Positions 1 through 32,000 of a DNA stretch of 32,000 bases are shown here, one piece after another (the stretch's first letter is position 1; each line of letters starts with the position of its first letter). Made by a program: the position numbers and the translations under genes. Below the pieces are notes generated by a model, which was given only the letters and a program-made list of their open reading frames with translations, was not told where the DNA came from and did no database searches. Source of the DNA: Fibrobacteria bacterium (GTDB lineage: Bacteria; Fibrobacterota; Fibrobacteria; UBA11236; JADFYW01); assembly GCA_050294405.1 (NCBI GenBank), contig JBNKOC010000032.1:61677-93676 (forward strand). The letters are read 5' to 3'.

Positions 1-2
1 GG

Positions 3-281
3 ATTTTCTTCCGTTCAGAAAACATGGGGAAAGCATTTTCATATATCTCAAAACTCTTCTCGTTTAATTTTAAATTAGATTACTTAGGTATTGAACGATA
101 TAATTTTGAAGCGATTCCTATAATTCTTTTATTTTTCGTTTTAGAATGGTCTGCAAGGTTGAAGCGTCATCCTCTCCAGGATTCAAAATTTTCACTTATA
201 AAAACCGTAGTTATTGTGTTACTAATTATTCTTTTAGGTTCTTTTATAGAGAATAGCGAATTTATTTACTTCCAATTTTAA
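3..281 (+). CDS. C-terminal end of MBOAT-family membrane O-acyltransferase (5' truncated by window edge)
   Basis: Frame is open to the window start (IFFRSENMGKAFSYISKLF...), resembling the FFR.E....AF motif and hydrophobic FIYFQF C-terminus of MBOAT proteins; the next gene starts 1 nt downstream. Confidence 0.7.
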   Translation: MFFRSENMGKAFSYISKLFSFNFKLDYLGIERYNFEAIPIILLFFVLEWSARLKRHPLQDSKFSLIKTVVIVLLIILLGSFIENSEFIYFQF

Positions 282-282
282 A

Positions 283-1170
283 ATGTCTCAATTTTTAAAT
301 TTTTTACTTAAACTTTTGGCTATCGTAATTATATGTGCATTTGCAATTGACACTGTCATTACATATTCATACCCTAAGTTAACGGCTAGAAGCCATGCGG
401 ATTGGATATTTTCTTTACCACCAGAAACTAGTTTTGATTGCATATTTTTGGGTTCATCTCGCTCTTCGCAACATGTTATTCCAAAAATGATTGAGGAACA
501 AACAGGAAAAAAATGTGCTAATTTTGGATACGCCGCATCCAAGCCATTTGAAATAAAGTTAACCTTTATGGCCCTTAGGAAGAGGATTCATTTGAAAAAG
601 GTTTTTATTCAAATAGACCAAAGTTGGAATATTAGCAATCCAGATGTTTTAGCCCAATCCCAATGGATGCCTTACATAAAAAAACCTGAGATACAGGGCT
701 ATTTTAAAGACCTTGGAAATGACTACATTGTTTTATCTTATATTCCTTTAATTCGATACAGCTTGAATAACCCTAAAATAGGAGTTAGAAATTTATTTTT
801 TAAGTTAGTTGGAAAAGAATTAGACGTCATTCCATCACTAGGGTATTCAAATTCAACCCATCCTTTCAAAAACAAAAAGATTTCGGAATATGAAGCTGAA
901 ATTCACAATATCATGAACCCACACATTAAAGAAATTATTGATTATTGTAATGGAAACCAAATACAATTGTTTTTTTACACAGCCCCTTTCTATAAAAATA
1001 CTATTGATTTTTCACCTTTTAATAGCTTAGTGCGAGACTACCATGATTTTTCAAGAGAAATTCCACAAAATAAATTTTACCTTGACCCCTACCACTTAAA
1101 TGAAAGTGGATCTAAAAAATTTACTCAACAGATTATTGATTACTATTTTAAAATTCATGAGGAATTTTAA
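283..1170 (+). CDS. SGNH-hydrolase-like/DltD-like accessory protein, probable partner of the upstream MBOAT acyltransferase
   Basis: N-terminal TM, then FDCIFLGSSRSSQHVIP (GSSR/S block) and a late DPYHLNESGSKKF (DxxH-like block); coupled to the MBOAT ORF. Confidence 0.6.
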   Translation: MSQFLNFLLKLLAIVIICAFAIDTVITYSYPKLTARSHADWIFSLPPETSFDCIFLGSSRSSQHVIPKMIEEQTGKKCANFGYAASKPFEIKLTFMALRKRIHLKKVFIQIDQSWNISNPDVLAQSQWMPYIKKPEIQGYFKDLGNDYIVLSYIPLIRYSLNNPKIGVRNLFFKLVGKELDVIPSLGYSNSTHPFKNKKISEYEAEIHNIMNPHIKEIIDYCNGNQIQLFFYTAPFYKNTIDFSPFNSLVRDYHDFSREIPQNKFYLDPYHLNESGSKKFTQQIIDYYFKIHEEF

Positions 1171-1276
1171 ATCAATTCTGCCTCCTTGGCATTTCTTATA
1201 TTTTGTGATTCAAAATTTATCTACCGGGGTAATTTAAGCAGGAGAATAAATGTTGTATTTGAATTTTTGGAAAACA

Positions 1277-2668
1277 ATGCCAAAAAAAGTTCTGGCCCTG
1301 GTAATATCTGCCAATCTTTCTCTTTTTGCCCTTCCAGAGGGTTTCCAAATTGGGCTGGTGGCCCAGGGTCTCGACCCGGTTATGATGGATATGGCACCGG
1401 ATGGGCGAATATTTATTGCCAATAAACCCGGCCAGATAATGATTGTGGAAAACGATGTTTTGCTTGAAGCCCCATTTGTGGACATAAGCGGAAAAACCAT
1501 TAGCTCTCAGGAACGAGGTTTGTTGGGTGTTGCTGTGGATCCTGATTTTATTAAAACGCCTTATATTTATGCCTGGTACAACGACGTGGATGACCACGCC
1601 TATGTAGTTCGTTGGCTCGCCGATGGCAATTCAGCTAATTTAGAATCAGAGGAAATGGTTTTTGATTTGCAAAATTTTGGCGAAGGCGGGTATCACCACG
1701 GTGGCGATGTGGCATTCGGACCAGATGGCAAGCTATACATAACAAGAGGCAATGGCCACACAGTAAGCAACTCCTCCGACAAAACATCTATTTTCGGCAC
1801 AATACTCAGGGTAAATAAAGACGGTAGCATTCCCGAAGACAACCCCTTCTACGATGAAAACGAAGGCGATGCCCGAGCCATATGGATTTGGGGTGTGCGC
1901 AACAGCTTCAATTTAACCTGGCAGCCCGGGACAAACCTTATGTATTTTAACGATGTTATGGACAACAACCGTGATGACGAAATAAACGAAGGTATTGCCG
2001 GAGAAGGCTATGGCTATGATGGTGGCGGAAGCGTAGAGCCGCTTTATACATGGGGCAGCACTGGCAACGCATTAATGGGAGGCGTTTTTTACAACAAAAA
2101 AAGAGAGAGCCATGAGTTGCAATTTCCCGAAGAGTATCTGGGCCTGTATTTTTTTGGCAACAATGGAGGCAGCCAGGATATACGTACTTTAAACCCACAG
2201 GGCCATGAAGTACTTGACTTTGAAAATGGATATTGCGTGGTGGACTTTGTTATTGACCCCTTGGGCTCATTGTATGGTACCGACAGATGCGAAGGCGGCA
2301 TTATTAAAATAACTTATCCTGAAGCCATGGGCGAATTCACAATGGGTTGTACCGATTCCACAGCTTCTAATTACAATGGAAATGCTAATTTGGATGATGG
2401 AAGTTGTGATTTTGAAAACAGCGCTTCTGTGGCGTTTCCTGGTAAAGGCCAAAAACTCCAATACAGCCGCGGTATTTTATCTTTCCCCGGGATAAAATCG
2501 GGAAATTACAAATTGCAAATACACAACATCCAGGGGCAAATGGCATATGAAAACAATTTGTCCTTAGCAAATAATTATGGAATTAAATTAGGCTTAAAAC
2601 CCGGATTGTACAATTTGAAGATATCTGGAAATGCTGTGTTTGCTGTCCAAAAATTTTTGGTTAAATAG
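1277..2668 (+). CDS. Secreted PQQ-dependent glucose/sorbosone dehydrogenase-like (soluble aldose sugar dehydrogenase) beta-propeller with T9SS-like C-terminal tail
   Basis: ERGLLGVAVDPDF, GGYHHGGDVAFGPDGKLYITRGNG and YGTDRCEGGIIKITY motifs; C-terminal GCTDSTASNYNGNANLDDGSC motif and sorting-tail-like end. ORF track start is 1250; the ATG at 1277 precedes a signal peptide. Confidence 0.8.
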   Translation: MPKKVLALVISANLSLFALPEGFQIGLVAQGLDPVMMDMAPDGRIFIANKPGQIMIVENDVLLEAPFVDISGKTISSQERGLLGVAVDPDFIKTPYIYAWYNDVDDHAYVVRWLADGNSANLESEEMVFDLQNFGEGGYHHGGDVAFGPDGKLYITRGNGHTVSNSSDKTSIFGTILRVNKDGSIPEDNPFYDENEGDARAIWIWGVRNSFNLTWQPGTNLMYFNDVMDNNRDDEINEGIAGEGYGYDGGGSVEPLYTWGSTGNALMGGVFYNKKRESHELQFPEEYLGLYFFGNNGGSQDIRTLNPQGHEVLDFENGYCVVDFVIDPLGSLYGTDRCEGGIIKITYPEAMGEFTMGCTDSTASNYNGNANLDDGSCDFENSASVAFPGKGQKLQYSRGILSFPGIKSGNYKLQIHNIQGQMAYENNLSLANNYGIKLGLKPGLYNLKISGNAVFAVQKFLVK

Positions 2669-2669
2669 A

Positions 2670-3800
2670 TTACATCATTCCAAAAATAATCATCTGCGCA
2701 CTCACTCCCCCAAAGCGAGTTCCGTCACTAAACCTCGCCAAGATAAGCTTCCCCTTAAATTCAGGGTATGGCACTATGTTATTCTCATTGCAGTTAAAGC
2801 TAGGGGCTAATGGGTCCCAAAGATGGTTAGCATTGAATGAGGTGATTATATTAGGGTGGCTATCCAACCATTGGCATATGGGTTCCAGCCCTTCTACTGG
2901 GGATACAATAATTTCCATAGATTCTACAACACCAGCGCTAAATGAAGTATCGGAATTGGGAGCCAAAATTATATTTGGAGTGGGAAGTGGTCTTGGAGGC
3001 AATTCGGACTCGGCAATTCTATTTAAGCTTGCTTTAAGGGGACCATATTGATTGTGGTGAAACATTTCAAAACTTAGCTCGGAATAGTCTTCTGAAAAAG
3101 ACAAGTTTTTAATTTGATCGATATTTTCTGTACTATGTTCGAAAAAGATTAGAATAGTTCCCGATGCTTTTCCCCCAACGCTGATATTATCCAGCTGAAT
3201 ATATTTGGCTGGACTATCATTATCAGTACCATAATAAAACGCGGGAATGGCATCCGTATCAACATTATAAGCGCTATAATTCCCATTCTCATCAATATGA
3301 AGAGCAATTTGATAGGGCTCAGTCCATGGAGTCTCCATTGTTCCCAAATAGTAACCAGGCAAATTCGCTTTCAGTTCTTTTAATTTTTCAATAAGGCCAT
3401 CATTACTAACAAGTATGGGTTGCAAAACCTGGATGTATATGATCAATTCTTTTTGAGAATCTTCCACATTTGCTTGAAGTGTAATTTTATATAGGCCTGG
3501 CTCCGTGGGCTGCCAATCATCCAGGGCATCAGAAATTATTTTTTCAACAAGTTTTCCTTCCTTTTGGATTGTCCAAGTATACTCCACATCATTTCCCACC
3601 CCTTCCTCATTTAATTCTAAAACCGGAGTTAAAGTCATGCTTTGGCCAAGGCTTACATCATTTTCAACACCACTAACATCTAAAGATTGTATCTCAATAT
3701 TTTCATTGGTCTTTTCAGACGGTTCCGAAATTTTTTCAAGTTTGCAAGAACTTAAAATCAGAGCACAACAAATTCCCAGTAAAATGAATGGCATTTTCAT
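2670..3800 (-). CDS. Hypothetical lipoprotein with Ig/PKD-like region
   Basis: Signal peptide with lipobox (ILLGICCALILSSCK); YTWTIQKEGK...EPGLYKITLQANVED resembles a PKD/Ig fold. Convergent with the preceding gene. Confidence 0.55.
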   Translation of the reverse strand: MKMPFILLGICCALILSSCKLEKISEPSEKTNENIEIQSLDVSGVENDVSLGQSMTLTPVLELNEEGVGNDVEYTWTIQKEGKLVEKIISDALDDWQPTEPGLYKITLQANVEDSQKELIIYIQVLQPILVSNDGLIEKLKELKANLPGYYLGTMETPWTEPYQIALHIDENGNYSAYNVDTDAIPAFYYGTDNDSPAKYIQLDNISVGGKASGTILIFFEHSTENIDQIKNLSFSEDYSELSFEMFHHNQYGPLKASLNRIAESELPPRPLPTPNIILAPNSDTSFSAGVVESMEIIVSPVEGLEPICQWLDSHPNIITSFNANHLWDPLAPSFNCNENNIVPYPEFKGKLILARFSDGTRFGGVSAQMIIFGMM

Positions 3801-3972
3801 TCTTACTCCTTTATAAGCTAGTTGAGTTATTATTAATTTACTTATAATAAGTTGAAAAGAAACTGATTAATAAAAATACCGTATTCTTTTAGTCAACAAT
3901 ATGGCAGCAACAAAGTATGCATATATTAAAATCCCCACACTTTGAAGCCATGATTTCATAGAACAAAAAAAA

Positions 3973-3997
3973 AGCCAGCCTGAAATTCAGACTGGCT
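3973..3997 (-). terminator. Rho-independent terminator downstream of gltBD
   Basis: AGCCAG-C-CTGA-AAT-TCAG-A-CTGGCT hairpin; on the minus strand it is followed by a run of T (A run at about 3964-3973 on plus). Confidence 0.8.
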
Positions 3998-4018
3998 TTT
4001 TAATTTTAAAAGGAAATG

Positions 4019-5530
4019 TTAGGGAAGTTGGGTAGAACCCATTAAAAAGCGGTCTACCTCACGAGCAGCTCCACGCCCTTCATTAATGGCCCACACCACC
4101 AGGCTTTGCCCACGGCGCATATCACCTGCGGCAAAGATACCTTCCACATTAGTGCGGTATTTTTCAAAATCCGCCTTCACATTGCTGCGAGCATCCCTTT
4201 CCAAATCAAGCTGTTCGGCAATAATATCTTCAGGGCCTAAAAATCCCATGGCTAAAAGAACCAAATCAGCGGCAATAACCTTATCGCTTCCGGGAATTTC
4301 TTTTGGAGTGGGACGGCCATTTTCCATAACCCATTCAATTTTTACGGTATGTAACGCTTTAACATTACCTTGGTCATCGCCTTCAATTTTTTTGGTCATA
4401 ATGGAATATTCACGTGGGTCCTGTCCAAAAACAGCTGCCGCTTCTTCCTGGCCGTAATCCATGTTATATACTTTTGGCCATTCGGGCCAAGGGTTATTTT
4501 TAGCCCTTTCCATTGGAGGTTTGGACATGATTTCAAGTTGGGTAATAGTTTTACATCCATGACGCACAGACGTGCCTACGCAATCAGTTCCGGTATCACC
4601 ACCGCCAATTACCACTACATTTTTATCCTTCGCGCTGATGTAATTCCCATCTTTTAATTGGCTGTCCAAAAGGCTTTTAGTGTTAGCTGTTAAAAATTCC
4701 ATTGCAAAATGGACACCCTTCAGATTTCTTCCTTCAATGGGAAGGTCGCGGGGCTTGGTGGCTCCGCAGCAAAGAACTACAGCATCGTACTCTTTTTGAA
4801 GTTCTGACATCTTAACATCTACACCAACATTTACCGATGTTTTAAATTCAACTCCCTCTTCCCGCATGATATTGACACGGCGTTCCACAATTTTTTTATC
4901 TAATTTCATATTAGGAATACCATACATCAAAAGGCCGCCAATTCTATCAGCTCTTTCCAAAACAGTTACATTATGGCCTGCGAAATTTAATTGTCCAGCG
5001 GCCGCCAAACCAGAGGGGCCGGAACCAATTACAGCAACTTTTTTACCAGTTCTTTTGCTGGGAATTTTAGGGACAACCCAGCCATTTTCAAAAGCCATGT
5101 CCGCAATGGATACTTCATTATTTTTAATGGTAACTGCAGGCTCATTTATTCCCAATACACAAGATCCTTCACAGGGAGCGGGACAAACCCGTCCAGTAAA
5201 TTCAGGAAAGTTGTTTGTTTTGTGAAGCCTTTCCGAAGCTTCTTCCCACAATCCGTGATAAATTAAATCGTTCCATTCGGGTATAAGGTTGTTAATGGGG
5301 CAGCCAGAAGCCATCCCGCTAACCATATCACCAGTATGGCAAAAAGGCACGCCGCAGTCCATACATCTGGCGCCCTGTTCCTTTTGCTCTTCAGGATTGT
5401 GGTTAATATGAAACTCATTCCAGTCCTTAATACGCTCAAGGGGGCTTCGGTCTGAGTGGGTTTTTCTTTTTATTTCTAAAAATCCAGTTGGTTTTCCCAT
5501 ACTTATAAAATTCCTTTTGATGTTAGGCAA
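4019..5530 (-). CDS. gltD: Glutamate synthase small (beta) subunit
   Basis: 503 aa; cysteine-cluster N-terminus ([28 protein letters not shown]), [13 protein letters not shown] and [11 protein letters not shown] nucleotide-binding motifs. Confidence 0.97.
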
Positions 5531-8500
5531 GACTTACATGGAATGCTTCCAATAAAGCCTCATCTCCTTTAAGTCCCTTGGCCTTTACCATTTCTGTGGC
5601 TTCCACAACACGCTTGTAATCGCGGGGATAAACTTTAACAAAATGCTTAATATTATCTTCCCATCTATCCAGGATGCGTTTTGCAAGCGCGCTTCTGGTG
5701 ATTTCAGCATGGGTAGAAATATATCCCTTGAGTTCCGAGATTTCTTTATCCTCTTCCACTTTGTACAAATCCACCAGACCCGTATTGCAGCGGCCGGGGA
5801 AAATATTTTGAGGATCGTATACATATGCCAATCCACCGGACATGCCAGCGGCAAAATTTCTTCCAGTGGGTCCAAGTACGACAACCCGGCCCCCTGTCAT
5901 ATATTCGCAACCGTGATCCCCCACCCCTTCTACAACAGTGGTAGCGCCGCTATTGCGCACCGCAAAGCGCTCTCCGGCCATACCTGAAAAGTAGGCTTCT
6001 CCGGCAGTTGCTCCGTAAAGAGCCACGTTTCCAATAATGATATTTTCTTCAGCCAGGTAAGGCGCCACGTTGGGAGGAGACACTATAATTTTTCCTCCGG
6101 AAAGGCCTTTGCCCACATAATCGTTGGCATCGCCTTCCAGATACATGGTCATACCCGAGGGCACAAAGGCGCCAAAACTTTGTCCTGCAGAGCCTTTAAA
6201 ATGCAACTTAATGGTTCCTGCAGGCAGTCCTTCTGCTCCGTATTTTCTGGAAATTTCACTTCCGGTAATGGTTCCCACTACACGGTTGGTGTTTTTAATA
6301 AGGAAGTTCGCCTCAACCTTTTCGCCTTTTTCAATGGCTGGCCGGCATGCGTCCAAAATTTCGGTCATATCCAGAGAATCTTCCAAACCGTGATCCTGAT
6401 CCATTTGGTGGTATTGACCAACTGTTGAGGGAACAACGGGCTTGTGCAAGATTTTTGAAAAATCTAACCCCTTTGCCTTCCAATGTTTGATGGCTTTGCG
6501 GGTTTCCAGCTTGTCAACTCGGCCAATCATTTCATTCAGGTTGCGGAAACCCAATGAAGCCATAATTTCCCGAAGTTCCTGGGCCACAAAATGCATATAG
6601 TTCACAACATGGGCCGGATCACCGGTGAATTTTTCTCTGAGCTCAGGGTTTTGAGTGGCAACACCCACTGGACAGGTTCCCAAATGGCATTTGCGCATCA
6701 TAATACATCCAAGCACCACCAAAGGCGCCGTGGCAAATCCAAATTCTTCGGCACCCAAAAGAGCTGCCACAGCAACATCACGACCAGTTTTTAACTGGCC
6801 ATCGGTTTCCACCACAATTCGGCTGCGTAAATCATTCATCACTAAAGTCTGATGAGTTTCCGCAAGGCCTAATTCCCAGGGAAGCCCTGCGTGATAAATG
6901 CTGGTTATGGGAGATGCGCCAGTTCCACCGTCGTATCCGCTAATTAACACAACATCCGCATGGCCTTTGGCCACACCTGCAGCGATAGTGCCCACTCCCA
7001 TTTCGGAAACCAATTTCACATTTATGCGCGCCTTGTTATTGGCGTTTTTCAAATCGTGGATCAATTCGGCCAAATCTTCGATGGAATAAATATCGTGATG
7101 AGGCGGCGGAGAAATAAGTTCCACACCAGCTGTACTTCCTCTAACTTTTGCTATCCAGGGATACACTTTTTTGCCGGGCAATTGGCCGCCTTCTCCGGGT
7201 TTAGCCCCCTGGGCCATTTTAATTTGAATTTCATCGGCATTTACCAGGTAATGGCTGGTCACACCAAAGCGCCCGGAAGCCACCTGCTTAATGGCGCTTC
7301 GACGCAAGTCCCCATTTTCATCGGGGGTAAAACGACGGGGATCTTCCCCACCTTCACCGGTGTTGCTTTTTCCACCCACCCGATTCATGGCAATCGCTAA
7401 AGATTCGTGGGCTTCTGCGCTAATGGACCCATAGGACATAGCCCCTGTTTTAAAACGCTGGCAAATAGATTCCACGGATTCCACTTCTTCGATAGGAATG
7501 GGGTCCATATTTGTTTTAAATTCCAGCAATCCACGTAAGGTGTATAATTGCTTGGATTGGTTGTTTACAGCGTCTGCAAATTCTTTATACAAATCATAAT
7601 CACCCACTGCTGTGGACTTTTGCAGAGCATGTATGGTTTTTGGATTGAACAAATGGAGTTCCCCATTTTTACGCCAATTCAATTTACCGCCCACTCCCAA
7701 TGTTTTGCTGTTGCCCCTTTCATCAAAGGCTGCCTGATGACGCAATAGAGCTTCGTTTGCAATCACTTCAAGGCCTACCCCTTCGATTCGAGTGGCTGTC
7801 CAGGTAAAGTACTTTTGAATGAGGTTTTGATCCAATCCGATGGCTTCAAAGATTTGAGCTCCCCGGTAACTGGCAATGGTGGAAATACCCATTTTAGATA
7901 AAACCTTAATGATACCCGTATTGGCCGCTTTGAAGAAATTCTTTTCGGCAGCTTTGTAATTAAGGCCATTCAACTCATTTTTATCTGCCAAAGATTTTAA
8001 TGTATCCAACGCCAGATAAGGGTTTATTCCGCCAGCTCCATACCCCAACAATAAGGCAAAGTGATGTACTTCGCGAGCTTCCGCCGTTTCGATAACAATA
8101 CCAACACGGGTGCGTTGGCCGTTTCGGATAAGGTGGTGGTGCAAGCCAGATACAGCTAGCAAGGATGGAATAGCGGCTTTTTCTCTGGATATTCCTCTGT
8201 CGGATAAAATGAGAATCGTCTTGCCTTCCGCAATGGCTGCATCTGCTTTTTCAAAAAGGCTATCTAACGCAGCTTCCAGTCCTTCCGCTCCGTTATCAAA
8301 GGGAAAATGTATAGGCAATGTCGCTGTTTTTAAAGATTCGGTATTGAGCTCCCTTATTTTTTGCAAATCCTGATTGGATAACATGGGGCTATCCAAACGC
8401 AATTGCTTGCAGTTTGTCTCATCGGAAGAAAGCAGATTTCCCTGACTCCCAAGAAGCGAATCCGTAGCAGTCACCAGTTCTTCTCTAATAGCATCTAATG

Positions 8501-10088
8501 GAGGGTTAGTTACTTGGGCAAAAAGCTGTTTGAAATAACTGTAAAGTAGCTGGGGTTGGCTCGATAAAACGGCCAAAGGCGTATCGTTACCCATAGATCC
8601 AATGGGGTCTTTACCCGCAATACCCATGTCTGATAAAATCTTTTGGATTTCTTCGGTGGTGTATCCAAAAGCTTGTTGCAAGCTAAACAGTTCTTTTCCA
8701 GAAGTGGATGTGGCTTCGGTTTCGGCTGTTAAATCCTTTAGGTTCATTAAATTTTTATTGAGCCATTCCCTGTAAGGATGTTGTTTAACCAGCTCGTCTT
8801 TAAGTTCGCTGTCCGAAACGATTTTCTTTTTAATGGTATCCACCATAAACATACGGCCAGGTTCTAAACGCCCTTTTTTAACCACATTTTCGGGAGGTAT
8901 TTCCAATACGCCCACTTCAGAGGCCATTATGACCAAATCATCTTTAGTAACCCAATAACGGGAAGGACGCAAACCATTTCTATCTAACACGGCCACTACC
9001 CTGTCGCCATCCGTTGCGGCGATGGAAGCAGGGCCATCCCAGGGTTCCATAATGCAACTGTGGTATTCGTAAAAAGCCTTGCGGGCATCATCCATATCGT
9101 TGTGGTAAAACCAGGGTTCGGGAATCATCATCATTAAGCTGTGGGCCAAACTGCGGCCGCCCATGACCAAAAATTCCAAGCAGTTGTCGAAGATGGCTGA
9201 ATCAGAACCATTGGGGTTTAATATGGGAAAAACTTTAGATACATCAGGGCCAAAAACTTTGGATTGAATTTGAGTCTCCCGGGCGTGCATCCAGTTGTAA
9301 TTGCCACGTACAGTATTGATTTCGCCGTTGTGAATTACATAGCGATTGGGGTGCGCCCTGTCCCAGCTGGGGAAAGTGTTGGTGGAAAACCTGGAATGCA
9401 CCAGGGCCAAAGCGGATTCCACATCCTTATCCAAAAGTTCAGGAAAGTACTTGTATACTTGTTCGGACAATAACATACCCTTGTATACAATGGTTTTAGA
9501 AGACAATGAGGGGATAAAAAAGTTTTCCCGGCCCATATCGGTGGATTCATTAATTCCGTTTTCAATTTTTTTGCGGATTAAGAACAGTTTGCGTTCAAAA
9601 TCCTGAGTGCTTTTAATTTTTTTGCCCTTTTTTATAAACACCTGCAAAATAAAGGGGGCACAAGCCTTGGCTGTGTTGCCCAGAGAGGAATCGTCGGTGG
9701 GAACCGGACGCCAACCCAAAAGCTCTTGTTTTTCTTCGCGGATAACTTTTTCAATCAACTGCTCGGCCAAATCGCGACGGCCAGCTTCTTTGGTTAAAAA
9801 CACCATGCCTACGCCGTAATCCCCTTCTTTGGGAAGTGTAAAACCCAACTGAGGCTCAATTTTTTTGAAAAAACTATGGGGAATTTGAATTAATATTCCA
9901 GCCCCATCGCCTGTATTGGGTTCGCAACCACTGGCTCCACGGTGGGTTAAATTGTCCAAAACCATGAGGGCTTGCTTCACGATTTGGTGGGATTTTTTGC
10001 CTTGCATATTTACTACAAAGCCAATTCCACAAGCATCGTGTTCATAGTCAGGGTTATACAGCCCTTGGGCCTTTGGTCTCTCAATCAT
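5523..10088 (-). CDS. gltB: Glutamate synthase large (alpha) subunit
   Basis: 1521 aa; [18 protein letters not shown] glutaminase N-terminus, [45 protein letters not shown] domain, [13 protein letters not shown] iron-sulfur motif, C-terminal GXGXG domain. Overlaps gltD start. Confidence 0.98.
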
Positions 10089-10320
10089 CGTGTTTCCTTT
10101 ATTTAATTCTCTTTTGCCTTAGGAGTGCTTGACTGAAAGGAAATTCCATTCGGTACGCGCAGGGGCAGCTCCGGCATTTTGCACCCACAATTTGCGGGGC
10201 TCCCATTTAACTCAAAAGGAAAAGAAAATTTAAGTCAAAAAAAGGGGTTTTTCAAATTTTCCCGGGGTTTACCCGATAAAAACACCGTTCTAAAATGGGG
10301 AGTTTTATAGCAAGAAAAAA

Positions 10321-10896
10321 TTACAAATCACCAGCCTCTGCCATCATCTGATGGCGAAGCTCCTCAAAAGCCAATTTATCCCAAGGATCTTCTGGCTGGC
10401 CGAGAAAATGATTTAATTCCGGTTGGTAAACTTCCCAGCCACCTGCCTGAATTTCCAGCTCCAGTTGCTGAGCTCCCCAGCCAGAATACCCCAGAAAAAG
10501 GCGAATTTTGGGAGGGTTTAGGTTTAAAATCCTATCGATTTCTGTCCAATGGCCCCCAAGATGAATATTGCTTGCCAATTGGGTGGCCTCCAGCACCGAT
10601 TCTTCGCTGTGTTGGATAATTTGCAACTCACCCTCCTGTACAGGGCCGCCAATAAACACCTTTTTTACACCTTTTTGGTGAAAATCGAGAGAATTAAAGA
10701 CCTCCGAAAGTGGCATATGGGATACCCGGTTGAGCACCAAACCATAAGCTCCCTCCTCATTGTAATGGCAAATGAGCACAATGGTATCGCTAAAATTTGG
10801 GTCGGCCATGGTTTTGTGGCTAAGCAAAACGCAACCCGGCTTTAGTCTTTTGAGGTAAGTTTCTGCTTCTTTGGGACGCAATCCTTCTAGAGACAT
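10321..10896 (-). CDS. YqgE/AlgH family protein
   Basis: 191 aa; PNFSDTVILICHYNEEGAYGLVLNR, VFIGGPVQ and FLGYSGWGAQQLELEIQAGGW motifs. Confidence 0.95.
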   Translation of the reverse strand: MSLEGLRPKEAETYLKRLKPGCVLLSHKTMADPNFSDTIVLICHYNEEGAYGLVLNRVSHMPLSEVFNSLDFHQKGVKKVFIGGPVQEGELQIIQHSEESVLEATQLASNIHLGGHWTEIDRILNLNPPKIRLFLGYSGWGAQQLELEIQAGGWEVYQPELNHFLGQPEDPWDKLAFEELRHQMMAEAGDL

Positions 10897-11100
10897 GCAA
10901 TTAAATTAGAAAATTTCGCCCAGAATAACTACAATTGCATTTATTTTAAAATTACAAAGGGCAAAAGGCCAAATTTGATTATCTTAAATTCGGGAAGTTT
11001 ACCTTTTGCAAATGTCAGTAGTAAACTACTATTCTTCTACAAAAAAAGTTAGGGGTAAACAACTTTTTCATAATACTGGAACAATTGGAATAGAGAACTT

Positions 11101-12591
11101 ATGGTAATGGATATTATTTTTGGATTATATGTTGTGGCCGCCCTCGGTCTATTTATTTACGGAACCAATTGTTACTGGCTCCTTACCGTTTTTTTACGAA
11201 ACAAACGCCGCGAGGTGGTGTTCGATAAAAAAATCGTTCGCAACTTTTACAAAAAGAACAGCGAAGACAAACTTCCCTATGTCACTACCCAGCTTCCGGT
11301 CTATAACGAAGCCAATGTGGTGGAAAGGTTAATCCATGCTGTTTGCGCCATGGAATATCCAAAAGACAAACACGAAATTCAGGTTTTAGACGATTCCACA
11401 GATGGCTCTGAGGACATCGCCGCTGCTATCGTAAAAGAATACAGGGAAAAAGGTTATAACATTCACCATGTTCGCCGTAAAAACCGTGTGGATTATAAAG
11501 CTGGAGCTTTAAATTACGGTATGTCTTTTTGCAAAGGCGAATTCATCGCCATTTTTGATGCGGACTTTGTGCCTCCTAAAGATTATTTGGTTAAAGCTGT
11601 GCCCTTCTTTTACGAAGATCCTAAAATTTGCTTGGTACAAGCCCGTTGGGGACATTTGAACCCCTATCAATCTCCATTAACATTGGCTCAATCCATCGGT
11701 ATCGACGGCCACTTTATTATTGAGCAAAGCGCCCGTTCCTGGGGACGCTTATTTATGAATTTTAACGGCACAGCTGGTATCTGGCGCAAATACGCCATTG
11801 AAAATGCAGGCGGTTGGCAAGGCGACACTTTAACAGAAGACATGGATCTTTCCTACAGGGCTCAAATCAAAGGATGGAAAATGAAATTCCTTTACGATTT
11901 AGTGGTTCCCGCGGAATTGCCAGCTAACATCAACGCTTTTAAATCGCAACAGTATCGTTGGGCAAAAGGCTCTATCCAAACCGCCATGAAATTGCTGCCC
12001 GAAGTGGTGATGAGCCGCGAATCATTGGCTGTAAAAATCCAGTCTTTTTTGCATACCACCCATTATTTAATACATCCATTGATGTTATTAACAGCATTGC
12101 TGGCCACTCCCCTACTGGTGTTTTATCCGGTAAAATTGGGAACTTACAGCTTCGCCATGGTATGTATGTTAATATTGGTTAGCTCTATGGCTCCCTCTAT
12201 ATTATATATGGTGGCCCAGCGGGTTTCCAGCACCAACTGGAAAAAACGCTTGCCTGTATTGCCGGTGCTTATGTCTGTAGGGGTTGGAATTGCCTTTAAC
12301 AACACTCTGGCGGTATTGTCTGCCTTAAGCGGACGCAAAGGAGCTTTTATCAGGACTCCTAAGGCTGGCGACAAAGTCGTAAAATCTTACAAATCCAAAC
12401 TGCCCTTTGGCTCATTAGCGGAGCTCTTTCTGGGGGCTTATTGTTTCCTTGGTTTGATTATATATATCGACGCCAAAAAGTATTTGGTTGGCCCTTTCTT
12501 AGGCCTCTACGCCGTTGGTTTTACCATTGTTGGCTGCATTTCCATTTTCCATCACATCAGGCCTTACATTGGAAAAAAAGCCGAAGCTTAA
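11101..12591 (+). CDS. Processive family-2 glycosyltransferase (cellulose synthase/glucomannan synthase-like), membrane
   Basis: DDSTDGSED, FDADFVPP, TEDMDLSYRAQ, QQYRWAKG (QxxRW) motifs and C-terminal TM helices. Confidence 0.92.
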   Translation: MVMDIIFGLYVVAALGLFIYGTNCYWLLTVFLRNKRREVVFDKKIVRNFYKKNSEDKLPYVTTQLPVYNEANVVERLIHAVCAMEYPKDKHEIQVLDDSTDGSEDIAAAIVKEYREKGYNIHHVRRKNRVDYKAGALNYGMSFCKGEFIAIFDADFVPPKDYLVKAVPFFYEDPKICLVQARWGHLNPYQSPLTLAQSIGIDGHFIIEQSARSWGRLFMNFNGTAGIWRKYAIENAGGWQGDTLTEDMDLSYRAQIKGWKMKFLYDLVVPAELPANINAFKSQQYRWAKGSIQTAMKLLPEVVMSRESLAVKIQSFLHTTHYLIHPLMLLTALLATPLLVFYPVKLGTYSFAMVCMLILVSSMAPSILYMVAQRVSSTNWKKRLPVLPVLMSVGVGIAFNNTLAVLSALSGRKGAFIRTPKAGDKVVKSYKSKLPFGSLAELFLGAYCFLGLIIYIDAKKYLVGPFLGLYAVGFTIVGCISIFHHIRPYIGKKAEA

Positions 12592-13318
12592 TACACAAAT
12601 AAGTAAGAAGAAATTTTTAGAGCTGCGGCCCAAAACCGCAGCTTCTTTTTTGGCCAAAAAGTTAAAATTCGCTCTGGAGCAAAAAGACAAAGCCAGCCTC
12701 GAAAACTTTTCCGAACTAGCCTCTTTGCTGGATTACGCTGCGCATATCCCCAGTAATTTTGAAGAGGCCTATTATTTTTTGCTGGATAAAGCCGGGCACA
12801 ATTTCGGACCTTTGCGGTTGCATACTGCTTTTCGCGATTTAGCTCTGCCGCGACATCCTCCTATAAGCTGGAAAGTAGCCCTTAACTCCTTTCGTTCCGG
12901 GCACAATGTGGGGAGCGTTTTTCGCCTGGCTGATGCTTTTTGTTTTGAAGAAATTCTCTTGGGAGGCTATTGCCCTGGACCGGAAAACAAAGCGGTGGCT
13001 GCAGCAGCCATGGGAGCCGAGGCCTATGTACCATTTAAAAAAGAAATGGATTTGGCAGCTTTTTTAAAAAGTTATGCCAAGGAATACCCCCTATTTGCTC
13101 TGGAAATTGCAGAGGACGCCCTGGAGTTGGGAAAGTGGAACCCTCCTCCGAAAGGAATTTTACTTTTAGGAAACGAAGAGCGTGGAATTGAAAAATCCTG
13201 CCTCAAACTATGTGAAAAAATCATAAAAATCCCCCTTTACGGTCGCAAACACAGCCTCAATGTTTCCACCTCCTTTGCCATAGCTGCACAGCATATTTTT
13301 GCCAGCATGGACCATTAA
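12515..13318 (+). CDS. TrmH/SpoU-family RNA 2'-O-methyltransferase (start codon uncertain)
   Basis: NSFRSGHNVGSVFRLADAF, LLLGNEERGIEKSCL and IPLYGRKHSLNVSTSFAIAA motifs 1-3. The 5' part overlaps the upstream gene by 77 nt. Confidence 0.88.
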   Translation: MVLPLLAAFPFSITSGLTLEKKPKLNTQISKKKFLELRPKTAASFLAKKLKFALEQKDKASLENFSELASLLDYAAHIPSNFEEAYYFLLDKAGHNFGPLRLHTAFRDLALPRHPPISWKVALNSFRSGHNVGSVFRLADAFCFEEILLGGYCPGPENKAVAAAAMGAEAYVPFKKEMDLAAFLKSYAKEYPLFALEIAEDALELGKWNPPPKGILLLGNEERGIEKSCLKLCEKIIKIPLYGRKHSLNVSTSFAIAAQHIFASMDH

Positions 13319-13363
13319 ACTTATCTTGTAGGCAATTAAACTGCAAAAAAAGGATGTAACTCT

Positions 13364-14734
13364 TTGTCTGAACAAGAATCCACAGAGTCCATAAATATTA
13401 TTGAGCCGGATCCGGCTCGACCCGATTACGAAATCGGCGAACTAAACTCCCAAATTCGGGAAAATATTGAACAAATGGGATGGAATTCCCTGAATCTGGT
13501 TCAAAAAAAGGCCATACCCTACATTATGGCTGGCGAAAATTTAATCGTCCAGTCCAAAACTGGTTCGGGAAAAACAGGAGCCTTTGCTATTCCCCTGCTC
13601 CAAATTGTAGAGCCTGAACACAGGGCTCCCCAGGCAATTGTCCTGGTCCCCACTCGCGAGCTAGCGGTACAGGTTTCCGAAGAGTTTCTAAAACTGGCTC
13701 AGGGAATGGGAATCGAGTGCCTTGCCATTTACGGTGGCGTGGGATACAAGTCCCAATTAGACGCCCTTAAAGCTGGAGTTCATGTTATTGTGGGCACTCC
13801 TGGCCGTATATTAGATCATTTGATGAACAATAATCTTAAACTGGATTCCATTCGGGATTTGGTTTTAGACGAAGCGGATGAAATGCTTTCCATGGGTTTT
13901 TATCCGGACATGAAAAAAATTGCCCGCTACATGCCCAAAGGGGTTTGCGCTTATATGTTCTCGGCCACGATGGGCGTTAACGTAAAACGGTTGGGCCATG
14001 AATTTTTAAACCAGCCCAAATACTTAAACCTCTCTCCCAGCAGCCATTCTGTGGCAAAAATGGATCGCATATATTACAAGGTCCCCGCCATGGAAAAGGA
14101 CAAAGCTCTGCTAAGAATTATAGAAGTTGAAAACCCCGATTCTGGAATCATCTTTTGCAACACCAAAAAAGATGTTTCTTATCTGTTCGAATTTTTATCA
14201 TCGCGAGGGTTGCCTGTGGGCATGATGTCCGGCGATATGAATCAGGGCGCCCGCGAAAAAGTGTTAAAAAAATTAAAAGCAAAAGAACTCAATCTATTAG
14301 TAGCCACTGATATTGCTGCCCGAGGCATTGATGTGAGCAATCTAACCCATGTCTTTATGTACGATCACCCCGATGATCCCGAAGTATACATCCACCGAAG
14401 TGGAAGGACAGCAAGGGCGGGCAACCGAGGCCTGGCCATTTCTCTGGTAACGGAAATTGAAGAAATTTCTTTAAAAACCACTGCGCTTCAATTTGGAATT
14501 CAATTTATTGAAAAAAAATTAAAGGATGACGCCGAATTCAATGAAATAGTTCACCAAAGGGCCATCGCCTACATCGAGAGAGAATGGCGGGATTTAAAAA
14601 AATTCCAAAAGGAGCGTTCCAAGGATATGGTGCCCCTGGTAGATAAAATTTGCGAATCCCCTGAAGACAAAGAGGCCTTGGGAGTTTTACTTTATCAAAT
14701 GTATTGGAAACATTTTGTTTCAAAAGAAGAATAA
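13364..14734 (+). CDS. DEAD-box RNA helicase (DeaD/CshA-like)
   Basis: QSKTGSGKTGAFAIP, PTRELAVQ, VLDEADEML, SAT, HRSGRTARAG motifs. Confidence 0.97.
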   Translation: MSEQESTESINIIEPDPARPDYEIGELNSQIRENIEQMGWNSLNLVQKKAIPYIMAGENLIVQSKTGSGKTGAFAIPLLQIVEPEHRAPQAIVLVPTRELAVQVSEEFLKLAQGMGIECLAIYGGVGYKSQLDALKAGVHVIVGTPGRILDHLMNNNLKLDSIRDLVLDEADEMLSMGFYPDMKKIARYMPKGVCAYMFSATMGVNVKRLGHEFLNQPKYLNLSPSSHSVAKMDRIYYKVPAMEKDKALLRIIEVENPDSGIIFCNTKKDVSYLFEFLSSRGLPVGMMSGDMNQGAREKVLKKLKAKELNLLVATDIAARGIDVSNLTHVFMYDHPDDPEVYIHRSGRTARAGNRGLAISLVTEIEEISLKTTALQFGIQFIEKKLKDDAEFNEIVHQRAIAYIEREWRDLKKFQKERSKDMVPLVDKICESPEDKEALGVLLYQMYWKHFVSKEE

Positions 14735-14739
14735 TCTCC

Positions 14740-15513
14740 ATGAGAAAAAAACGTGACATGATACATATTAAATCAGCCAAAGAAATTGACTTATTGAGGA
14801 AAAGCGGAAAGTTGGCTGCTCATATTTTAAGAGAAGCCGCAAACTTTGCCAAAGAAGGCGTGACCACAGATGAAATCAACAGCTTGGTGCACAAACTAAC
14901 TGTAGACGCCGGAGCCTACCCCTCCCCTCTTAATTATCACGGCTATCCCAAATCAGTTTGTACTTCGGTAAATGAAGTGGTGACTCATGGCATTCCGGGA
15001 GATTATGTGCTAAAAAATGGGGATATCGTAAATATCGATGTTACTTGCAATTTAAACGGCTACCACGGAGACACCTCCAAAATTGTGATAATTGGCGAGG
15101 CGGACCCCGACGTGGTGGAATTGGTGAATGTAACCAAGCGCTGCCTCATGGAAGGCATAAAAGCGGTAGAAGTGGGTGGATATATCAGCGATATTGGCAG
15201 CGCCATACATGATATTGCCGATGATTACGGCTACGGGGTGGTGCGCGACTATTGTGGCCATGGAATTGGGCGCAATTTTCACGAAGAGCCCTTGGTATTG
15301 CATTACAGAACATCCAGAAGAGGACCTAGAATCAGTGAGGGAATGGTTTTCACTATTGAGCCTATGATAAACCAAGGCAGCCATGAAACCGTTTTGCTGG
15401 ATGATGGATGGACTGTAGTAACGAGAGATGGCGGCATTTCCGCGCAATTTGAACATACATTAGCCGTTACATCGGACGGAGTGGAAATCCTAACGGACGA
15501 TCCAGAGTATTGA
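14740..15513 (+). CDS. map: Methionine aminopeptidase type I
   Basis: NEVVTHGIPG, GDIVNIDVT, GHGIGRNFHEEP, FTIEPMIN motifs. Starts at 14740 or 14758 are more plausible than the track start 14704, which overlaps the helicase. Confidence 0.95.
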   Translation: MRKKRDMIHIKSAKEIDLLRKSGKLAAHILREAANFAKEGVTTDEINSLVHKLTVDAGAYPSPLNYHGYPKSVCTSVNEVVTHGIPGDYVLKNGDIVNIDVTCNLNGYHGDTSKIVIIGEADPDVVELVNVTKRCLMEGIKAVEVGGYISDIGSAIHDIADDYGYGVVRDYCGHGIGRNFHEEPLVLHYRTSRRGPRISEGMVFTIEPMINQGSHETVLLDDGWTVVTRDGGISAQFEHTLAVTSDGVEILTDDPEY

Positions 15514-15677
15514 TTTTAGGGAAATAATCTTAAAATTTATTCATCTCCTGGTTTTTCAATTCAAAATAAATTTGAATTACTTGCATTTTGCAAAGTCGGT
15601 GGTTAACTTTTTTATTACTATAATTTGGCTACCCGATTGGAAACTAAAAATTAGCTAGTCAATAACTGAACCTGTAT

Positions 15678-17426
15678 ATGAACCGGTTTATGGTAATGCT
15701 AAATATCAGATCCCAACTTTTCTTTGGTTTATTATCCTTTAGTATAATGTTTTTAATGTGGGGATGTCTTTCCACTTCTCCCGAGGCTGAAACCGACAGC
15801 CCTAATACCAAAAAATCATCCATTGCTCGATTAAGCAGCCTTGTTATCAATGGTGTTTCAGTAACATCAAATAGCGACAGCATCCCATTAATAAATCAGA
15901 TGAAAATAAGAAGCAATGTGTCAAATATTATCATAACCCCCACATCCGCACAATCAGCAGCCAGTATCACAATTAATGGCCTTCCAGTTGCTTCAGGAAC
16001 TCCATCCCAGCCCATTGCTATCCAGGAAAAGGAAGAAATCATTACCATTATTGTGACAGCGGAAGACAATGTTACGGAACAATCATACGCTATCCAGATA
16101 ATCAGAATGAGTAACAATGCTAATATCACTCAAGTAAACTTTTCCACAGGAAGTTCTGTCAATTTTAACGCCAGCGACAGCTTGTTCGTTTATTCCATTT
16201 CCAGCACAGATCCCATTGGTTTTGAACCTATTGCCGAGAACGAATTTGCAAACGTACAGGTAGACGGTTTGCCGTTAAAAGAAAATGGCTTTTCCCCGAC
16301 TTTAAATGTACAAATTGGAGATACCGTTGTTATTAAATCCGTATCAGAGGATCGCTCGAACACCAAAAAATATTATCTGGTAAGAGTTGGTTGGATAGCG
16401 GTCGGAATTGAGGGCTTTTCAAACCAGCGAATTTATGAAACAAGTTTGCAAATAAATACTTTAGGAGAACTATATACGGCCTACGCTAGCAGCCCAACTG
16501 ACAATGCCTCACTTAAGCCAACAGTTCAACAATTTATTGGAACCAACTGGGAAAATATTGGTCAGTCAGAGTTTACAAATTCTCCTATTTCTGATTTTTC
16601 CTATTTGTTACATGAAGACACCCATTACATTGCCTTTTTGGACAGAACCACTCCGTATAGGGTCTCTGTTATGAAGTTTGACGGAGCAAATTGGTTTTTT
16701 TTGGGAGTACCCAGAATATCTTATGGAAATGCAAGCGATATTTCTTTAACAACAGATGGAACAAGTGTCTTTGTGGGGTATAGCGATCATGACATTTCAT
16801 TGGATAAAAAAATTTTAGTGCAAAAATTTGATGGAAACAGCTGGGATACGGTAGGCACTCCCGGTTTTTCAAATGGAATTGCTAGTGATATCAAACTTCA
16901 GTTTCATAACCAAATACTTTATGCCGGATATTCCGATAATAGCTTAGGAGGAAAACCAACTCTAAAAAGTTTTAATGGTACCCAATGGATAAATGTTGGG
17001 GAAGAAGAAATTTCAGAAGGTGCAGCCACCGATATTCAATTTGCCATTTCGAAATCTGGCATTCCTTTTGTGGCTTATTTGGAAAGTAATGAAGGAAATA
17101 CTGTTTCGGTGAAACAATTTGACGGTAGCAAGTGGATATATGTGGGAAGCCGGGGTTTTTCTTCAGGAAGTGCCGATTACTTAAGCTTGGCTTTAGATGG
17201 TGAAGTTCCTTATGTTGCTTACCAGGATTTAGAGTCATTAAGCAAAATTACAGTTCAAAAATTTAATGGAAGCGAATGGGAAAAAATTGGAAATTCCTTT
17301 TCCATTAACGGTGGTGAGCATATTAGTCTTGCCGTCTATAGTCAGGTACCTTATGTGCTTTATAGCGATATCGCAAATAATTACAAGGCCACAGTAGTGG
17401 AGTTTTTTAATCCATTATACCAGTAA
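15678..17426 (+). CDS. Lipoprotein with cadherin-like beta-sandwich region(s) and repeated FDG.W..VG beta-propeller-like units
   Basis: Lipobox near the N-terminus (IMFLMWGCLS; start may be the ATG at 15684), ARLSSLVINGV...EQSYAIQIIR block, then repeated FNG/FDG-x-x-W-x-x-(V/I)G units. Confidence 0.65.
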   Translation: MNRFMVMLNIRSQLFFGLLSFSIMFLMWGCLSTSPEAETDSPNTKKSSIARLSSLVINGVSVTSNSDSIPLINQMKIRSNVSNIIITPTSAQSAASITINGLPVASGTPSQPIAIQEKEEIITIIVTAEDNVTEQSYAIQIIRMSNNANITQVNFSTGSSVNFNASDSLFVYSISSTDPIGFEPIAENEFANVQVDGLPLKENGFSPTLNVQIGDTVVIKSVSEDRSNTKKYYLVRVGWIAVGIEGFSNQRIYETSLQINTLGELYTAYASSPTDNASLKPTVQQFIGTNWENIGQSEFTNSPISDFSYLLHEDTHYIAFLDRTTPYRVSVMKFDGANWFFLGVPRISYGNASDISLTTDGTSVFVGYSDHDISLDKKILVQKFDGNSWDTVGTPGFSNGIASDIKLQFHNQILYAGYSDNSLGGKPTLKSFNGTQWINVGEEEISEGAATDIQFAISKSGIPFVAYLESNEGNTVSVKQFDGSKWIYVGSRGFSSGSADYLSLALDGEVPYVAYQDLESLSKITVQKFNGSEWEKIGNSFSINGGEHISLAVYSQVPYVLYSDIANNYKATVVEFFNPLYQ

Positions 17427-17501
17427 AAATATTAGCGGGTTTATTCTTTTAAGGGAATATTCTAACTTTAATTTGGTAGAATTGGCCCGCAGGAGAATAA
17501 A

Positions 17502-18149
17502 ATGAAAACAGCCACCATCTTTAGAAAAATAAGTTTCGCAGTTCTGCTATTGATGTTAGTGCTTGGAACTCAGCCCATATTTGCTGAAGGCGATGGAGAA
17601 TCTCAAAACTCTTCTTCAAAATCTAAAATCCATCATACGGTGGAAATGTCTCCTCTAAGCCCTCTTTCAGGGATATATGCCATGTCCTATTCTTTAACTG
17701 CTGGTAAAAATGGATTTGGTTTAATTGGGGGGCCTATTTGGTCACCCGTATCCACAGCAAAGGCCACAGGTTACATTGGCGGAGCCTTCTATGTCCGCAA
17801 TTTTGAATACTTTGAACAAGACCCAAATTTCATAGGAGCAGCCCTGGTTTATTACAACATGGAAGGAACTTACAAAGTTGGCAGTGAAGAAACCTTTAAA
17901 GCGGGTTTAGAAGCCACTGTAGCTTCTTTAAGTATTTTTTACGGAAATGCCTACGTATGGAAAAATGGCTTTAGTATGAGCTGGAGACTTGGTGTGGCCA
18001 TCCCCCTTCAATGGGATTACAAATGGGAAAACCTGGAAAATACCCCGGACAAGCAATTTAAAGACGACACAGAAACTTTTGAAACAATTTCAAAGGTTTT
18101 TTCCACAATATTAGGCGGTTCCGGTTGGAATATCGGCTGGTCTTTTTAA
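17502..18149 (+). CDS. Hypothetical secreted/outer-membrane protein
   Basis: Signal peptide (ISFAVLLLMLVLGTQPIFA) and alternating aromatic/glycine-rich strands; follows the lipoprotein on the same strand. Confidence 0.5.
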   Translation: MKTATIFRKISFAVLLLMLVLGTQPIFAEGDGESQNSSSKSKIHHTVEMSPLSPLSGIYAMSYSLTAGKNGFGLIGGPIWSPVSTAKATGYIGGAFYVRNFEYFEQDPNFIGAALVYYNMEGTYKVGSEETFKAGLEATVASLSIFYGNAYVWKNGFSMSWRLGVAIPLQWDYKWENLENTPDKQFKDDTETFETISKVFSTILGGSGWNIGWSF

Positions 18150-18193
18150 GAGCTTTATAATTTGCCGTTTAATGGCAAATCCATTAGACGATG

Positions 18194-18637
18194 TTAATTG
18201 CCCTGCTTTTCAGCTCTTTTTTGGCGTAGGCGATATAAATCGTCTAGTTGAATGTGAAAACCCTGGCCATCATCATCCACAATACCATTTTGAATTAAAA
18301 ACTCCAGGGACTCTATGGCCTTATCCAATTCTCTGCGGTTGCGGTAATAAGTTACCAGGCTTTTAATCTGGCTTCCCACAAACTTGGAATTGTAGTCGTA
18401 GTTTTTAATGGTTTTGCGGAAAAAACTAAGGATGTATTGAGCCAAAAATTCCTTGTCCATTTTACAACGTGATTCCCGAAGTTTAAAAGAAAGCAAATCC
18501 AAAAACTCATGAGTCCACTCTATTTTGGTATAGGCGTTTATGGACGATTTTTGGAATTCCTCAAAACGTTCGAAAACAGTTACATCTTCGTTGCGTAAGG
18601 CTTCTAAATAGTCGGCATCAAATTCTTCTTTTGTCAT
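18194..18637 (-). CDS. Hypothetical protein (alpha-helical)
   Basis: ATG at 18637 (MTKEEFDADYLEAL...) is preceded by AAGGAAA SD-like sequence; track start 18664 is longer. Confidence 0.55.
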   Translation of the reverse strand: MTKEEFDADYLEALRNEDVTVFERFEEFQKSSINAYTKIEWTHEFLDLLSFKLRESRCKMDKEFLAQYILSFFRKTIKNYDYNSKFVGSQIKSLVTYYRNRRELDKAIESLEFLIQNGIVDDDGQGFHIQLDDLYRLRQKRAEKQGN

Positions 18638-18797
18638 ACAACTTTCCTCAAGTCTATGTAGCAATTTAAATCAAAATGACTTAAAAAAGGAATTAAAAAA
18701 CGGGATAAAAAAATATATGTTAAAGGCAGCAATGGATTCAAGGGCGAAAGGTTTTTTCAGGCGAATTTCAGCCATTTTTCTTTTATAAGCAATTTTT

Positions 18798-20213
18798 ATG
18801 GACAATTCCGATTCCAAACTTTCCATTTTAATCGTGGACGATGAGGCTTCCACAGCCCAGAGCCTGAAAATTATCCTGGAGGAATATGGCCATCAGGTGC
18901 TTATTGCCGAAAACGGTGAAGAAGCATTGGAGCAAATCCCCAAAAGTTCGTTTAACTTGGTTATAACCGATTTGGTCATGCCTGGTATGGATGGCTTTGC
19001 CCTGGTAAAACGCATTAAAGAAAAGTTTCCTTCACTAATGGTTTTTATTTTTTCCGGCCACGACTCCTTTTCCATGGCCCGTAAAGCCTTAAAGCTCGGT
19101 GCCGATGATTTTCTTCTAAAACCCCTAGATCCCGATCAACTCAATATTGCCCTGGAGCAGGCCATTTTAAAAATGGACCTAAAAAACCGCCTGGAAAATT
19201 TGGGAAAACTGGTGGAGCGAAATTACGGCCCAGCCAACATTGTGGGTACCAGCAAATCCATGCAAGAGGTTTTCCGGTTAATTGACCGGGCCACCCAAAG
19301 CAGGGCTAATGTTTTGATCCACGGCGAGAGCGGTACGGGCAAAGAATTGGTGGCCAGAGCCATTTACAGTAAAAACGCCAGCCAAAAACACAATTTTGTG
19401 AGCGTAAACTGTTGCGCCATTTCTGAGGGTCTTATTGAAAGCGAATTGTTCGGCCATGTGCGCGGGGCTTTTTCCGGAGCCATCTCCGATAGAGAGGGAT
19501 TATTCGAAATGGCCAACAATGGCACCATTTTTTTAGATGAAATTGGAGACATTAGTCTAAACATCCAGACCAAGTTGCTTCGGGTCCTCCAGGAAGGAGA
19601 AGTGAGACGGGTTGGAGAAAACAAAATGCGCAATGTTAATGTGCGCGTTATTGCCGCCACCAACAAAAACCTGGAAAATGCTGTTAAAGAAGGCGGCTTC
19701 CGGGAAGATTTGTTTTACCGGCTCAATGTTATTCCCATTTTCTTACCTTCTCTCAAGGAGAGAAAAAGCGACATTCCTCTTTTAGTGTCTCACTTCTTAA
19801 GAAAGTATTCCGATATATCCCAAAACAAACGCTTTTCTCCAGAGGCCCTGGTTTTCCTGCAAAATTATCCTTTTCCTGGAAATATAAGGGAGCTTGAAAA
19901 TATTGTGCAAAGAGCCATGTCTCTGGCTGCCAGCGACACTATCAGCCGGGAGGAGTTGGAGTCTTATATACAATTTGAACCCCAAAGTTCCATTGCCTCC
20001 GGGGGCAATGTAAGTTTATCTGGTTTAAAATACGAGGAAATGAAAGCTGCCCTGGATGAAATGGAGCGAAATTACTTAATTGAATCGCTGGTAGAATCAC
20101 AAGGCAATGTTATTGCAGCGGCTAAAACAATAGATATCAGTCGCACAGCCTTTCACAATAAAATTGCCAAACACAAAATTGATTTGGGGCAAATCAGGCA
20201 AAGTTACGACTAG
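18798..20213 (+). CDS. Sigma54-dependent (NtrC/AtoC-type) response regulator
   Basis: Receiver DDEASTAQSL...VITDLVMPGMDG, AAA+ GESGTGKELVARAIY, ESELFGHVRGAFSGA, GTIFLDEIGD, C-terminal Fis-like HTH. Confidence 0.96.
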   Translation: MDNSDSKLSILIVDDEASTAQSLKIILEEYGHQVLIAENGEEALEQIPKSSFNLVITDLVMPGMDGFALVKRIKEKFPSLMVFIFSGHDSFSMARKALKLGADDFLLKPLDPDQLNIALEQAILKMDLKNRLENLGKLVERNYGPANIVGTSKSMQEVFRLIDRATQSRANVLIHGESGTGKELVARAIYSKNASQKHNFVSVNCCAISEGLIESELFGHVRGAFSGAISDREGLFEMANNGTIFLDEIGDISLNIQTKLLRVLQEGEVRRVGENKMRNVNVRVIAATNKNLENAVKEGGFREDLFYRLNVIPIFLPSLKERKSDIPLLVSHFLRKYSDISQNKRFSPEALVFLQNYPFPGNIRELENIVQRAMSLAASDTISREELESYIQFEPQSSIASGGNVSLSGLKYEEMKAALDEMERNYLIESLVESQGNVIAAAKTIDISRTAFHNKIAKHKIDLGQIRQSYD

Positions 20214-21212
20214 ATGTTTCTCGACCAATCTGTAATTGACTTTAAAAGCGGCGATGGCGGCGGCGGTATGAAACATTTCCGCAGAAGCCGTAACAACCCT
20301 AAAGGCGGACCCGATGGAGGGGATGGCGGCAGAGGCGGCCATATAATTTTAATAACATCGGAAAACCTCCACACCCTGTATGACATGAATCAAAAGCGCA
20401 AGTTTAAAGCCCAAAACGGAGATAGAGGTGGCCCCAACTTTGTGAAAGGAAAAGATGGTTCCGATATTATTCTGGAAATTCCAGTAGGAACTCTTATTAA
20501 AAATGCGGAAACTCTGGAAGTCATAGCCGATTTGGACAAACCGGGAATGCGCTACACGCTGTTAAAAGGAGGCCAGGGAGGTATTGGCAATGCCCAGTTT
20601 AAAAACTCTCGTATTCGAGCTCCTGAAACAGCCACCCCGGGTGGAAAAGGCCAACATCTATTGGTGCAGTTGGAGCTTAAGCTATTGGCGGATTGCGGGC
20701 TGGTGGGTTATCCCAATGCAGGAAAAAGCTCTTTGGTTAGAGCCCTTTCCAACGCCACACCAAAAGTGGGAGATTTCCCTTTTACCACCTTAAAACCTTC
20801 CCTGGGAATTGTAAAAGTCTCCCCCCATGAGAGTTTTGTTTTGGCGGATATACCTGGTATTATTGAAGGCGCCGCAGAGGGCCGTGGATTGGGAAACCAG
20901 TTCCTCCGCCACATAGAAAGATCGGGCTGTCTGGCATTTGTTTTAGACCCCAGCACAAAACCACTCTACCAACAATATAAAGAGCTGGTTACAGAGCTAA
21001 GAAACTACCAGCCTTCTCTGCTTTCACGACCTCGCCTTATTGTGGTAAACAAAATGGATTTAGGGGAGCCTGAAATCGAAAAGGAACTGGAAAGGGAGCC
21101 CTATCCCCTGGTAAAAACATCCACCTTGTCTCAAATTGGGCTTAGCGATTTTAGCCGCGCGGCCTGGGAACTGATTAAGCCCAAAAAAGAAGAAAGCGCC
21201 TGGAGTAATTAA
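20214..21212 (+). CDS. obgE: GTPase Obg/CgtA
   Basis: Obg fold DFKSGDGGGGMKHFRR, G1 GYPNAGKSSLVRAL, DIPGIIEGAAEGRGLG, NKMD. Confidence 0.97.
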   Translation: MFLDQSVIDFKSGDGGGGMKHFRRSRNNPKGGPDGGDGGRGGHIILITSENLHTLYDMNQKRKFKAQNGDRGGPNFVKGKDGSDIILEIPVGTLIKNAETLEVIADLDKPGMRYTLLKGGQGGIGNAQFKNSRIRAPETATPGGKGQHLLVQLELKLLADCGLVGYPNAGKSSLVRALSNATPKVGDFPFTTLKPSLGIVKVSPHESFVLADIPGIIEGAAEGRGLGNQFLRHIERSGCLAFVLDPSTKPLYQQYKELVTELRNYQPSLLSRPRLIVVNKMDLGEPEIEKELEREPYPLVKTSTLSQIGLSDFSRAAWELIKPKKEESAWSN

Positions 21213-22207
21213 AAACCCATTTCCCTTTTTAAGTTTTCCATATAGGGCCCGGCGATGGCTCTGGCTTTTTCGGCTCCCTTTTTAAGCACCTCATCCAGAT
21301 AATCCTTGTTGTCCATTAACTTGAAAAACTCTTCTCTGGGTTTTTCCAGTTGGGCATTTAAACTTTCAAAAAACATTTTTTTAGCCTGGCCCCAGCCCAT
21401 TCCCCCGGCTTCATAGGTTTTGCGGACCTCGGCATCTTGCTGCCCATTTAAAAACAAGCGATGTAAAGAATATACATAGCTTTCCTCCGGATTTTTTGGC
21501 TCTTCGGGAGTCTGGCTGTTGGTTACAATTTTGTTAATGAGTTTTTGCAGTGGCTTGGGCTGTAAAAACAGGGGTATGGTATTCCCATAACTTTTACTCA
21601 TTTTTCGGCCATCCAGACCCACTATGGTTTCCGCATGTTCACTGATTTTAGCTTCCGGCAAAACTAAAAGAGGTTTTCCGTAATGGTTGTTAATTCTATC
21701 GGCAAAATCCCGGGCAAATTCCAGATGTTGTTTTTGATCTTGTCCAATGGGAACCACATTGGCGCTAAAGAGCAAAATGTCTGCTGCCATAAGCACAGGA
21801 TAGCTGTAAAAACCCATATTCACACCATCGTCCAAATCCTTACCCGCTTCCTGATTTTTAGTCATGCGGTCCTTGTAGCCGTGGGCCCGATTCATAAAAC
21901 CTTTGGGGGCAAAACAGGATAGGAGCCAGCTCAACTGAGTGATTTCCGGAACATGGCTTTGCCGGTAAAAGATGCAGTTTTCGGGGTCGAGACCTAAAGC
22001 CAGCCAGGTGGCCCCCACGGTGTAGATAGATTCATTAAAATCCTCTGGGGCGGGAGTTGTGGTTAAAGCGTGATAGTCCGCGATAAAGTAAAGAGGCTCA
22101 TAATCTTTGGAAAGTTCAAGAGCCGGACGTATGGCCCCCAGCCAATTTCCAATATGAGGCATGCCTGTGGGCTTAATGCCCGTTAGTGATCGTAATTTCA
22201 TGTCCAA
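21209..22207 (-). CDS. trpS: Tryptophanyl-tRNA synthetase
   Basis: TGIKPTGMPHIGNWLGAIRP and GRKMSKSYGN (KMSKS) signatures. Confidence 0.97.
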   Translation of the reverse strand: MDMKLRSLTGIKPTGMPHIGNWLGAIRPALELSKDYEPLYFIADYHALTTTPAPEDFNESIYTVGATWLALGLDPENCIFYRQSHVPEITQLSWLLSCFAPKGFMNRAHGYKDRMTKNQEAGKDLDDGVNMGFYSYPVLMAADILLFSANVVPIGQDQKQHLEFARDFADRINNHYGKPLLVLPEAKISEHAETIVGLDGRKMSKSYGNTIPLFLQPKPLQKLINKIVTNSQTPEEPKNPEESYVYSLHRLFLNGQQDAEVRKTYEAGGMGWGQAKKMFFESLNAQLEKPREEFFKLMDNKDYLDEVLKKGAEKARAIAGPYMENLKREMGF

Positions 22208-22339
22208 AATTTAAAAAAAACTTGAGTCTTGTCTTTCTCAAATCCTTCGTTTTGTTGAGGATTTGTTCTGTTTTTAACGAGTTATTAAATATGCCAAAGC
22301 CACAACCTCTATTTAGCTGGTTGTGCCATCCACCTAGAT

Positions 22340-23341
22340 TTAATTCAATAAAGCGTGTTCTTGCTCAAACCAATTCAAATCTTTATTCAGAATAGTATTC
22401 GGCTTTATTGTTTTTTTATCCTTCAATTTTTTTTTATATAAAACTTTATAATAACAGTTTAATTGCTCAAATTTATTTGGGAGTATTTGTCTAACATACC
22501 CAATCTTCCCCAAAAGTCTTTGGGTATCTTTTTGTGTAATAGATCCGCTTTGCTTATGCTTACCGACCATCTTCATTATTTCATAATAATGTTTGTTTGG
22601 TATTAACAACTCTTTTTCTGGGCCGATGATAGGTCCAGTAACTGTTTTATACTTCTTTTTTGAAAAATATTTTGTTTTTTTCTTTTTTATATTTAGCCCA
22701 GCTCTTTTCAATTTGTTATCAATCAACAAATGAAAATCTTTTGATATAGGATTGTTAGTTGAAAAAGTCATATCATCAACGTATAGCGAAAAAAGCATTT
22801 GCCTGTCTTTCGCTTCTTTTGATATTTTATTAAAAAGGTTTGAATGTGTCCAGTAGGCTAAAGTTTGGCTCAAATGGCTACCTGTTGGGATGTGATCTGA
22901 ATAGCATGTAAGGTTTGCCAACAACCATGCCACATCATCACTCATTTTAAACTGATAGCGAAAAAGCCTGAACACGTGCTCCTTTTTACAGTTTGTATAA
23001 AAGCTTTCAATGTCAGTCGCCAACATGTAACTATTACTTACATGATATTTTGCGTTATCAATACTAGACACCCCTTTTTTCCCTGAAAACAAATACTCTG
23101 GTGTCTGAATTTTCATCATCAATTGTTGTAATCGAAAGTGGATTTTTTTTCTTAGGTGTATTGGCTCTTGGACTTCTCTAGTCTTAGCACCTTTCTTCGC
23201 ATCAAAAACTCTGTAAAAATTTGTGTCCGTTAGCGATGCAAGCTCTCTTACCTCTATTTTCAATATTTGACATAACCTTCTTTTATTAGAAAGCTTATAT
23301 AAAGGGCTGGAAGTAATTGGATATAATTTATGCCGTTGCAC
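22340..23341 (-). CDS. Retron-type reverse transcriptase
   Basis: Retron X-region motif NAKYH (NAxxH), catalytic LYVDDMTFS, retron Y-region VTG (YKTVTGPIIG), basic C-terminus; overlaps the HTH gene by 14 nt. Confidence 0.92.
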   Translation of the reverse strand: MQRHKLYPITSSPLYKLSNKRRLCQILKIEVRELASLTDTNFYRVFDAKKGAKTREVQEPIHLRKKIHFRLQQLMMKIQTPEYLFSGKKGVSSIDNAKYHVSNSYMLATDIESFYTNCKKEHVFRLFRYQFKMSDDVAWLLANLTCYSDHIPTGSHLSQTLAYWTHSNLFNKISKEAKDRQMLFSLYVDDMTFSTNNPISKDFHLLIDNKLKRAGLNIKKKKTKYFSKKKYKTVTGPIIGPEKELLIPNKHYYEIMKMVGKHKQSGSITQKDTQRLLGKIGYVRQILPNKFEQLNCYYKVLYKKKLKDKKTIKPNTILNKDLNWFEQEHALLN

Positions 23342-23630
23342 TTTCTATCTTTTGTAGAAATTGTATTGTTTTCTTTCGGACAAGATCTTTAAATTTTCGC
23401 TTACCTTTATCAGCTTCTAAATCTTCTGCAAAAAACAAAATCGAAGAAGGTGTTGTTTTAAATATTTTAGCGTACTTTCGTATTAACTCCAAAGAGGGTT
23501 CCTTTTTCCCGTTTTCAATCTCTGACAGATAACTAGGGGATATACTCAAATCAGCCGCTAAGTCGTAAGATTTAATGTCATGAAATTTTCTAATTAATCT
23601 AAGTGCTTCATTTACCATAGTTATAATCAT
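23328..23630 (-). CDS. XRE-family helix-turn-helix protein, retron-associated
   Basis: LAADLSISPSYLSEIENGKKEPSLELIRKYAKIF is a canonical XRE HTH; start may be the second ATG at 23618. Confidence 0.9.
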   Translation of the reverse strand: MIITMVNEALRLIRKFHDIKSYDLAADLSISPSYLSEIENGKKEPSLELIRKYAKIFKTTPSSILFFAEDLEADKGKRKFKDLVRKKTIQFLQKIESATA

Positions 23631-23651
23631 TGAGTTAAAAAAAATAGGAAG

Positions 23652-23792
23652 CTAGTCGCCAAAAACCCAGATGAACAGTCTAACCAAAAAAAGAATTACC
23701 TTGATAATTACAAGTCTCCATATTTTTCGTTGACTTTTTTTCTTTTCAGCAACAGGACTACGGGCTAATAGGTTAATGTGTTTAATAATCAT
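23652..23792 (-). CDS. Small 46-aa ORF, basic N-half and hydrophobic C-half; candidate membrane peptide/effector
   Basis: Translation by hand: MIIKHINLLARSPVAEKKKSQRKIWRLVIIKVILFLVRLFIWVFGD*. SD AAGGAG lies 5 nt before the ATG; ends 22 nt before the HTH ORF; below the ORF-track length cutoff. Confidence 0.5.
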   Translation of the reverse strand: MIIKHINLLARSPVAEKKKSQRKIWRLVIIKVILFLVRLFIWVFGD

Positions 23793-23799
23793 TTTTTCT

Positions 23800-24093
23800 C
23801 CTTTCCAGACTTGGGTTACCTACACGAGACATTCGCACAGGCCTAATTCAAGTCTCTCACAAGAAAGGTCCGTACCGTAATCCTATTCACCTCCTATTTG
23901 TTTCGCCACCGCTCTCACAGCGGTGGCATGAAATGATTGCGGAAGGGGTTTATTCAAAAGTTAAGTAGCCAATCTACCAACGGAAGGAATCAACCCTACC
24001 TCTGCAAAAAAATTGAGCATTACCCAGAAAGTAAAACTCACAGGCTTCCGCCCACTTTAGCTTTTCAGCTTTGTGAATTACGGAACCTATCAA
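23800..24093 (-). ncRNA. Candidate retron msr-msd non-coding RNA (boundaries approximate)
   Basis: Consecutive inverted repeats on the minus strand at 24087-24043, 24040-24014, 24000-23941, 23933-23901 and 23868-23800, plus long-range complement CCGTAAT (24083-24077) / ATTACGG (23881-23875). Position upstream of the retron operon. Confidence 0.6.
23901..23933 (-). ncRNA. Perfect 9-bp GC-rich hairpin within candidate retron ncRNA
   Basis: GCCACCGCT-GTGAG-AGCGGTGGC on the minus strand, extended by TTTC/GAAA across a 2-nt AT bulge. Confidence 0.75.
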
Positions 24094-24094
24094 C

Positions 24095-24160
24095 AACATG
24101 AATATAAGATCATATTCAATTTTTTGCAAATAATATTTGCAAATAGCGAATTTATTTTTG
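24095..24160. promoter_or_regulatory. Candidate divergent promoter/operator region with repeated palindromic TTTGCAAA
   Basis: TTTGCAAA at 24123-24130 and 24136-24143 (13-bp period). Minus strand: TTTG (24130-24127), 20-nt spacer, TATATTCA (24106-24099). Plus strand: TATTTTTG (24153-24160) matches the Bacteroidota -7 TAnnTTTG consensus. Confidence 0.4.
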
Positions 24161-24164
24161 GGTA

Positions 24165-24590
24165 ATCAAGGGCACGGCGTGCTTCGCACATGGTCACGGG
24201 CTCGAACTGCGTGTGAGCATGGCTGGACGGATCTGTTTTCTACGCGGTATGGGAAAGACCCAGGATACCTGGCGAAGCGATAGTGTAAAGTAAGACGCAG
24301 GGAGCTTTGCTTTCAAAGCGGCCGGATTGCTTCACCCTTTTTCATGGCCTTAGCGCGAAGGTGGGGTATCTTGGGACTTAACTTTCCTCGGTAGATTTTC
24401 TCTCCAGTCTTGCGGGGTGGCTTTTGGTGTGTACTTCCATAGCCTGTACGTATCCTATATCAGCTCCGCCTTCAAGCATATGAATGGCACAGCTATGGCG
24501 AAGTAAATGGCAAGCCCCTATTTTTTTGCGTGCCGGATTCTTAGATATGTCGCATTATTATATCGACAAGATGCCCGGCACTAAGTATTC
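24165..24590 (+). ncRNA. Candidate large structured RNA of unknown family
   Basis: Nested complementary arms: 24221-24227/24403-24409, 24239-24243/24391-24395, 24252-24257/24382-24387, 24259-24270/24364-24375. Separate stem 24432-24446/24490-24505 and hairpin 24530-24581. G-U wobbles favour the plus strand. Confidence 0.5.
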
Positions 24591-25126
24591 CCCTAAGACA
24601 ATTATAAACAAATGGCCTTCCCCGAGTATTTTAACTAGCCTTGGTGATTCCCTAAGAAATTTTTCCACCCAGAACTGCTCCCGGGGTCCAAGGAGTGTTG
24701 GAGCTGAATTTAAAATGAATTAAATTTGACTTTCCATTATCAACTTTAGGTGTGACAACTTCCCAAAAAAAGTTTTTTTTAAAACAACAATTTCAACCCT
24801 AAATTAAAAGCACCACCACTATTCTGTGTAATTTCGCAGATAATTCATGTTTTATCTAAGATTTTGCAAATTATCGAAATGGGGACAGCGGGCATAGCCA
24901 AAAGGAAATTAGTGCCTAAAGCTCCAGTAAAAAGGTATATTTAACCCAAAAAAATTACTGTTTTGCTGAATTACTCGTTTAAATGCCAGAGAGTGAAAAA
25001 ATTGTAGACTTTTTGATAAGCTAATATCACCATCTAAATCTAGTTTAATCAAAGCAAGTTCTTTATTCAACTTTCAATTGTTAATTATCCATATCACTAA
25101 ATTTTTATCAATCAAAAGTTAAAAAA

Positions 25127-26707
25127 ATGGCATATTTTAGAGTCTTTATCAAAAGTATTTGCATTGCGTTTGCCTTGGTTTCAAATGCGATCTCACAAAT
25201 AGAGCCCTGTCAAACCCTGAGTTGCGATACCCTGGCAGTTAAAGAAATTTTAGCTCTAAACGGAATAAGTAACCCTGGATTAAATGGTGTGACAATTGAC
25301 ACTTTGACAAATAGGGTCATTCGATTTGGATATGGATTTGATACCATTCCCCCGCAGATAGGTAGGCTATCTGAGCTAAAACATTTATCAATATACGGAA
25401 ACCAATCGAATATTTTAGACTTAACTAGCTTGCCAACTGAAATGAGTTTATTATCGAAGTTGGAATTATTAGAAATAAAATTTGTAAACTGGACTATTCC
25501 CCCCAAAGAAATTGGCCTCATACCCAATTTAAAGCACCTACTTGTAACCTCCTGTAGTTTAGTTGATTTGCCTGACGAGTTAACAAATCTGCCTTTGGAA
25601 TTTTTGGACATATCTTATAATAATTTTGAAAATTTACCAGATGTAATTTTTGAAATTAGCACACTTAGAAAATTTGGATCAAGAATAAACCCAATCGAAA
25701 ATATTCCACCTGAAATAGTTCAATTAACTGAGTTATGTTCTTTATATGTAACCAATAGTTCAATAGTAAAATTACCCGAAAATATTGGAGATTTAAAAAA
25801 TTTAAAATATTTGGAAGTATCAGGGTCTAAGTTAACAGTTTTGCCTGTTAGTATTGGAGATCTGGATAGCCTTCAAGAGCTGCTAGTTTTTGACAATGAA
25901 CTTAAGTCTTTACCACCAGAAATAGGTAACCTGCAAAATTTGAAAAAGCTCAGTATTCACGAAAATTATTTTGAAGAACTGCCTGCGGAAATAGGCAACC
26001 TTTCAAAGCTTGAAACTTTAAATGTCCGCAACAACCTGTTAACAGATTTGCCTTCGGAGATTGCAACATTATCAAATTTGGACAGGTTACACCTCCAAAC
26101 AAACAATATTTCCTATTTAAGAGAAGAGTTATTTACCCTGGAAAAATTGACCATTTTAGATTTGAGTCACAATCAATTGACTGAAATTCCCCCTAGTATT
26201 TCAAAATTGAATAATCTAACCCATTTATATTTAGCCTTTAACGGTTTATCAGATTTGCCATTAGAACTAACTAACATGCCCAATTTATATGCCATGGATT
26301 TAGCCTTTAATAATTTTTGCAATTTGCCAGATACACTTATCGAATGGCTTTCTACTCAAACCGCATATCTGGGAAACCCTAACACATATGAGTATATCAT
26401 GGAAACTCAAAGACTTGACTCCGTAACCTATTGTGATGGGAGTGAAATTAATGTAAAAACGGCATTCCCCTTATCAAGATCAAAAATTTATCAATATCAA
26501 CTCAATAGTGACTTTTACATAATTTTTGAAAGTTCTAGCTCAAAAAATGTGGAAATTTATAACTTGGAGGGTCGAATAGCTGCCACTTTTTATGATGTTA
26601 AAGGGCGACTAAGAATTTCAAAAGGTTCTATGCCTAATTCCATCTATTTTGTAAGAGTATTTGATGGTGACGAGACGTACACAACGAAAATTCTTTTTGG
26701 TAAGTAA
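25127..26707 (+). CDS. Secreted leucine-rich-repeat protein with T9SS type A-like C-terminal sorting domain
   Basis: Signal peptide, tandem LP.EIGNL..L..L repeats, C-terminal NVEIYNLEGRI...NSIYFVRVFDGDETYTTKILFGK. Confidence 0.88.
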   Translation: MAYFRVFIKSICIAFALVSNAISQIEPCQTLSCDTLAVKEILALNGISNPGLNGVTIDTLTNRVIRFGYGFDTIPPQIGRLSELKHLSIYGNQSNILDLTSLPTEMSLLSKLELLEIKFVNWTIPPKEIGLIPNLKHLLVTSCSLVDLPDELTNLPLEFLDISYNNFENLPDVIFEISTLRKFGSRINPIENIPPEIVQLTELCSLYVTNSSIVKLPENIGDLKNLKYLEVSGSKLTVLPVSIGDLDSLQELLVFDNELKSLPPEIGNLQNLKKLSIHENYFEELPAEIGNLSKLETLNVRNNLLTDLPSEIATLSNLDRLHLQTNNISYLREELFTLEKLTILDLSHNQLTEIPPSISKLNNLTHLYLAFNGLSDLPLELTNMPNLYAMDLAFNNFCNLPDTLIEWLSTQTAYLGNPNTYEYIMETQRLDSVTYCDGSEINVKTAFPLSRSKIYQYQLNSDFYIIFESSSSKNVEIYNLEGRIAATFYDVKGRLRISKGSMPNSIYFVRVFDGDETYTTKILFGK

Positions 26708-26822
26708 AATTTCTCATTATGAAACTTCATATAAATTAGCCTTCAATTATAAACTACACGAAGAGGTGGCCTATGGTAGCTTTATCCTCTACCAAAAGCT
26801 GTTCATTGATAAATTTTCATAA

Positions 26823-27143
26823 TTACTCTTTATTGCCTATCCTGCGCAAGATAAAAATCATAATAAAAAAACAAATGAAAACTAGTGTGATAATATTTTG
26901 TTTAACAGAAAAATAATCAAGCTCATAAATAAGATGAACAACCGCCGAAATGAGTGACAACGATAGGAAAGCCACAAATACCACATATCTTAGTCTTTTT
27001 TTTGAGACCGAAATTAAAAAAAAACACAAAGAAATAATCATAGCAGCATTAATTACGGAAAACATTACCCAAGGAACGAAATAAATAGCACTGATGAACA
27101 ATGCTGAGTACATTATAATCAAAAGGAAATCGAAAAGTTTCAT
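26823..27143 (-). CDS. Small multi-TM membrane protein, candidate immunity protein of the adjacent Rhs ORF
   Basis: 106 aa, about 4 hydrophobic segments; starts 3 nt after the Rhs stop codon on the same strand. Confidence 0.6.
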   Translation of the reverse strand: MKLFDFLLIIMYSALFISAIYFVPWVMFSVINAAMIISLCFFLISVSKKRLRYVVFVAFLSLSLISAVVHLIYELDYFSVKQNIITLVFICFFIMIFILRRIGNKE

Positions 27144-27146
27144 AGC

Positions 27147-28523
27147 TTACCTACGAGTTCCTTGTTCCCAATATCGTTCTTTTTCCTTAATCATTTTCAT
27201 AGACTCTGTTATATTTGTTACAATAGATGATGAAGTAAAATCTCTTGAAAAACCATATCTGAAATCATATATATGCAAAGCTTCGTTCATAAAATTGCCT
27301 TGCCACCGTTTCATAAAATCACCTGGATTGAGCATGTCATCGACTTTAATTTTAAATGACTGAAACCCAGGGTCATAATATTTATGACCCATCAAATGTT
27401 TATTAATGCCGCCACTGGCCAAATTTCCTGTAGCATTTATAGTATTAGCTAGGAACTGATATTTAAGTGCTGTATTCAAGTCATAGCCATGTTTTTGAGA
27501 ATCATATATATGTCCACCCGCTCTTAATGAAAAATCAATAGTATTATGCAATAGTGTTCTTGAAGCAAACGCAGAAAAAGAATTTGAAGCTATTGACCAT
27601 CCATGTTTTATTGCAGACATATCAATTCCGGTCGTAATTGCACCTGAGAATCCTGCGGCAACCACACCTCCCCAACGAATTTGGCTATTATCGCCACCAG
27701 ACATCGCGTATTGAAGTGACAATTCAACTGCAGCTGCAGTAGCAGCCTTCAATGCTATGACACCTATAACTGCCCATTGAATAGCTCTTCCGTCTGGATC
27801 TATAAAGTTAATTGGATTAGTGGCATATGAATAATAGCTAAAAAACTGTTTTTCCGGGTCAGTCGAAATCCACAACCCCACAACAGGGTCAAAATACCTA
27901 GCACCAAAATAATACAAACCCATGCCCTCGGTGAATCCTGTAACAACTCCATCCTCATCTAACTCCTTGCCTGTAAATTTTTCCCTGGTTGGATATCCTG
28001 ATTCCACAACCTTATTAATTTCCCCATGCAAAGCATATTTATTTGCATCTATCAATTGGTCTCCACTTATAGTACCCACAATAGAGCCTAAGTGATCTTT
28101 AATATAAAAATAATACCTGTCCGTTGCGTCAACTTCTATTCTACCTTCAACTTGAGAGTTACCAAAGGTCATATATTCCTTAAGTTCAGCATTTCCGAGG
28201 TCAAATTCCGAAATAAAACCGCCGTCGTAATAAATTGTCTTTTTAATAAGGGTTTCATTAGAAATGGTACCAAGGATATTGATAGCAAATCCATTAAGGC
28301 TCAACGCATCAGCATCAATTTCAGTGGGAGTAATATACCCATCCTGTGGCACTGAAACATGAATATCTAAATCTTCCGTTAGTGGCATTTCGGCAGTTAC
28401 GGCTTCTTCAATGGTTGAATACTGTCCATATGGACCTACATCTACATCTTTGGTAACAGATATGTTTACAAACACTAAAACAACAAATATAAACAAACTA
28501 TTTTTCATACTCAAAATCTGCAA
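27147..28523 (-). CDS. Compact secreted Rhs-core protein with C-terminal candidate toxin domain
   Basis: Signal peptide (MKNSLFIFVVLVFVNIS), YIKDHLGSIVGTI...FTGKELDEDG...LYYFGARYFDPVVGLWISTDPE...NPINFIDPDG core, then 213 aa of unrelated sequence (27150-27788). Confidence 0.85.
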   Translation of the reverse strand: MQILSMKNSLFIFVVLVFVNISVTKDVDVGPYGQYSTIEEAVTAEMPLTEDLDIHVSVPQDGYITPTEIDADALSLNGFAINILGTISNETLIKKTIYYDGGFISEFDLGNAELKEYMTFGNSQVEGRIEVDATDRYYFYIKDHLGSIVGTISGDQLIDANKYALHGEINKVVESGYPTREKFTGKELDEDGVVTGFTEGMGLYYFGARYFDPVVGLWISTDPEKQFFSYYSYATNPINFIDPDGRAIQWAVIGVIALKAATAAAVELSLQYAMSGGDNSQIRWGGVVAAGFSGAITTGIDMSAIKHGWSIASNSFSAFASRTLLHNTIDFSLRAGGHIYDSQKHGYDLNTALKYQFLANTINATGNLASGGINKHLMGHKYYDPGFQSFKIKVDDMLNPGDFMKRWQGNFMNEALHIYDFRYGFSRDFTSSSIVTNITESMKMIKEKERYWEQGTRR

Positions 28524-28576
28524 TTAAGGTTTAACATATCCATATTAATTTTTTATTCATTTTTAATTTTGATTTA

Positions 28577-31500
28577 TTAAAATGATGGATATCCCCATAT
28601 CTTTACATTGATATTGGTATTTTGAACTGGGTTAATATTGAACCTATACCAAAAATATTCTTCACCAGTTTGGGCTCTCATATCAAATTTAAGAATGTAA
28701 GGACCCTCGGTAGTATAACATTTATCGCATGACACTTGGTTGAGATCGGATTGTTTAAAATCCCAATGGACAGTTCCCGTATATTTAGGAGGAAATCCAG
28801 AAGGACCAGTAAATATTCCATTTTGAATAGGGATAAATGCGAATCCAAATGACCCGTTAGTATTAATATTGATCCACTCCACATTCGGATGTGGATTACA
28901 CCCATTTGCTCCTCCATCAAGTGTAGTCTTTTCACCACCAGAGCCTCCTACATTTGAAAAACGTAAATGGGCAGCCTGCTCGCAATTAGTAGTAAAAGGG
29001 TAATCAAGATATACACCTGTGCTACTATGTATAAAAGGCACATCAGTGAAATTAAAATCAATTGAAATATTCGCTACGTGGTCCGAAATGGCCGCCATTA
29101 TAGCAGAAAAATCAAATTGGCAAACACTCTCGTCCATATCTGGTTCGCAATTGTAATCACCCGAACCAAGAAGCATCAATCTTCTTGAATGAACAACAAA
29201 ATATAGTTCTATATTTGTTCCGATAATTTCATATGGAATTAAGGTGTAACTAGTTCCATCCACATTATCTGCAACAACACACACTTCTTTAGTCGTATTG
29301 TTCACGGTAAAATGACCTGGATTGCTTGGAGTTAACAAATTAAAGTCTGTAAAAGGTTCACCGGCATAACTTGGCTCTATTGTTTCGCAATACGAATTAG
29401 TTCCATCCCAAACAAATTGTAAATCCGGAAATTCTATATGCATTTTTGTTCCCATCTCTACATATTGTTTTCCTAAAATTTTATTCCCTCTTTTATTATA
29501 ACTAGCTACCAACCTTCCAAACTCATCGAATTCATTTTTTGCAACATAGTTATTAACATCAACAGTTTCTGTCAAAAGGCCTAAATTCCTATCATAGATA
29601 TAATTTTCCATTTCGGCGTTCTTCGGGTAAGCACGTACTCCATCATAATAAATATTTCCATCTATAAAATTTCCTCCTTCAACTTTTGGAGGACGCAAAA
29701 CTACTCTGAATTGTTTTGTTATCCCAGAGGGGATGTTTGCCTCAAATCTATACTTATTCCATTCATTTGTGACGGTAAAATAATTCATTCCATACCAGGT
29801 GTTTCCAGCATCCATAGTTTGTAAATGAGCAAATGTTGTGGTACTCGGCGCATCTGATTTTGCCCAAAACTCAAAGACGAAAGTTTTGGAATTAGCCAAA
29901 TTAAAATTGTCTATGGGTGTAGGACTAGTAACAAAATAGGGATCTGCTGCAGTACCCCTATCAATTCTCAACGAAATTTTTCCTGAATGAAACTCGTTTG
30001 CAATGCAGTTTATGTCAGCATCAGGATTCGCTCCTGGAGGTACGGACCCATCTGCACAGTCCTCAAAACTGTTAAATAGGGCTTCTCCATATTGGCCATT
30101 AGAAATTGCTGCAATCTTGTAAATACCTTCATCATCATAAATATTAGACTGATAAGACCGGATAACATGACCATCCAAAAGCTGGCTGGCTTCCAATACA
30201 TTTCCAAAATTGTCATATCGAGTAATAGCACTCTGTAATTGCCAATTTGAATTAGTAGTAGCAATTGTTTGTAAATCACAATTTGAATTAGTAGGGTTTT
30301 GACAATAAACAAAAGGCGCAAAACTATTTATTGCCTTACCAGACTGATCCATATCACTTTTCCAATTAAAAATTGCCTCGGGTCTGTAAACACCATTGTT
30401 ATTAAAGGATTTCCAAGTCTGGGCGGAGGCGGATATAACTTTATCCGTAGAAAATGGCGAACTAACATTAATTTGACTGCTGTGAACAGTAATTGAAGAA
30501 GTCATGTTCTTAAAAACCACAGAAATGTCAAAAGGTTCCTGCCAACCTTCTTCTTTTATTAAATGCCGAATAGTAATCACATTAGGATTGTCCGTAGAAG
30601 AAAAAGCTTGGTTTTTTACAGGAATTTCCACACTAGAAAGAGTTGTATAATCAAAGGAGAGAAACAAGTTTCCAAATGTAACCCCACCCAATCCTGAATA
30701 ATTTATTGTAATTAAAATTTCATCGCTTTCTTCTAAATCTAGGGGAGATGAGGGATTTAGTTGGTATTCATCGATTGGAGTAGAAATTGTTTTAGAGGTC
30801 GAGTTAACAATAATAGCCGATTTATCGTCAGGATTTGAATATTCGTAGATGATAGTTCCTGAACTTTGATTCACCATATTTTTTTCTTCAGTAATGCTGG
30901 GATACGCCTCGGAAATTGTAACCTGCCTTGTTATTATTTCTTTCCCGTCACTATTTTGTACAACTGAATAATCAGGAACTCCATCGAAATCTGAATAACG
31001 TTGATTTTCAATTTCCTCAACTAAATACATACTGAGATCGAAACCTACGTTAAAGGCCTCCGCAGGTTTTTTTGTATGGGCTAACAAAAATTGGTCGCGC
31101 GAGGGCAGCCAGGCACCTCGGACTAACTGATAGCCATTATTCCAAAAATAACGAGCGTCAGAACCTTGATAGCTCGAGGGTAAGTAATTTTGAATTACAT
31201 CAGAATAGCCAGAGCTATAATTGAAATTTTTATAAACTACCTTTGAAACTTGTAGTTTATTTGAAGTTTGAATTAATACTAGATCATTTTCATTTCCATC
31301 ACCATCCATATCAATCAGCGAACCTGTTGACATGGGGAGTAAATTCAAATTACTCAAAAATATTGTATTGGCCGGGTTGAGTAAATAATTTGAAGAAACT
31401 GCAAGCGGAATATCTTCAAATAAAACACCCGTTTCGCTGGTTTTAAACTCTCTTGAGGACCGGAAGGCTGTGCCATAAATTAAAACATCAAGTGCATTTC

Positions 31501-32000
31501 CAGAACCAGAAATTTTTGAACTAATAACCGACCCCGCATTAAACAATCTATCTATTTTTCTTACGTGTGAATACACCTTCATTGGATCTTGGTCATAGAT
31601 AATTGTATAACCAGCGTAAGAGTCATACTCAGCATCCACATAGGCTTGTGCTTCTCCTGACCACGAAAAAATTATATCGGGAATAGCATTGTCATCCAAG
31701 TTCATCACTTTTATTTGAAGTGGTTGAAAATTGGTGATATCATTGTAATAATCAGGTGGCGGCATAACGCAATCTCCGCCGGTTGTATTGCTACAATCTC
31801 GATTAATTAGCTCATCTTTAAATAGTATGCTGTAAGGATGAAGAGTATTCCACTGAGAAACGACTCCAGGACTTGATGAGAAGTCAACATTTTCGGCAAC
31901 ATATATTCTCAAGCCATCATAATTTCCATATTCAGCACTATATTTCCTGTTTAAAACTTCTAAGTAAATTAAATCTGGTAAAGTAGGATCTCCGTCTAAA
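28577..32000 (-). CDS. Large secreted Rhs/YD-repeat-associated protein (N-terminus off window)
   Basis: Frame stays open past the track start 31912 to the window edge (LDGDPTLPDLIYLEVLNRKYSAEYGNYDGLRIYVAENV...). Carbohydrate-binding-like region (GEALFNSFEDCADGS...), YDRNLGLLTETVDVNNYVAKNEFDEFGRLVASYNKRG is YD-repeat-like. Confidence 0.7.
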   Translation of the reverse strand, partial: LDGDPTLPDLIYLEVLNRKYSAEYGNYDGLRIYVAENVDFSSSPGVVSQWNTLHPYSILFKDELINRDCSNTTGGDCVMPPPDYYNDITNFQPLQIKVMNLDDNAIPDIIFSWSGEAQAYVDAEYDSYAGYTIIYDQDPMKVYSHVRKIDRLFNAGSVISSKISGSGNALDVLIYGTAFRSSREFKTSETGVLFEDIPLAVSSNYLLNPANTIFLSNLNLLPMSTGSLIDMDGDGNENDLVLIQTSNKLQVSKVVYKNFNYSSGYSDVIQNYLPSSYQGSDARYFWNNGYQLVRGAWLPSRDQFLLAHTKKPAEAFNVGFDLSMYLVEEIENQRYSDFDGVPDYSVVQNSDGKEIITRQVTISEAYPSITEEKNMVNQSSGTIIYEYSNPDDKSAIIVNSTSKTISTPIDEYQLNPSSPLDLEESDEILITINYSGLGGVTFGNLFLSFDYTTLSSVEIPVKNQAFSSTDNPNVITIRHLIKEEGWQEPFDISVVFKNMTSSITVHSSQINVSSPFSTDKVISASAQTWKSFNNNGVYRPEAIFNWKSDMDQSGKAINSFAPFVYCQNPTNSNCDLQTIATTNSNWQLQSAITRYDNFGNVLEASQLLDGHVIRSYQSNIYDDEGIYKIAAISNGQYGEALFNSFEDCADGSVPPGANPDADINCIANEFHSGKISLRIDRGTAADPYFVTSPTPIDNFNLANSKTFVFEFWAKSDAPSTTTFAHLQTMDAGNTWYGMNYFTVTNEWNKYRFEANIPSGITKQFRVVLRPPKVEGGNFIDGNIYYDGVRAYPKNAEMENYIYDRNLGLLTETVDVNNYVAKNEFDEFGRLVASYNKRGNKILGKQYVEMGTKMHIEFPDLQFVWDGTNSYCETIEPSYAGEPFTDFNLLTPSNPGHFTVNNTTKEVCVVADNVDGTSYTLIPYEIIGTNIELYFVVHSRRLMLLGSGDYNCEPDMDESVCQFDFSAIMAAISDHVANISIDFNFTDVPFIHSSTGVYLDYPFTTNCEQAAHLRFSNVGGSGGEKTTLDGGANGCNPHPNVEWININTNGSFGFAFIPIQNGIFTGPSGFPPKYTGTVHWDFKQSDLNQVSCDKCYTTEGPYILKFDMRAQTGEEYFWYRFNINPVQNTNINVKIWGYPSF

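Follow-up and report, generated by a model that had tools for sequence, protein, structure and literature searches.

Type VI retrons, as catalogued by Mestre et al. in 2020 (NAR 48:12632, PMC7736814), combine a clade-3 reverse transcriptase (RT) carrying the NAxxH and VTG motifs with a Cro/C1-type helix-turn-helix (HTH) protein of 91–110 amino acids (cluster 2_1), which is encoded upstream of, or overlapping, the RT gene and is often accompanied by small auxiliary proteins. No non-coding RNA (ncRNA) was found for type VI in that survey, and in a published retron census, all six type VI members were without detectable msDNA in E. coli. Two recent preprints have described type VI retrons in which a small protein (SP) is the toxin, namely Retron-Vpa2 from Vibrio parahaemolyticus, a member of the ‘Large’ lineage (Zhang et al., bioRxiv 10.1101/2025.10.22.683967), and Retron-Sen3 from Salmonella enterica, a member of the cl2075 lineage (Garcia-Rodriguez et al., bioRxiv 10.64898/2026.04.27.721009). 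For Retron-Vpa2 it was reported that msDNA with a matching loop, provided in trans, is enough to derepress the SP (bioRxiv 10.1101/2025.10.22.683967). Retron-Sen3, by contrast, makes its SP and ssDNA constitutively, with control exerted post-translationally through binding of the HTH protein to the SP (bioRxiv 10.64898/2026.04.27.721009). The abundant msDNA of canonical retrons serves as an antitoxin, whereas in the model proposed for Retron-Vpa2 the msDNA is an activator and the effector mRNA is itself part of the template RNA.

The locus analysed here, found in a 32-kb window (the whole stretch of DNA examined), is a further example of this type VI kind with a small-protein effector, as described in 2025–2026. 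A structured ncRNA, an SP gene, an HTH gene and an RT gene follow one another in the same operon order as in Retron-Vpa2. All four are on the minus strand, as are the features given below unless stated, and each lies where the original prediction of a four-part retron locus had placed it. That prediction had set the bounds at 22340–24093; the upper limit corresponds to the predicted transcription start, and once promoter and putative operator are included the locus reaches ~24150. The RT, the 100-residue HTH protein overlapping it and the SP upstream of the HTH all agree with the description of Mestre et al., with the difference that a structured RNA is present here. The search for homologous loci that had been proposed recovered the SP–HTH–RT layout in relatives from many phyla, as well as from plasmids and prophages. 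It is reasonably probable, in our view, that the whole locus, from ~24150 to 22340, forms an intact operon of a type VI retron that works in the manner of Retron-Vpa2.

The RT (22340–23341) comprises 333 residues from a GTG start, and the first 14 nt of its gene are shared with the end of the HTH gene. The public annotation is shorter (307 residues, TTG start); the long N-terminus is supported because homologues align from residue 1 in the alignment of relatives. The protein matches Pfam RVT_1 (9.1e-10) and, over model positions 1–278 of 279, PADLOC RT_VI (3.8e-82, 273.7 bits, against 128.8 bits for the runner-up, RT_II-A), its membership of type VI being a profile assignment rather than a placement in a tree. 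All of the expected motifs were found: NAKYH in region X (the NAxxH motif; residues 96–100, 23056–23042), the catalytic YxDD motif as YVDD (residues 187–190, 22783–22772; YADD in Retron-Vpa2) and VTG in region Y (residues 234–236, 22642–22634), with N96, A97, H100, D189, D190, T235 and G236 invariant in an alignment with 30 relatives. A closer kinship with DGR or group II enzymes would have spoken against a retron, and we checked this using profiles and solved structures. The closest matches are retron RTs throughout, and not group II intron, DGR, Abi or DRT enzymes: retron RT models made up all 25 PADLOC families among the best 25 of the 43 matched, retron families headed the NCBIfam matches (Drt3a reached only 6e-9 and Drt2 only 2e-5), and 12 of 12 PDB matches were retron RTs. 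The best of these was Ec86 (E = 3.4e-16), a canonical type II-A retron which, as here, pairs a homologous RT with a structured template RNA lying upstream.

The Cro/C1-type (XRE-type) HTH protein (23328–23630) has 100 residues, or 96 if translation begins at Met5, and matches Pfam HTH_3 (3.7e-12) and PADLOC HTH_VI (4.6e-30, 101.7 bits, model positions 1–91 of 92). Together, the full-length RT_VI and HTH_VI matches bear out the type VI assignment, which had been offered tentatively. The stop codon of the HTH gene (TAA, 23330–23328) lies inside the RT open reading frame, so the gene overlap from which coupling had been proposed is real, and translational coupling is compatible with it.

Upstream of the ncRNA, a consensus promoter scan identified a sigma-70-like promoter (24101–24130) with a −35 box TTTGCA (24130–24125), an 18-nt spacer and a −10 box TATATT (24106–24101), which places the predicted transcription start at ~24094. 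Immediately beyond it is a degenerate palindrome, TTCGCT-att-TGCAAA (24136–24150), for which the consensus in relatives is TTCGCT-N3-AGCGAA (TTCGCTATTAGCGAA when written out). Among 85 non-redundant relatives, 53 carry the motif with no more than two mismatches in the same position, 7–10 nt ahead of the −35 box, against a background rate of 0.0185 per equivalent window, and the −35/−10 pair downstream of the palindrome is likewise present in relatives of several phyla. The palindrome is probably the operator of the HTH protein, which on this reading would bind it, and this conserved promoter-proximal site probably ties the HTH protein to transcriptional autoregulation of the operon as well. 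It differs in this from the arrangement in Retron-Sen3, since here the palindrome precedes the predicted promoter and resembles a DNA operator. Its left half, read as ‘UUCGCU’ ~520 nt upstream of the HTH gene, had also appeared as the candidate a1 segment with the best linker complementarity; it was set aside as probably untranscribed DNA.

The right half of the palindrome is degenerate in the present locus, as might be expected if the retron were an inactive relic within a decayed mobile element. The same could be said of a C-terminal integrase fragment with no intact open reading frame ~300 nt upstream, and of the G+C content, which is ~31% in the retron and ~45% in the neighbouring genes, obg and trpS. 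However, two relatives (L037 and L112) carry the identical degenerate half-site, the three open reading frames are intact with their catalytic and retron motifs conserved, and all of the RNA elements described below are present and well paired, with the window giving the top match to the family model. Decay into a relic is, we believe, highly improbable. As a scan for tRNA and tmRNA genes returned none, no tRNA attachment site is present.

The SP gene (23652–23792) was also called in the public assembly; it stops 21 nt short of the HTH gene and encodes 46 residues (MIIKHINLLARSPVAEKKKSQRKIWRLVIIKVILFLVRLFIWVFGD). The protein has a basic N-terminal half (net charge +6) and a hydrophobic C-terminal half (mean Kyte-Doolittle value 1.93), and nearly all relatives carry directly upstream of the HTH gene a small open reading frame with the same basic N-terminal part and hydrophobic C-terminal helix. 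The family was recognised through position and profile rather than by pairwise search: phmmer with the 46-residue SP against all open reading frames of the fetched loci returned self-hits only, while hhalign with a profile built from 13 neighbouring SPs gave a weak but positive match (E = 1.5e-4, probability 52%), in which W25 falls on the invariant tryptophan of the profile. By analogy with Retron-Vpa2 and Retron-Sen3, we predict that the SP is a toxic effector. The original prediction was right to look for an effector in this small open reading frame, although the idea had already been published for both of those retrons. It had also regarded the frame as an extra element that might reveal the missing type VI effector. 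The frame is no addition, being found at the same place in nearly every relative, with small proteins of type VI listed by Mestre et al.; nor is the effector missing, the SP having been shown to be a toxin in Retron-Vpa2 (2025) and Retron-Sen3 (2026). As regards length, three of the published SP clusters (cl2075, cl2760, cl3272 and cl3897) stand at 75–79 residues, whereas the present SP is nearer to that of Retron-Vpa2, which is also short (55 residues) and has a hydrophobic C-terminal helix.

The RNA that precedes and includes the SP gene, ~300 nt of it non-coding, is highly structured. The segment 24110–23631 has a folding energy of −143 kcal/mol (z = −3.7 relative to shuffled sequences), and the minimum free energy (MFE) fold of 24094–23631 has three arms, comprising an msr–msd-like arm, a riboregulator arm and an arm holding the SP coding sequence. 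On this model, the predicted hybrid RNA is ~460 nt long and runs roughly from 24094 to 23637. The hybrid RNA (hyRNA) of Retron-Vpa2, going by its published description, is similar in having three arms and in uniting the template with the SP coding sequence.

Arm 1 (23905–24094) is folded into 5′ stem-loops, a long hairpin and a hairpin that we call H1. The long hairpin (24007–23937) is imperfect and is likely the main msd stem, while H1 is a 23-nt hairpin (23927–23905) with the first copy of an 8-nt repeat, TGTGAGAG, in its loop (23919–23912). Folding 25 relatives individually gave H1 in all 25, each of its eight base pairs covaries, and in the relatives too a long hairpin adjoins it. Its counterpart in Retron-Vpa2 would be the 23-nt 5′ extension of the msDNA, which also lies 3′ of the long msd stem, and it is from that retron (63 + 23 nt) that we infer the msd boundaries of the present locus.

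Arms 2 and 3 are closed by a long-range helix, in which IR1 (23889–23904, GAAACAAAUAGGAGGU) pairs over 15–16 nt with IR2 (23637–23652, GCUUCCUAUUUUUUUU), the latter lying between the SP stop codon and the HTH start, so that the helix brackets the riboregulator and the SP gene. Equivalent pairing scores z > 2 in 17 of 22 relatives, with a different sequence in each. Retron-Vpa2 also has a 3′ inverted repeat after its SP gene, and in Retron-Sen3 an IR1–IR2 inverted repeat flanks the SP gene.

The riboregulator (arm 2, 23798–23884) consists of a closing helix, an anti-Shine–Dalgarno (anti-SD) segment, the second repeat copy, an inner hairpin and the Shine–Dalgarno (SD) sequence. In the closing helix, 23884–23875 pairs with SP codons 10–13 (23763–23754). 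The anti-SD CCUUUCU (23868–23862) pairs in the MFE fold with the SD of the SP gene (GGAAAGGAG, 23806–23798) and sequesters the ribosome-binding site (RBS); the second repeat copy (TGUGAGAG, 23861–23854) follows directly 3′ of the anti-SD, and the inner hairpin occupies 23855–23807. Retron-Vpa2 resembles the present locus in having its SD and start codon inside stems. Relatives keep the order anti-SD, repeat, hairpin, SD and AUG, and covariation across 29 loci is seen both in the anti-SD:SD helix and at the base of the inner hairpin.

Alignment with MAFFT and RNAalifold gave no usable RNA consensus and was replaced by folding each locus separately, block-wise tests and covariance models, which were first seeded from the window and later rebuilt from relatives. 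The covariance model R2, seeded with six relatives and with the window left out, matched the window at 23790–23928 (minus strand) with 84.4 bits and E = 1.4e-15, the best score of all, and also found 28 other loci at the expected place. In the R2 alignment, 96.6% of cells are paired, compared with 57% after shuffling and 40–47% with slid partners; 23 of 23 pairs change on both sides, the counts being drawn from an alignment fitted to the structure of R2 itself. In itself the locus is an ordinary type VI retron, found in the genome of an uncultured, deep-branching member of the FCB group, with its parts and two mechanisms already described, and its value is comparative: with ~85 relatives, the riboregulator and the IR1:IR2 clamp are seen to be conserved and to covary across phyla.

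Retron-Sen3 shares with the present locus the SP–HTH–RT layout and the RT and HTH type. Its predicted fold likewise sequesters the RBS, yet its control is post-translational; RBS sequestration is therefore no proof of translational control. If the present locus worked as Retron-Sen3 does, the SP and ssDNA would be made constitutively, the HTH protein would neutralise the SP by binding it, inhibition of RecBCD by phage would free the toxin, and the RNA structures would serve RT recruitment or stability rather than a translational switch. We think this rather unlikely, even though it is a published mechanism for a type VI retron, the HTH gene adjoins the SP gene in every locus like a toxin–antitoxin pair, and autoregulating antitoxins typically have a palindromic operator ahead of the promoter. 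Such a mechanism assigns no role to the two repeats at the anti-SD, which are locus-specific and covary, and direct repeats are not described for Retron-Sen3, in contrast with the 8-nt pair here. The SP of Retron-Sen3 is also longer, with 79 residues and an N-terminal extension, whereas the present 46 residues are near the 55 of Retron-Vpa2. Furthermore, the relatives are spread over many phyla as in the ‘Large’ lineage of Retron-Vpa2, while the cl2075 lineage is mostly proteobacterial. The two models are not mutually exclusive.

The 8-nt direct repeat has only two copies in the 32-kb window, which lie 58 nt apart and both within the hybrid RNA; Retron-Vpa2 similarly carries a short direct repeat in its msd loop and its riboregulator loop. 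In 73 loci the second copy directly follows the anti-SD on its 3′ side. For 56% of these 73 relatives, a word of 7 nt or more adjoining the anti-SD is found again upstream (search range 45–90 nt upstream, with matches mostly at 55–77 nt); control positions shifted along the sequence gave 3.8%. Words of this minimum length are common to both copies in 78% of comparisons within a locus and in 2.1% between loci. There are at least 21 different repeat sequences among relatives with clearly homologous RT and HTH proteins, and the two copies always change together. The repeats are thus locus-specific and covarying across the present clade, whereas the Vpa2 preprint describes their sequences as strongly conserved.

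One could suppose that the repeat copies are binding sites for a single protein, either the RT or the HTH protein, with no pairing between msDNA and RNA. Both copies do lie in unpaired loop regions, and the RT, HTH protein and hyRNA of Retron-Vpa2 co-purify. A site read by a protein should, however, either be invariant or follow the changes of that protein, and the diversity of at least 21 sequences in the face of homologous RT and HTH proteins, together with the joint change of the two copies, makes this explanation very unlikely in our judgement. Because words are shared within loci and rarely between them, the repeat pair, as judged from sequence comparison, fits nucleic-acid pairing better than protein recognition. 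We give slightly less than even credence to the fuller proposal that each locus has its own co-changing ‘key and lock’ word of 6–9 nt, placed in the loop of the msd hairpin (and hence of the msDNA) and in the loop beside the anti-SD, and that the palindrome is in addition an undescribed type VI HTH operator. If the key-and-lock part is true, the natural covariation would already amount to compensatory-mutation evidence for derepression of the toxin mRNA through base pairing with msDNA, and co-resident retrons would be insulated from one another. The co-evolving repeat pair supports the pairing model, which the authors of the Retron-Vpa2 study left as future work.

Working by analogy with Retron-Vpa2, which remains our preferred reading, a complex of HTH protein, RT and RNA at rest would hold down reverse transcription and leave the SP untranslated. 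Phage infection, through recombination proteins or the loss of RecBCD activity, would then cause msDNA to build up. The 5′ part of this msDNA would be the complement of H1, with a loop complementary to the second repeat copy beside the anti-SD; pairing there would open the anti-SD:SD helix and allow translation of the SP, whose hydrophobic C-terminal helix would arrest or kill the cell in an abortive infection. The riboregulator, repeat-pair and operator points could be tested with few constructs and could aid the design of orthogonal msDNA-gated translational switches.

The host had been taken for a representative of the Bacteroidota. Its Obg protein is nearer to the Fibrobacterota, with 56% identity to the best named relative (a Fibrobacterota bacterium) and 46–50% to Bacteroidota, and the closest named relative of the RT is from Chitinispirillaceae. 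Judged by these protein comparisons, the host is an uncultured bacterium of the FCB group, unlike the Vibrio host of Retron-Vpa2, and membership of the Bacteroidota is not demonstrable. A Bacteroidota-like host may make little use of SD sequences.

Several other RNA matches were considered. Rfam gave nothing relevant at E ≤ 1 in 21000–26000 and nothing at the gathering score in the whole window. A covariance-model match on the opposite strand (23904–24015, plus strand; E = 0.008) was taken as spurious, and a terminator-like match at 24055–24040 (minus strand) falls within the RNA's 5′ domain and was not counted as a terminator. We did not identify a branching G in the msr, from the 2′-OH of which retron msDNA is primed, or a canonical a1/a2 pair. 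A candidate for the latter, in which 24087–24076 pairs with 23884–23873 (12 nt, z = 3.7), is absent from the relatives and was rejected as specific to the window; the pairing could possibly form as an alternative conformation, and in most loci its 3′ segment pairs with SP codons 6–15.

The retron locus lies on the minus strand (all of its features below are on this strand) and has the four-part layout that the original prediction had given it, comprising a structured upstream RNA followed by three ORFs. These encode a small protein (SP, 23792–23652, 46 residues), an XRE/Cro-type HTH protein (23630–23328, 100 residues; HTH_3, 3.7e-12) and a reverse transcriptase (RT, 23341–22340, 333 residues with a GTG start; Pfam RVT_1). 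The three ORFs, the RT motifs, the HTH domain and a stable RNA fold together confirm that observation between 24093 and 22340, and the upper bound of 24093 coincides with a transcription start predicted near 24094 from the positions of the −35 and −10 boxes. All three anticipated RT motifs, NAKYH (residues 96–100), YVDD (187–190) and VTG (234–236), were located, and aligning 29 homologues showed their residues to be invariant or almost so. The public annotation of this RT (GCA_050293925.1, JBNKNQ010000016.1) gives a 307-residue product from an internal TTG start (window 23263–23341). Homologues align from the upstream GTG, which supports the longer N-terminus and places the RT start 14 nt inside the HTH gene, in keeping with the predicted overlap.

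Type VI retrons are defined by a clade-3 RT with a Cro/C1 HTH protein, and small auxiliary proteins have already been recorded with them (Mestre et al. 2020, PMC7736814). The locus is almost certainly a member of this type, as originally suggested, with full-length PADLOC matches to RT_VI (3.8e-82, 273.7 bits; next retron type 128.8 bits) and HTH_VI (4.6e-30). The only serious relatives of the RT in NCBIfam and the PDB are retron RTs, and not DGR or group II enzymes. The retron is real, intact and well-formed, and that it is an inactive relic is a minor possibility.

RT homologues are no more than 50% identical. The proposed search for homologous loci was carried out by scanning contigs from genomes and metagenomes and yielded 137. 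Their hosts span Fibrobacterota, Bacteroidota, Ignavibacteriota, Alpha- and Gammaproteobacteria, Firmicutes, Actinobacteria, Spirochaetes and Melainabacteria, and plasmids and prophages also carry relatives. Relatives of the same layout are found both within Mu-like or P2-like prophages and among mobilizable plasmids from Staphylococcus, Enterococcus, Acinetobacter and Burkholderia; two mobile examples are Shewanella phage vB_SspS_MuM16-1 (L139) and Enterococcus casseliflavus plasmid pEGM182-1 (L140). In almost all loci the RT is overlapped or directly adjoined by the HTH gene, and directly upstream of the latter lies a small ORF whose product is basic in its N-terminal part and has a hydrophobic C-terminal helix. 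A phmmer search did not find the window SP among the relatives' ORFs. A profile made from 13 neighbouring SPs does align with this SP over residues 21–46 (E = 1.5e-4, probability 52%), with W25 falling on the sole invariant column. The suggestion that the missing effector might be found in the small ORF was right in substance but not new, since the SP is the toxin of Retron-Vpa2 from Vibrio parahaemolyticus (Zhang et al. 2025, bioRxiv 10.1101/2025.10.22.683967).

The RNA upstream of the HTH start, spanning the SP (24110–23631), folds at −143 kcal/mol (z = −3.7); an Rfam search gave no match for it. The minimum-free-energy fold of 24094–23631 has three arms, as published for the Vpa2 hybrid RNA. 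Arm 1 (24090–23905) contains 5′ stem-loops, a 71-nt imperfect hairpin (24007–23937) and H1, a perfect 9-bp hairpin (23927–23905). A long-range helix pairs IR1 (23904–23889) with IR2 (23652–23637), which sits after the SP stop and before the HTH start. In arm 2, 23884–23875 and 23763–23754 (SP codons 10–13) form the closing helix, and the arm holds an anti-Shine-Dalgarno (anti-SD) CCUUUCU (23868–23862) paired with the SP Shine-Dalgarno (SD, 23806–23800), an unpaired TGUGAGAG (23861–23854) and an inner hairpin. The remaining SP coding sequence makes up arm 3. No canonical a1/a2 pair or branching G was identified at the window locus. The SP has a strong SD (GGAAAGGAG, 23798–23806), and none is present at the HTH (23631–23640) or RT (23342–23350) starts.

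This architecture is conserved in structure. When 25 relatives were folded singly, H1 carried the first repeat copy in its loop in all of them, and most had the anti-SD:SD helix around the second copy and a hairpin. A covariance model from the window alone matched six relatives at the expected position, and a second model, for which only these six were used and the window was excluded, recovered the window as its best match (84.4 bits, E = 1.4e-15) together with 28 further loci, all on the RT strand and upstream of the HTH gene. Standard pairs fill 96.6% of pair cells, against 57% in shuffles and 40–47% with slid partners, and each of the 23 pairs shows changes on both sides (covariation score 1.06 versus 0.29), counts that are somewhat inflated by an alignment fitted to the model. 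The H1 stem sequence differs in every locus, IR1:IR2 pairing exceeds z = 2 in 17 of the 22 loci compared, through sequences unrelated between loci, and the helix that closes arm 2 by pairing with SP codons 6–15 is partly conserved. As the SP SD is conserved in relatives whatever their phylum and covaries with the anti-SD, it may be kept for the riboregulator as much as for initiation. The riboregulator model also matches the phage copy (L139, 865–982).

The unpaired element of arm 2 is copy 2 of a direct repeat. In the 32 kb there are just two copies of the 8-mer TGTGAGAG, and copy 1 (23919–23912) covers the 5-nt H1 loop and neighbouring stem bases. Across 73 loci with a recognisable anti-SD, SD and AUG, we looked 45–90 nt upstream for the word that immediately follows the anti-SD. 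Exact recurrence of at least 7 nt was found in 56%, against 3.8% at shifted control positions (at least 6 nt, 66% against 7.9%), mostly 55–77 nt upstream. The loci use no fewer than 21 distinct words, for example TGTGAGAG, CCGCGTGAG, CTAAAGCAA, AGGGTGACT and TGCGAGATA. Within a locus, a word of 7 nt or more is shared in 78% of 27 lineages; between loci the figure is 2.1%. Both figures come from windows centred on detected repeats, so the shifted-position test is the unbiased control. The repeat is thus conserved as a feature and private in sequence. Such a pattern would be expected if copy-1 cDNA pairs with copy 2; protein recognition of the repeats is a minor possibility, as private, co-varying words are hard to reconcile with a conserved binding site. 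The Vpa2 preprint describes its 7-nt direct repeats, in the msd and riboregulator loops, as highly conserved in sequence and raises a possible contact between them; we found no statement there on covariation across a wider set (10.1101/2025.10.22.683967). A third CUGUGAG (24037–24043) lies on the 5′ side of the second msr stem-loop, where YUGUGAG/CGGGAG is conserved in relatives (L003, L073, L082, L085) independently of their own repeat word, and it happens to resemble the window repeat.

In Retron-Vpa2, SP and the msr-msd template share one hybrid RNA with the SP ribosome-binding site and AUG in stems, resting msDNA is undetectable, and SP translation is derepressed only with phage-induced msDNA (10.1101/2025.10.22.683967). 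A similar switch is the best-supported reading here, one we hold at a little better than even. At rest, the HTH protein would restrain reverse transcription and the anti-SD helix would block SP translation; phage recombination functions or RecBCD inhibition would then let msDNA accumulate, its loop would pair with copy 2, and the SP would be translated and arrest the cell. Work on Retron-Sen3 from Salmonella enterica, also type VI, describes the SP-HTH-RT layout, SP clusters and IR1-IR2 pairing around the SP, with SP control that differs from Vpa2 in being post-translational (Garcia-Rodriguez et al. 2026, bioRxiv 10.64898/2026.04.27.721009). Control of this kind seems rather unlikely for the window locus, and the two are not mutually exclusive.

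Beyond the accessible literature lie only this private, covarying repeat pair and a conserved operator-like palindrome, TTCGCT-N3-AGCGAA. With up to two mismatches allowed, 53 of 85 non-redundant loci, from many phyla, carry it 7–10 nt before a −35 box of TTGACA or TTTGCA (background 0.0185 per equivalent window), and a −10 box comes 17–18 nt further on. In the window it reads TTCGCTattTGCAAA (24150–24136), with the −35 at 24130–24125 and the −10 at 24106–24101; in one relative (L060) its position is −508, counted from the HTH start. The half-sites show sequence conservation and are often asymmetric, and some loci (L082, L097, L098, L012, L091) have extra half-sites between −35 and −10, so a DNA operator for a dimeric HTH protein fits better than an RNA stem. 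We infer that the HTH protein binds it; neither type VI preprint (Vpa2, Sen3) mentions an operator or palindrome. The linker after IR1 often has AGCGAA or GGUGAA (L004, L061, L067, L010; GGAGGUGAAU in the window, 23885–23896). This hexamer equals the right half-site of the palindrome, and may reflect chance or a second HTH contact on RNA, msDNA or DNA.

The host is an FCB-group organism and not demonstrably the Bacteroidota representative first supposed. Its nearest Obg homologues are 53–56% identical, the best named being from a Fibrobacterota bacterium, with Bacteroidota at 46–50%. Obg, RT, HTH, SP and a sigma-54 regulator are all singletons at 90% identity, which with the distant Obg indicates a poorly sampled lineage. 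A neighbouring 526-residue LRR protein (25127–26707, plus strand) weakly matches a type IX secretion C-terminal sorting domain. Downstream, trpS follows the RT stop by 132 nt on the same strand, and as a scan of that strand found no terminator-like site in the gap (22208–22339), read-through from the retron is possible. The retron has a G+C content of about 31%, against about 45% for the adjacent obg and trpS. Just upstream, inside a G+C-rich stretch (24160–24500), lies a fragment resembling a tyrosine-recombinase C-terminus and containing HLLRHSCAIHMLEGGADIGYVQAM (24380–24480, minus strand; no intact ORF; Pfam Phage_integrase 7.4e-5, under the curated cut-off). It was probably left behind by the mobile element that delivered the retron, and is consistent with horizontal acquisition.
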